Origin: a virus
Reading direction: 5' to 3' (one strand)
DNA: 64,000 nt
IMG/VR virus record: IMGVR_UViG_3300047089_000244
Location: 1 to 64,000 of that record
A program made the position numbers and the translations under genes. Positions 1-64,000 of this stretch are shown here, one piece after another; position 1 is the stretch's first letter; the number at the start of each line of letters is the position of its first letter. The notes beneath the pieces were generated by a model, which did not search any database, was not told the origin of the DNA, and saw only the letters and a list, made by a program, of their open reading frames with translations.

Positions 1-3000
1 GGACGTGTGACTAATGAGGACATTGTGAAGTACAAGGAGGGGATCAAGTTCACATCTGCTTGTCCACTTGGTCTCGTTCCAATGGGTCTACGTAAAGGCG
101 ACACTACGATGCTCAATTGGTACCTCGACAATCTAGGCGACAACTTTTGCATGGAGATCACGACGTATCCTGGCGACGCTCAATGGAGTGATAAGGATTC
201 TGAGGAGGGCGAATTCTATACCCCTCGATCTGTCAACGAACTGATTGTAGACACTGCCCAGGAGCGAGGCGTAGCGATCACATACGGAGATGATGGTCAC
301 TATGCTCGTCTGGATCAGTATGAGGAACACGACATGTATATTGCGGCGCAGACTCGACAGTCTATGTACACGCCTCTTGAGGATCGTTCGATGTGGCATC
401 CTCGGGGAGCGCTCTGCATTAAGGACGAGGAGACTGTGCGCGAGGCACTGCATTATCTGCCAGAAACAGTGGTAGACGAAGCAATAGCCAACACATATGA
501 GATTGGCGAAGCGGCAGATGCACACCTACCTGTCGTGGATCGTCCACACATGCCTGTGTTTATACCTGCCGATTGTCCGTGGCTTGATGATCCAGAGGAG
601 GATGTCGCTGAGATATTTACACGCCTTGTGATCGAAGGTATCGAACGCATCTACGGTGGAACAGATCGTGAACTCGAAGCAGTGGATAAAGCCATCCATG
701 AGATGAAGACTCTGATGGAGGACAACCTGGAGCATTACTTCTTGCTCGCGTGGGACGTGATCCAATTCTGTAAAATGGAAGAGATCAATGTAGGCCCCGG
801 AAGAGGATCTTCTGCTGGTTCTATCGTGGCATATGCCCTTGGCATCACCGACGCTGACCCGCTGCACTATGACTTGTACTTCGAGCGCTTCTGGAACAAG
901 GGACGCACCGAGGGATTCCCTGATATCGATACAGACTTCGCCAAGTCACGCCGTGGGGAGATCCTCGACTATCTACTCGCTCGTATTGGCGACAAGCAGG
1001 TCTGCTCGATCGGTACGATCACTCGCATGAAGCCTATCTCCGTGATCGAGAAGCTGGCGATGGCATGCGAGATAGATCACGGAGAAGCGGAGCACCTGAA
1101 GAAGATTGTGAAGCAGACCAAGGACATCGAGATTCACGGGCACGAACAGATCGGTTGGAGTCCGGAGTTTGAGCCCGGCAAGGTGATCTACGTTAATAGC
1201 TCCACGGAGATGAATCCCGAGGGTGATAAAGTAGGTGAGGAAATCCAGGATTGGGTTGGCGAAGACAAGAAGCGTGCTAAGTTCATTGAGATGTGCGAAC
1301 ACACATGCTCGCGTAACAGTAATTACGGCATTCATGCTTCAGGTATCGTCGTGGCGGATATAGATCTGTCTGATTATGCCCCCGCCTATCGTCGTGGAGG
1401 CAAGGACGGCTTCCCAGCTACGCAGTTTCCGATGACCGTGATCGATAAGATCAAACTTCTGAAGCTTGATGTGCTGGGGCTCAAGACGCTCGACACATTG
1501 GCTGAGTGGGACAAGCTCATGGCGGAGAAAGGGGTCACCACCAAGTGGTCCGGACTTGACCTTGAGGAGCATCCTGTGGAGATGTGGGATCAGATGACAG
1601 AGGGTTTTGTCTCTGGCGTTTTTCAGTGCGAGACATACGCGGGTAAGGATCTGGCTGAACGACTCAAACCGCACAGCATTGAAGAGCTTGGTGTGCTTGT
1701 GGCGCTGAATCGTCCAGGTCCGCAGCGTGATGGTGTACCGAACCGATATATCGCTCGTATGGAGGGACGCCGCGACGTTACCTATCCGCACCCAATGCTC
1801 GAAGAAATACTGAAACCAACATACGGGCTCTTTGTATACCAGGAGCAGATCATTCGATTCATGGGCGCGCTTGGATATACACTCGGTGACGCAGATGCCG
1901 TGCGCAAGATTCTTGGTAAGAAGCAACCGGAGAAGCTGAGTGAAATCTTTGAGGGTTTTAATGAGTGGGACGAAAATGGCTTTCTTGAAGTTGCAATGGA
2001 AAAAGGATTCACCAAGGCAGTTGCTACTGAAGTATGGAAAAGCATTGAGGGTTTCGCGAGCTATTCTTTCAACAAGAGCCACGCTATTTGTTATGCGATT
2101 ATCGGCTTCCGCTGCCTATACGCTAAGTACTACGGTCCGCAAGAGTTCTACATCGCCTGCATACGCACCGTAGATAAAACAAAGCGCGTTGAGTTAACCC
2201 CACAGTACATCAAGGAGGCCCGTCGGGCGGGGATCAAGGTACTTCCACCTGATATTCGTTACTCTAAGGCTGAAGTGGATGTTCATGATGGCAACATCTA
2301 TTTCGGATTCGGAGACGTGAAGGGCGTCGGTACAGGAGGAGAGTATCTCGTCAAACTACGCGACGAGGAGGGCTTCGACATCTCCACCCCCGAGGCATTT
2401 GAGGAGATGCTGATCTGTCATAACGATATAGCGCTGCAAAGCAAGAAGGTGGCGCTCAAGAATGGCGAACCTCTCCCGGCTGACTTCAAGTCACCAAAAC
2501 AACTGCTCAATGAAAAGAAGCTATCACTTATACATGCCGTGGGCGCATGGGATGATCTCGAAGGCACGGCTGTTGATCTAAAGACCAAGCAGCGCTGCGA
2601 GCTTGAGCTTCTGAACGTGATCCTCACGGACGATACCGAAGAGATCCTGGCGCAGCATGAAGAGGCACTGGATCGATGCGACTCCTGGGAAGTTGCCGTT
2701 ATGTCTTGGGATGAGCGAGAAGAAGATGGGCTTTTGGGTCACCTCGATTGGATCTATGAGGACACTGGAGAGGAAGTTCCTATGTCTAAGCGTTATCAGG
2801 ACTTCCGTCTACCTGGTATCATTACAGGTGTCAAGCCAACAAAGGTTAGAGCCAGTGGAAAGGCAATGGGCATCATCACAATGGAGTATGGTAGGCATGA
2901 GTTGTCCTTCGCCTGCTTCTCCAATAAGTGGCCCTCTAACAAATTTCTCTTCAAGCCACACAACGTCGGCATTTTTACAATCCGACAGTCCGCGCCAACT

Positions 3001-3051
3001 GATAAACGCGGCGAGGGATATCACTTCGAGTCAGGACATTTACTTAAATGA
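1..3051 (+). CDS. dnaE: DNA polymerase III alpha subunit (family C), 5'-truncated by window edge
   Basis: PHP remnant (DDGHY), GPGRGSSAGS, FERF, PDIDTDF, HASG, KLDVLGL, YQEQI, YSFNKSH motifs; frame is open from base 1. Confidence 0.97.
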   Translation, partial: GRVTNEDIVKYKEGIKFTSACPLGLVPMGLRKGDTTMLNWYLDNLGDNFCMEITTYPGDAQWSDKDSEEGEFYTPRSVNELIVDTAQERGVAITYGDDGHYARLDQYEEHDMYIAAQTRQSMYTPLEDRSMWHPRGALCIKDEETVREALHYLPETVVDEAIANTYEIGEAADAHLPVVDRPHMPVFIPADCPWLDDPEEDVAEIFTRLVIEGIERIYGGTDRELEAVDKAIHEMKTLMEDNLEHYFLLAWDVIQFCKMEEINVGPGRGSSAGSIVAYALGITDADPLHYDLYFERFWNKGRTEGFPDIDTDFAKSRRGEILDYLLARIGDKQVCSIGTITRMKPISVIEKLAMACEIDHGEAEHLKKIVKQTKDIEIHGHEQIGWSPEFEPGKVIYVNSSTEMNPEGDKVGEEIQDWVGEDKKRAKFIEMCEHTCSRNSNYGIHASGIVVADIDLSDYAPAYRRGGKDGFPATQFPMTVIDKIKLLKLDVLGLKTLDTLAEWDKLMAEKGVTTKWSGLDLEEHPVEMWDQMTEGFVSGVFQCETYAGKDLAERLKPHSIEELGVLVALNRPGPQRDGVPNRYIARMEGRRDVTYPHPMLEEILKPTYGLFVYQEQIIRFMGALGYTLGDADAVRKILGKKQPEKLSEIFEGFNEWDENGFLEVAMEKGFTKAVATEVWKSIEGFASYSFNKSHAICYAIIGFRCLYAKYYGPQEFYIACIRTVDKTKRVELTPQYIKEARRAGIKVLPPDIRYSKAEVDVHDGNIYFGFGDVKGVGTGGEYLVKLRDEEGFDISTPEAFEEMLICHNDIALQSKKVALKNGEPLPADFKSPKQLLNEKKLSLIHAVGAWDDLEGTAVDLKTKQRCELELLNVILTDDTEEILAQHEEALDRCDSWEVAVMSWDEREEDGLLGHLDWIYEDTGEEVPMSKRYQDFRLPGIITGVKPTKVRASGKAMGIITMEYGRHELSFACFSNKWPSNKFLFKPHNVGIFTIRQSAPTDKRGEGYHFESGHLLK

Positions 3052-3194
3052 CAGAATGTAAACACCGATGGATCAAGAATCCTATCGACTTCGAGGAAGT
3101 CCTCGAAGTTATCGATTGGTCACACGAGAACGATATACCAGTCAGGTTTCTACACATATGCAGTTTTTGCGATAAGGAAGCGCTTCTACGATGA
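3048..3194 (+). CDS. small zinc-ribbon protein (48 aa, MTECKHRW...CSFCDKEALLR)
   Basis: Hand-translated; ATGA overlaps with both dnaE and recA; CxH...CxxC. Confidence 0.7.
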   Translation: MTECKHRWIKNPIDFEEVLEVIDWSHENDIPVRFLHICSFCDKEALLR

Positions 3195-4282
3195 GCAAGC
3201 AAACACAACGCAAAAAGTTGGATATGATGAAGATCAGCGCTAACAAAGCCTATGGACCGCGCGCAGCGGCTTTCGGAAGCGAGCATTATGTTTTCAACGC
3301 TGTGTCCACTGGCTCTCTCATGCTGGATTACAAGCTCGGTACCGGCGGTGTCATCTATGGAGGGCTGGTCGAGGTCTTTGGGGCCAATGGTCTAGGGAAG
3401 AGCAGCGCTCTTCTCTATGGTACGCTCGCCAACGTGCAGAAGGAAGAAAAGCTTGCGGCGCTGATTGCGACGGAGCCTATCTTTGACAAGAAGTGGGCAG
3501 CGAAGCTAGGACTTGATCCTGACTTCCTTCTGCTTCTCCGGCCAGAAAATGCGCAAGAGGCATTCGATATGATGCGCGATCTGACATTCAATACCGATAT
3601 CGATTTCATCGGTATGGATTCCCTTGGCGCGTTGGGTAACGAATCAAGTCAAAAAGAGGGCGGCAGGCCAAAGGCATTCGGTATCTCTGGTGAGGTCACG
3701 TCTGGGCTCAACGACATCATGCCTCGGGTGTACAAGACCAATAAGGGGATCATGGTGATCAACCAACAGCGCCAGGCTGGGTCCGCTAATGGCAATACCT
3801 TCTATGAGTCGCCTGGTGGAGAGGCACTCAAGCACCATGCCTGGGTACGCATCCAAGTCAAGCCTGGGTCGAAGAAATACCAGGTCAAGATTGATGGGGA
3901 GGATGTGCTTGCCGGTCGAGAACTGAAGTGTACCTTCAAGAAGCCAAGCAAGGTATCGCATCTACTCGGCAAGTCCGCAGAGTTTGATTTCTATACCGTG
4001 GAACACGATGATTTCGAAAACCTAGTCGGCATCGATCAAGTGGGTGACTATGTGAAAGTCGCTAAGGTAACGGGCGTCTTCAAATCACAAGGATCATGGC
4101 TCGAACATCCGGTGTTCCCTAAAGGGAAAATACAGGGTATCCCTAAGGCTCGAAAATTCTTCGCTAAAGAGCCTGAGGCGATGGAGACTGTGCGCAATGA
4201 TGTGATGAGCGTTATGATCAAGCAAGAGCTTGAGGCACAAGAGAAGCCTTCAACAGATGAGCCCGAAAAGCAGGACGACTGA
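3191..4282 (+). CDS. recA: RecA/UvsX-like recombinase
   Basis: STGSLMLD..LG.GG, Walker A GANGLGKS, Walker B IGMDS, INQ.R, PGG.ALKH. Confidence 0.93.
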   Translation: MSKQTQRKKLDMMKISANKAYGPRAAAFGSEHYVFNAVSTGSLMLDYKLGTGGVIYGGLVEVFGANGLGKSSALLYGTLANVQKEEKLAALIATEPIFDKKWAAKLGLDPDFLLLLRPENAQEAFDMMRDLTFNTDIDFIGMDSLGALGNESSQKEGGRPKAFGISGEVTSGLNDIMPRVYKTNKGIMVINQQRQAGSANGNTFYESPGGEALKHHAWVRIQVKPGSKKYQVKIDGEDVLAGRELKCTFKKPSKVSHLLGKSAEFDFYTVEHDDFENLVGIDQVGDYVKVAKVTGVFKSQGSWLEHPVFPKGKIQGIPKARKFFAKEPEAMETVRNDVMSVMIKQELEAQEKPSTDEPEKQDD

Positions 4283-4425
4283 TGCTTGGGATCAAGTTTT
4301 GGTACACGCCAGGCCCCAAAGGCTGCATGCGATGTGGTGCTCGCGAACGATTAGCCTCACCAGGATTTTTCACGATGAAATTATGGTGTGAAAAATGCCT
4401 CATTGAAACGGGGCGAGCGCGATAG
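4282..4425 (+). CDS. small CxxC...CxxC zinc-finger protein (47 aa)
   Basis: Hand-translated MLGIKFWYTPGPKGCMRCG...WCEKCLIETGRAR; TGATG overlap with recA. Confidence 0.65.
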   Translation: MLGIKFWYTPGPKGCMRCGARERLASPGFFTMKLWCEKCLIETGRAR

Positions 4426-4802
4426 CCCCTCGTGGTTCAAGTAAGCGCCTCTCGGTAGACCACGAGGAAGCGATTGCCAGGGCCTACGGGGGCATTCGCT
4501 CGCCCTCTTCGGGAGGAGCCGCCCACGACTACGGTGACGTAAGGTGTCCGAAGCTTTTGATAGAGTGTAAGGCTACCATGCAGGAAACCAAGCCTAAAGT
4601 CCTTAAAGAGTTCGAGAAGATCGCCGTGGAGGCATACGCGGAGGGACGTGAACCCGCTTTGGCGCTCCGCTACTTTGCTCCCGACAGCGCGCTAGCGAAT
4701 GTGGACGGCTGGGTGGATCTTATGGTCCGATCGGTGGGCGATGACCGGGCACGCGAGGAGCAGTATGTCTACGCCATGGGGATAGCTGATGCTGAAGCTT
4801 GA
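4422..4802 (+). CDS. Hjc-like PD-(D/E)xK nuclease / putative Holliday junction resolvase (probable ATA start)
   Basis: HEE..A..YGG.R.P.SG...GDV....LLIECK motif starts upstream of the ORF-track start (4557); no ATG/GTG/TTG between in-frame TGA 4404 and 4557. Confidence 0.75.
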   Translation: MAPRGSSKRLSVDHEEAIARAYGGIRSPSSGGAAHDYGDVRCPKLLIECKATMQETKPKVLKEFEKIAVEAYAEGREPALALRYFAPDSALANVDGWVDLMVRSVGDDRAREEQYVYAMGIADAEA

Positions 4803-5571
4803 CAAAAGTCAGATCACCCGCAACCTGGGTAAGAAGTACAAACTCGTTCCTTTCTTGGAGAAATCCCTCAGCGATTTCGATGAGCCGTGGGGATATCAAT
4901 ATGAGGAAAAGGAAAAGGACACCGCATGGCATCCATCGGGTCACTGTACCCCTCTCGCTACCGAGCTATGGGAGATAACCCAAGGGGTTGATACCTTTGG
5001 TCCCATTTCAGGGGCCTTGCGCAAGTCCTTCCAGGTAGGACACTTCTGGCATCAGCTACTCCAGCATATCGTTCTCCACAAGCTTGAGTTCTGTAAGCCC
5101 GAGGCCATCGAGCGCAGAGGTACTCGCATCTGGGGAACCGTAGAGGCCAGCGGCACGAAGACATTCACTAACAAAGACCTTTTCAAACCATTCTGTTGGG
5201 TGACCGGCTCTGGTGATATCGCTCCGGTAGAGGTACCGAAATGGAAAGGCATCGTGGACTTCAAGACCATGAGTTCACACCAGTTCAAACAAGCTGGGAT
5301 ACCAGAATGGGCGGCTGCTAAGTATGAGTGTCAAATCAATCTCTACATGGATTTCTTCGATGAGGGTGAGGCAATCATCGTGCCAATCAACAAGGACACT
5401 CCTCATGATATGAAGGAGTTCCTCTACAAGCGCAACCAACCCCTGATCGACATCATCTATGAGAAGCTTGAATTCGTGAGTGTCTGTCTAGAGGCGGACG
5501 AAGCTCCAACAAAGGCGGACGATGAGATGTTCAAGCTCGATCACCTGCTGACGGGGCCTGTATCAACATGA
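4789..5571 (+). CDS. Cas4/RecB-like PD-(D/E)xK exonuclease
   Basis: HPSGHC, G.F.H, GSGD, IVDFKT, Q...YM motifs. Confidence 0.8.
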   Translation: MLKLDKSQITRNLGKKYKLVPFLEKSLSDFDEPWGYQYEEKEKDTAWHPSGHCTPLATELWEITQGVDTFGPISGALRKSFQVGHFWHQLLQHIVLHKLEFCKPEAIERRGTRIWGTVEASGTKTFTNKDLFKPFCWVTGSGDIAPVEVPKWKGIVDFKTMSSHQFKQAGIPEWAAAKYECQINLYMDFFDEGEAIIVPINKDTPHDMKEFLYKRNQPLIDIIYEKLEFVSVCLEADEAPTKADDEMFKLDHLLTGPVST

Positions 5572-6179
5572 ACGTGCTGGCCATTGACCCCGGCGCGCTG
5601 CGTGCTGGATGGGCTATCCTTGGCAGCCCAGGAGATGATGGAAAGGCCACACATATAGCGTCGGGTGTCGTCCACCATCCGCGTCTACCAAAGCAACCAT
5701 TCCAGGAGTACCGCATGGAACTCACCGGGCACTGGGTCGAGGAGGCATTTGACCTACTCGAAGAGTACAAACCGGATATATTGATCTCCGAGACTGTACC
5801 TTCACGAGGTCCGGAGATCATGGATCAGTTGTACCTAGCCAACGTGCAAATTACCGTGCTGCATGCCATCGCCATGTCATATGGAGTGCCAGTGGTACAG
5901 GTATCGGCTCGATCAGTACAAGCAAAGATTGCATTGCGCAAGAAAGACGTGAAAGTAACAAAACCTCAGGTGCGCAATGGTGTATTGTTACAGTTTCCTG
6001 AATTGGAGACTCGTCTAAAGGGCAAAGGCAAGCAGATATTTGAGGAGAGTGATGCTATCGCTATTGGATTATATTTCTTTGGATGTTACACTCCTGCTAT
6101 AATTACAACAAATGGCCGTAGCAACAAAAAAGATAAACAAACCGACAGCACCAATTCCGCTGCATCGCATTCTTCGTGA
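5568..6179 (+). CDS. RuvC-like resolvase
   Basis: N-terminal LAIDPG...GWA, ISE, DAIAIG catalytic motifs. Confidence 0.85.
   Translation: MNVLAIDPGALRAGWAILGSPGDDGKATHIASGVVHHPRLPKQPFQEYRMELTGHWVEEAFDLLEEYKPDILISETVPSRGPEIMDQLYLANVQITVLHAIAMSYGVPVVQVSARSVQAKIALRKKDVKVTKPQVRNGVLLQFPELETRLKGKGKQIFEESDAIAIGLYFFGCYTPAIITTNGRSNKKDKQTDSTNSAASHSS
6095..6103 (+). promoter_or_regulatory. extended -10 (TGcTATAAT), leaderless start at 6112
   Basis: 8 nt upstream of ATG, no SD. Confidence 0.6.
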
Positions 6180-6513
6180 GGTCCTAAGACATTACACGGA
6201 GTACCGAGAACTTGTAAACCAGGATGGGCGTTCGCACGTTCTCGATTACGGTTACTGGGTTTATAACGAGGATGGAACTAGGAAACAAAAAGAGCAGGTG
6301 TCTATCTCTTTCTGGGATTTACATCAGGGCCTTAAAGAGTTAGCCCCACGCAAGCGAGAGGCCATCTTCTACAACGTCATTCTTGACATGAAGCAGAAGG
6401 ATGTTGCGAAGATCATGGGTATAACTACTGTGAGTGTTGGTCAATATGTCGAGGCTGGTACGATCCAACTCGCCAAGCGTTACTTTTCAGAGATGGATGA
6501 TGGGGTATCTTAG
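6112..6513 (+). CDS. sigma-70 region 4-like HTH protein
   Basis: L..LAPRKREAI......MKQKDVAKIMGITTVSV; no recognisable region 2. Confidence 0.8.
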   Translation: MAVATKKINKPTAPIPLHRILREVLRHYTEYRELVNQDGRSHVLDYGYWVYNEDGTRKQKEQVSISFWDLHQGLKELAPRKREAIFYNVILDMKQKDVAKIMGITTVSVGQYVEAGTIQLAKRYFSEMDDGVS

Positions 6514-7150
6514 GTCCCCAAAATTCAACAAGGGCGCTACGTATTATCCACCCCAAGAACTAGTTGAACTGGAACACAAGAAAATGATTGAAGCAGAAGA
6601 GATGGAGGAGGACGAGGATCTCCTAGAAGATGAGGATGTTGAGCAGGTATTCAGCCCCGATGGAAAGTACTCGTCGGAAGAGCTAATAGCCTTTGCCGAC
6701 AAGCTGTTGCGCGAGGACTCAAACCGCGAGCTATGCCGCAAATGCAAGGATAAGGACGATAGCGGAGACTATCTTCCCTATGGTGAAGAGACGGGGATGA
6801 TCGAGTCCGTTCCCCAATACACATCAGACGGAGAGCCGCTGCTCGATGACGAGGAAAATCAATTGTATCTGGATTTCCCTGAATTGAAGTGCAAGAAGGG
6901 TCATCGTTGGTTCCAAGGGGAGGGACAACGCCGAGACATTCGAGGGCCTAATCCAATCCTCTTCGAGAGTCATTTGTATAACCGTAAACGACGCGAGATT
7001 TATGTTGAGGTTGGAACCCCCGATCCAGCCTTTACAATGGATCGAAAGGGACGCCCCACGCAAGGTATGTATAATCGTAGTCATCCTGAGGGACGCAAGA
7101 TCAACACTAAGTCACAGAGAGCTAAGAATGGCGCAAGCTACTACCGATAA
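6434..7150 (+). CDS. hypothetical protein with zinc ribbon; paralogue of 42231..42908 (start uncertain, probably later)
   Basis: Acidic N-terminus, CRKC...CKKGH, REIY...GTPDP...GMYNRSHPEGR...GASYY. Confidence 0.8.
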   Translation: MLVNMSRLVRSNSPSVTFQRWMMGYLRSPKFNKGATYYPPQELVELEHKKMIEAEEMEEDEDLLEDEDVEQVFSPDGKYSSEELIAFADKLLREDSNRELCRKCKDKDDSGDYLPYGEETGMIESVPQYTSDGEPLLDDEENQLYLDFPELKCKKGHRWFQGEGQRRDIRGPNPILFESHLYNRKRREIYVEVGTPDPAFTMDRKGRPTQGMYNRSHPEGRKINTKSQRAKNGASYYR

Positions 7151-7415
7151 CACCATCACTATGACGCCGCAAAAATGGTACAACCTGATGATTCAGGCCG
7201 GTATCACTCGTGAGGACATGGAGCCTACGTGGGAAAACCACACGGAGAAGATCGTTGTTGCGCACTTGGTTGGTCCAACGATCATACCTCCACAAAAGAG
7301 AGACGATTTCTTGATTATCTTACCTCCGGGATTTGATCTACCTATGGATGAATGGTTAGAGGTCGAGAAGCTTTTTGGAATTGAACGTAAGGAGAAAGAT
7401 AATGGCGACGTATAA
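7128..7415 (+). CDS. hypothetical protein
   Basis: ORF fills gap in operon; ATG at 7128. Confidence 0.6.
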   Translation: MAQATTDNTITMTPQKWYNLMIQAGITREDMEPTWENHTEKIVVAHLVGPTIIPPQKRDDFLIILPPGFDLPMDEWLEVEKLFGIERKEKDNGDV

Positions 7416-7638
7416 TATTTTGAAGGGATTGACGGTCGTTGGAAAGGTTGATCTGATTAAGAATTCAGGCAACGAGCACAAGAGCACATTGCGCATTGGC
7501 CAACTGGTAGGTAATCGAGCTTGCCGACGGGCTAATATTAACTATAACATCATCGTGGATCAGTGCTACGTCGATTGGGACCGCTTGGACAATGATCATG
7601 TGCTGGACCAACAGCCCTGGGGGCTGGAGCCACAGTAG
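7402..7638 (+). CDS. hypothetical protein
   Basis: AAGGAG SD before ATG 7402. Confidence 0.6.
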   Translation: MATYNILKGLTVVGKVDLIKNSGNEHKSTLRIGQLVGNRACRRANINYNIIVDQCYVDWDRLDNDHVLDQQPWGLEPQ

Positions 7639-7644
7639 ATCATT

Positions 7645-8433
7645 ATGGACGACGTAGAGGCACAAGAACTAGGGATATCCGACGACGAGCGCAAGAAGCG
7701 TAAACGTATCCTCGACCGTCGCTCTGGCGCTGATCTGAAAAAGCGTTGGGAGCAAGGTGATCGCGCTGAACTAGAGGATAAAGAACGTGATATAGCTCCA
7801 CCAATTGTCATTGAGCCTCGATGCCATGTATGCCAAAGTTCTTACCGTGAATTTATTGAGGAATCCTTAGTTAAAGGTCATTCTTATGAACGTATTGCAA
7901 AGCGCATCCCGCCTGATGAGAGCGGAAAGAAAATTGACAGGCGTTCGATTTCTCATCACTTCAAGGAGCACATGGATCTTCAACGTACGGCGATCCGCGA
8001 AGAACTTGAGGAGGAGGCCAAAGCTCTCCAGCAGAATGTAGAGCAAGGTGCGCTCGGAGCAAAAACTGATCGCGGGATCTTAAAGGTGCTGGTGGCCAAA
8101 GGGTTCGATGATGTTATTAGGGGTGTCTCGACTGTTGAACCCAAGGACCTCATCCAGATCATCAAGCTCTTAAACGAACTCAACAACAACGCATCGACAA
8201 CACGCGCAGAGGAGAACGAGATAGCTCTGCGTACCTTCGTCCGCGCTATTGAAAACGTATGCTCACCTGAGACGATCAAGATGATTGTAACCGAGGCAGA
8301 ACGCATCCGCAATATAGACGACGTAGAGTTTGCTATGGAAGGGGTTATCATACGCGATGATCGCCAGGCAACCCAGACAGCGCCGTTAGAGCTAGAGGCT
8401 AGTGCTATAGTAGAGATTACTGATGGCGTTTGA
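7645..8433 (+). CDS. HTH/zinc-binding protein, possible terminase small subunit
   Basis: CHVC..(HTH: SYERIAKR...RRSISHH)..H followed by coiled helices. Confidence 0.5.
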   Translation: MDDVEAQELGISDDERKKRKRILDRRSGADLKKRWEQGDRAELEDKERDIAPPIVIEPRCHVCQSSYREFIEESLVKGHSYERIAKRIPPDESGKKIDRRSISHHFKEHMDLQRTAIREELEEEAKALQQNVEQGALGAKTDRGILKVLVAKGFDDVIRGVSTVEPKDLIQIIKLLNELNNNASTTRAEENEIALRTFVRAIENVCSPETIKMIVTEAERIRNIDDVEFAMEGVIIRDDRQATQTAPLELEASAIVEITDGV

Positions 8434-8611
8434 TAAGTGCGACTGGTGCGGCACAAGGCACCAAATCAAGACGGGCAAATTCGGAGAGATCGAGTACAAG
8501 ACGTGTCCATGGGTTCCGAGCGATGCGACCTTCTTCTATACTGGGATCAAGGACCCTGATGAAGAGAGCGCGATACGAGCTTCTTACCGAGGACCTTCTC
8601 GACAAGATTGA
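8423..8611 (+). CDS. small cysteine-containing hypothetical protein
   Basis: CDWCG..H...CP; overlaps neighbours. Confidence 0.5.
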   Translation: MAFDKCDWCGTRHQIKTGKFGEIEYKTCPWVPSDATFFYTGIKDPDEESAIRASYRGPSRQD

Positions 8612-10520
8612 GGGGTCCCCTCGCGCCGATCAGGAGGAGTGGCTCTTCCTGTCTGAAAGCGACGAGTTCAAAGGGCGCTGGGAGGTCACAGGACTCTGGC
8701 CTGACTGGTTCTTTGACTTCGAGAAGATCGTAGGTCATTATCGTACCGTATCCCCGGCCAAGTTGGAGGAGTTCCTATCGTTTGCTGCGGACAGCGGCTA
8801 CAGGGTCGTCTTCACAGACCCTCCAGAGGCCATCCTAGAGACATATGCGCGCTTGCGCGACCCTCCGCCATTCTCTCTCAACTCGTCCCTTGAGAACACC
8901 ATCAACGGGATGTTTCCGTGGCAGATCGAAGGCTTCAATAAGCTCGTGCGTGATGAATCGCTTGATGCCGGGCTCGTGATCTGGGATACAGGGACAGGCA
9001 AGACCGCTTTCATTGCCTCGGCGCTCAAGTGGCATCAGGTAGAGGGTCACCCATACGATTTGGGTCTGGTCATCGTCAAGAAGAATAACAAGATCGACAC
9101 GCAACGCAAGCTCAAAGCTTTAGCCGACTTTGATTCGTTCGTGGTGCAAGGTGCACCCAAGAAACGCGATCAGGTCTACGCTGAAGTATCGGAGGCTCTA
9201 GAGGGAAATCAAAAACCAATCCTCGTCACTAACTATGAGAGCTTCCGCCAAGATGATGAGATGTTCAAGTGGCTGATGGAAGACCGTGACTGTCTCGCCT
9301 TCTGGGATGAGATGCCTACACGTCTAAGTAATCGTACCACACAGGTCTATGAGACTGTACAAAAGTGTTTATGGCGTACCTTCCAACCGCGCAATGGGGA
9401 GCCTGTAGGCCGCCCTAAGTGGATGCGGCAATGGGAGCTTTCAGCTACCCCTATTGAGAACTCCCCTGAAGGGTTGTTCAATTGTGTGCGTTTGCTCAAA
9501 CCCCTTCTGCTCGGTACAGTAACCCAGTTCGACGCTAGCTACGTGATGAATCGTAACCCCGTCTCGCACAAGCCTGATCGATGGGGACGCCTCGATAAGC
9601 TAGAGGGCAAGATCGAGTTCATGACCCATCGCGCGAGCCTGGCAGACCCCGAAGTGGCCAAGTTGTTCCCAGACATCATGGAAGACCCACTCATCATCGA
9701 CTGGGACCCACGCGACCGTGCGATCTACGACATGCTTGCGAGTAACGCCGTGAAGATTCTCGAAGAAGAATCGGAGTCAGAGGAATTCAATATCCTGGCC
9801 CTCATCCAGGTCATGCAGATGCTCTGCGACGCCCCGTCGATGATCGGGCAGTCGGCGGAGAACCACAAGGAGTTTAAGAAGGTCGTTGCAGAACTAGGCG
9901 AGGATGAACTGCTGCCGAACATGGTAAAGGGTTCAGAGATTGCTGTACGCTTAGTAGAGACTCTCAAGAAAGCACCAACTGACGATCGTCATACCAAGTT
10001 TGAGACGCTCAGGGAAATCATCACCGAGAAACACCCCGATGAGAAAGTGCTAGTATACATGACGTGGGCTTCCTACGGATTCGAACCCGTCGAGGCGAAA
10101 CTAAAGGAATGGAATACCAACTATGTGGTCTATACCGGCACCGACAAACAACGTCAATACGCTAAGGATCAATTTAGGGCAGACTCGGACATCCGCGTCT
10201 TCCTCTCCAGTGATAAGGGATCAGATTCCATTGATCTCCCTGAGGCAGCGGTGGGAGTCAACTATAATCTCCCGTGGACATGGACCCGGAAGCGTCAGCG
10301 GCAAGGACGCAACAATCGAGTGGATTCTAGTCTAGACACAACATGGTGGTATGATCTGATCATGGCTAACAGCGTTGAGGAGCGCAAGCAGGAGATTATA
10401 GCTCAGAAGAAGGGCTACCATACCCAGCTTTTCGATGGCAAAGCGGCTGAGGATGCTATGGCTAGTAAGCTCTCTCGTGAGGATCTGGTCTGGATCTTGA
10501 CCGGGGCAAGAGAAACTTAG
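8559..10520 (+). CDS. SNF2-family helicase/ATPase
   Basis: PWQ, DTGTGKT, TNYE, WDE, LSATPIEN, QRQGRNNR; SD before ATG 8559. Confidence 0.92.
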   Translation: MKRARYELLTEDLLDKIEGSPRADQEEWLFLSESDEFKGRWEVTGLWPDWFFDFEKIVGHYRTVSPAKLEEFLSFAADSGYRVVFTDPPEAILETYARLRDPPPFSLNSSLENTINGMFPWQIEGFNKLVRDESLDAGLVIWDTGTGKTAFIASALKWHQVEGHPYDLGLVIVKKNNKIDTQRKLKALADFDSFVVQGAPKKRDQVYAEVSEALEGNQKPILVTNYESFRQDDEMFKWLMEDRDCLAFWDEMPTRLSNRTTQVYETVQKCLWRTFQPRNGEPVGRPKWMRQWELSATPIENSPEGLFNCVRLLKPLLLGTVTQFDASYVMNRNPVSHKPDRWGRLDKLEGKIEFMTHRASLADPEVAKLFPDIMEDPLIIDWDPRDRAIYDMLASNAVKILEEESESEEFNILALIQVMQMLCDAPSMIGQSAENHKEFKKVVAELGEDELLPNMVKGSEIAVRLVETLKKAPTDDRHTKFETLREIITEKHPDEKVLVYMTWASYGFEPVEAKLKEWNTNYVVYTGTDKQRQYAKDQFRADSDIRVFLSSDKGSDSIDLPEAAVGVNYNLPWTWTRKRQRQGRNNRVDSSLDTTWWYDLIMANSVEERKQEIIAQKKGYHTQLFDGKAAEDAMASKLSREDLVWILTGARET

Positions 10521-11377
10521 TGTGGCGATTTGCCCAAGAGCGATAGCGCCGACGCCAATACACGACGGTAGTGACCTTTGATCTGTCCACCTGAATCCGT
10601 TGAGAGAGCTTTATCACGTACTGTGGAAAAGCGATGGGCGTTTTGTTTTGATACATCTGATGAAGTCGCCGTGTCTGTGGTGTGACGAGCAATGTTTCGT
10701 GTGCGAATAGACATATCATGTGATAGACTTGTATCGGTGGTCGATCGGTAGAAATGCGTCTGAACCGTTGCTCGGTCACTTGATAGAGCTTTCTCCGTCT
10801 CTTCACGGACTGGTTTACCCCCTCGCGCGATCCAAATGCGAGTTGGTGTACCCTCTATGGACAGTGCAAAGTCTCCTGATCCTTCTGCGAACTGTTTTTT
10901 CGGTGGCGTTTCTGTGTTCTGCCCACGAATACGTGTGTAGATATATCCAAAGTCTACAATCAGTAGGCTGAGCGCCTTCGAGGTGGAGAACTCTCTACCC
11001 AGTGAGTCGAGGACTGTCAGGCTAATAGCCGTAGTCGGATCTGGGACCTCATAGGTGTGTGTGACGATGGGACCATGGCCTGTATGTCCATCACCAAAGT
11101 CCCAAAAGTACTCTAGGATCGAAATTCCTGGTGGTGCGATGACATGTGGCTGAACTTTGCTTTCGACCGTGTGAGCGGTACCAAAGAATTCAACCGCTAG
11201 AAAGACCGGAGTCGTACCCCAGGCATATCGTGCGTCGCTTCCTTTGTCACTCGGGAGTGGCGGATAGGGATACGTGTCGCCATCGTATGTGGCGATACCC
11301 GGCGGTCCTGTCTGTTCAAAGAAGAAGTCACATGTGACCGGGAGTGGCGGAGATGGTGGTTCTTGCAAGATGGACAT
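10517..11377 (-). CDS. virion fibre/accessory protein with PKD domain and ~20-aa T.D...S.D repeats
   Basis: YFWDFGDG..H.Y PKD motif; C-terminal repeats. Confidence 0.75.
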   Translation of the reverse strand: MSILQEPPSPPLPVTCDFFFEQTGPPGIATYDGDTYPYPPLPSDKGSDARYAWGTTPVFLAVEFFGTAHTVESKVQPHVIAPPGISILEYFWDFGDGHTGHGPIVTHTYEVPDPTTAISLTVLDSLGREFSTSKALSLLIVDFGYIYTRIRGQNTETPPKKQFAEGSGDFALSIEGTPTRIWIARGGKPVREETEKALSSDRATVQTHFYRSTTDTSLSHDMSIRTRNIARHTTDTATSSDVSKQNAHRFSTVRDKALSTDSGGQIKGHYRRVLASALSLLGKSPH

Positions 11378-13866
11378 TAGAAGACCGTGACTGTATGAGT
11401 AGCTTGGTTACGTAGACCATTACGATCGATCGCCACAAGCGTGACGTAATACGTTCCTTCGAGCGCATAGTTGTGTTCGGTGATCAATTGGTTACCTGCG
11501 GAGAAATTACCATCGCCAAAATTCCATTCGCGAAAGACAATAGCCCCTGTACCTTCTGTCGATTCATCCGTGAATTTGAAGTTTTTCACAGAGAGCGGTG
11601 TGATTTTGAATGCTGCGGACGGTGGTATCTTACCTGTGAGTCGTTCCTCTGGCCACACGAGACGACCTAAGCTCGCATAGCGAGGTATGATCTTTGGAGT
11701 CTTGATGGTAGCGTTTTGACGTAGCGCGCGGGCGCGTAGCTGTAGATCCTTGCCACGAGGAGAGAGAAGAATCCCCTTGCGATTAACGTTAACGATCTCG
11801 CGGAAGTCTGTCCAAGGGGCATAGTTGCTATTCCACGGATCACTCACGACAGAGCGCGCGCTCCATTGTACTGAACGCTCGAAGATCGAGACGTTATCGA
11901 TCCACCAAGAGGATGCAGTCAAAGTCGGCTGAAGGATCTGCACGTAGTATTTGCCAGTCTGTACGATCTCGTTCATCGGTAGGCGCAGAGTAACCTCTTG
12001 CCACTGGTTCGTTTCAAGTTCAGGCATTGATAGAGGAATAACAGTACCTTCTTCACTTACAAGCTGTGCTGAGATATTACCAAGCATCTCTTGGTCTAAG
12101 GTGGTGTATCCTTTGCTTGGAAAGAAAGGCGGAAATTTATGGTGACCAGGGAAAGATGCTTGGTGTTTGTTTTCTACTGTTTCGACTGTACGTGGCTCAC
12201 CTGAAAACCACAGAAAGAAACGAATCTCCGCTTGAGTAAAGTCAATGAACTCGATTAGATCCGTCGTGATCCCGACATCTTTTTCTGTTCCGTTGGTATC
12301 AATGCGAAAACTTTCCCCGCTGAGTGTGCGTGACTTGTCACGCGATAGAACTACCCCTTTGGACCCTTCCGGTGTAATGTCAAAGCCTTGATTCCACAGT
12401 TCTTCATTACCTGTGAAATTTGCGAATAACTGTGCGCCATTTACTGGAGTAAAACTCGTTAGTGGAGTGGACTTATATTCTGCATAGACGACACTACGCG
12501 GACGAATCGAATGAACGTATGCATCATTATCTGCAAGTAGAGCTTTCCAGCCTACGCGACCTTGCCGTCGGCGAAATACCCCATCGTCTTCAATCAATGT
12601 TGAATCGAAGAAGGGTTCTTGCACCACTGATTTATCTTTATTCAGTGCAAATATACGCACGCGAGCCCCTGAGTCTTCAAGCGAGCAGATCATCAGATAT
12701 TCAGTGTTATTATTCATGGCTGGTACTTTGGGAAAAATATATCCAGGTAATACCGAATTAGTCATGATCAACTTGGTTTTACCTTCGCCCCATTTTAGTG
12801 TAAAAGTAATCCAACTTTGCTCTACGGGATTGGCAACGGGTAAACGCTCCAAATCTTTCATCTGCTCTAAATGGTCAAAGCGAGACATAGGCTGTTTGTC
12901 AAATTCACCTACGGTGCGCGATACGAACTCTTCAGTACCGAGGTCGGGCTGTGGGTGTCCATCTAGCTGTGACTGCGTGACTCCAATGAGATCAAGTTGA
13001 GTCTGAAAGATCAACGGCTCCTCGCGAAGATAGAGAACGACTTCGTTTTGCACAGTTTGTGATCCTGGGTTGATGACGATCCCAAACTCTGTATCTACGG
13101 GACGAGGATCGTTATAGCCAGGGAGGAGATCAGACTTCCAGAGGATACCCTGATTAAGAATCGGTCCGCTTGCGGTGTCACCATTGAGAGGCGTAGGCTT
13201 ACGCAAGATTCCGTTCCAGTTGTCAAAGTCCACGGTTGATACGACCCATCCTGGTTTACCTTCAGCGGGAGCAAGCTTGAGCTTGATTCCCATAACATAT
13301 ACGGTACCCGTTTTACCTGTGTTGCAAACGATCTTGAGACGAACTCCTGTAATTGCTCCAAGATTGATTTCATTCTGCTTTAGTTTAGAACGTTCGATGA
13401 CGAATTGACTGTTACCTTCAATCATCGCTTTGAGACTTTCTGCTAAAGAGACAACGGCTGTCAATTTAGTATTAGCGCAATGACCTTCTGGATCGGATGT
13501 AATTTCAATCTTACTCTGGGTTGTGTTAATGGATGCAAGTGGGAATTTAGGCAATGCAAAAGTGAAATAATCGCTATCTATGAATCCAGTAAGCAGATCA
13601 ACAGGATGAGACGGTGTGATTGATTCTGATTCTGTGGTTCCTTCAGCAAGCAAGGAGAGTGCCGGATAACGCGCAACAGCAGACAGATATCCAAACGTAC
13701 CTACACTCCAATTCTCTCCAGAATTAGACACAAATGTACGTAAATCAACGTGGCGTTGAAACGCTAATTGTTCTTTGGTTTCCGCTTCGTAGGAATCGTA
13801 ATAGATCCACGCGCGCTCCGTAAACTCCTCACTAAGAGGAACATTTGATCTTTCGTGTTCAAGCAT
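11377..13866 (-). CDS. baseplate/tail protein with beta-sandwich domains and C-terminal PKD
   Basis: WNFGDG..HNY...G.Y.V.L; WWIDNV carbohydrate-binding-like domain; position after baseplate genes. Confidence 0.75.
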   Translation of the reverse strand: MLEHERSNVPLSEEFTERAWIYYDSYEAETKEQLAFQRHVDLRTFVSNSGENWSVGTFGYLSAVARYPALSLLAEGTTESESITPSHPVDLLTGFIDSDYFTFALPKFPLASINTTQSKIEITSDPEGHCANTKLTAVVSLAESLKAMIEGNSQFVIERSKLKQNEINLGAITGVRLKIVCNTGKTGTVYVMGIKLKLAPAEGKPGWVVSTVDFDNWNGILRKPTPLNGDTASGPILNQGILWKSDLLPGYNDPRPVDTEFGIVINPGSQTVQNEVVLYLREEPLIFQTQLDLIGVTQSQLDGHPQPDLGTEEFVSRTVGEFDKQPMSRFDHLEQMKDLERLPVANPVEQSWITFTLKWGEGKTKLIMTNSVLPGYIFPKVPAMNNNTEYLMICSLEDSGARVRIFALNKDKSVVQEPFFDSTLIEDDGVFRRRQGRVGWKALLADNDAYVHSIRPRSVVYAEYKSTPLTSFTPVNGAQLFANFTGNEELWNQGFDITPEGSKGVVLSRDKSRTLSGESFRIDTNGTEKDVGITTDLIEFIDFTQAEIRFFLWFSGEPRTVETVENKHQASFPGHHKFPPFFPSKGYTTLDQEMLGNISAQLVSEEGTVIPLSMPELETNQWQEVTLRLPMNEIVQTGKYYVQILQPTLTASSWWIDNVSIFERSVQWSARSVVSDPWNSNYAPWTDFREIVNVNRKGILLSPRGKDLQLRARALRQNATIKTPKIIPRYASLGRLVWPEERLTGKIPPSAAFKITPLSVKNFKFTDESTEGTGAIVFREWNFGDGNFSAGNQLITEHNYALEGTYYVTLVAIDRNGLRNQATHTVTVF

Positions 13867-13877
13867 TGGAGTTCATT

Positions 13878-16256
13878 TTAGTAAGTAAACCAAACCGATT
13901 CTTCACCGTAGACGACACCATCGTTTTCAACGGGGAAAGTTTCAACGTTGAAATCACTACGTTCGGTATTTATGTCATCGGTACCGGCCTCAACGTAGAT
14001 GTTTGTATCAGCAGTCACCGAGAACTGACTGCGCAGAAAGGCTAGTTCTTTGAGCCCTGCAAAATATGCACGGTCATTTTCAAAGAGCGCATTAAGTTCC
14101 TTATATTCGTGACGACAAGTGACCCAGAAATACAGGACGGGAATTGATTCGTCTAGGACGACAGCTTGGCGATCTAGACCTGAGACTGCGATAGTCGTGT
14201 TATTCCGAAATTGAGGTTCACCCTCGACCGGGTAGCTAGGTGCATTGTTGGCGTTTGTAGCTGCGCGTGCTCCAAGAAGAGTGAGCGGATTAGCCCGCGC
14301 TGCCGGTGGCTTGAGATATGTGTTGAGTGTTGTTTCGATGCGTCGTAGTGTTTCTGGATCAACGCGATTTGATGCCGGTGGTGCGATAGATGGCGTCGGT
14401 GTTGGATGTTCAGGGGAGGACGGTCCCTGAATCAGGTCTTCTAGCAATGGCTTGTAGCCTAGTTCGAGCGCATCGTATACAACACCGACACGCTTAGAGG
14501 TGAAGGCGGGAAGCGAAAGTTCTGCGAGGAATGGTGTCGCCACCCAATCGGGGAAGAGTTTATAACCCGTGGGCTTTTGGTAATCACCTGGTTCGTATGG
14601 ACGTGCCTGAAGGTGGCTAAACTCAATCTTGATGAACTTGGCTGTGATTGGTTCTGGTAATACATAAGTCGTCTTGACAGAAGTCACGAAAGACTGCGGG
14701 ATATGAACCCAGAGCTTCTGTTCCCACTCTTCTTCTGTCATTTCGCCACCTTCTGGTGTTCCAGTGAGATCATTGGTGTAGTAGATGTTGAATGCCACGC
14801 CTGGTGTAATCGGGTCGAGCACAACGCTATCGATGACCACCGGATCGACAGAGAGTTTAGGTTCAGTCAATTCGATTGATCCAGAACGACCCCTCTGGTT
14901 TTCCCACTTAGCGCTTGGGCTATCGCCATCGATGTAAGGGGCGGCTTTTGTTCCTGCGTTCGCCATGACGGCATCAATATAGAAAGTACGCGCTACCGTC
15001 TCGCTCGCAAGGGTACGTACTGACATGGTTGTGAGGCCGCTCGCGATAGGAGTCAGCGTGACTGAAAATCTTTGCCATTCGGAGCTTACGGTTATGACTT
15101 CTTCGGCTTTACCAACTGTCGCATCCCCGATTTCAAGTACCAGGGAGAATTTGCCGACTTTGCTACGGACCCAGGTTGAGACTGTAATCGGTTTAGCAAG
15201 TCCCACCGAGACCTGAGAGTATGCTCCTTCTGGTTCATGAAATCGTCCGGCAACGTGAGCTACAGTAGCCACTTCAAGTGAGTTGAGACCGCGCACAGCT
15301 TCGATTAAATTGACAACCCGTAACGTTGCTTGCGTTTCCCAGGTATCGAAGAAGAGTGTGGCCGCAAGCTTCTGTCGAGCTTCGAATCCAGCTTCGCCTT
15401 CTTTGCCTTTGATTACTTCTTTGGCCGGTCGGGCAGGGATCGTATCATCTTCCCTGAAATCAGGAGTGGGCTGCCAATTGAATGCTCCTTTGCCTACTAC
15501 GTCGTACTCGAAGCTCGGATCAAGCATCGTGTTAATGACCCCATAGATTGGAGTCGATGGAAAGACCCGTAGATCAGAGTAGTGGCTAGTAACTGCAAAC
15601 TTGGACGGCTGCGGGGCTGAAAGCCAGAATCCTGAATTGGTGTTCTCGCCTACCGGAGCCTGCGCGCTAGAGTGGATTGCCACAGAACGATAGGGATCTC
15701 CCAGGAAGTCTGTACCGGCGTCTGCTGACAATCCAAGGAGTCGGAAGGCAAACGACGCTGGTGGCGCGAGAAGGGCTTTACCGTTGCTCTGAAGGGCTTC
15801 TACAAACCCCGGCAGAGGGTTAGGCTGCGCATAGTAGACTTTTTCGATCCCCGATACGATCTGGAACCCGATGCGTAGCTCAGAGACGTTGGTGGTCATG
15901 CTTACATCGACTGGGATTTCTCGGTCTAGGATGACATCGATCCAGATTCGTTCTCCTTCAGCTTGTGCACCTGTTACTGTACCTTTGGCAAGGACCTCCC
16001 AAGCGGTATTACCAAAATTGTGTTGTTCGATCGTGTAGTTCAACGTAGCCGTGGATGCGGCTTCTTTAGCAATTGCAGCAAGAAGCTGAAAACCGGAAAT
16101 GCCAGGGAAACGAGTCTGTCCCGATTTAACACCACGTAAATAGTCTTCCGGTAGGCGGAACTCCTGGTAGTAGAAGCTATTGCCGGGTGTAATCGACGCC
16201 GTTACGACGTTTTGATCGATCACAACTCCGCTATATTCGGCGCATACGTTGCTCAT
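13878..16256 (-). CDS. baseplate/tail protein with CBM4/9-like domain
   Basis: N...DPSFE...WQRFSVT...FYIDAV..PYIDG; ATG 16256 (GTG 16259 alternative). Confidence 0.75.
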   Translation of the reverse strand: MSNVCAEYSGVVIDQNVVTASITPGNSFYYQEFRLPEDYLRGVKSGQTRFPGISGFQLLAAIAKEAASTATLNYTIEQHNFGNTAWEVLAKGTVTGAQAEGERIWIDVILDREIPVDVSMTTNVSELRIGFQIVSGIEKVYYAQPNPLPGFVEALQSNGKALLAPPASFAFRLLGLSADAGTDFLGDPYRSVAIHSSAQAPVGENTNSGFWLSAPQPSKFAVTSHYSDLRVFPSTPIYGVINTMLDPSFEYDVVGKGAFNWQPTPDFREDDTIPARPAKEVIKGKEGEAGFEARQKLAATLFFDTWETQATLRVVNLIEAVRGLNSLEVATVAHVAGRFHEPEGAYSQVSVGLAKPITVSTWVRSKVGKFSLVLEIGDATVGKAEEVITVSSEWQRFSVTLTPIASGLTTMSVRTLASETVARTFYIDAVMANAGTKAAPYIDGDSPSAKWENQRGRSGSIELTEPKLSVDPVVIDSVVLDPITPGVAFNIYYTNDLTGTPEGGEMTEEEWEQKLWVHIPQSFVTSVKTTYVLPEPITAKFIKIEFSHLQARPYEPGDYQKPTGYKLFPDWVATPFLAELSLPAFTSKRVGVVYDALELGYKPLLEDLIQGPSSPEHPTPTPSIAPPASNRVDPETLRRIETTLNTYLKPPAARANPLTLLGARAATNANNAPSYPVEGEPQFRNNTTIAVSGLDRQAVVLDESIPVLYFWVTCRHEYKELNALFENDRAYFAGLKELAFLRSQFSVTADTNIYVEAGTDDINTERSDFNVETFPVENDGVVYGEESVWFTY

Positions 16257-16304
16257 CACCGATTATGGTCCCGAAGTCCTCTGTCGTGTGTTATAATGCA
16301 GAGC

Positions 16305-16580
16305 ATGGAGACAATTGATAAAGCCAAAGAGCAACTTGCAGCACAAGTGAAGGTGCTCAAACTAGAGCCCGGTGACATTCTTGTGGCAAAACTAGGAATT
16401 GCCAATATGGGCGAGGGCCTACCCCCGTGGATTCCGATGCTTGCCGAGCTTGAGTCCGTGCGTGATGATCTGTTATTGGTTGTTCCTAAGGATGTGCGAG
16501 TGCTTATTCACCACATGGGTCTTGAATTTGAAACCATACGTAACCTCTCTGAGGCAGATCGCGTTCTCGTAGAATCTTAA
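16305..16580 (+). CDS. 91-aa protein resembling an internal portal-protein segment
   Basis: Leaderless after TGtTATAAT (16289-16297); sequence ILVAKLG...GEGLPPWIP...ELE..RDDL...D.RVLIHH.GLE. Confidence 0.7.
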   Translation: METIDKAKEQLAAQVKVLKLEPGDILVAKLGIANMGEGLPPWIPMLAELESVRDDLLLVVPKDVRVLIHHMGLEFETIRNLSEADRVLVES

Positions 16581-16585
16581 GTGAT

Positions 16586-18547
16586 TCAAGGGGCAACGTT
16601 ACGTCCGATACGCAGATTGCGTACCTCGGCGCTGTACGGGAATGGCAGACCTTCCGTAGGACGGGTGAACTCAAAGCGAATGAACCGCGTGTAGATCATG
16701 GCGCTCAAGGATGTGCTGATGTTCATCGTGATAAGCGACCACTGATTGATGTTCTTGGCTTCATAAGATGTGCTTTGAGTAGACGGTGCTTCACGTTCAT
16801 TGACTAGAGTCACAGGAATAAACCTACGTGCTGGCGCTGCATCGAGCAAGTCATAGCTCACTGAGATTTTGAATGGCTTCTGTGATGATTCAAACGAGAT
16901 GAAATTGACCGCTTGCACGGTACCGAGATCGATCTCTAAGAAGTCTGATCCCGCAAGTCGCTCTAGGGATGACCAAAAGGGTGCGGTTTCAGATGGCGCT
17001 CCTTGGATCTGAGCGAGATTCTGATAGATAGCAGGGTAGATGGAGTTGACGAGGGGTTCTGGGCCTACTTTAGTTGTCAGTGGTTCCGGAGGATTGACAG
17101 CGGCATCGATGGCTTTGAATTCCTCTCTCGGGCTCTGGAAAGTAGCGAGGAATGGATACTGCGCTTGCTGCGCAGCCGAGTAAATACCAATATGTTCATC
17201 TTTGTAGTTGTCTAGTTCTTCTAGATGTTCATTGCCTACCTCGGTGTAAGCCACTGCCGCAGCGACATTATGGAAGTTGACGTAATTAGCATGTTGTCCG
17301 TTGATCGCTACAGGAGCCTCATTCTCTATGCCTGGTTCGATCCAGGTGGTTGAACTTACAGGAGGCCACGGCAGACCCCTCTTACCTGTCACGTAGCGTA
17401 GAACTTCAATGAATTCTGAATCAGCAAAGGAGGCGTTAGGGATCTGACGCTTAGTTAGACCAGGAGCTTTGCCCGGTGTGAGGATACAAGTAACAGGCTT
17501 GATATTGTCAATAGCGACCTGGGCAAAATACCAATCTTCCGTTGGGATCACGGCTTCCTCGCCGTCTGCGGAGACTCCTACTTGATCGACAGCTACTTCG
17601 ATCTCAATTAGATGCCCTTCGTTATCGGCGAGAGAGTTTTGTGTGATTAGGAACTGTGGCATTGGCTTATCAGCCAGTTCATTGGTGAAACTAATAACAA
17701 GGGGGTTGCCAGGGAAAGGGCCACCTGTGACAGATACGTTTCGATTACCAATAACTGGAAGAGCTTCCAGCGCGAGTGTGAGTTCTTCGAAGTCAACGTT
17801 AAAGGGTAGTGCATACGTCGTACTGGTGTTCTGAATTTCTTCGCCTTTTCGACCTGGACCTAAAGGCATAGTGAGCTTGAACGTGCCCGTGATAGCATTG
17901 CCTTCCTCGATCGAGATCGTTTGCTGTGCGCTTTGTGGATGTTCCTGGCGTGGTAAGAGGATGATCTCTTCCGTTGATTTAGTCAGGCCGATCGGTTCGA
18001 TGCCGAGAGGGTCGTCAGAGAAACCGTCATATAGGCTATGATAGTTCTCTACGATTTCGACTGCACGATTAAGAGCCGACTTGGCTGCCAGAGTAATACC
18101 AAGTAATGTGCCACCAGCACGCACAGCCTTGAGGTAGTTAATCGCTCGGTTCTTGTAGGACGAATCCGATTCCTGGATTTTCTCCCACTGTTCATTGCTT
18201 AAGAGCCCTTCAGTGTCGTCGGTGTATGTCTCAAATGCTAGGCGGGCGAAGGAGAATGGTTCTGCGTAGAAGGCGTCTAGTTCGGTAGTGCGCAGGCCAT
18301 TGGCTTCGATGTTTAAGCGAGCTTCGAGGAAGTTCTGCTTGAGGGTCCCCACGCCAGCCGGACCCAGTAGCGTGTACATGAGCGCAACCAGATTCGAGTC
18401 GAGCGACTTGTTGTACAGCGTTTCAGGGAAAGCATCGAGATAACTGATAGGGTGTTTCGGGCCTCCTAATGGCTCGATGAAGACCTGCTGGTTGATGACA
18501 GTCGTGATGTCCGGTGTTTCGACCGTTGTGCCAAGAGGTTCAGACAT
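16586..18547 (-). CDS. baseplate wedge protein
   Basis: Follows baseplate J; D.SY..R...YL.A...GGT..G motif; IKP motif; C-terminal discoidin-like domain. Confidence 0.7.
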   Translation of the reverse strand: MSEPLGTTVETPDITTVINQQVFIEPLGGPKHPISYLDAFPETLYNKSLDSNLVALMYTLLGPAGVGTLKQNFLEARLNIEANGLRTTELDAFYAEPFSFARLAFETYTDDTEGLLSNEQWEKIQESDSSYKNRAINYLKAVRAGGTLLGITLAAKSALNRAVEIVENYHSLYDGFSDDPLGIEPIGLTKSTEEIILLPRQEHPQSAQQTISIEEGNAITGTFKLTMPLGPGRKGEEIQNTSTTYALPFNVDFEELTLALEALPVIGNRNVSVTGGPFPGNPLVISFTNELADKPMPQFLITQNSLADNEGHLIEIEVAVDQVGVSADGEEAVIPTEDWYFAQVAIDNIKPVTCILTPGKAPGLTKRQIPNASFADSEFIEVLRYVTGKRGLPWPPVSSTTWIEPGIENEAPVAINGQHANYVNFHNVAAAVAYTEVGNEHLEELDNYKDEHIGIYSAAQQAQYPFLATFQSPREEFKAIDAAVNPPEPLTTKVGPEPLVNSIYPAIYQNLAQIQGAPSETAPFWSSLERLAGSDFLEIDLGTVQAVNFISFESSQKPFKISVSYDLLDAAPARRFIPVTLVNEREAPSTQSTSYEAKNINQWSLITMNISTSLSAMIYTRFIRFEFTRPTEGLPFPYSAEVRNLRIGRNVAP

Positions 18548-18738
18548 TATGCCTTCTCTAGTGCGAAAGGACAGTCCGCCATCGTGTGTGTGTCTGAGAT
18601 GTAGACATAGGTACTCCAGCCTTCGCGGGTCTGCTTGCCGATGTCGGGGTCATCCAACTGTGTGCGTCGAATGAGACGATCAGGTCCAGCGCTAAGCGGA
18701 TCGGTAGCGATCAGATCGATATGTGTTGAATCAATCAT
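18547..18738 (-). CDS. small hypothetical protein
   Basis: Fills gap; TAATG coupling. Confidence 0.55.
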   Translation of the reverse strand: MIDSTHIDLIATDPLSAGPDRLIRRTQLDDPDIGKQTREGWSTYVYISDTHTMADCPFALEKA

Positions 18739-18741
18739 GGT

Positions 18742-21441
18742 TTAAGCCTTCTCCCACACGTTCTGCGCTCGTGACTTGATGATTAGGCCAGGTACGGTAT
18801 CTCCTTCCTGCGTTCCGGTTGGCAGCGCGGGCAACTCGTCATCACGCAGGAAGAAGTCAGAATCAAAGGTATATTCACCGCCAGCAAATGGTTTGTCTGC
18901 TGGGGCGAGTGGGTAGAATACGGTCGGAAGTGCCTTCAAAGGAGCACCACTTTGTTTACCCACTTTCTGGTATTCAATACGGAAAGATCGAATAGATTCA
19001 GTTACGTTCGTAGATACCCTGATATCCTCGCTCACTTTTACCGTTTCAGGACTTATGACTTTATTGATCTGTGCTTCAAGAATTGCGGCGGTGGTGCCTT
19101 CTTCAATTGGTTTGATTTCTTCAGTTTTTTCTGCTCCGGCTGGACCATACACAAGCTGATAAGCACCGCGTTCTGGATGACCCACAATATAAAGAGCTTG
19201 AATCTCCTTTTCAGTTTTATTACCCCATCGAATACGATCGAGAGTGACGCCCTCTAGAGGCTTACCATTGATGTCAGTTTGCCATACGCGAATGAGATTC
19301 GGATCATTCGGTACATCATTTGACCAGCGCACGTTCTGTACCCCGGCGACATTATGGATCTGCTGAAGTAAATCAGAGAGCCGGATGACGCTACCAAAGA
19401 ACTGATCAGCAAAGAACGTTTCGATAGCTTCATGGATCGCGTTGTTGACAGTAGATGGAGTAGCCTGTGGCGCATAGACTACAGTGATGTCAAGCTTGAA
19501 GTAACGAACGCGCGCCTTGTGCGCAAGCAAATCTGTGGTGACTTGCCTGCTGGCCTCTAGAGCGGCTTGTAAATCTTCGATGTTCTGATCGTAGAAATAT
19601 GGCTCGACTTCAACTGTTTCCGGGCTTTCCAGTTCGCTAAATCGCTTACCCGTGTATTCAGGCTCTTCTTTTCCTGGGTTTGGAATACCTTCTTCGGGTT
19701 TACCCAAGTCAGCAGGAATTGTAGCGCTCCACTCAATGCCATCTCGTGCTCTGATTGTACCGCCATAACCCGAGACATCATGTACAAGCCAATAGTGATG
19801 TCCCCGGTAGTATTTATTTTCACCAATTGTGATCTGCGCTGGGATACCTAGCACGGGCAATGCAAATAGCGTTGTGAGAATATTACCTTCAAGCGGTCGC
19901 TTGGTTGGTTCTCCATCTCGTCGGTAGTTCTCGTAGTAGTACATACTCGTCGGGTTATCTACGAACGCCTGTGAGTTGCCCGCTAATGGTGCTGTGAAAA
20001 TCGTGGATGTGGACTGTTCGTTTGTACCGTCAATGTAGACATCGACTGCATTAGTGACATTGTGCAAAATACTATTGCGTGATGCCAAAGACGTGTAGGC
20101 ATATTCGAAGAGAATAACGTCATTTGGCGATAAAGCCTGAATGGCTTCTTCGCTGCCAAGGTAGACATTGGTAAAGGTAACGTTTGGCTGATTTTTACCA
20201 GTGATGTTAGTGCGCGGGTCTACACCCACACCATCGATCATGGCACGCAGCGTGTCACCTTGGAGCAATGGAGGGTAGTTAAAGTTGAAGTCCACACCTT
20301 CACGGAAGAAGAATTTACTGATACCAGATGTGGTATCGGAGATGAAGACTGGAAGCCCTTTCCAAATTTCCTTGGCAAACGGATTCGTGGATAGGGCGGT
20401 TGTCCATTTAGTGACGAGCGTTTCGTAGTATGGTTTCCATTCACCGACAAATACCCAGCCACCTTCAACGGTGCTAGCAAGTGCTTTGGAGACGACGATT
20501 TCTGTAGGTGATTTGATTTCTGCGATAGTACCGGAAACTGCCAAGATTGGACTATCTTCAGATTTGAAGACCTCAACTGGGTCGCCTACTTTGATCCCTA
20601 TAGTAGATGGAATCGTGACAACATTACTGCCATTTACACCAGAGCCACGTACCATAAGCGGGTATGGATATCCACCATAAGATTCCCCTCCACCAAAGGG
20701 GTAGGAGGTCTGATCTGTGCCCGCCGGTACCTGGATGTACTCTTGGTATTTGGAGATTGGCCCGATGACGTTAGCCTTGGTGCTGAAGGCAGTCGCTACG
20801 CATAGCGCAAGGAACTGGTCTTCGGTGCCTGCGAGGTTACGGAAGACGGTGTTCTTAAAGCGCGTCTTGAGGCTATTGTCATCTTCCTGATCGTTACCTC
20901 CGGTAGTAGCCGCAGGATTCGTAACAGATGTGATTCCCAGAACAGGCGCAAACGACATAATCGTGATTGCTTCGGCTGGCACATCACCAATCGAACCAGG
21001 AGTTTTTGCCTTGATCGGAACAAGCCCTGTTTCAGATTCTCCTACATGCAGGGTGATTGTTGAAGTTGTAACGAATTCGGGTAGGATACCATCGGTAGCT
21101 GTCGAAATATGAGACTTTAGAATCACTCCGGACGGGATAACGATATTCACCGTAGCGGGGGTATTGCGTTTGAACTTGACGAAGCCTGTGGCTAGGGTTG
21201 CTTTTTGCCGTTCGAAACCAAAGAGCGACATGAAATTAGTAAGATTCGAACCGAACTTACTATCCACATTGAGCGCTTCTTGAAGTCCCACGAGATCAAT
21301 AGAGTTTTCAGCGATGGCTCCCGATACCGTATCGAAGACAAGACGCTCAGGGGTGCCTACTTCGGCAGAGATGGTAGGCTTGAGCAGACGAATCTGCGCA
21401 ACCATCTGTTCTGCTATCTGGGTTTGAGTTAGAACGGGCAT
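18742..21441 (-). CDS. baseplate J/gp6-like wedge protein
   Basis: L..F..LFG.ER..A..ATG.V.F, G..G, N..ATTGG.DQEDD..LK.R; IH.V.GV.NV. Confidence 0.9.
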   Translation of the reverse strand: MPVLTQTQIAEQMVAQIRLLKPTISAEVGTPERLVFDTVSGAIAENSIDLVGLQEALNVDSKFGSNLTNFMSLFGFERQKATLATGFVKFKRNTPATVNIVIPSGVILKSHISTATDGILPEFVTTSTITLHVGESETGLVPIKAKTPGSIGDVPAEAITIMSFAPVLGITSVTNPAATTGGNDQEDDNSLKTRFKNTVFRNLAGTEDQFLALCVATAFSTKANVIGPISKYQEYIQVPAGTDQTSYPFGGGESYGGYPYPLMVRGSGVNGSNVVTIPSTIGIKVGDPVEVFKSEDSPILAVSGTIAEIKSPTEIVVSKALASTVEGGWVFVGEWKPYYETLVTKWTTALSTNPFAKEIWKGLPVFISDTTSGISKFFFREGVDFNFNYPPLLQGDTLRAMIDGVGVDPRTNITGKNQPNVTFTNVYLGSEEAIQALSPNDVILFEYAYTSLASRNSILHNVTNAVDVYIDGTNEQSTSTIFTAPLAGNSQAFVDNPTSMYYYENYRRDGEPTKRPLEGNILTTLFALPVLGIPAQITIGENKYYRGHHYWLVHDVSGYGGTIRARDGIEWSATIPADLGKPEEGIPNPGKEEPEYTGKRFSELESPETVEVEPYFYDQNIEDLQAALEASRQVTTDLLAHKARVRYFKLDITVVYAPQATPSTVNNAIHEAIETFFADQFFGSVIRLSDLLQQIHNVAGVQNVRWSNDVPNDPNLIRVWQTDINGKPLEGVTLDRIRWGNKTEKEIQALYIVGHPERGAYQLVYGPAGAEKTEEIKPIEEGTTAAILEAQINKVISPETVKVSEDIRVSTNVTESIRSFRIEYQKVGKQSGAPLKALPTVFYPLAPADKPFAGGEYTFDSDFFLRDDELPALPTGTQEGDTVPGLIIKSRAQNVWEKA

Positions 21442-21893
21442 TATGCACTCACCGGGATACTTATTTCGATAGTGTCATTGCCGATTTCAAGGGAAAGATT
21501 GCAGAGCAAGTGGTCTTCGGCGGAAACGAAGTTGAGGCTAACAACCCGGAGTAGAATCTCCTCGGGGGTTAACGTAGGCTTGCCGAATTTGATTGCGTCG
21601 TCTTCGTTTCGTGCGATTTGCTGAGCCTGATAGTTTTGGCAGATACGTAGTAGCTCAGAGCGTACAACAGCAGCGGCGTGATTAAAATCTCTTGTGCCGA
21701 TGACGGTGGTTTCTGGGTTGATTAGGTCTTCCTCTAAGATCGAACCAAATTCTGGGTGAAGTTCCTCGAATCCGAGTGGTGTCAAAATGGCACACACGAG
21801 ATCCTGTTGTAGCTTAGCCGCGTTTACAACGGTACCCAAAGAGGTTCCGCTCAATCCAAGATCGCCATTTTTGAGTTCAAGTGAGAAGGACAT
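21441..21893 (-). CDS. baseplate wedge gp25-like
   Basis: GDL...V....KL.QDL...ILTPLG...HP.FGS. Confidence 0.85.
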   Translation of the reverse strand: MSFSLELKNGDLGLSGTSLGTVVNAAKLQQDLVCAILTPLGFEELHPEFGSILEEDLINPETTVIGTRDFNHAAAVVRSELLRICQNYQAQQIARNEDDAIKFGKPTLTPEEILLRVVSLNFVSAEDHLLCNLSLEIGNDTIEISIPVSA

Positions 21894-21911
21894 TCGTCTA
21901 TTACTATACCG

Positions 21912-23432
21912 TTATGCGCTAGGGAAGAATGCGTATGCAACAGATTTCAATTCTTCCGTACCGGCGGCTTTGACCTCCCATGTGGTTTCCTTAGGGATGA
22001 TGAATGTCATTGGTACAACCGAGCCGTGGTATTCGATTTCCGCCACTTCCGTTCCTCCAATGAAGACATGCGAAGGGTTCTGTTCTTTAGTGGAGATGAT
22101 GGCTAGCGTGATGAACTGGTTACTAGGCGTATACGCTGTGTTATAGAAGAATTTTCCTGATGGTTTGAAGTATTTTTCGATTCCAAAGATGTTACTTTGT
22201 ATTCTAGTGAGCTTACCATTTTCGTTTAGTAAAAGTCGCCCACTCGATGCGCTGATAATAGCGTCCCCAGGTTCAGCTACAATCGATTGGGGAACAAATA
22301 GTTCCCACGGAGCACCTGGATCAGTAGGCTTAACACATAATTTCGGTTCGATTATCCATACAAATTCATCAGATACTTCGCCCCCTTTCCCTTTGACTGT
22401 AATTTTGACTGTAAAATGTCCGACATGTTTTGGGGTTCCGGTAATTTTTCCTGTGGAGGAATTGATAGACAGTCCTTCGGGCAACCCGGTGGCTTGGTAT
22501 TCTTCTGTATTGGTGGCCACGATTGTCAGTGAAACCGTTTCGCCTACATGATTGTCTTGAGTCCCTGGATTTGTCAAAACGGGTGGTTCTTTAGACGGAG
22601 CCGAAAGAGCAAGTAATTCTGGTGTTTTGCCTTCGAGGATAGATCCTAATGACAACCATTCCGGTTCTTCAATTTTAGTGGCAATTGATATACGAGCAAT
22701 ATATCCTTTTTTGGGTCCTTCGCGCCAACAGAGACAATAAAGATAGGTGGAGTCGATAGAGATCCCATGTGTTTCGCCTATTGTTTCAAACCATTCTTCT
22801 GGTTCAGTCCCGTCGATCTTAGCGCGAAAAATAAATCCTTCACCTGTATTGACGTAAATGTGTGTTGAATCAAGAACAATCTGTTCGGGGGTTCTTGTGA
22901 GTTTAATCCATTCTACTTCAACTTCAGTCCCATCAAGCTTCGCGCGACCGATGGCCTCATTGAATCCTTTAGGTCTGCCGATCCAATAAATATGAGTGGC
23001 GTCAACAGTGATGCCCCTGATTTTATTTTGATTTTCAGTAACTACAAGTTTTTCAGTTTTTTCAGTACCATCGAGGTTGGCACGTCCAATTTCGTTAGAT
23101 GATCCTTCTCCCGATTGCGTTTTAGCCCAATAGATATGAGTTTCATCGACGGTGATTTGAACTTCATAACCTGATTTCCCGGCCCATGTGATCCATTCTT
23201 TTTCAACTCCAGTCCCATCAAGCTTCGCGCGATTGATTGAAGGAGTTGGCGAACCACCAATTTGATTACTGGACCAATAAATATGAGTAGCACTTGTGGC
23301 GATACTCGTAACCCGTTCAGTGAGTGCTTTGATAAATTCGAATTCGGGTGCTGTTGGACCAGGATATAACGAACGTGACAACTCACCTTTGAGTTCACTA
23401 AATTGCTCCCAGAAATAGAAATATTGACTCAT
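21912..23432 (-). CDS. tail-associated protein: YWTD-like beta-propeller, He_PIG Ig domain and spike-like C-terminus
   Basis: Repeats HIYW...IGRA.LDG; ATGLPEGLSINSSTG.ITGTP. Confidence 0.8.
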   Translation of the reverse strand: MSQYFYFWEQFSELKGELSRSLYPGPTAPEFEFIKALTERVTSIATSATHIYWSSNQIGGSPTPSINRAKLDGTGVEKEWITWAGKSGYEVQITVDETHIYWAKTQSGEGSSNEIGRANLDGTEKTEKLVVTENQNKIRGITVDATHIYWIGRPKGFNEAIGRAKLDGTEVEVEWIKLTRTPEQIVLDSTHIYVNTGEGFIFRAKIDGTEPEEWFETIGETHGISIDSTYLYCLCWREGPKKGYIARISIATKIEEPEWLSLGSILEGKTPELLALSAPSKEPPVLTNPGTQDNHVGETVSLTIVATNTEEYQATGLPEGLSINSSTGKITGTPKHVGHFTVKITVKGKGGEVSDEFVWIIEPKLCVKPTDPGAPWELFVPQSIVAEPGDAIISASSGRLLLNENGKLTRIQSNIFGIEKYFKPSGKFFYNTAYTPSNQFITLAIISTKEQNPSHVFIGGTEVAEIEYHGSVVPMTFIIPKETTWEVKAAGTEELKSVAYAFFPSA

Positions 23433-23758
23433 GATGTCTTCTTGTAAAATTTGTTTGATTCTTCAGGGTATTCTACGATGGTCCCTTTAGCATATGCTTG
23501 ATCGCATTCGAAAATAGGATATGGATTCGGGACACTCTGAGGCTCATAAATACTGTCCAAATACCACGATCCATTTTCTTCACTTACCATCCATCTCTCG
23601 CCAGGAATAGGCCAACGAAATGTAGGAGTATAATTATAGGCATTGATGGTGATAACCTCACCATTTCTTGTTTCAGCTTCGATCAGACGTGTAGCTGGAT
23701 TACAAGTGATGATCTTGACTCCGCGTTTTGGTTGTATATTTACGTGATTACTTAACAT
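23429..23758 (-). CDS. baseplate spike N-terminal OB-fold protein
   Basis: Follows hub; R.P.PGE.W.V motif typical of spike OB domains. Confidence 0.6.
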   Translation of the reverse strand: MLSNHVNIQPKRGVKIITCNPATRLIEAETRNGEVITINAYNYTPTFRWPIPGERWMVSEENGSWYLDSIYEPQSVPNPYPIFECDQAYAKGTIVEYPEESNKFYKKTS

Positions 23759-26652
23759 TAGAACGGAGTTTTCTGTAGTGCATTATTTCCACCAAAGGCT
23801 TTGCTATTTTCAGCATTCGTTTTTAGATTTGTCTTGATTGGAATAGCTGGGCGTTGTGGAGGCGCAGTAGCTTTTGCCTTTGTTTCATCACGTAGCGGCT
23901 CGATCAAAGCATCTACCATATTCGGGGGAAGTATTTGGGTATTGGTGGTCGGTTCTCCATTAACGTAGAGAACTGATGGCGCTGTAAGCTGAGCGACTGT
24001 TTGGTATCCGTTGGTAGTGTCCCAAGTGTGCGTGACCGATTCGATGAACATCTGCATACCATGCTCAGGGAAGCCCACCTTGCCACCGGGGAATAACTCG
24101 GGCATAAAGGTGAAAGTAAATGGCGTTTCAAATTGTCGGGACCAACCAAGGAGAAACTGCTGGTAGGCAAGTAGGCACTCATAGATCGTGCTAGTGACCA
24201 GAGGGTATTCCTCCTTGAGCACGCGCGGACCATACCGTCGGAGGAATTCAACTGCCTCCTTACTGTTCATCAAAGCGGATACGCCTGGACGCTTTTGATT
24301 AATTTTTTCTTGTTCGGTATTGTACAGGATGCCTTCGGAGTCCATCGCTTCGAAGATCGTCATGACTCCGGCCTTCTGCTCAATCACTAGAGGGTTGCTT
24401 GTTGGGCTAGCGGGATAGATGGGGTTGCCGAGAGAGAAGACATGTGTGACGAGATTATTATCGCTTAGATCGATTCCTCCATCGATGATCTCAATGTCGT
24501 AAATGAGCCAGTACGCATCGTGGTGACCGAATTCACCGAAATAGTCTGGGTAGAATGCGTAGAAGTCTCCGTTCGGTAGCGACTGGAAGCTGCGCAATGA
24601 AGCCTGGCAGACCTGCTGAACGAAGTTCATGAGTTTCTGCGAATTCATGAGCGCCTTCTGCCCACCAAAGATTTGAGCCTCGGCACGTTCGATGGCTCCA
24701 GGCAAGCTGATGTTCGAGGCGAATGCTGCTGCCGTAGCTTGACTCAGGATAGAATTTGTAGGTGATCCTGAGCCTTCTTCTCCTTTGGCCTTCCCTTCGG
24801 TTTCCCCTTCCGTACCAGCAAGAGCCGGAGGAGGTTTTCCCGTGTATGGTTCTTCGAGTTGTTTGGTGCTCAGGTGCATCGATTCATAAGAGCCGCTTGC
24901 AGAAGGCCATTCGCTTTCATGTTCGCCGCCCCATCCTGCACCTCCTTTAGAATTCTTGTTCCATCCAGTGCTGAAGTAACGACCATTGATGGTCATCCAC
25001 TCGTGTTTAGAGTTCCAATAAATCGTGACCCCTTTACCCTTGGGACCTGGACCCGGTTCGCCGATGTGGCCATAAATATGACCCATTTCACCAGAAGTAC
25101 CGAAAGATGATCCTGTAGGTACAAATCCTCCGGCAGCGAGTACAGCTAAAACAGAACCGGAACAATCGAAACCATTGACTAGAGATCCCCCTGACTCGTG
25201 TTCGGTACCCATGCTGGGTGTACCGACATGTGGATGTCCTCCGCCGAGTGCATACGGGTATTCCCTGTTGCTAATTTCTGAGGCGCGAGAGTCCATGGCG
25301 TCGAACCGGGTCCTTTGACCATTGCCACCCTTGCCTTTGGTTTCCTGCGAATTGCGTTGTGTTTCTTCTGGATTTTCTTCACCAAGACCTTCTTTGAGCG
25401 GGGGTTTAGATGTGGGCGGGTACTGTGAAATGAGACGCTTAGCTTTAGCAAGGTTGGCAGCCCAGTCTTCCTTGTAAGCTTCTTTGCCTGGCTGTTGTGT
25501 CTGGACTGCCCATTCTTCCCAGTTGCCTTCGATCTTGAGATTGGGTTTTTCGACGGAGCGCATGACCGCAGCCTTACAAAATGCTTCAGTCGCCTTAGCA
25601 GTGTCGCGTGCGTCCTCTGGGTAATGGACTTTGATGCCAGGGTAAGGTTCGCCCGATGTGAATTGAAACCAACCCGTAGCTTTAGCGCTATTGAACGATG
25701 TGATCTCCTTCTGGTTAAAACTACACTCGCTCAACGATGTGCCAACAACAAATTCAGGTGGTAGATTGTGACGAGTTGCGATTTCGTTCATCGTTTCCAC
25801 AACCTCCTTGACATTGGTTAAATTACCAGTTGGTTGGTTTTTACCTTCACCTCCGCCTGGTCCTCCCCCTTTTCCATGAGAACTAATCCCGATTGCTGCG
25901 GCCCAGAATAGGTTGATCTCTTCCTGCGCCTTTTTATCATTTTGTTCGAAATCATTCCATAGCCTGTTAATTAACTTAGGTACCGAGGCAGGTACGTCCT
26001 CGATCCAAATCTTCTCATCTTGCCAATCGCCGATGAAAAAGAGGATGGCCCAAAGTAGATTGGCAAATGAGCCATCATTGGTCGCGTATTGCCCACCTTT
26101 TTCAACACCAAAGGGAACACCGTTTGGACTATTCTTGAATCCTTCTTGACCTGCCTTCGCTGCCCATTTGTCTGCCAGTTCAGTGCCCTGTCCACCTTCG
26201 ATCCCCCCGGTGGTAGGACCGATGACCTCGCCTTCAGCACCTTTAGTTGGATTCCAACCGAAGTGTTCAAGTAGACTGAGTGTATACGGCTGTGCAAGCT
26301 GGTACCAGGTGTAAAGGAGTTTCTTTAGTGTGCAGGATGCTTCAAGCGTAATTGGCCCTGGACGCATTTGATAATACGGAGACTTATCTATAAAGCCAGT
26401 AAAGACCTGCACAGGATGACCTGGTGTACGCTCCAGGAAAATTGTGATCGGGTCCATTGGATGAAATGCTACTTCGCCGGGCCGAGTAAAGATTCGATCT
26501 GGATTGCGAAGTGTAAGCTTGGCCGTTGATACTTGATTGATCAATCGATTAATCTCACCGCCAATCACATAGTCTGTCAGGTCCATAATTTCTTCGCGTG
26601 TGTTCTTCACAAAGGCATAACACTTGGGTGAATAGACTAGCCTCTGAGCCAT
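23758..26652 (-). CDS. baseplate hub with lysozyme-like and NlpC/P60-like peptidoglycan hydrolase domains
   Basis: DLTDYV..G.I.R....S.A.L.L.NP hub; SECSFN...ATGWFQF lysozyme-like; YALGGGH...FDCSG...H NlpC/P60. Confidence 0.85.
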   Translation of the reverse strand: MAQRLVYSPKCYAFVKNTREEIMDLTDYVIGGEINRLINQVSTAKLTLRNPDRIFTRPGEVAFHPMDPITIFLERTPGHPVQVFTGFIDKSPYYQMRPGPITLEASCTLKKLLYTWYQLAQPYTLSLLEHFGWNPTKGAEGEVIGPTTGGIEGGQGTELADKWAAKAGQEGFKNSPNGVPFGVEKGGQYATNDGSFANLLWAILFFIGDWQDEKIWIEDVPASVPKLINRLWNDFEQNDKKAQEEINLFWAAAIGISSHGKGGGPGGGEGKNQPTGNLTNVKEVVETMNEIATRHNLPPEFVVGTSLSECSFNQKEITSFNSAKATGWFQFTSGEPYPGIKVHYPEDARDTAKATEAFCKAAVMRSVEKPNLKIEGNWEEWAVQTQQPGKEAYKEDWAANLAKAKRLISQYPPTSKPPLKEGLGEENPEETQRNSQETKGKGGNGQRTRFDAMDSRASEISNREYPYALGGGHPHVGTPSMGTEHESGGSLVNGFDCSGSVLAVLAAGGFVPTGSSFGTSGEMGHIYGHIGEPGPGPKGKGVTIYWNSKHEWMTINGRYFSTGWNKNSKGGAGWGGEHESEWPSASGSYESMHLSTKQLEEPYTGKPPPALAGTEGETEGKAKGEEGSGSPTNSILSQATAAAFASNISLPGAIERAEAQIFGGQKALMNSQKLMNFVQQVCQASLRSFQSLPNGDFYAFYPDYFGEFGHHDAYWLIYDIEIIDGGIDLSDNNLVTHVFSLGNPIYPASPTSNPLVIEQKAGVMTIFEAMDSEGILYNTEQEKINQKRPGVSALMNSKEAVEFLRRYGPRVLKEEYPLVTSTIYECLLAYQQFLLGWSRQFETPFTFTFMPELFPGGKVGFPEHGMQMFIESVTHTWDTTNGYQTVAQLTAPSVLYVNGEPTTNTQILPPNMVDALIEPLRDETKAKATAPPQRPAIPIKTNLKTNAENSKAFGGNNALQKTPF

Positions 26653-27428
26653 TAGAAGCCACCTGCTCCAGGGAGTTTTGAAACGAGTTCAACTTTGGGT
26701 GTTGGGGATGGTTCTGGTGTCGGCGATGGTTGACTTTTAGGCTTAGAATTAGTAGCCGTTTCTTGCTTGCGATAGGTCGGTTGATAAGGTGTTGTAAGAC
26801 CTTCGAGAATGCTGACCCAACTTGACTGTTCGTTTTCAAACACACTCGCTGCAATATCCTCATAGATTCCATCAAACGATTGTGAGATAGCGAAGTTAAA
26901 ACTAAAGACCGGAGCGTATTCACCTTTCTTGTACTTTCGTTCGATACGAGGGATAAATCCTTGTGCGCAGGTGCGTTTGTGTGGACCCCTCATGATTGGG
27001 TTATTGACTCTGATGCCCCCGCCCTTGACCTCTAGCTGGGTGGTGTTGTTGGCAGCATTACCTACGGCCTTCTTCTGGGCTTGGTGAACAAACTCAACTA
27101 GGACTCCATAATCTCCTTGATCGAGGCATTGAGCCTTGACTTTGAGTGACGGCAACACGATATTGTGTGCATAGAAATCGCGTGTGTAACGACCCTGAGA
27201 GGTAGTGCCACTAATACCTACGTCTAGACTCAATTCCAAGACGAAGAAAAGGACCTTTGAAACTCCATCACAAAGCACTCCGTCGGCGCGTGAGAAAGCT
27301 GCGGTACGACGGCTTTCGCTGATGCGTGTTGCGCGAATATCGTACGCTTGCTCAGTCTCGGGCACCACGCCAGCCCAAGACGTGGGTACATAAATTGGCA
27401 ACGAAGCGCTGTTGAATTCGGCGGGCAT
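26652..27428 (-). CDS. tail tube initiator/baseplate protein
   Basis: Start MPAEFN at 27428; position between tape measure and hub. Confidence 0.6.
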   Translation of the reverse strand: MPAEFNSASLPIYVPTSWAGVVPETEQAYDIRATRISESRRTAAFSRADGVLCDGVSKVLFFVLELSLDVGISGTTSQGRYTRDFYAHNIVLPSLKVKAQCLDQGDYGVLVEFVHQAQKKAVGNAANNTTQLEVKGGGIRVNNPIMRGPHKRTCAQGFIPRIERKYKKGEYAPVFSFNFAISQSFDGIYEDIAASVFENEQSSWVSILEGLTTPYQPTYRKQETATNSKPKSQPSPTPEPSPTPKVELVSKLPGAGGF

Positions 27429-27453
27429 TCTATCGATTAAGCTACGTTGCCTT

Positions 27454-28227
27454 CTATTTGTTGCTTTTGATCTTGGAGCCCGGCAGCGTCGTCTTGACGG
27501 TTTCTCCAGCACCTTCGTTACCGAAGTTCGGCTTGGCCCCCACTGCCGTCTCCGTTTGAAAGAAAGTTTCATTAAGATAGGACGGCAACAGAGAGTTGTA
27601 GTAGTCGCCAATCTTAGTAACACCTTGTGCCGCCTTCTTGGCAGTGTCTTCCACGAACTTATCGCCGAGAAACGTGCCTGGTGCGATAAATGGATTCTGA
27701 GCAGGATCGCCAGACTCCGGAGAGATAACACCTTTAAGTGAAAACTGTTCTTTATTGACGAGTTCTTGAACGATGAGATTTTGAAGCTTGCTGACATCTG
27801 GTGTCTTGTCAACGACATGTGCTTTCATTTGCCATTTGGGCGCTACCGTCTCAGTGGCGTACATAAAGCCAGGGGCTTGGAGTGGTTGAATTTCAAAACG
27901 CCATCCACGATGTGCATACTCCATGATCATCGGCACCTGTGAGAATTTATCTGCACTGGCAGCAGCACTTCCTTGTGTGGCTATTGTAAAGTACTCCATG
28001 AAGAAGCCGTAAATTTCCTCCACGTCTTCATATTGTTGAACAGTACCTTCGATGGTTATATCATCAATGTAAACGCTGAGAATCTGTACGACTTCACCGC
28101 CGTAAGTGGGAAATTCAGCAACATTTAGAGCATAGCTCCATCCGATTTCATCTGCACCTGTGGTTATTATTAGAGGTTTGCCACCATTTACTAATTCATG
28201 ATGAAAGAGCAATTGTGTAGCAGACAT
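27454..28227 (-). CDS. tail tube initiator-like protein
   Basis: I.WSY.LN....PTYGGEVVQILS..IDD.TIEG; directly after tape measure. Confidence 0.65.
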   Translation of the reverse strand: MSATQLLFHHELVNGGKPLIITTGADEIGWSYALNVAEFPTYGGEVVQILSVYIDDITIEGTVQQYEDVEEIYGFFMEYFTIATQGSAAASADKFSQVPMIMEYAHRGWRFEIQPLQAPGFMYATETVAPKWQMKAHVVDKTPDVSKLQNLIVQELVNKEQFSLKGVISPESGDPAQNPFIAPGTFLGDKFVEDTAKKAAQGVTKIGDYYNSLLPSYLNETFFQTETAVGAKPNFGNEGAGETVKTTLPGSKIKSNK

Positions 28228-30503
28228 TAGTGACCCCCAGTCGGTTCATTGCGCTGGGCCTTTTCAGATGCCCTTAGCATTGATGCGTTTAGAGGAATTT
28301 CGCCTGCGGAATTTGGCTGTGCGGCCTTGCTAGCTGTTGAGGTACCGCCCGCATTCTGTTCAGCATTTGCATTAGCAGATGGGAACTTCAACTTAAAGAA
28401 TGCCTTAGCTGGTCCGGCTAATTCAATTTTAGCATTTTCTTCGTTTTGCTTTTCGATACTCACCTTATTGAGATTTTCAAGTGCTTTCGAGATATCTCCT
28501 GATTGCTTCCATAGGTCGTCCTTTTTGATCTTCGACAGTTCCTCTGGTTTCAACCCTGCTGCTGAAGCTGTGGCATATAGACCTTTGGACCCTCCCAATT
28601 CCTTTTCAATCAAACCCCTCTGATGTTGATTGAGTGCACCAGACTTTGCAGCAGTATCACCTGCCGACTGAAGAGCTTTTTTGAGTGAATCCCTTTCTTC
28701 GTGGATGGTGTCTCTAATTTGTTCGGCCATCGCTGGATAACCTTCTGATTCTTGCTTCTTAGCTTCGCCTTCCAGTTTGGCGATATGAGCTTCCTTCCCG
28801 TGCCCAATGGCTATAGCCCGGTGAGCCTTAGCACCCTGGGTAGAATGATACTTGTTCCAGTTTTCCATTTCATAACGATGCTTTTGGATGGTTGACGCCT
28901 CTCCCATTCCTCCTTGAACAGCTTCGAGTTTAGGACCGATTTCTTTCAGCCGTTTAGCTTGTTCAGCAGTAATGCTCGGTTCGAGCATGTGAATATAGCC
29001 GCCTTCCTTTTCGGCGGCCGTCTCAGTTACTTCCCATTTGCCCGTGACCTTATTCAGGTTACGTGTATCCGACTGCTTTGGTACGTAGCCCGAGACTTTC
29101 TTGACGGTTTCCCAAGCATTGAGCGCAGCGGCGTTGCCAGACATTCCTTGGATCTCCCAAGGCATTATCCCTTTAGAAAGTGCCTGGACTTGACCAAACT
29201 GTCCTTCATTGATCCCTTGAACAAGAAGCGGATTCATTTTGGTGGACTTTGCGATTTCACCATATGCGGTGAGCCCGTGGATCATAGTCGATCCTCCTGA
29301 GACGCTCTTGGCCATGAACTCCTGAGCTTTGACCGCTTCGGCTTCAAGTGTTTGGTGGGTCATCTTCGCAGTTTCCGCTAGCTGTTCGATACCTTGTGTT
29401 AGTTCACCGATATTACCTGAACCCAACTTGAGTGCACTAGTAAATTCAGCAAGGACCTCGGGATTTTTGAACCCCTTCTTCATAAGTGGTTCCATAGCTA
29501 ATGCCAAATTCTCTTGTTCGCCACCTACCGTAAGTCCTAACATACCTCCGCTACGTTGGTTAGACCAACCTTGCTGACCCAAAGCTTGACGTAGAGAATT
29601 GGCTTCTCCGATGCCAATACCTGTTCCTCCGATGGCTGCTTCGGCAGCATTGGTTATTGTGCCCAAACCCTGTTTACCAGCCGGACTTGTGAAAGCGGCT
29701 ATCGGGTTAGGAATGCCGAAGTAGTGACTTGCGCCAAGTAAGCCGCCGCCCAAACCTTCTCCCTGCGGCGAATAACCCAAAGATGCGCCTGCGTTTGATG
29801 CACCAAAGCCTATATCCATGAGAGGACGCAAAGCGCGCTGATGCAGAATGTTTAATGGAACAGCGGCTTCAGAAAGACTTGCAAATTTACCTGAAATTTG
29901 CCCTGCTGCCATTGAACCCTGACCTGCGAGCCATTGACCTGCGTCCATAGGCGAGCGGCCTGCTTCTTGCTCGCCTTCGGCATATTGACCGTATTTTTTG
30001 ATCGCAAATTTCCCAGATACCTGCGACGCCAATTTGAGGACTGTATCCAACTGCCAATCACCGAACTGCGGGATACGGATTTGTTCTTCCTCAAGCCTTT
30101 GGGCTTCGACGTTTGTCTTACCTGCGATGGGGCTCGGGCCTCTACCTGGACCTGTAGAGGTGCTCAGCGACGTGCCTGGACGAAGCGCAGGGCCACCTGT
30201 TGATTCATCCCACTGGGTGCGTGGTTCCCCGGCAAGGGATGCATCAGGACCTAACCTTCCTGGCTCGCTTGTACCAATACGCCCTCCGGGGCCAGCTTGC
30301 GAAATGAATTTGCGAATGGTGTCTGATGGTTCAAGTGCTTCTAGACCATTATCAGCCGCTAGTTTCTTCTGAGCAAGGGCCAACTCCATTGTGGGTGCGG
30401 CAAGTGCCTCGACGTGACGGTCGAGGCTTTCGAGCGCCTGCTGAAGCTTTTCAGACGCAACCCGTTGCATACGGACGGGATCGAGATCATCTCCTGTAGC
30501 CAT
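28227..30503 (-). CDS. tape measure protein
   Basis: 758 aa, Ala/Gly-rich and helical; downstream of frameshifted tail chaperones. Confidence 0.75.
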   Translation of the reverse strand: MATGDDLDPVRMQRVASEKLQQALESLDRHVEALAAPTMELALAQKKLAADNGLEALEPSDTIRKFISQAGPGGRIGTSEPGRLGPDASLAGEPRTQWDESTGGPALRPGTSLSTSTGPGRGPSPIAGKTNVEAQRLEEEQIRIPQFGDWQLDTVLKLASQVSGKFAIKKYGQYAEGEQEAGRSPMDAGQWLAGQGSMAAGQISGKFASLSEAAVPLNILHQRALRPLMDIGFGASNAGASLGYSPQGEGLGGGLLGASHYFGIPNPIAAFTSPAGKQGLGTITNAAEAAIGGTGIGIGEANSLRQALGQQGWSNQRSGGMLGLTVGGEQENLALAMEPLMKKGFKNPEVLAEFTSALKLGSGNIGELTQGIEQLAETAKMTHQTLEAEAVKAQEFMAKSVSGGSTMIHGLTAYGEIAKSTKMNPLLVQGINEGQFGQVQALSKGIMPWEIQGMSGNAAALNAWETVKKVSGYVPKQSDTRNLNKVTGKWEVTETAAEKEGGYIHMLEPSITAEQAKRLKEIGPKLEAVQGGMGEASTIQKHRYEMENWNKYHSTQGAKAHRAIAIGHGKEAHIAKLEGEAKKQESEGYPAMAEQIRDTIHEERDSLKKALQSAGDTAAKSGALNQHQRGLIEKELGGSKGLYATASAAGLKPEELSKIKKDDLWKQSGDISKALENLNKVSIEKQNEENAKIELAGPAKAFFKLKFPSANANAEQNAGGTSTASKAAQPNSAGEIPLNASMLRASEKAQRNEPTGGH

Positions 30504-30577
30504 GCTACTGATTACGCTGCGTTCGACTCTATTCTCTCAAGCTAGACTTATGCTGCATGATCTGCTATACTACGTAT

Positions 30578-30781
30578 ATGAGCTATCCGGGACTTATCTT
30601 CGTTTGGACGATTATGGTGCTGTTGGTTTGGGGATCGGGGTGGTGTGTCCTCATGACCGGCCGCGCGGGCAATGGAGCCAAAGACAAAGGAATCGAGGGG
30701 TTCTACCGTAGGCTCTTACGTTCGTGGGCAGCCTTGTGGGTTGCGGTATGGTTGGTCCTGAGCATTGCTAGCCTCGCTTAG
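30578..30781 (+). CDS. small two-TM membrane protein
   Basis: TAGACT-17-TATACT-6-ATG leaderless promoter; two hydrophobic segments. Confidence 0.7.
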   Translation: MSYPGLIFVWTIMVLLVWGSGWCVLMTGRAGNGAKDKGIEGFYRRLLRSWAALWVAVWLVLSIASLA

Positions 30782-31562
30782 GCAGGCGCGGGAGCATAGC
30801 CATCGCCCTCCCATTCACGGATCATCTCCTCGAAATCCTCCTCAGAAGTTGGGTAGCGGATGATCGTACCGGGACCCTCAGGCACCAAATCTTTGCCGTA
30901 TAGCTCCTTCCACATATCGGGGTTGGAGATGAACATCGAGCGTTCAAGATCGACTTGATCGTTGTCTTTCTCGATTCGATTTTCCTCGTCATGCAGACAC
31001 ATGACAAGCTCAGCTTGAAGATCGTTTAGAGCGGGGTATCCGAATTGATCACTGCGCCCAAAGTATCCGGCACGATCAAGGAATCGGGCAAGGGCGGCGA
31101 AGGGACCCGGTTCCTCTCGGAGAAATCCTGTAACTCTCGAATGCCATCAAGGGCTTCCTGCTCCAATTCGAGATAGCGAGCGTAAAGAAACGAGAGCGTG
31201 GGCTGATACCACTTTTGCGTGACATAATTCAACCGTGCTTTAGCGAAGCTATCTAGATCAGGACCAGCCTTAGGACAAAACTCGCTCTCCCCGTCCACGG
31301 ACGAAAGGCTTAGTCCGACTTGCGCATTCGCCCAGACCTCACCCTCAGAAATGGTGCCGCGCCACGGGTGGATCGCGATTGATACCGCAGCCTTCTCAGA
31401 AGGATAAAGTGTACGTAGCGAAAACCTATGTCCACAGAACTCGACCTCTTTCTCTATGTGGCCAAGAAACGTGAGTCCACGAACAGCAAGTCGTATCTGA
31501 TCTGAGAAGAGTGAGAACGGATCGACGCGCGAGTCCTCTGGGGGTGCTGCTTGATCTGACAT
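30778..31562 (-). CDS. tail assembly chaperone G and -1 frameshifted G-T product
   Basis: G = 31562..31026; slippery G GAT TTC at 31128-31122; -1 frame open to 30778; between tube and tape measure. Confidence 0.85.
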
Positions 31563-31598
31563 AATACCTCCTGTGCCCTTTCAAGGGCCTTGACTAAC

Positions 31599-32270
31599 TT
31601 ACAGCGGATTGTCGCGGACCTTGAATGCGAGCGATGGGTTACCGTTACGGGTTACATAGCGGAAGTTCACTGTGATCTGCTTCAACACTTCCATTGTTCC
31701 GATGGCAATTTGCTCGCCGTCCTGCACATTGGTGATAACGCACCCGTGGTACTCCTCCGTATATGGAGTGATCGGAGAACCCGCAGGTCCCGAAGCTCCA
31801 AGCGGACGGATGATCTTAACGATTTGAGTCTTTGCCGGTTCAGATTGAGCCTGGCGAATGAAGATGTCTACGATGTCAACTGCGCCCATGAAGATTCCGC
31901 CGTTGTTCGGGCCAGTTAGTTTGAAATTGGTGCTCTGGTTTTCGGGAGTTTCGGAACCAAAGGGACCATTCTTGGCACCAAGGCTTAGCCCTAGGCGATC
32001 CCAGACCTTGGACGCTGTTCCGCCGCTACCGAATAGCTCAAACATGTTGAGTACGATCTGACCCGGCCCTGCTGCGGCAGGTGTGATGATCTCGATGGGG
32101 TAGGGCTCATCCAATGGCTGGATGGCTGACATGCCTCCACCGACCGGCTGAGGGGATGTATAGGATGCCTGCTGGCAGAACGTAATGGGTTGACCACCGA
32201 ACGTGAAGATCGTGAAGCCTGAACCACCTACGCGGACTCTTGAAGTGAATGTCGGATCTGTAGACGCCAT
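31599..32270 (-). CDS. tail tube protein
   Basis: Follows sheath; RVGGSGFT.F...IQPLD..YP.EI.TP; YHGCVIT...E. Confidence 0.85.
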   Translation of the reverse strand: MASTDPTFTSRVRVGGSGFTIFTFGGQPITFCQQASYTSPQPVGGGMSAIQPLDEPYPIEIITPAAAGPGQIVLNMFELFGSGGTASKVWDRLGLSLGAKNGPFGSETPENQSTNFKLTGPNNGGIFMGAVDIVDIFIRQAQSEPAKTQIVKIIRPLGASGPAGSPITPYTEEYHGCVITNVQDGEQIAIGTMEVLKQITVNFRYVTRNGNPSLAFKVRDNPL

Positions 32271-32276
32271 TAGCTA

Positions 32277-34046
32277 TTACCCGAGCGATCCGTTCTGTGA
32301 ATTTTCAGTAATCGTGACGGTGTTGCTTGAAAGGTCGAGCGCGAACACGATATCGATGTAGTTGAGAGTGAAGGCTGGGCGATATGAGTAGCTCGCTGTA
32401 ATAGTGGTTGGTTCGAGTGATGCGATCTGTACGACAGGGGTCTTGAAGTCCACGAGGTCGCCTGCTGACTGGAGTGCACTGAGTACACCAACGATGGCAG
32501 AACGTACAATGATTGGCGAGTTACCATCAGCGATGATCTGACCGATGATCTGGTTTTCGAGCGTCTCTTTGACGGATTCAACCATCAAGAACTTGGCACG
32601 AACCACCGATACCTCAGAGCGAGATGCACCATGGCCGGTGTCGAGTGAAATCGCGTGGCGACACTGGATTTGCCCACTTCGGACCTGCTCAATGACCATG
32701 AGCCCTTCGCCACCGTCTTCGTTCTTCTGTGCTGGAGTCCTGAGATCGCGGACTTTAGTGAAGCCGGTAATACCCTTGCGAGTTAGTGACGAAGCAACTG
32801 GACGAGAGGCTAGCGCTCCCGCCACTGCTGCGGCCATGTACTGGCCTCCAATGTTGGCTTCGCCTCCTTCGGGGAGGGAGATGCTGAAGTTACCACCGTT
32901 GATCAAGATGTTCTGTGCCGCAAGCTTGCCTCCGGCGTACGCGCGAACATTACGGGCATGCGACCAGAGGGTTGTCTCTAGAGCTTCTCCGGTAGTAGAA
33001 TCCTCACCAAAGACTCCGTAGATGAACTGCTCTTCGACCTCTCGATATTGCTCGTAACCGAGTACGGCGCTGATGATCGAGTTCATCGAGCCATCTTTGA
33101 CTTCTTTCTGCGCCTGACCAACGACGGGCACAATGAGATCAATAGCTTCAACTAGGTTGAGGGCTTTGAGAGTGCCTTCCCATGTTTTCGCTTCAGAGTT
33201 TTGTTTCGCAGTTGGCTGTTCTGCGTTGATGATAAAACCGTTTGCGTTGTATTCTGGTTCTGTGCCGCTGCTCAGAGCGAAGAGCGGCTGAAGAATGAGA
33301 TTACCTGCGCCGCTTTCGAATGCCTTCTGCGCAGCAAGGCTGAGCGGCGATGTATATTCACCTTGTCCGTTCTTTTCAAGTGCATTTCCAAAGCGATTCT
33401 GGACTTCATTAAAGTTGAAGAGACGGATCGGATTGTAATAACCCGCCGGAACGTAGGTGTAGGTTACATTGACAAGCTGGTTGGCTTTGATCAGACCGCC
33501 ATTAATGCGTATGACGGCACCGATTTCTTTGTCCACTTTGTATGCGCCAACGCCTTCTTTGTATTCCTTGAAGCCCTTACCTTCATTTTCACCTTCGGCA
33601 GGATTCGTTGCGCTGTAGACTGAAACAACCGATTCAAGTTTTGATCCAGGGAGAGAAGCCAAGAACGGAAGCGGTGTCGGTTCCAGTTCGAAGACGAGTG
33701 TAGTTTCTTCGGTTTTCGTTGCTTCTAGACTGAGTTCGACTTCGGTTTCGCTAGGAACAGCGGTGACTGTGGTTTTTGCAGGAATACCTGAACCAGTTAC
33801 AGTCGAACCGACTGAGATCAATTCTTTGGCTTTTTCAAGCCCGGTGACGGTTTTCGATGCAGATTTGATTTTTGCTTTTTTGGCTTCATATGCTCCGCCA
33901 CCCAAACGTACTTGATCAGTTCGTGTTTGGTGACCTAGAGTTAGGCCAACAAGCACCACTTCAGAGGATGAAGAAATGAGCGGGACAACCTGCGGGGCGA
34001 CTGCCTCCGTGATATTGACGCCAGGTGGTACGTACGGTTGAGCCAT
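32277..34046 (-). CDS. tail sheath protein
   Basis: Y.PPGV...E N-terminus; AAAVAG...LTRK.I.GF; E.SVVR; Y.P...LNYI. Confidence 0.92.
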   Translation of the reverse strand: MAQPYVPPGVNITEAVAPQVVPLISSSSEVVLVGLTLGHQTRTDQVRLGGGAYEAKKAKIKSASKTVTGLEKAKELISVGSTVTGSGIPAKTTVTAVPSETEVELSLEATKTEETTLVFELEPTPLPFLASLPGSKLESVVSVYSATNPAEGENEGKGFKEYKEGVGAYKVDKEIGAVIRINGGLIKANQLVNVTYTYVPAGYYNPIRLFNFNEVQNRFGNALEKNGQGEYTSPLSLAAQKAFESGAGNLILQPLFALSSGTEPEYNANGFIINAEQPTAKQNSEAKTWEGTLKALNLVEAIDLIVPVVGQAQKEVKDGSMNSIISAVLGYEQYREVEEQFIYGVFGEDSTTGEALETTLWSHARNVRAYAGGKLAAQNILINGGNFSISLPEGGEANIGGQYMAAAVAGALASRPVASSLTRKGITGFTKVRDLRTPAQKNEDGGEGLMVIEQVRSGQIQCRHAISLDTGHGASRSEVSVVRAKFLMVESVKETLENQIIGQIIADGNSPIIVRSAIVGVLSALQSAGDLVDFKTPVVQIASLEPTTITASYSYRPAFTLNYIDIVFALDLSSNTVTITENSQNGSLG

Positions 34047-34083
34047 TCTATAGGTTATTGCCTAGGAGGGCGGCGATAGTAAG

Positions 34084-35172
34084 CTACAGCTTGCGCGGTT
34101 CGAGTTTTGCCTGGAACGTCTGTTGCGCATCAAAGGCTCGACGCCTTTCACCAAAGATGGGTGGGAAGTTATAATAGTCTTCGTTTGGTACTTTGCCTTC
34201 GGGGAATTCGTCAGGATCAACTTCACCATGCTGGCCTTCAGGTGTAGATGAAATTCCTGTCGTACTCCATGGGTAAAGCTTGACGCGCTTAACCAGACCA
34301 AGGGTGCCCTTGTGTCCTTTCGGCGTGATGCTATAGAACTCACCAATGATCGGGACACGATACTCTGCACGATAGACCCAGGTATCCTCTGGCATCCATG
34401 GTGCGATTTCCTCGCGGTCGCCGTAACCTGAGAGTAAATCAGTATTGACAGCGATGAAATGCCAATCTGAGTAGGGGCTGAGCCCGATCGTGTCATAGAT
34501 ACGTTCCTGAAAAGACTTACCCTCTTCCCCAACGACGCCCATTTGTACGACTTCAACTAGGGCATCAGCTATCTTGTCACGGTCAGGAGAGTTGAGGCCA
34601 TAAATCTCTAGCGCCACATCGCCATGGTAGATACTGTGATGATACTCAATGAACTTTTCGTTAATACTGAGTTCGCCTCGAAGCGATAGAGTTGTTTCAC
34701 GAGTTTCAAATGCGTTCTTATTGATCAAAACACTAGACTCGCTGGTAATCCTAATGACGATAGCATTTTTCGGTATGCCATTACCTTTGACTTCAGTGAT
34801 TCCTGGAAAGAGATCCTGAGTTGTAGCGAGCCCAGTGATTTCACCAGAGCCTTCTGTAATATGGCCGGTGCCTTTGAGTTCAATTACATCGGTTTCAGGA
34901 CCCCACTCCATATGTCCGACACCTGCGTTCTTAAGTTGCTGCTCGTAGAACTTAACGACAATAGACGGAAAGTTGGCGCGCGTTGTTTGGTAGTCCGGAC
35001 CGATTTTCGTTTTATGCAAGGTCGGGTCTTCGTAAAGTTCAAAACCGTTCTGGAGCGCCTCAGTTATCGTGCGCTTCAGGAAAGTCTTATACTGAAGTGT
35101 CTGTTGTGCGAGGTACCTCGGTTTGACGGTACGTGGATTAGGGACGACTGATTGTTGATCCTTTTGAGCCAT
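34084..35172 (-). CDS. tail terminator/completion protein
   Basis: FPSIVV...AGVG, I.GL.S.DRD.I.D; upstream of sheath. Confidence 0.65.
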   Translation of the reverse strand: MAQKDQQSVVPNPRTVKPRYLAQQTLQYKTFLKRTITEALQNGFELYEDPTLHKTKIGPDYQTTRANFPSIVVKFYEQQLKNAGVGHMEWGPETDVIELKGTGHITEGSGEITGLATTQDLFPGITEVKGNGIPKNAIVIRITSESSVLINKNAFETRETTLSLRGELSINEKFIEYHHSIYHGDVALEIYGLNSPDRDKIADALVEVVQMGVVGEEGKSFQERIYDTIGLSPYSDWHFIAVNTDLLSGYGDREEIAPWMPEDTWVYRAEYRVPIIGEFYSITPKGHKGTLGLVKRVKLYPWSTTGISSTPEGQHGEVDPDEFPEGKVPNEDYYNFPPIFGERRRAFDAQQTFQAKLEPRKL

Positions 35173-35939
35173 TAGCGATCAGTCTCAACTTTGTAAATAG
35201 GATCAGTTTCCGGCACCTTATTCGCTTCACACTGCTGACCAACGAGATGACGATTGCCTCCAGCCGTCATGTTGAGTGTATCTAGCTCGCGCCGCCCATA
35301 CCCATCGCGTTGAAGAGCCGCTGCTCCACGCATTGTGATTGGTGCAACCATCTTGAGTTGATAGCGCTCAAATGTCTGGAGGATATTCTCCGAGGAATTG
35401 ATTTCGCAAGTGATGAGAAGATCGTTATCAGCAACTTGTGGATACCATGGAAGCTGGAGACGTGCTTGCTGTGTCCTGATGAGGGCACCCTCCTCCGTGA
35501 GCTTATATCGATCTTCTGGAGCATCAGGAAGGATGACATAGGTCAAGTAGCCAGGACCAAAGCCACGATAGAGCGGAGCGGCTTCCCATTCGGGTTCTGG
35601 TTCTTCTCGGATGATGAGTTCTGCTGGTTCTGTTTCGGTAGCAGGTTTGATCCACTCACCACGGGGAGCCTTTTCGACTGAGACGTAGCCGATACCGTAG
35701 GAAAGTTGGTCGTCATGAATCGGTTGTTGATAGATCGTGTCAAGTCCCACGCTCGGTTCTGCGATACCTTTTTCCACGTCCTCGATCGTGTACATATGCT
35801 TGATCAAGACTGGCGTTCCCATGCGGCGCATCGTTTCCAGCGAGAGACGACGACGACGCAGGATATCTTGAGGTACACCGCTATCGCCAAGATAACGGAT
35901 TACATTTTTGTAGATAGGTTTGAGAAGTGCGCTCGGCAT
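35172..35939 (-). CDS. head closure/head-tail protein
   Basis: Start MPSALL at 35939 (TAATG); position between adaptor and terminator. Confidence 0.6.
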   Translation of the reverse strand: MPSALLKPIYKNVIRYLGDSGVPQDILRRRRLSLETMRRMGTPVLIKHMYTIEDVEKGIAEPSVGLDTIYQQPIHDDQLSYGIGYVSVEKAPRGEWIKPATETEPAELIIREEPEPEWEAAPLYRGFGPGYLTYVILPDAPEDRYKLTEEGALIRTQQARLQLPWYPQVADNDLLITCEINSSENILQTFERYQLKMVAPITMRGAAALQRDGYGRRELDTLNMTAGGNRHLVGQQCEANKVPETDPIYKVETDR

Positions 35940-36109
35940 TAGATCACCGGGAGCCAGCCATAGCCATGACGCCAACACCACAGGCGACAGAGCCAATAGC
36001 CCAGGCGTCCACGGGGAGCTAGGTAGAGGCACGTTTCATCGCGAGTCACTTGCCAGCGCCCGTGATCGCACCAGAGTGCGGGTTTGATTGTTGGGCCGAT
36101 GTGTTCCAT
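35939..36109 (-). CDS. small Trp/Cys-rich hypothetical protein (56 aa)
   Basis: MEHIGPT...GWLPVI; GAGG SD; stop overlaps next ATG. Confidence 0.55.
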   Translation of the reverse strand: MEHIGPTIKPALWCDHGRWQVTRDETCLYLAPRGRLGYWLCRLWCWRHGYGWLPVI

Positions 36110-36122
36110 CAGTCTCGACCTC

Positions 36123-37238
36123 TTAAAAGAACCCGCGCCCGACGTTTTGCGTACGCCATGTGCCGTTGAAAAAGAGTCGTCCAGCCTTCGAACCGACCAG
36201 AAGCGCAGAATGACCCAGGTTGAGTTCTTGACGCTTGTAGAGGCGTACCATAGAGATCCAATCTTCGCGCTCTGTTGCATATGCTGTCTGCCATGCCTGT
36301 GCGTAGCGCGTGCGATCCTCGTAAGCAATCTGTGCGCCCTGTGGCACTGGTTGCTCAATGTAAGAGCGGACCATATGCAAGAGGACCTTACACATAACAC
36401 CCTTGGAGAGCAAAGGCATGAGTGGATTGATTTCGCCGTTACCAAGAGGTCGCGCGAAGTACGAGATCGAATACTGCGTCGGTGGCATTTGAACATTAAT
36501 GTCGAGCAGAGCTTCGGGGATGAAGCGTTCGATTTTTTTGACATCAAAGTGAGAGAGTGTGTAATCGCGTAAGATCGGACCACCCTCTACGGAGTCGTAC
36601 ATGTCCTCAAATCGCAACCAGACTTCTTCAGCAACAAGCTGTGGTTCAGTTGGTGGTGGAATATTGAAAGGATCGACAACAGAGAAGTTAACCATAACCG
36701 ACTTGACCTCTTGCGTGACTAACGTAAATTGTGCTTGCACGAGATATTGACCGGACTGTTCCGTGTTGGTCCATTGTAGATAGCCTTGCCCATCTTCTTC
36801 GATTTCACCAGGCCACTGGCTACCTTCGAATTCGAGTTCTATTTCTTCTGATTCGACGCCCGGTGCTTTGATGAGTGATTCGTAGTCGATTAGGATTGCC
36901 GTGCTGCTTAGGATCTTCGCCACCGTAGCTCCAGCCACAATATTGTTACCTCGTACAAGGGTCTTGCCAGGAATCAAACCTATAGTTGATGCGATCCCGC
37001 TAATTTCGAATCCTTTATTTCCTGGTACGTTTGGTTCTGGCTTATGAATGACGCCTTTGGATTTTTTGAGCGTGGCGGGATTACCAGCCAAGATTCCGTT
37101 GGGCTGCTGGATCGTGAATTCGACCCCTGCAATATCTTCCTGTGGAACAACGCCTTCGCGTTCTCGCAGAGCAGCATAAAGCTCAGCCGTATCAGAACGG
37201 TTGATAGGGTTCAACTGATAACGCACGCCGAGACTCAT
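36123..37238 (-). CDS. head-tail adaptor protein
   Basis: Start MSLGVR at 37238; D.YDS..GGP, AL.DIN...P.T, DRT.Y...W. Confidence 0.65.
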   Translation of the reverse strand: MSLGVRYQLNPINRSDTAELYAALREREGVVPQEDIAGVEFTIQQPNGILAGNPATLKKSKGVIHKPEPNVPGNKGFEISGIASTIGLIPGKTLVRGNNIVAGATVAKILSSTAILIDYESLIKAPGVESEEIELEFEGSQWPGEIEEDGQGYLQWTNTEQSGQYLVQAQFTLVTQEVKSVMVNFSVVDPFNIPPPTEPQLVAEEVWLRFEDMYDSVEGGPILRDYTLSHFDVKKIERFIPEALLDINVQMPPTQYSISYFARPLGNGEINPLMPLLSKGVMCKVLLHMVRSYIEQPVPQGAQIAYEDRTRYAQAWQTAYATEREDWISMVRLYKRQELNLGHSALLVGSKAGRLFFNGTWRTQNVGRGFF

Positions 37239-37273
37239 ACAAATTATGTCTCCGTTCTGGTAAACTACAGAGC

Positions 37274-37357
37274 ATGAATGCTGCTGAAGCACGTAAGGGG
37301 CGTCAAATAGAACAAAAACGCGCTTGGCGTGATCGGGCTCTTTCTGGAGGCTCTTGA
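37274..37357 (+). CDS. 27-aa basic micro-protein (MNAAEARKGRQIEQKRAWRDRALSGGS)
   Basis: TGgTAAACT-7-ATG leaderless promoter of the same type as other + genes. Confidence 0.5.
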   Translation: MNAAEARKGRQIEQKRAWRDRALSGGS

Positions 37358-37419
37358 CTTTCGTGGCTATGATCTGCTAAGCTACGCATATCATCTGTTT
37401 CATGAATGAAAGGAATCGC

Positions 37420-37644
37420 ATGCTTGACCAGCAACAGCCATATGCCGTAGGAGATTTGGTTCTCCATGATGAAGGAGAGTCCATAAGTGACTATCTGTAT
37501 CATCCTGAGAGGATTCCCCAAGGCCACATTACTCAAGTAATCCCCCACACGACATATACGTATGTCCTTGATTGGAAAGACGAAGCGGCGGATACTTATG
37601 AGTATGCACACGAGAAGCTTCTTCCTCCACCACCAACTCGATAA
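37420..37644 (+). CDS. small SH3-like hypothetical protein
   Basis: TTGACT-18-TAAGCT promoter; GAAAGGA SD; YAVGDLV...G.IT.V...Y..DW. Confidence 0.65.
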   Translation: MLDQQQPYAVGDLVLHDEGESISDYLYHPERIPQGHITQVIPHTTYTYVLDWKDEAADTYEYAHEKLLPPPPTR

Positions 37645-37666
37645 TCTCCTAAAACGTAAACTGCTT

Positions 37667-37691
37667 AGAACCCGCCAAGTGCGGGTTCTTT
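37667..37691 (+). terminator. intrinsic terminator
   Basis: AGAACCCGC-caagt-GCGGGTTCT-TT. Confidence 0.65.
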
Positions 37692-37706
37692 GCTATACTC
37701 ATCCAC

Positions 37707-38144
37707 ATGTACAGTCACGTCGCCGTCTTTGAGCTTGACGGAACCTTCTTGGGCTACGCCGTCAAGGAGGCTAATAACCGTACTCTCCAGTCCACGCATC
37801 TCTATGCCGAGGATGAGGGCGAGGATCTTGCCAAGCGTATTGCCGAGTTGAATGAGTCGCAGACCGTCCTTGCAGCGTGGCCGGATGCTCGTGATCCAGA
37901 TGTCCAAGCCCTCGTCAATGATCCATCCTTTCAGCCCATCGAGATGAGCGATGAGGAGGTTGTAGACACAGATAACAGCTATATCGTCTATCTCAAAGAT
38001 GCCGAGGGAGAAGACACCTTCGAGATTGATCGAGAAGCATCAGTGCTCCAGTACAAGATTGCCCAGGTCCCCGTGCGTCCCTCAGACGTGATGGCTCGCA
38101 CAAAGAAGGCTTGCGAGGTAGTTGCGCGTAGGCGCTCTAGCTGA
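37707..38144 (+). CDS. hypothetical protein
   Basis: TGcTATACT-7-ATG. Confidence 0.75.
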   Translation: MYSHVAVFELDGTFLGYAVKEANNRTLQSTHLYAEDEGEDLAKRIAELNESQTVLAAWPDARDPDVQALVNDPSFQPIEMSDEEVVDTDNSYIVYLKDAEGEDTFEIDREASVLQYKIAQVPVRPSDVMARTKKACEVVARRRSS

Positions 38145-38157
38145 TATACTCAAAGCT

Positions 38158-38379
38158 ATGCCAATGAGGTTCGACATACTTAGGAACCCCGAACACGGGA
38201 CGTACTGGTGGAAGCTCCAAGCGCCGCCCGAGCACGGGTACATCTGCCAAAGCTCGAAGGTCGCCTACTCGACCTTCACTGAAGCCGCGCAGGATGCTCG
38301 GCGTTTTCGACGTATCATGGGTATCAAAGCTGTCGTGCCTCGTCAACTAAGCATACCTCGCAAGGCACGACTCTCATGA
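38158..38379 (+). CDS. small DUF1508/YegP-like protein
   Basis: TTGCGC-17-TATACT-7-ATG; F.I.......Y.W.L.A...ICQS...Y....A. Confidence 0.55.
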   Translation: MPMRFDILRNPEHGTYWWKLQAPPEHGYICQSSKVAYSTFTEAAQDARRFRRIMGIKAVVPRQLSIPRKARLS

Positions 38380-39236
38380 AGCGCACACTAGTAATCGGTG
38401 ACTGCCATGGACACCTGGATCGCCTAGAAGCTTTGCTTAAGCAAGAGGATCTTCTAGATGAGTGCCCGGACAGTGGAGCCATTCGTATCAATCGTTTCGA
38501 TAATGAGGTTGTGCAGCTAGGAGATCTCGGTCATTACGGAGCCGACACGCAGGCTCGTGATCGTGCGATCTGGACTCATGCGCCCGAGTGGCTCGATCAA
38601 ATCATCTGGGGCAATCATGACCGTGCCATAATCGATGGTCGTCACTTCTTTGGAGGCTACCAAAAGCCATTCCCAGAGACAGTTGAAGCCATAAAGAAAG
38701 CGGTTAAGGATGGCCAGCTACAACTTTCGCATGAGGCGCATGGCTTCCTTCTCACGCACGCAGGGCTACATGCCTCTTACAAGTACAACAAGGCACCTCA
38801 TGGCGACGCAGCGGCCATCTCTGCATGGCTCAATGCTCTTGAGGGAGTAGACAGCCAAGATGAAGATTTCCTTGCCATCAGAGATGCAATAAGCACCTCT
38901 AGAGGCGGTCGCTCGACCAATGGAGGGATTCTATGGCGTGATGCCTCTGAGAGCCTGTACAAGCCTGTGAGGCAAGTCTTTGGGCATTCTTCCAAGGAGA
39001 AGGTGCGCACATACCAGACCGGCAAGACAGGCGATTCCTTCTGCGTAGATGTGGGCAATCAGTTCAACGGACGCCTCGCAGCCATTTGGCTGCCCGAGGA
39101 GACGGTCGTAGAAGTCAAGCTGGATAATGACCAGGCTACTCGTGATGCCGAAGATGCAATGAGGAAGCGCCAAGAAGAGATGCGTAACGACCCTTTCTGG
39201 GCTGAGGATGGACCCTGGCGTAATCTAGTGGTCTAA
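38376..39236 (+). CDS. calcineurin-like metallophosphoesterase
   Basis: GDCHG, LGDL, GNHD, THAG, QVFGH, VDVG. Confidence 0.9.
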   Translation: MKRTLVIGDCHGHLDRLEALLKQEDLLDECPDSGAIRINRFDNEVVQLGDLGHYGADTQARDRAIWTHAPEWLDQIIWGNHDRAIIDGRHFFGGYQKPFPETVEAIKKAVKDGQLQLSHEAHGFLLTHAGLHASYKYNKAPHGDAAAISAWLNALEGVDSQDEDFLAIRDAISTSRGGRSTNGGILWRDASESLYKPVRQVFGHSSKEKVRTYQTGKTGDSFCVDVGNQFNGRLAAIWLPEETVVEVKLDNDQATRDAEDAMRKRQEEMRNDPFWAEDGPWRNLVV

Positions 39237-39514
39237 TGCCCCTCTACGAATATCGCTGTCCTGAATGCAGGGCTCCCTTCAATCTTCGAATTCCAATAAC
39301 TGAGGTCGAGGCCAGTTTCCCGTGTCCAAGTTGCGGACATTCGGCAGATCGTGTATACTCCGCACCAGCCATCAGCTTCAAGGGCTCTGGCTTTTATAAC
39401 ACGGACTACAAGAATAAGAAACATCACGGAGCAAAGGACGATCACTCTACCCCGCAGGAAACCAAGGAGAAAGCTGATGCAGGTCAAAGCAGTACTCCCG
39501 ACAAATCTACTTGA
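39236..39514 (+). CDS. FmdB-family zinc ribbon protein
   Basis: MPLYEYRC..C...CP.CG....RV.S...I.FKGSGFY.TDY. Confidence 0.9.
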   Translation: MPLYEYRCPECRAPFNLRIPITEVEASFPCPSCGHSADRVYSAPAISFKGSGFYNTDYKNKKHHGAKDDHSTPQETKEKADAGQSSTPDKST

Positions 39515-39800
39515 TGGCGAGGTCCAGCTTGTGCGCTGGAGGATTCCCAAGCGCGCGATATTCCCTCTCGTCTTGCTGTTGATTGCTCTAGTTGGGATCT
39601 TCTCGCCGCTCTTCAACCTCAACGACCTCCATGGTATTCCGTCAGCTAAGCTTTATGCACAGCATATCTATTTCGATGGCATCGCTGATGCTGGAGGCTT
39701 TTACGCAGCGACGTTCTGCAAACATTGGTATCACCGTATCCCCATTGCTATCGGTATCGCGCTTGTGACTACTCTGGCGCTTGTTACACTGGTCGGATAA
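39477..39800 (+). CDS. membrane protein
   Basis: AAGGAG SD; multiple hydrophobic segments. Confidence 0.65.
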   Translation: MQVKAVLPTNLLDGEVQLVRWRIPKRAIFPLVLLLIALVGIFSPLFNLNDLHGIPSAKLYAQHIYFDGIADAGGFYAATFCKHWYHRIPIAIGIALVTTLALVTLVG

Positions 39801-39985
39801 TGATTCTTGTAGACCTGGGTATTGGCACGCTTTCATCCTTTGTCGGTAGCTTCATTGCTATTGTGGTGGTTCTCCACTGGGACCTTGAGGGTTGGTGGCA
39901 ACAGAGACGGCTAGAGCATGGTAAGAAGCTTGATCAACGATCATTGGAGGCGGCTAGGAAGCATGGCTACAAAACGGGATACTAA
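39800..39985 (+). CDS. small membrane protein
   Basis: TAATG coupling; N-terminal TM helix. Confidence 0.6.
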   Translation: MILVDLGIGTLSSFVGSFIAIVVVLHWDLEGWWQQRRLEHGKKLDQRSLEAARKHGYKTGY

Positions 39986-40181
39986 AAAGAAATTAGAAAA
40001 GGAACGATATAAAGCAGCCGAAGATGTTTGCTGGACACTCATTCTCATGATGGCTTTTGGCGGGTTGGATCTGCCCGACATCGAGCGCGAGTGGCTTGGT
40101 GAACGCATGCAGAAGTGGTCGGATATATCCGATGAGTACGAAGCGCTAGTCGCTAAAGATCAGTCGGCTGTTGCTACGTAG
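39963..40181 (+). CDS. hypothetical protein
   Basis: ORF continuing the + island. Confidence 0.55.
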   Translation: MATKRDTKKKLEKERYKAAEDVCWTLILMMAFGGLDLPDIEREWLGERMQKWSDISDEYEALVAKDQSAVAT

Positions 40182-40426
40182 ACCTGTTCGATCGTAACCG
40201 TATCGATAGGCTGGTCTCTTGAGTTGCGCAGGACAGCCTTCGGACCATGCTTCGCCTCCTCGACCGCTCGCGCGGACCAGTAGCGCACATTGTCCATCAA
40301 TCCGAACACGAGTCTAGAGTCCATATGAGCATTCCATTCGCGAATTTCTCTCATCTCGTCAGTCTCAACGATAGGCTCAGGCGGCTTACACCGCTTGAGT
40401 CCTACCCATATCAGTGGAAACCGCAT
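40160..40426 (-). CDS. hypothetical protein
   Basis: TAATG coupling to upstream gene. Confidence 0.55.
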   Translation of the reverse strand: MRFPLIWVGLKRCKPPEPIVETDEMREIREWNAHMDSRLVFGLMDNVRYWSARAVEEAKHGPKAVLRNSRDQPIDTVTIEQVYVATAD

Positions 40427-41307
40427 TATGCGCTCCTAGTCGGCTCAACCGATACCGTGAGTCCCAGAACATCCTCAGGGCGACCCTGACGGCCTTTGAT
40501 ACGCGCAAGCTTGTCAGCTACGGCAGCCCTGGCATTATCAGTTAGAGGACCCTGTGAAATTATGGCTGGATTGCCGCCGGTTGGAACGAAGTTCAACACT
40601 TGCTCTGCTTGTTGTGGGAGTTGGTTTGGGCGTAAGATACCACCCAGCGGAGCTTTCGGCTTAGCATTCGGATCGATGTAACCGACCACGACACCCTGCT
40701 TGTTGTACTCTGTCTCAACGGTTAGCTTCTTGATGGGCTCACCCACTTCATTGGTGATCATCGCCAATGTAGTATTGCTCTTTCGGATGTTGTGAGTTTG
40801 CCCTGCTAGGACTCTCTTTGCAGTACCATCACCGATGACCTCAACACGGCCAAGGTTCTGACGAAGGATATGGTCGTTCTCGTCCCCTGGCTCAAGTGGG
40901 AATATATCGCCACGGACACCGCGAGGTTTTAGCTCGATGCGTCGAATGCCATCCTTTTGATTCTGGCGCTGTAGCCTGAGAGAGAATGGTGACGTATAAA
41001 GGTTACGTACCCATTTGGGTCCTGCGGCGTCCTCTTCGGCAATTACCTCGGCCTCAGCTTGACCGGCCTCAAGGACCGCTTCCTCGGCCTTGACCTGCTT
41101 TGCAATCCACTCTCCTACGGGCTTGGCCAGATCATCTGGGATAGGAAGGCCCAGATCCTTGAGGCTGACATATGTCTCTACCAACCGCGCCCAACGGGGG
41201 CTGTTGTAATCCAGCGTCTCTGGAGTATCGGTTTGCTTCGATGCTGCTGGTTTGCGAGCGCGCGTTTTGGTTGCTTTGCGCTTTGCGGGTGCTTTTGTTG
41301 TTGCCAT
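40426..41307 (-). CDS. virion-associated protein with basic Lys/Ala-rich N-terminus
   Basis: Strong AAGGAGG SD, late-type promoter; MATTKAPAKRKATKTRARK. Confidence 0.7.
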   Translation of the reverse strand: MATTKAPAKRKATKTRARKPAASKQTDTPETLDYNSPRWARLVETYVSLKDLGLPIPDDLAKPVGEWIAKQVKAEEAVLEAGQAEAEVIAEEDAAGPKWVRNLYTSPFSLRLQRQNQKDGIRRIELKPRGVRGDIFPLEPGDENDHILRQNLGRVEVIGDGTAKRVLAGQTHNIRKSNTTLAMITNEVGEPIKKLTVETEYNKQGVVVGYIDPNAKPKAPLGGILRPNQLPQQAEQVLNFVPTGGNPAIISQGPLTDNARAAVADKLARIKGRQGRPEDVLGLTVSVEPTRSA

Positions 41308-41419
41308 CTTGGGCCTCCTTGGTGTCTATATGTGAACGGATCTTGTACTGCGGTACTTCACTCATTTATTATTACGATAGAGGGCACGCAAAATCAGGTA
41401 AGCGCAAGGGTAATAAGTG

Positions 41420-42190
41420 ATGGCAAATATCACTCCACAGGGGCATTATCTTGGATGGAAGCGCCCACTTCCTGGTCGAGGAGCAGTTGATCTTCTTCCA
41501 CCTGCTGATACAACAAATCTAACGATCCTTCCACAGGTCGATCCTCGTTCCAAGATGCCACCAGCTTTAAATCAGCTAGCACTAGGTTCATGCACAGCTA
41601 ACGCTACGGCACGTTGTTTTCGTTACGACACGATTATGGACGGCAAGGATTGCGGAGAGCTTTCGCGTTTATGGATTTACTATTTCGAGCGCGCTATCGA
41701 GCATACACTTGACCAAGGAGATTGCGGAGCAGAGGGACACGATGCATTCACAGTGGCAAAACATAAGATCCCTAACGAGACTCTCTGGCCATATGACATT
41801 TCGAAGTTCGAACAGAAACCACCAAATGTCCAACCACGGGCCTACAAGTTAACAAAGCCGGTACATGCTGTTCCTCAGACCGAGGAAGCCTTCAAGCGGG
41901 TTCTATCTGCTAATCAGACCATTGCATATGGATTTACCGTATATCGCTCATTCGAGGAACAATGGGCAACGACTGGCGTTATGCCAGAACCCAATCCATC
42001 AGAAGAAGTCCTTGGGGGACACGAGAATCTCCTCTGCGGCTATCTTGAGGCATATCCTGACCATTTCCTCAGTCTCAATTCATGGGGTACAGAATGGGGT
42101 ATCTTCGGCGGGTACTTCTTATTCCCTAAGGCGACGTTGCTTGATCCGAACATGGCCACTGATTTCCGTACCATTGTACGTGCATCCTGA
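41420..42190 (+). CDS. papain-like (C1) cysteine peptidase
   Basis: Q...GSC, GGH...GY, NSWG..WG..GYF; Cys/His/Asn intact. Confidence 0.92.
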   Translation: MANITPQGHYLGWKRPLPGRGAVDLLPPADTTNLTILPQVDPRSKMPPALNQLALGSCTANATARCFRYDTIMDGKDCGELSRLWIYYFERAIEHTLDQGDCGAEGHDAFTVAKHKIPNETLWPYDISKFEQKPPNVQPRAYKLTKPVHAVPQTEEAFKRVLSANQTIAYGFTVYRSFEEQWATTGVMPEPNPSEEVLGGHENLLCGYLEAYPDHFLSLNSWGTEWGIFGGYFLFPKATLLDPNMATDFRTIVRAS

Positions 42191-42230
42191 GCAAGAACGT
42201 TTGAAGAAGCCTTGAGCTATACTGTCTGGC

Positions 42231-42908
42231 ATGGGATACGATCCTCATGCATCAGGGCTTTTGACAGGAGGCGGGGCGCGCCGCTTCAAAGCCCGTGCCA
42301 ATGTCATTAGAGGCGAGAACCTAAAGCACTTCCCAAACGTTCATATATCTGACGTGTGGTCTATCAAGAGAGAAATCCCAGACTTCGATCCTGCGTTGGA
42401 ATTCGAGTACACCCGGCGCGAGCTACTGTTGCTGGCGGAGAAGATCCTGCTAGAAGATCAGAAGCCTCCATACGAGGAGCCAGCATGGCTCAATGGGCCT
42501 ACTATGAATGATCGGATCAAGCGCGAGATATATTGCTCAGCAGGAACGCCCGATCCATCCATCGTAGAAGGTATGTACTGGCGTACACATCCCCAAGGCA
42601 GGCCATGGTTATCAGAGGACGAACGCCGAGGCTCAGGGGCTAGTTTCTACGGAACCAAAAGGACAAGTAAGGAAGCTATTCCTGCGCCACCCAAGCGAGT
42701 TCTCAAAAAGTGTCGCTTCAAAGGATGTTCCGAGGATGCGCGCGTAAAGGGTCTGTGCTACGCACATCGCGGCCAAGAGAGATTGGGTATATCTCTACGG
42801 CCCATCAAACGTCACGTTGGTCTCTCCAAGTTTGCTCTCCGCGAGAAAGATATGATTGATCGTGCAGAGGCAAAGAAAAGGACCCCCGAAGGGGTCCTTT
42901 CCAATTGA
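42231..42908 (+). CDS. hypothetical protein, paralogue of 6434..7150, C-terminal C-x4-C...C-x2-H finger
   Basis: TATACT-7-ATG; REIY...GTPDP...GMYWRTHPQGR...GASFY; CRFKGC...GLCYAH. Confidence 0.8.
   Translation: MGYDPHASGLLTGGGARRFKARANVIRGENLKHFPNVHISDVWSIKREIPDFDPALEFEYTRRELLLLAEKILLEDQKPPYEEPAWLNGPTMNDRIKREIYCSAGTPDPSIVEGMYWRTHPQGRPWLSEDERRGSGASFYGTKRTSKEAIPAPPKRVLKKCRFKGCSEDARVKGLCYAHRGQERLGISLRPIKRHVGLSKFALREKDMIDRAEAKKRTPEGVLSN
42872..42900 (-). terminator. intrinsic terminator after major capsid gene (likely bidirectional)
   Basis: AAAGGACCCC-TTCG-GGGGTCCTTT followed by T-rich tract on minus strand. Confidence 0.85.
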
Positions 42909-42921
42909 ACTTGAGTTAGGC

Positions 42922-44040
42922 TTACAAGCGCCATTCTCCAGTACCAGACACGACACCTTCGCCTGTTCCCAGGCCAGAGATGTTGAGCTTTTCTGGTGCA
43001 GCGTTGCTGCTTGCCTTGACGATGCGGGACAGTCCGCGAGGGTTAAGGATGAGCATTCCTACAAGCTCGTCCATGACCCAACCCTTCCAGAACTGCTCGA
43101 CCTGGTGGTTCTCCTCTACGTCGAGAGAGTACATGACAGGGAAGACCCCGATGAACTCCGGCTCGGCTGCGAGGAAGACCTCACCCTGAGGGATGATGAT
43201 CGAACGCTGGATCTGGAACTCGCCGAAGCTCGTGATGCGGCCTCCTGCGAATACCTCGTCCTTGAACCTGAAGCCTGTGACGTTCAGATCCCAGTTGTAG
43301 AGATCGCGAATGTCAGCCGGGTGGGCTAGCACACGACGTGCCTCTAGCTGGTTGATTTCGATCTGCGAAACAGCGTTGTAGAAGTCGGCAGGCTCCAGAG
43401 GGTTACCTTCGCCCAACAGAACGGTGTGTTCGTTGACGTTGGCTTCCGGACCTGATGCTACTCCTACTGCGCGACCGCCGGTCGGTGCAAGTCCTACTGG
43501 ACCTTCACCATCCTGTGCAGCCTCGATTGCTTCGCCGAGTCCGACAATAGCCTGCTCCAGGAGCAAGACGAGACGTGCGTCCTCTTGCTTCTGAATGGCC
43601 TGGCGAGACTCATCCTGGGCGAATTCGACTGCGTTCACACGGAGGTAATACAAATCCTCCTTGCGGATGCGTGGGAAGGTGGCGAGCCTGAAGAGGCTCG
43701 GGAATGCCTGCCTACCCTCGAATGGTGTGATCTTGACCTCTGCGTCAGTGCTGTTCAGCACGTACGCGCGGCCGAGGTCATCCAGAATGTCGTACGGCAT
43801 GAGGGGTCCTCGCTCCAGCGTGTCCTCTACAAGGACGTTGCGGACGATTCCCTCATAACGCAGGCGGATCTGAATAGGACCGATCATGCCCTGGCCGATG
43901 CGGCGCATAGCGTTACCCTTATCTGCAAGGATAGCTTCTAGACGACCGATCTTCTGTTTCTTGGAGAGCTTTGGAAGATCTTTTAGCTTCTCCTCGTAGT
44001 CAGCGGATGCCACTACTTGTCGTTGAAAGTTTTCGTACAT
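42922..44040 (-). CDS. major capsid protein (HK97 fold, Bxz1-like)
   Basis: M.GPI...L.YEGI.R..L.ED.L; F.LA..P.I...DL; AI..QED; E..G...LNPRG; followed by strong terminator. Confidence 0.9.
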   Translation of the reverse strand: MYENFQRQVVASADYEEKLKDLPKLSKKQKIGRLEAILADKGNAMRRIGQGMIGPIQIRLRYEGIVRNVLVEDTLERGPLMPYDILDDLGRAYVLNSTDAEVKITPFEGRQAFPSLFRLATFPRIRKEDLYYLRVNAVEFAQDESRQAIQKQEDARLVLLLEQAIVGLGEAIEAAQDGEGPVGLAPTGGRAVGVASGPEANVNEHTVLLGEGNPLEPADFYNAVSQIEINQLEARRVLAHPADIRDLYNWDLNVTGFRFKDEVFAGGRITSFGEFQIQRSIIIPQGEVFLAAEPEFIGVFPVMYSLDVEENHQVEQFWKGWVMDELVGMLILNPRGLSRIVKASSNAAPEKLNISGLGTGEGVVSGTGEWRL

Positions 44041-44052
44041 TTCAGTGGCTCC

Positions 44053-44673
44053 TTATACCAGTAGCTTGAATCGCAGAACGCTTGGTTCATATGCAATGAC
44101 TTCAGCGATCTTGGTTTTGTTTTCGCCTGCGGTTACGGTTAGGCGACCGTCTTTACCTACATACAAATAGACGGGCAGTCCTTCTTTGTTCTTGGACGCA
44201 ACTTCCGTGGCAACTTCTGATGGGTTGAACCCAGGAGCAAGCAGATCGTACTGCGAGTCTGGACCCTGCCAAGCGGAAATGTTGCTGGTGTTCTTAACAC
44301 CATCGAACGTACCTCCAACCCACTGGCCAAGGAGGCCGAAAGGAGAAGCTTCTTTGACACCGGCATCGCCGATAGCATAGTTTTCTCCAGCGGTCTTGAA
44401 AAGAACAAGTCCTGGGGTCAAGGAATTTTCGAACGTAAAGGCTGTACCAGTTCGCGTGAACGGGCTAGCTGCTGCTGCCCCTGTAGCGACGACTGCCTTT
44501 TCGTCAGTTGATAGCGGAACGCGAATCCCGCCAGTGGTGGTACGCAGAGATGGGTCTAGGTAACCAGACGTAGGCGTAGCCTGAGTCTGTCCCTGAACAA
44601 CACGCAGAAGTCGTTTCTGACTCGTAATGTTGATGTTGGACGCATCACTGCCGGTAGGATAGATAATCTCCAT
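44053..44673 (-). CDS. capsid decoration/cement protein
   Basis: Directly upstream of MCP; PG.V....PFGL...LY....G.LT; own promoter and SD. Confidence 0.7.
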   Translation of the reverse strand: MEIIYPTGSDASNINITSQKRLLRVVQGQTQATPTSGYLDPSLRTTTGGIRVPLSTDEKAVVATGAAAASPFTRTGTAFTFENSLTPGLVLFKTAGENYAIGDAGVKEASPFGLLGQWVGGTFDGVKNTSNISAWQGPDSQYDLLAPGFNPSEVATEVASKNKEGLPVYLYVGKDGRLTVTAGENKTKIAEVIAYEPSVLRFKLLV

Positions 44674-44759
44674 GTGATGATTTTCCTTTTTGTGAAGCGT
44701 CCACGATTGGTAGCTTCATTCATTCTTACGACGGCGGTTATGAAAAAGTAAGTAGCAAA

Positions 44760-44861
44760 TTACTTATTTGCATTTTTACGTCTAAACGGTGCGAGTACCC
44801 ATGCCACAGGTCGCAAGATCAGAAAGAGTACTCGCCAGCCCCACCAATTATCTTCGTTCAT
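44760..44861 (-). CDS. 33-aa membrane-like peptide (MNEDNWWGWRVLFLILRPVAWVLAPFRRKNANK)
   Basis: Starts 2 nt after scaffold stop; hydrophobic core and basic tail. Confidence 0.4.
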   Translation of the reverse strand: MNEDNWWGWRVLFLILRPVAWVLAPFRRKNANK

Positions 44862-44863
44862 AC

Positions 44864-47383
44864 TTAGCGTCCAAAGAGAGCGGAATCAGCAACGTCCTCG
44901 GAAATTACCTCGGACTCCGACTCATCGCTAGAGATCACGCTGTCGAAACGCTTCGTAGAGGCAGTTGCCTTACCAAATGCTCCGGGCATACGTGTGACTC
45001 CTGATGTGCGCTGAGCAGCAATCTTCTTCGTTCCCGCTGTCTTGACGCGAGAGAGCATGTCCATCTGGGCACTGATCTCCTCATCGGTCTGCGGCGATAG
45101 CTCTGCTAGGCGCTCATACTTGGCGTCTTTCTCGATTAAACCGAGATCGACTTCCATGTCTGCAAGCTTGAGTGACGCGACAAAGTGCGATGTAAATCCA
45201 TCAAACTGTGTCTCGCTGACCTCGGTGGTAACTGGGTCCTGCTGACGCAGCACCTTGTTGCCGTCTGTGCCAGTCCACTGACTTGTCGGACCAGAGTTGT
45301 TCTCTGGAGTAGCTGTAGGCTGGAGAACATCGACGCGCTCGCCGAATTTCTCTGCGACAGGCTGTACGCCCTTGACGGCAGTACCGCCAGAGAGTCCAGG
45401 CTGGTCGTAGAACGGCTTGGCATCGTATGCCTGGCGAACAGATGAATCCTTGTTCTGGTTACCTTCAAGGCTCTCATTGGTCACGCTGTCACTGATACCT
45501 TTCTGAGTTCCATCGGAATCTCCGAATGTAGAAGTCGGTCCGCTATCCTCGACAGTCTTGGTTGCGTCGAATCCCGAGTCGTCTGATGTCTCAGATGCGG
45601 TCGGTAGACTCTCCGTCTTTTCAGCGCCAACGTCTGTAACTCCGGTTGAACCTACGCCGGTAACGTCTACCTGTGCGTCGGCTGTGGATGCTGCCTCGTT
45701 GCTTGGCTCAATGACCCCACCGACGCCAGTGGCGTCTACCCGCACATCAGGCGCAGCCTCCGGGCCAGTTGGACCATCAGCGGTCTTCTGTGTGCTCATG
45801 GTATCTCCTGTATGGTTTTGCTTAGCTGCCTCGATGAGGTCTTGTGCATTGCGCATCGCTGCTGTGACCGGCTTCTGCGGATTCTTGACTACGGTTGTCG
45901 TAGCAGGATCGTTCGTAGCTGGGGTTGTACCTGGAAGTAGTGGCTTCTCAAACTGCTTAATTCGAGCAGCCACCTTCGGGTTTAGCTTTGGTTGCCAACG
46001 CATGTCACCCATTACACTTGCGGATGCACCTCGATTTCTAGTCTGTAGGAAGCTACCCGGCTGCTTGGCGTGTGGGGCTGGTCCTCCTGGGGGCGGCATT
46101 GGCTGCGCTTCTCCACCAGGTACGGGCTGTGACGGCTGTGCTCCTTGAGCCATCTCATTGTCTTGCTGTACCTCAGCATTACTACCTTGTTGCATGTCGC
46201 CCTGTAGCTCTCTAGCCTTAGTGAGATCCGGGTTATCCATGCCCTTAGGTGGCTCGACGTATCCACATACGTCACATGTCTCTCCGTCCATCTGCTCACC
46301 ACAGACTGGACACTTGTGCTCCTGGCGCATAGTGTCAACCTCTTCAGGTGCAGTGGTCTCAAAGGATTGAGGGAGTGGGTTCTCTGCTGTGTGAATAGAA
46401 GAGTCCTTGCCTTTATGCTTGTTGCGCGTGGCATAGTAAACCTCCTCGCCCTTCTCATCACCATATTGCTTTTTCATAGCCTCGAATGCCTCTTTTGCGG
46501 CACCAGGCTTTCCACCAAAGTAGGAATCATCACCTGGATCAGGTGATCCCTTCATGAATCCACTTGATTTGTTCAAACCCTCATCCTCGACGCTGGCACG
46601 GATTTCACGAGCAAGGGCTGTCTCATCAGCGGGATCGAAGACGGCGCTGATCTCAAAGAAGTGAATGCCGTAGCAGTTCTCATATGACTTGCGTGAGATT
46701 CGTTTGCCATCGGCTGTCTTGAAATCATGGTGTGCACCCTTCATCAAGATGTGCGAGCAATACTCATCTGGATTGGTTGCCTCATGACCGCAGTGAGAGC
46801 ACTTAGACTTCTCTACGTCGCAGCCCATTGAGAAGCCATCGATGTCGCCATTACGAGCAGCCTTGGCATATACCGGGAAGCTCTTGGCATCGATCTCTAT
46901 GAGTAACTCGATCTCAGTTGGCGGAGCATGCTCAGGATCGAGGCTTGCACTGGTCCAGTAGTCGTCGGTACCTGCAACCTTGCTCCCTGGTAGCACGCGG
47001 AGCTTGGAATCTACGACGACGCCACGGGCTCGTCCTGGATCGCTGTTGTTGTGATCGATGAAGTTAGGCTTGCCCATGAAGGTGGCGAAGCCGTATTTGC
47101 TGCTACCTTCTGACGCCTCGACCGTGAAGCCGGTTGAGGACTGCTTAGCATGGCGCTCAAAGATGTCTGGACCGCCAGCAAGCTCGACTGAAGGCCAGCC
47201 ATCGTTGTTCTTGTTGACGCGAGAGGAGATGGCCCTCAGACGCACGTACATGTAGCCGTCGTCGGTACGGTAGTCGTGGAAGTCGCTCAGCCTATCGAGG
47301 CTGGCCATATGCCTACGAGTGGGGGAGCCCTTGACCTCAAGGACCTCGGCATCTTCGAAGGTCGCAAACTTGGTGAAGCTCAT
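44864..47383 (-). CDS. prohead protease fused to scaffold-like region
   Basis: N.N.D.W, TF.GKP.FIDH.N, ARG.V.D, FSMGC....CS.CG....C.H, FFEIS.V.DPAD.A; acidic low-complexity C-terminus. Confidence 0.85.
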   Translation of the reverse strand: MSFTKFATFEDAEVLEVKGSPTRRHMASLDRLSDFHDYRTDDGYMYVRLRAISSRVNKNNDGWPSVELAGGPDIFERHAKQSSTGFTVEASEGSSKYGFATFMGKPNFIDHNNSDPGRARGVVVDSKLRVLPGSKVAGTDDYWTSASLDPEHAPPTEIELLIEIDAKSFPVYAKAARNGDIDGFSMGCDVEKSKCSHCGHEATNPDEYCSHILMKGAHHDFKTADGKRISRKSYENCYGIHFFEISAVFDPADETALAREIRASVEDEGLNKSSGFMKGSPDPGDDSYFGGKPGAAKEAFEAMKKQYGDEKGEEVYYATRNKHKGKDSSIHTAENPLPQSFETTAPEEVDTMRQEHKCPVCGEQMDGETCDVCGYVEPPKGMDNPDLTKARELQGDMQQGSNAEVQQDNEMAQGAQPSQPVPGGEAQPMPPPGGPAPHAKQPGSFLQTRNRGASASVMGDMRWQPKLNPKVAARIKQFEKPLLPGTTPATNDPATTTVVKNPQKPVTAAMRNAQDLIEAAKQNHTGDTMSTQKTADGPTGPEAAPDVRVDATGVGGVIEPSNEAASTADAQVDVTGVGSTGVTDVGAEKTESLPTASETSDDSGFDATKTVEDSGPTSTFGDSDGTQKGISDSVTNESLEGNQNKDSSVRQAYDAKPFYDQPGLSGGTAVKGVQPVAEKFGERVDVLQPTATPENNSGPTSQWTGTDGNKVLRQQDPVTTEVSETQFDGFTSHFVASLKLADMEVDLGLIEKDAKYERLAELSPQTDEEISAQMDMLSRVKTAGTKKIAAQRTSGVTRMPGAFGKATASTKRFDSVISSDESESEVISEDVADSALFGR

Positions 47384-47466
47384 CTCATCAGTTATGCCGC
47401 AGAAGGAACACTAGAACAAGCGTCCAGAGCCTTGATATGACTTATGATATGTGATATGCTACAGGC

Positions 47467-56658: not shown

Positions 56659-57051
56659 ATGTCTGTAGTCGTGAAGTACAATTCAAACAACAGCGGCGGT
56701 AGTTGGTGGTTATCCCCTGAAAATTGGGAGGCGCTAGCTGAGGCTGGCTGGAATGTCCATTGGTGTTCACCGGCTGATAATCGGCCATATAGTGCTTACG
56801 ATGAACCCCTCAAGCCATGTCCAAAACAAGAGGGCGCGACCTGGTTAGGCGCTGTTGCTACTTCAGCAGCTAAGGAATTCGATAACCCAAAGGATGCCAT
56901 CCCTGAGTTTGAGCGTGTTACGGGACAAGACGCATCAGATATTGGATGCAACTGCTGTGGTCCTCCGCACGAATTCGAATACAAAGACGAGGATGGCGGG
57001 ATTCATTACGCCTCGGCTCATGTAACAGAAACGAGCATTGGCTTTGCCTAG
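56659..57051 (+). CDS. hypothetical phage protein
   Basis: AGGAG SD; Y.SNNSGG.WWL...W.AL..AGW...GC.CCGPPH.F. Confidence 0.75.
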   Translation: MSVVVKYNSNNSGGSWWLSPENWEALAEAGWNVHWCSPADNRPYSAYDEPLKPCPKQEGATWLGAVATSAAKEFDNPKDAIPEFERVTGQDASDIGCNCCGPPHEFEYKDEDGGIHYASAHVTETSIGFA

Positions 57052-57640
57052 GACGGCTCTGATAGCAGTTGATGTTCAGAATGATTATCTGCCCGAGGGG
57101 CCACTTGGCTCCCCCGACAGTGATCGCATTATTGAACCGCTAGTTGAGTACGCGACATTGGCTGCTGATGTCGTGATCTTATCTCGGAATCTACATCCAC
57201 CTGATCATCTATCCTTTAGTGATTCCAAAGCCTTTAGCGCTTCGATGCATCGCCCATGGCCCGCAAACTGCATCAAGGGGACTTCGGGTGCTAGGATTGT
57301 TTCGGATTTAGCGGCTATTGCTGCAAAAGCAGAGAACTATGTAATCACTAAGGGACTCGCCAAAGATCAAGGCGGCTACTCTGCCTTTGAAGGCGGAACA
57401 CTTCGTCCGCTTGAAAGTCTTGAGGATATTCTTCGATACGAGAAGATTACGCATATAGCTATAGGGGGCTACTGGCTTGATCAATGCGTAGCTCAGACAG
57501 CCTTCGATGCTAGTGCTCTTGGTTACTCAACGGCTATCGAGATGACCTGTACTTTGCCATATCCAGAGTTTACGCCTGATTCTCCAGAACGTAAAGAAAC
57601 ATTCGAACGACTTGCACGGGCAGGAGTAATCTGCGTCTAA
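57038..57640 (+). CDS. divergent nicotinamidase/isochorismatase-family hydrolase
   Basis: VDVQND, HPPDH.SF, WP..C..GT.GA, KG...YSAF, D.CV..TA.DA. Confidence 0.88.
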   Translation: MALPRTALIAVDVQNDYLPEGPLGSPDSDRIIEPLVEYATLAADVVILSRNLHPPDHLSFSDSKAFSASMHRPWPANCIKGTSGARIVSDLAAIAAKAENYVITKGLAKDQGGYSAFEGGTLRPLESLEDILRYEKITHIAIGGYWLDQCVAQTAFDASALGYSTAIEMTCTLPYPEFTPDSPERKETFERLARAGVICV

Positions 57641-57969
57641 TGCCCTCTATAGGTGAGACAAACCCATATGCGATTTCTCTCGTGCTTCATCAACATGACC
57701 GTCTTGGTTGGCGCGTTCACATGACTCCTAATGGGATCGATGGAGGTTATCCCGTTTCGATCAAACAAGCTGAGGAGCTTGCGCGTACAGCGACAGACAT
57801 TATCGATATCGCCGCGACACAAGATGATAGTGTGACGACTCCCTATATGATCGTGCGCAATGGTACGACCGTTCTACGCGACGCTCTGGAGAAAGAGTTA
57901 GCGGACTCCGAGGCCAAGGCTGCTAATATAGCATCTCTACGCCGCTCGCTCGCAGAAATGACTGAGTAA
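57640..57969 (+). CDS. hypothetical protein
   Basis: TAATG coupling. Confidence 0.65.
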   Translation: MPSIGETNPYAISLVLHQHDRLGWRVHMTPNGIDGGYPVSIKQAEELARTATDIIDIAATQDDSVTTPYMIVRNGTTVLRDALEKELADSEAKAANIASLRRSLAEMTE

Positions 57970-58166
57970 TGGATATTTTCAACCCAACAGATACGCCCAA
58001 GGATATTGCCATCTCACGCGCGATCGAACAGGCCGTTGAGATGTTCATTCTTGGGAGCCATACAAGAGCAGATCATTACTTTGACATGGCCGAAGCATTT
58101 GCACAATCGCCTGAGGAGTTATTCGCTCCCACTATTCAATCCAACAAGGAGACACATGTTCTTTGA
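57969..58166 (+). CDS. hypothetical protein
   Basis: TAATG coupling. Confidence 0.6.
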   Translation: MDIFNPTDTPKDIAISRAIEQAVEMFILGSHTRADHYFDMAEAFAQSPEELFAPTIQSNKETHVL

Positions 58167-58482
58167 CGTTACGACGCAAGCCTTTGAGATCCAGATTGTC
58201 CCAGTACCGGACGATGAGGGACCTCATGTGATCTTGCAGATGCTTCTCGGTCTCACCATTCCCGGCCCTCAAGGACAGAAAGGCATTCTACCTGCCGGAG
58301 CCATCAAAGTCCCAATCGGTCGTGAGATGGCGATCAACAAGGCCAAGGAATTGCTGGAGATTGCCGAAGCTCTCCCGGAGCCCAAGCCCGAGAGCGATTT
58401 GATCATCGCGGGCAACATGGATCAAGCAAAGCAGGTTGCCGACATAGACGACGCTATACGTAGCGGGACCATCCCCGAGTAG
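58156..58482 (+). CDS. hypothetical protein
   Basis: AAGGAG SD before ATG 58156. Confidence 0.65.
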   Translation: MFFDVTTQAFEIQIVPVPDDEGPHVILQMLLGLTIPGPQGQKGILPAGAIKVPIGREMAINKAKELLEIAEALPEPKPESDLIIAGNMDQAKQVADIDDAIRSGTIPE

Positions 58483-58483
58483 C

Positions 58484-59089
58484 ATGGCTGTCCTCTCAGA
58501 CCGTGACATTCGACGGAGGCTCCGGGAGCACAAGCCCGGAGTCTTCGTTACTCACGATGGGTATCCTCGCGATCTCGGCATCTCGCCTTGCGAGGATCAT
58601 CAGATCCAGCCAGCCAGCATCGATTTGACGTTAGCCGACGAATGGCGCATATATCCAGGGTCAGGTGATTGGATACCTCCGCTAGACATACCGATCGATA
58701 TGGATGCCGCCAAGAGTATCGAGACGGAGAAGATCATCGCGGATGAGTTTCTGCTTCGCCCGCATCAGTTACTCTTATGCTCGACACAGGAGTACGTGGA
58801 CATCCCGTACGACATCCAAGCTCAAGTGCATGGCAAGTCTTCGCTTGGTCGGCTTGGACTTCTTGTCCACGTCACGGCCGGGTTCATCGATCCAGGCTTC
58901 AAAGGGAAAATCACCTTGGAGATGTACAACCTGAACAACAGGTCTATCCTCTTGCGCGCGGGCAAATCAATCTGTCAGCTATCGATGACCCAACTTACGC
59001 ATCCCGCCGAGTTCCCGTACGGTCATGAGAAACTCAACTCGAAGTACCAGGACCAGCGCGAAGTGGTCGGCTCGCGTTACGATGGATGA
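58484..59089 (+). CDS. dcd: dCTP deaminase
   Basis: LSDRDI, IQPASIDL, GKSSLGRLGL.VH.TAGFIDPGF.G.ITLE, SKYQ.Q. Confidence 0.95.
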   Translation: MAVLSDRDIRRRLREHKPGVFVTHDGYPRDLGISPCEDHQIQPASIDLTLADEWRIYPGSGDWIPPLDIPIDMDAAKSIETEKIIADEFLLRPHQLLLCSTQEYVDIPYDIQAQVHGKSSLGRLGLLVHVTAGFIDPGFKGKITLEMYNLNNRSILLRAGKSICQLSMTQLTHPAEFPYGHEKLNSKYQDQREVVGSRYDG

Positions 59090-59106
59090 TCTGATACACT
59101 CGCGGT

Positions 59107-59388
59107 ATGATCCTTGAGATCGAATACGAGCAGGCTCTTCAAGGGATCGGTCCGACCCTAGAAGCGGTCGCACATGAACGCGAAAAGCAACTGAAAAAGT
59201 GGGGTACCCAGGACCACGATCCCAAGATGTGGCTGGCTATACTCGGTGAGGAGTACGGCGAGGTCTGCAAGGAGGTTGCGGAGACCCACGTCAAAGACTT
59301 CGACCGTGACGCATACCGTAAAGAGTGTCTACATACGGCTGCCGTGGCTCTGGCTATGGTCCAGTGCATTGACGACGGGATCGCTTGA
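59107..59388 (+). CDS. MazG-like nucleotide pyrophosphohydrolase
   Basis: ER..Q..KWG.Q.H....W..IL.EE.GEV...E....AAV; TGaTACACT-6-ATG. Confidence 0.8.
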   Translation: MILEIEYEQALQGIGPTLEAVAHEREKQLKKWGTQDHDPKMWLAILGEEYGEVCKEVAETHVKDFDRDAYRKECLHTAAVALAMVQCIDDGIA

Positions 59389-59413
59389 CTTTGCTTCTAG
59401 TATGCTCTATACT
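59385..59413 (+). promoter_or_regulatory. sigma-A-type promoter
   Basis: TTGACT-17-TATACT. Confidence 0.8.
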
Positions 59414-59418
59414 ATGCG

Positions 59419-59570
59419 TACGCACACCAAATATACCTCATAAACCCCGCCACGAACCGTAAGCGCTACATGCCAGGATTACCGTGGTACCGGGGGAGGA
59501 ACGGCTAAAGGTGCGTAGCTGAGTCGGGACCGCTCGACAAAGCCGATGAGCCGCCTTCGGGCGGCTTTTC
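59419..59570 (+). ncRNA. candidate structured small RNA
   Basis: Lies between consensus promoter and UUCG terminator; nested helices; no credible ORF. Confidence 0.55.
59548..59570 (+). terminator. intrinsic terminator
   Basis: GAGCCGCC-TTCG-GGCGGCTT-TTC. Confidence 0.85.
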
Positions 59571-59612
59571 TCGTTCTCTTGACTTCGTAGCATAAGCTGG
59601 TATACTATGTCT

Positions 59613-61055
59613 ATGACCTCCTCTAAGACGTTTCCTCCCACACCTGAGCAGCAAGCCGCGCTCGACGCCTTCGTCACCGGCCAGAACATGGTGATCGAGG
59701 CTGGCGCAGGCACCGGCAAGACTACCACCCTGCGCCTCCTGGCCGAGTCCACCGATAACCAGGGCATCTACGTCGTCTACAACAAGGCTGCGCAGACAGA
59801 TGCGGCATCCTCCTTCCCCACTAACGTTCAGGTCCGCACCGCCCACTCACTGGCCTTCGGTGCGGTCAAGAATGGCAAGAAGGGGGGCCTCATGGGCCGC
59901 CTGAACGGGAACCGCCTCCCGAGTAAGGCGTGCGTCAACATCCTGGACATCCCCGCTGGGTTCCAAGCTGACGAAGATCATTTCATCCCCGACTGGATCA
60001 TCGCTCGCTCCGCCCTCGACGCCGTAGGACGCTTCTGCAACAGCGCTGACGATGAGGTCAACGAGTACCACGTCCCTAAAATCGACGGGCTAGAGGATCA
60101 GCGCTCCTACAAACAGTACGTGGTCACCTACGCGAAGAAGGCATGGGACGACCTCAACAGTCTCTCCGGCAAGCTCCAGTTCAAGCACGACCACTACCTC
60201 AAGATTTGGGCGCTGTCGCGTCCGACTCTTCGCTGCGACTTCGTGATGCTGGACGAGGCGCAGGACGCCAACCCCGTCATTGCCAAGGTGGTCGAGGACC
60301 AGGAGATGCAGCAAGTCATGGTCGGCGATCGCTGCCAAGCTATCTACGGGTGGCGCGGGGCAGTAGACGCGATGAGCGACTTCGATGCCGAAAATCGCAT
60401 GATCCTCTCGCAGAGCTTCCGCTTTGGTCCGGCTGTCGCCGAGCAGGCCAACAAGTTCCTTGACCTGCTAGATGCCCCGCTGCGCCTTAGCGGGTTCGAG
60501 AAGATTGCCTCGACGGTCGGAATCGTCCAAGAGCCCGATGCAATCCTCTGCCGCACAAATGCTTCGGTCATCGAGAACGCGATGAGCGCACAGGCCGGTG
60601 GTAAGCGTGTCGCAATCGTCGGCGGAACACGCGAGATCGAGGAGTTCACCAAGGCAGCACGCGACCTGATGGAAGGCAGTAGTGTCAGCCATCGGGATCT
60701 GGTAGCCTTCAAGTCCTGGAACGAGGTCGTCGCCTACGCCAAAAGCGAGGAGGGGCGCGATCTGCGCGTCATGGTCAGTTTGATCGAGAACTACAGCGTT
60801 GAGGCGATCCTGTCGGTCTGTCAGGCGAGCGTCAATGAGAGTTCCGCCGACATCATCGTCTCGACGGCCCACAAGGCCAAGGGACGCGAGTGGGACCACG
60901 TTCGCATCAGCAACGATTTCACGGCTCCCGAGGAAGGCGAGGTGCCCTCGCGTCCGGAGCTTATGCTAGCCTATGTAGCCGTGACAAGGGCGAAAATCAC
61001 ACTTGACCAAGGGGCACTCTCCTGGGTCAACGACTACATCAAGGTGGCAGCATGA
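59613..61055 (+). CDS. UvrD/Rep-like SF1 helicase
   Basis: PT.EQ, AGAGTGKT, DEAQD, VGD..QAIY.WRGA, SFRFG, LCRTN, TAHKAKG.EW, YVAVTRA; TTGACT-16-TATACT-6-ATG. Confidence 0.93.
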   Translation: MTSSKTFPPTPEQQAALDAFVTGQNMVIEAGAGTGKTTTLRLLAESTDNQGIYVVYNKAAQTDAASSFPTNVQVRTAHSLAFGAVKNGKKGGLMGRLNGNRLPSKACVNILDIPAGFQADEDHFIPDWIIARSALDAVGRFCNSADDEVNEYHVPKIDGLEDQRSYKQYVVTYAKKAWDDLNSLSGKLQFKHDHYLKIWALSRPTLRCDFVMLDEAQDANPVIAKVVEDQEMQQVMVGDRCQAIYGWRGAVDAMSDFDAENRMILSQSFRFGPAVAEQANKFLDLLDAPLRLSGFEKIASTVGIVQEPDAILCRTNASVIENAMSAQAGGKRVAIVGGTREIEEFTKAARDLMEGSSVSHRDLVAFKSWNEVVAYAKSEEGRDLRVMVSLIENYSVEAILSVCQASVNESSADIIVSTAHKAKGREWDHVRISNDFTAPEEGEVPSRPELMLAYVAVTRAKITLDQGALSWVNDYIKVAA

Positions 61056-61201
61056 CCGAAGAAGAGCAGGTATTCCAGAAGCTCATCAAGGCCGCTCGCA
61101 ACTCATTGGAGCGAGCAGCGAAAGGCCACAACGATCATTGGCAGCCTCTTAGTGATGCACTCGATGAGGCTCAAGAGTATGAGACAGAGGTGACAGAGTA
61201 A
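61052..61201 (+). CDS. small helical protein (49 aa)
   Basis: Hand-translated; ATGA and TAATG couplings. Confidence 0.6.
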   Translation: MTEEEQVFQKLIKAARNSLERAAKGHNDHWQPLSDALDEAQEYETEVTE

Positions 61202-61944
61202 TGACGATCGAGAGCAAACCATTCCTGGGTCGCTGCAAGGAATGCGACTACGCGGTCTTCGCAGCAGCGGAGGACATCGCTAAGGTCGAGGACCTGAGGC
61301 AGGTTACGGCCGGTGGCGCGGCGACTATGGTTCAAGGTCACTATGGCGTCCTTGCACGCTGCCCAGACAACCACAGAGTCTTTCCGCTCAAGCGAATTGA
61401 AGGAACCTTTAGTGAAGATTTCAAATGCGACTCGCGGTGTCTCAATGCCAAAGCTCGCAAGTGTACTTGTTCGTGCGGAGGCATGAACCACGGTCGCGGG
61501 CATGCTGTCCAGATCCAGCCCGCGACCGCTCAACCTAAGGCACAGGTGGTTACCGGGATGTCTCTCTATAAAGATGATCCTAATTGGGATATCGCGCGTC
61601 ACGAACAGGAACAACAAAAGTTCGCCAGCGAACTATCTGAAGAGGCCCAATTCACCAAACAGCATCTAGGCAAGGAGGGAGAGAAAATCTTCTTTGAAGC
61701 CAAGCTCCTGCGTAGAGTCGAGTCCGATCACTCAACGCTCTATGCATTCATGACTGAGGTTCGGACTCCTATCACGGGAGTACTTCTCGGCCTAGCGGAG
61801 ATCAAATGGTGGAAGCCAGACTTCGTGGATGACCCCGGCTATGAGATTGGTGAGGTCTACAAGCTCAAGGCCAAGGTCAAGCGCCTGGAGGATGACCCGA
61901 AATGGGGCAAGTCAACTCTCGTAACGTATTTAGAAGAGGTCTAA
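61201..61944 (+). CDS. Cys-rich zinc-binding protein with C-terminal OB-like domain
   Basis: CKEC, C...H, CD.RC..A....C.CSCGG.NHG; G..G......A.VK...K.T. Confidence 0.75.
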   Translation: MTIESKPFLGRCKECDYAVFAAAEDIAKVEDLRQVTAGGAATMVQGHYGVLARCPDNHRVFPLKRIEGTFSEDFKCDSRCLNAKARKCTCSCGGMNHGRGHAVQIQPATAQPKAQVVTGMSLYKDDPNWDIARHEQEQQKFASELSEEAQFTKQHLGKEGEKIFFEAKLLRRVESDHSTLYAFMTEVRTPITGVLLGLAEIKWWKPDFVDDPGYEIGEVYKLKAKVKRLEDDPKWGKSTLVTYLEEV

Positions 61945-61962
61945 AGGAATGGTGAAGATCTG

Positions 61963-62166
61963 ATGGTGAAATACTCATTCTACATCAAAGGCAAGCGCAA
62001 AGAAGTCCATGCTCCAATCCTCAAGTTCGTGATCATCTTGTTACTCATCTTGTTCGTGATCGTCTCAATGCCGTTACATCTCGTTTGTTGGTTCTTTGGC
62101 CTGCGGGGATTCTACCATAAGGCCGACAAAAGCTACCAATTCCAAAACCCATTCAGGAGGGTCTGA
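61963..62166 (+). CDS. small membrane protein
   Basis: Hydrophobic stretch ILKFVIILLLILFVIV. Confidence 0.6.
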   Translation: MVKYSFYIKGKRKEVHAPILKFVIILLLILFVIVSMPLHLVCWFFGLRGFYHKADKSYQFQNPFRRV

Positions 62167-62168
62167 GC

Positions 62169-62375
62169 ATGGCGGGTAGAACGATACACGAATTGAACCT
62201 AACGCGCAAAGGCCGTACAGGTTCGCTAACGAAGAACAGGCGCAAGAAACGCGGGATCAAGTCTCGCCTAACCGGAAAGAGCATCGTTCCACAGGGGTCG
62301 AGACCTCCCCAGACATCCAGGTCTGACCGAGAGCCCATACATCTGCTAGACTGGGGATATGGAAACCATGAATGA
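62169..62375 (+). CDS. small basic protein
   Basis: AGGAGG SD; Arg/Lys-rich. Confidence 0.6.
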   Translation: MAGRTIHELNLTRKGRTGSLTKNRRKKRGIKSRLTGKSIVPQGSRPPQTSRSDREPIHLLDWGYGNHE

Positions 62376-62658
62376 TCTACAACCAAAGATAGTCCCTGAC
62401 GATGATCCTACTGATGAGCAGCTACAGCTTGCTTTCAAACGGGCGTGTCGAGAGTTCGGGGACTGCGTAGCAGACTACGAAAGCGACGAGTTCAAAAGTG
62501 AGTTCCACGAGCAACTTGAGCGTATCCTCAATGAAGAGGCGATATCAGGCTTGATCGATAAGGGGCTCATCACGAGCGTTGTTCGAGAGGACGGAGAGAT
62601 TGGCTATAGCGTCACTCCCGTCGGACAACAGATCACCGAAATGAGCAAGGATCGATGA
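62359..62658 (+). CDS. hypothetical protein (wHTH-like C-terminus)
   Basis: L.DKGLI.......Y.VT..G. Confidence 0.65.
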   Translation: METMNDLQPKIVPDDDPTDEQLQLAFKRACREFGDCVADYESDEFKSEFHEQLERILNEEAISGLIDKGLITSVVREDGEIGYSVTPVGQQITEMSKDR

Positions 62659-62855
62659 ACATACGCATCTGCCCGACGTGTGGGGAGACGCAGCATCTTG
62701 AAGATTACGGACGCAGAGGAGCCCTATTTATCCACAGCGCAACTGGCCAGATGACATGTCCATCACAAACACAGGAATACGACGATGGCAAAGGAATTGA
62801 CGGACGCACACAAGCAAAAAATGCAGGAGGGCAAACATCGCAAAGCCAAGATTGA
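62655..62855 (+). CDS. small zinc-ribbon protein
   Basis: CPTCG...H......C; ATGA overlap. Confidence 0.55.
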   Translation: MNIRICPTCGETQHLEDYGRRGALFIHSATGQMTCPSQTQEYDDGKGIDGRTQAKNAGGQTSQSQD

Positions 62856-63024
62856 GCGCGAACAGAAAATCCAGGAACGCATCGAAGGCAAGCGTTGCCA
62901 GTGCGGTATCAAGCCCTCGATGAATGATGTTGAACTGAGGGCGCTCTACCCCGGTTGTTGTGATCCATCACACGTTTGTCCGGTGCTCGATGGTGTAATG
63001 AGAAGTATCTATACTTACGTATAA
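62785..63024 (+). CDS. small Cys-rich protein
   Basis: AGGA SD; C.C...GC....H.C. Confidence 0.6.
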   Translation: MAKELTDAHKQKMQEGKHRKAKIEREQKIQERIEGKRCQCGIKPSMNDVELRALYPGCCDPSHVCPVLDGVMRSIYTYV

Positions 63025-63356
63025 TGAAAGATATGACGGATACAGAAGTAGCGTGGCTTGCGGGATTGTTAGAGGGAGAGGGCACTTTCTTTCTTCATAA
63101 TGTACGGCTTCATTATTGTTATCCAGCTATGCATATCGCTATGATTGATTATGATATAATTGAGCGCGTATCGTTGATCCTTGGACGCAAAATCCAAATC
63201 CCTAAGAAACGACAACCTCACCACAAACAGCAATACAAGATTGCTATTGCTGGCGTGGATGCAGAAAAACTCATGCGCATCATACGACCATACATGGGTA
63301 AACGCCGAGGAACAAAAATCGATAACTTACTAAAAATGTCGAAAGGAATAGTCTAA
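63024..63356 (+). CDS. single-motif LAGLIDADG homing endonuclease
   Basis: AWLAGLLEGEG.F, M.D.D.IE, L...I.PY...RR; AT-rich; start 63024 or 63033. Confidence 0.85.
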   Translation: MKDMTDTEVAWLAGLLEGEGTFFLHNVRLHYCYPAMHIAMIDYDIIERVSLILGRKIQIPKKRQPHHKQQYKIAIAGVDAEKLMRIIRPYMGKRRGTKIDNLLKMSKGIV

Positions 63357-63547
63357 TGCAACGGGTGGTAGTGAGTAGTAGCACAGGACGCCTCTACACC
63401 TACGAAACCGACTTTGATGTTTCGGAGGGCGATACGGTGCTTCTGCCACCGGGCATGTCAGGCGAGCCTTGGGAGGGTACCGTCACATCGTGCGTGACCA
63501 AATATACAGGACCCTGCAAGCAGATCCTTGAAGTAATAGAAGACTAG
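63356..63547 (+). CDS. small hypothetical protein
   Basis: YTY.....GD.V..P...G.V...Y.G..K.I; TAATG coupling. Confidence 0.7.
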   Translation: MQRVVVSSSTGRLYTYETDFDVSEGDTVLLPPGMSGEPWEGTVTSCVTKYTGPCKQILEVIED

Positions 63548-63548
63548 C

Positions 63549-63989
63549 ATGCCCACCTATGCCCAAATGCGAGAGGTCCCGCCGCCCGGTGTTCCCGATA
63601 CCGCTAAATACGGAACCGGCAAGACCTCCGCTATTCCCGAGGACATCAAGCGCCTGCTAGACCCAGGTAAGAACACAGATCCGGACCCCGGTCCAATCCA
63701 GTGGCTCTGGGTCTATGACCCTGTGGAGAACGTCGTCCATATCACCCACAACGAGGGTCGTCATCCGGCATATCGCATCACGCATAAGGACCATCACCCT
63801 GAGATCACGCACGAGAGTTCCCTGCGAGGATTCGCCTTCAAGATCAAGGGCGGTTGGCGCATCGTGGATCGCGCAAGCAAAGAGATCGATGATCCGTACA
63901 TCACGCACCTAGTGGTCGAGAAGCTCGAAGGTGAGCCTGATCCTCAGCCAGGGGGGCATCCTCGCTATCATGGATTACCCCATGTCTAA
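63549..63989 (+). CDS. hypothetical protein
   Basis: Complete 146-aa ORF. Confidence 0.7.
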   Translation: MPTYAQMREVPPPGVPDTAKYGTGKTSAIPEDIKRLLDPGKNTDPDPGPIQWLWVYDPVENVVHITHNEGRHPAYRITHKDHHPEITHESSLRGFAFKIKGGWRIVDRASKEIDDPYITHLVVEKLEGEPDPQPGGHPRYHGLPHV

Positions 63990-64000
63990 GATATCGATAC

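Follow-up and report, generated by a model that had tools for sequence, protein, structure and literature searches.

Few phage proteins are sensed as widely as portals, which are read by Avs4, Avs11, SpbK and RAZR, and because the portal is essential, escape from such sensors by mutation is costly. Within the portal, the clip domain consists of three strands and one helix that join two stem helices, and its binders include terminase, neck proteins and host sensors (PMC12847820). The Bacillus subtilis sensor SpbK binds the clip helix of the phage portal YonE, and clustering on the dodecameric ring is what activates it (PMC11984713, PMC12847820). Portal mutants that escape SpbK are rare, at about 1e-10, and related phages instead answer with an accessory inhibitor gene, nip (PMC11984713). 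The STAND NTPases Avs4 and Avs11 are likewise triggered by portals, and the clip forms part of the surface that Avs4 contacts (PMC12847820; 10.64898/2026.01.04.697583; 10.1101/2025.11.14.688446). Since an Avs4 is known from Streptomyces, actinobacterial hosts can have one. Outside bacteria, the truncated Phytophthora protein XLP1 is a paralogous decoy that shields XEG1, so that a shortened paralogue of the pathogen's own recognised protein absorbs the host binder; at best guess, the gene described here would work in a similar way, but the XLP1 system is eukaryotic and involves an enzyme-inhibitor pair. Our literature searches for truncated, free-standing clip or decoy portals in phages found nothing relevant.

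The gene lies in a window comprising bases 1-64000 of a 169,966-base virus record that has a terminal repeat. As a sequence-only reading of this DNA had claimed, it is a 91-aa antisense gene between genes of the tail and baseplate module: it occupies the gap between two minus-strand tail genes and is oriented opposite to both (Table 1), with a Baseplate_J gene 2.2 kb beyond the DUF7297 gene and a further baseplate gene further up. The peptide quoted in that reading corresponds to residues 25-76 of the translated ORF. Read on the minus strand, the same interval is interrupted by stop codons, and longer starts at 16212 (TTG) and 16296 (an ATG within the -10 box) were rejected because orthologues begin at the ATG equivalent to 16305. 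The flanking minor tail protein contains a domain of 110-130 aa that also occurs, at 35-37% identity, in the product of a distant gene of the same genome (75469-77742).

Table 1. Features of the clip gene, its protein and their genomic context. Positions are those of the window except for the portal gene, which is given in genome positions.
Feature	Position	Strand	Basis or remark
Free-standing portal-clip gene, 91 aa	16305..16580	+	ATG 16305 to TAA 16580; 91 codons
Predicted extended -10 promoter box, TGnTATAAT, leaderless type	16289..16297	+	7 nt before ATG; enriched class
N-terminal helix, residues 1-13	16305..16343	+	AlphaFold model
Family-specific, non-portal segment, residues 14-24, ending L-x-P-G-D	16344..16376	+	Replaces end of stem helix
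Clip strand 1, residues 25-30 (portal 343-348)	16377..16394	+	Alignment and model
Clip loop (G-D/E-G ... P-W-I-P) and first half of clip helix, residues 31-56 (portal 349-374)	16395..16472	+	Part matched to own portal
Likely gene-conversion tract from the portal gene	16407..16478	+	65/73 nt identical
End of clip helix and clip strands 2 and 3, residues 57-78 (portal 375-396)	16473..16538	+	Alignment and model
Clade-specific C-terminal tail, residues 79-91, not portal-derived	16539..16577	+	Alignment
Minor tail protein, flanking (context)	13878..16259	-	phrog_2840, E 3.7e-9
DUF7297 virion structural protein, flanking (context)	16586..18547	-	PF23970, E 4.7e-18; phrog_2813, E 5.1e-18
The phage's own portal gene	genome 132816-135401	-	861 aa

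The sole family matched by the ORF is the portal PHROG phrog_2833 (E 3.3e-11, profile positions 330-384 of 874), that of the Bxz1-like portals of Ceeclamvirinae, Puppervirus and Stormageddonvirus, whereas Pfam and NCBIfam hold no family for the ORF or its relatives. The phage's own portal gene lies outside the window, as had been supposed, and tblastn aligns the ORF with it without gaps (E 4e-20; residues 24-74 to portal 342-392, 31/51 identical). Identity rises to 25/33 over residues 24-56, and the homologous stretch as a whole spans residues 24-78, equivalent to portal 342-396. The ORF also matches portals in 223 records of cultured phages of Mycobacterium, Gordonia and Rhodococcus. These matches bear out the portal-segment likeness that the sequence-only reading had put forward, and the alignment with the phage's own portal, the comparison on which that reading staked its case, is significant.

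To place the matched segment within the portal, we used an AlphaFold model covering portal residues 95-605, which superposes on solved portals with Z up to 19.3 (rmsd 4.5, 288 aligned); a PDB sequence search with the portal gave no match. In this model, a 27-residue helix (314-340) precedes the matched segment and a second helix (405-419) follows it, such that the segment is predicted to sit between two stem helices. The model of the 91-aa protein (pLDDT 88.7) has a strand at residues 25-30, a long loop, a helix at 46-59 and strands at 65-69 and 73-78, with the helix and the second and third strands in register with those of the portal model. Because the segment lies between stem helices and is built from three strands and one helix, it fits the published definition of the clip (PMC12847820), and on these models ORF residues 24-78 correspond to the portal clip domain, the layout that had been proposed for them. 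A fold search with the small model returned a best PDB Z of 4.2 and listed no portal, several portals appeared among the weak rows of a BFVD search (E 0.4-1.8), and the ESM Atlas gave unnamed clusters only (score 0.80, TM up to 0.59). The absence of a direct match to a solved clip is unsurprising given a domain of only 55 residues and speaks neither for nor against the assignment. Prediction of a four-copy complex scored 0.09, and we draw no evidence from it.

The 91-aa protein is not a portal, since the complete wing-stem-clip-crown architecture is absent and only portal 342-396 is matched. What it shares with phrog_2833 portals, by clear homology, is the strand-loop-helix-strand-strand order of their clip together with the loop motif; unlike them, it is without wing, crown and paired stem helices, is encoded by a separate, accessory and fast-evolving gene with its own promoter, begins with a new N-terminal segment and has residues that are invariant in the ring-forming proteins replaced. 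Its N-terminal helix is perhaps a remnant of the portal stem helix, with 4/23 identities in register. The segment that follows ends in L-x-P-G-D, which is absent from portals and of which G23 and D24 are found in 95% and 85% of 60 family members, respectively. Within residues 57-78, the portal-invariant D375, A377 and F382 are replaced and H388 and G390 are kept.

The 60 members come from a search of 1.84 billion representatives, which gave 91 matches, about 60 of them short, free-standing proteins (clusters at 50% identity), so that the standalone homologues that the earlier reading had proposed looking for do exist. Phrog_2833 is matched by 46 of the 60. Conservation across the family is strongest at the portal-loop positions (G31, G36, P41, W42, P44, E48 and L49), together with H70-x-G72. 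By contrast, portal-invariant D375, A377 and H387 are mostly replaced, and where portals have an invariant S-D-F-R, the family has a P-E-G-V-K turn that occurs in no portal. In a quick tree, all 60 free-standing members fall on one side of a single well-supported branch, with branches much longer than those of portal clips; the tree is consistent with a single old origin, but it was built on 67 columns and several origins are possible. Taken together, these comparisons delineate an unnamed clip-only gene family that evolves many times faster than the portal clip. The L-x-P-G-D and P-E-G-V-K scaffold common to the family and unlike all portals, as well as the placement of 60/60 members beyond one branch, would also fit a domesticated fragment that does not act by mimicking the portal: an old duplication would have supplied a stable small fold that now serves another purpose, and recombination where the two genes are most alike would have produced the match to the resident portal incidentally. 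We consider this explanation unlikely, as it sits poorly with the finding that the best-conserved family residues (G31, G36, P41, W42, P44, E48, L49 and H70) are those of the portal loop.

Full-length homologues of the present gene were found at 62-81% identity. Most of them occupy the equivalent position, flanked by the same pair of tail genes, encoded opposite to them and preceded by a similar promoter box. Start and length are conserved among these orthologues, and dN/dS against syntenic orthologues is 0.08-0.25, with silent sites far diverged and the protein kept, which indicates at the level of sequence that the clip copy is a real gene under selection. A frameshifted copy in one relative might suggest that the gene is non-functional duplication debris. 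However, low dN/dS with large silent divergence largely refutes this idea, and the conserved start, length and promoter box, the family of about 60 clusters and the confidently predicted fold leave it highly improbable.

The gene is sparsely distributed. Among 13 related virus records with a completeness of 79% or more, we found it in the present genome and in G010 and did not find it in the other 11. A family-profile search of four cultured phages (Myrna, Pupper, Stormageddon and Tonenili) showed it to be absent from them, and each of the 223 cultured records gave one match, which in every listed record was the portal gene, although the first pass of that search was loose and very divergent copies may be missed. 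Scans with degenerate DNA patterns yielded mostly chance matches, and zero loci in GTDB genomes passed the family profile. Six phages encode it on the portal's own strand, 2-7 genes past the portal; its other sites are after recA, within runs of small genes and in the tail module. Thus, the clip gene is accessory, patchy, mobile and under selection. These locations bear on the possibility that the protein modulates the phage's own head assembly, with a free clip competing for or chaperoning the large terminase or a neck adaptor and thereby tuning the timing of packaging or neck addition. Terminase and the tail machinery dock on the clip (PMC12847820), the six copies just 3' of the portal share its strand, and the present copy stands among tail genes. 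Against such a role, most relatives with the same head module do without the gene, which moves to non-structural regions and changes many times more quickly than portal clips do, whereas assembly factors tend to be conserved and to keep their position. We regard this explanation as somewhat unlikely.

Several other small or altered genes with portal-derived sequence were observed in relatives. Immediately 5' of an intact portal, an 88-codon frame (L024:3755-4018, +) is a diverged copy of part of the portal wing (portal profile, E 2.3e-7), in a phage (G002) without the clip gene, and a small ORF 2 kb 3' of another portal (L048:4559-4873, +) is a copy of the C-terminal crown helix pair (E 2.3e-6). 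Fusions of the clip with a crown piece (about portal 566-598) occur at L266:109-501, at L268:10001-10447 and in protein P0037, the crown piece following the clip in one and preceding it in two. A 66-aa gene near a portal and two genes before a clip gene (L057:9428-9628, +) contains 33 nt of the clip loop of that phage's portal, 28 of them identical. Elsewhere, a clip gene is frameshifted in a run of A (L093:3382-3587; also L165 and L166), which may reflect a pseudogene, an assembly error or a programmed shift, and a stop apparently divides one portal gene (L346:5845-7800), leaving 102 aa at the N-terminal side and 549 aa beyond it. In relatives, further unrelated small plus-strand genes follow or accompany the clip gene (L034:859-1173 and L031:740-904); such extra genes at the tail-module site suggest that the site takes up accessory genes.

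The present copy is preceded by TGTTATAAT at 16289-16297, a predicted extended -10 box 7 nt 5' of its ATG. Across the whole genome, TGnTATA[AC]T followed by 5-8 nt and ATG occurs 21 times against 0.4 expected under a Markov model, an enrichment from which we conclude that this leaderless promoter class is real. The 21 genes so preceded make up a large set with leaderless, host-sigma-type promoters, many of them ahead of small isolated genes. A box of similar type is kept in syntenic orthologues (L027, L029, L031 and L034). The claim that the gene has its own leaderless promoter therefore appears sound from these patterns. Its description as an early promoter is not supported: a box of the same class (141087) precedes the gene that adjoins the putative large terminase (genome 138483-140615) on its upstream side, TGTTATAGT (135461) is located some 60 nt ahead of the portal start, and many copies of the clip gene lie a short way past the portal gene.

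We asked how closely the free-standing protein resembles the portal of the phage that carries it, using seven phages with both genes on one contig and scoring each free-standing protein against each portal clip. The seven pairs are related rather than independent lineages, and over them own pairs outscore chance pairings at both the protein (permutation p=0.0008) and the DNA level (p=0.001). In a ranking of 108 distinct clips, the own clip stood below a single other clip for three of the phages, below four and seven others for two more, and below 19 and 25 for the remaining two. The signal is confined to portal 349-374, comprising the loop and the first half of the helix (p=0.001; p=0.007 without this genome), and is absent from the remainder of the clip (p=0.74 over the seven pairs). 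We regard this tracking of the resident portal in a 26-residue patch as a new observation that the sequence comparisons support moderately.

Silent codons offer one explanation for the patch. In codons 35-56, 13 of 18 silent codons are common to the gene and its own portal compared to 2 of 11 outside (Fisher p=0.008), where codon usage predicts 5.9 of 18 and distant portals share about 45% with each other (binomial p=0.018); this level of sharing is about equal to that between close portals. The pattern in codons 35-56 probably records gene conversion by the portal gene; parallel selection or repeated origin may also contribute to the own-portal match. When set against orthologous copies alone, the contrast between core and flank was not significant (p 0.09-0.58). 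The match to the own portal is weak in some copies (L045 and L268), as would be expected of a domesticated fragment, and the presence of a piece of portal DNA in the unrelated-looking 66-aa L057 gene indicates that copying occurs readily, which again favours that explanation. Tracking of the own portal is also how a partner-specific surface of an assembly modulator should behave. It speaks, on the other hand, against a weapon that poisons the terminase docking or portal assembly of co-infecting related phages: a patchy, mobile gene with its own promoter and the close similarity of relatives' portal clips would suit such a weapon, but one matched better to its own portal than to others would poison its bearer, and no immunity partner is seen adjoining the clip gene, making this role very improbable.

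Our preferred, if tentative, reading by analogy with SpbK is that the clip copy is a decoy for a host sensor that docks on the clip, a proven sensor target in the case of SpbK and YonE. Patchiness, mobility and fast evolution, together with the wing and crown minigenes, favour host conflict over a fixed assembly role, and minigenes for wing and crown are what would be expected if several portal surfaces were watched. Under this model, the clip copy would remain outside the portal ring, the invariant residues specific to the ring having been replaced, and the free clip would be a soluble single unit that displays the outer surface of the clip and competes with the portal clip for a binder. That binder would most plausibly be an immune sensor that, like SpbK, fires only when clustered on the 12-membered ring, and the copy would keep it unclustered and inactive during production of the real portal. 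The match of the loop and helix start to the resident portal may be maintained at least partly by gene conversion, and the move of this clade into the tail module, on the opposite strand and behind its own host-type promoter, would have uncoupled the copy from the portal operon.

Some of the same evidence weighs against a decoy: the own-portal match would be no less expected of a protein that partners the phage's own terminase or neck adaptor, gene conversion can result passively from homology, and of the clip helix the match takes in the first half only. A mimic might also set off a sensor rather than block it. As to which sensor a decoy would absorb, the sequence-only reading had named Avs4; Avs4 is described as also contacting the stem and wing (PMC12847820), and since the clip alone is present here, Avs4 is a weaker candidate than that reading had assumed. 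More generally, a clip-only protein would be a poor bait for Avs-type sensors because they read folds over broad surfaces.

Extended to the wider group, the decoy reading would have Bxz1-like phages carry a family of self-mimics, mostly of the clip and sometimes of the wing or crown, that are updated by gene conversion and soak up portal sensors from which the phages cannot escape through portal mutation, a broader proposal that we hold to be doubtful. If the decoy reading is true, it would represent a counter-defence principle built from the phage's own trigger, of which we found no description for phages in the literature, and the 91-aa protein would be a ready bait for fishing portal sensors from actinobacterial hosts. 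If instead the partner is terminase or an adaptor, the protein would be a natural minimal packaging inhibitor that marks the docking loop of a portal family without a solved structure. Either way, the gene family in these phages is unnamed and bears an evolutionary signature open to testing, that of a paralogue kept matched to its parent in a single 26-residue patch.
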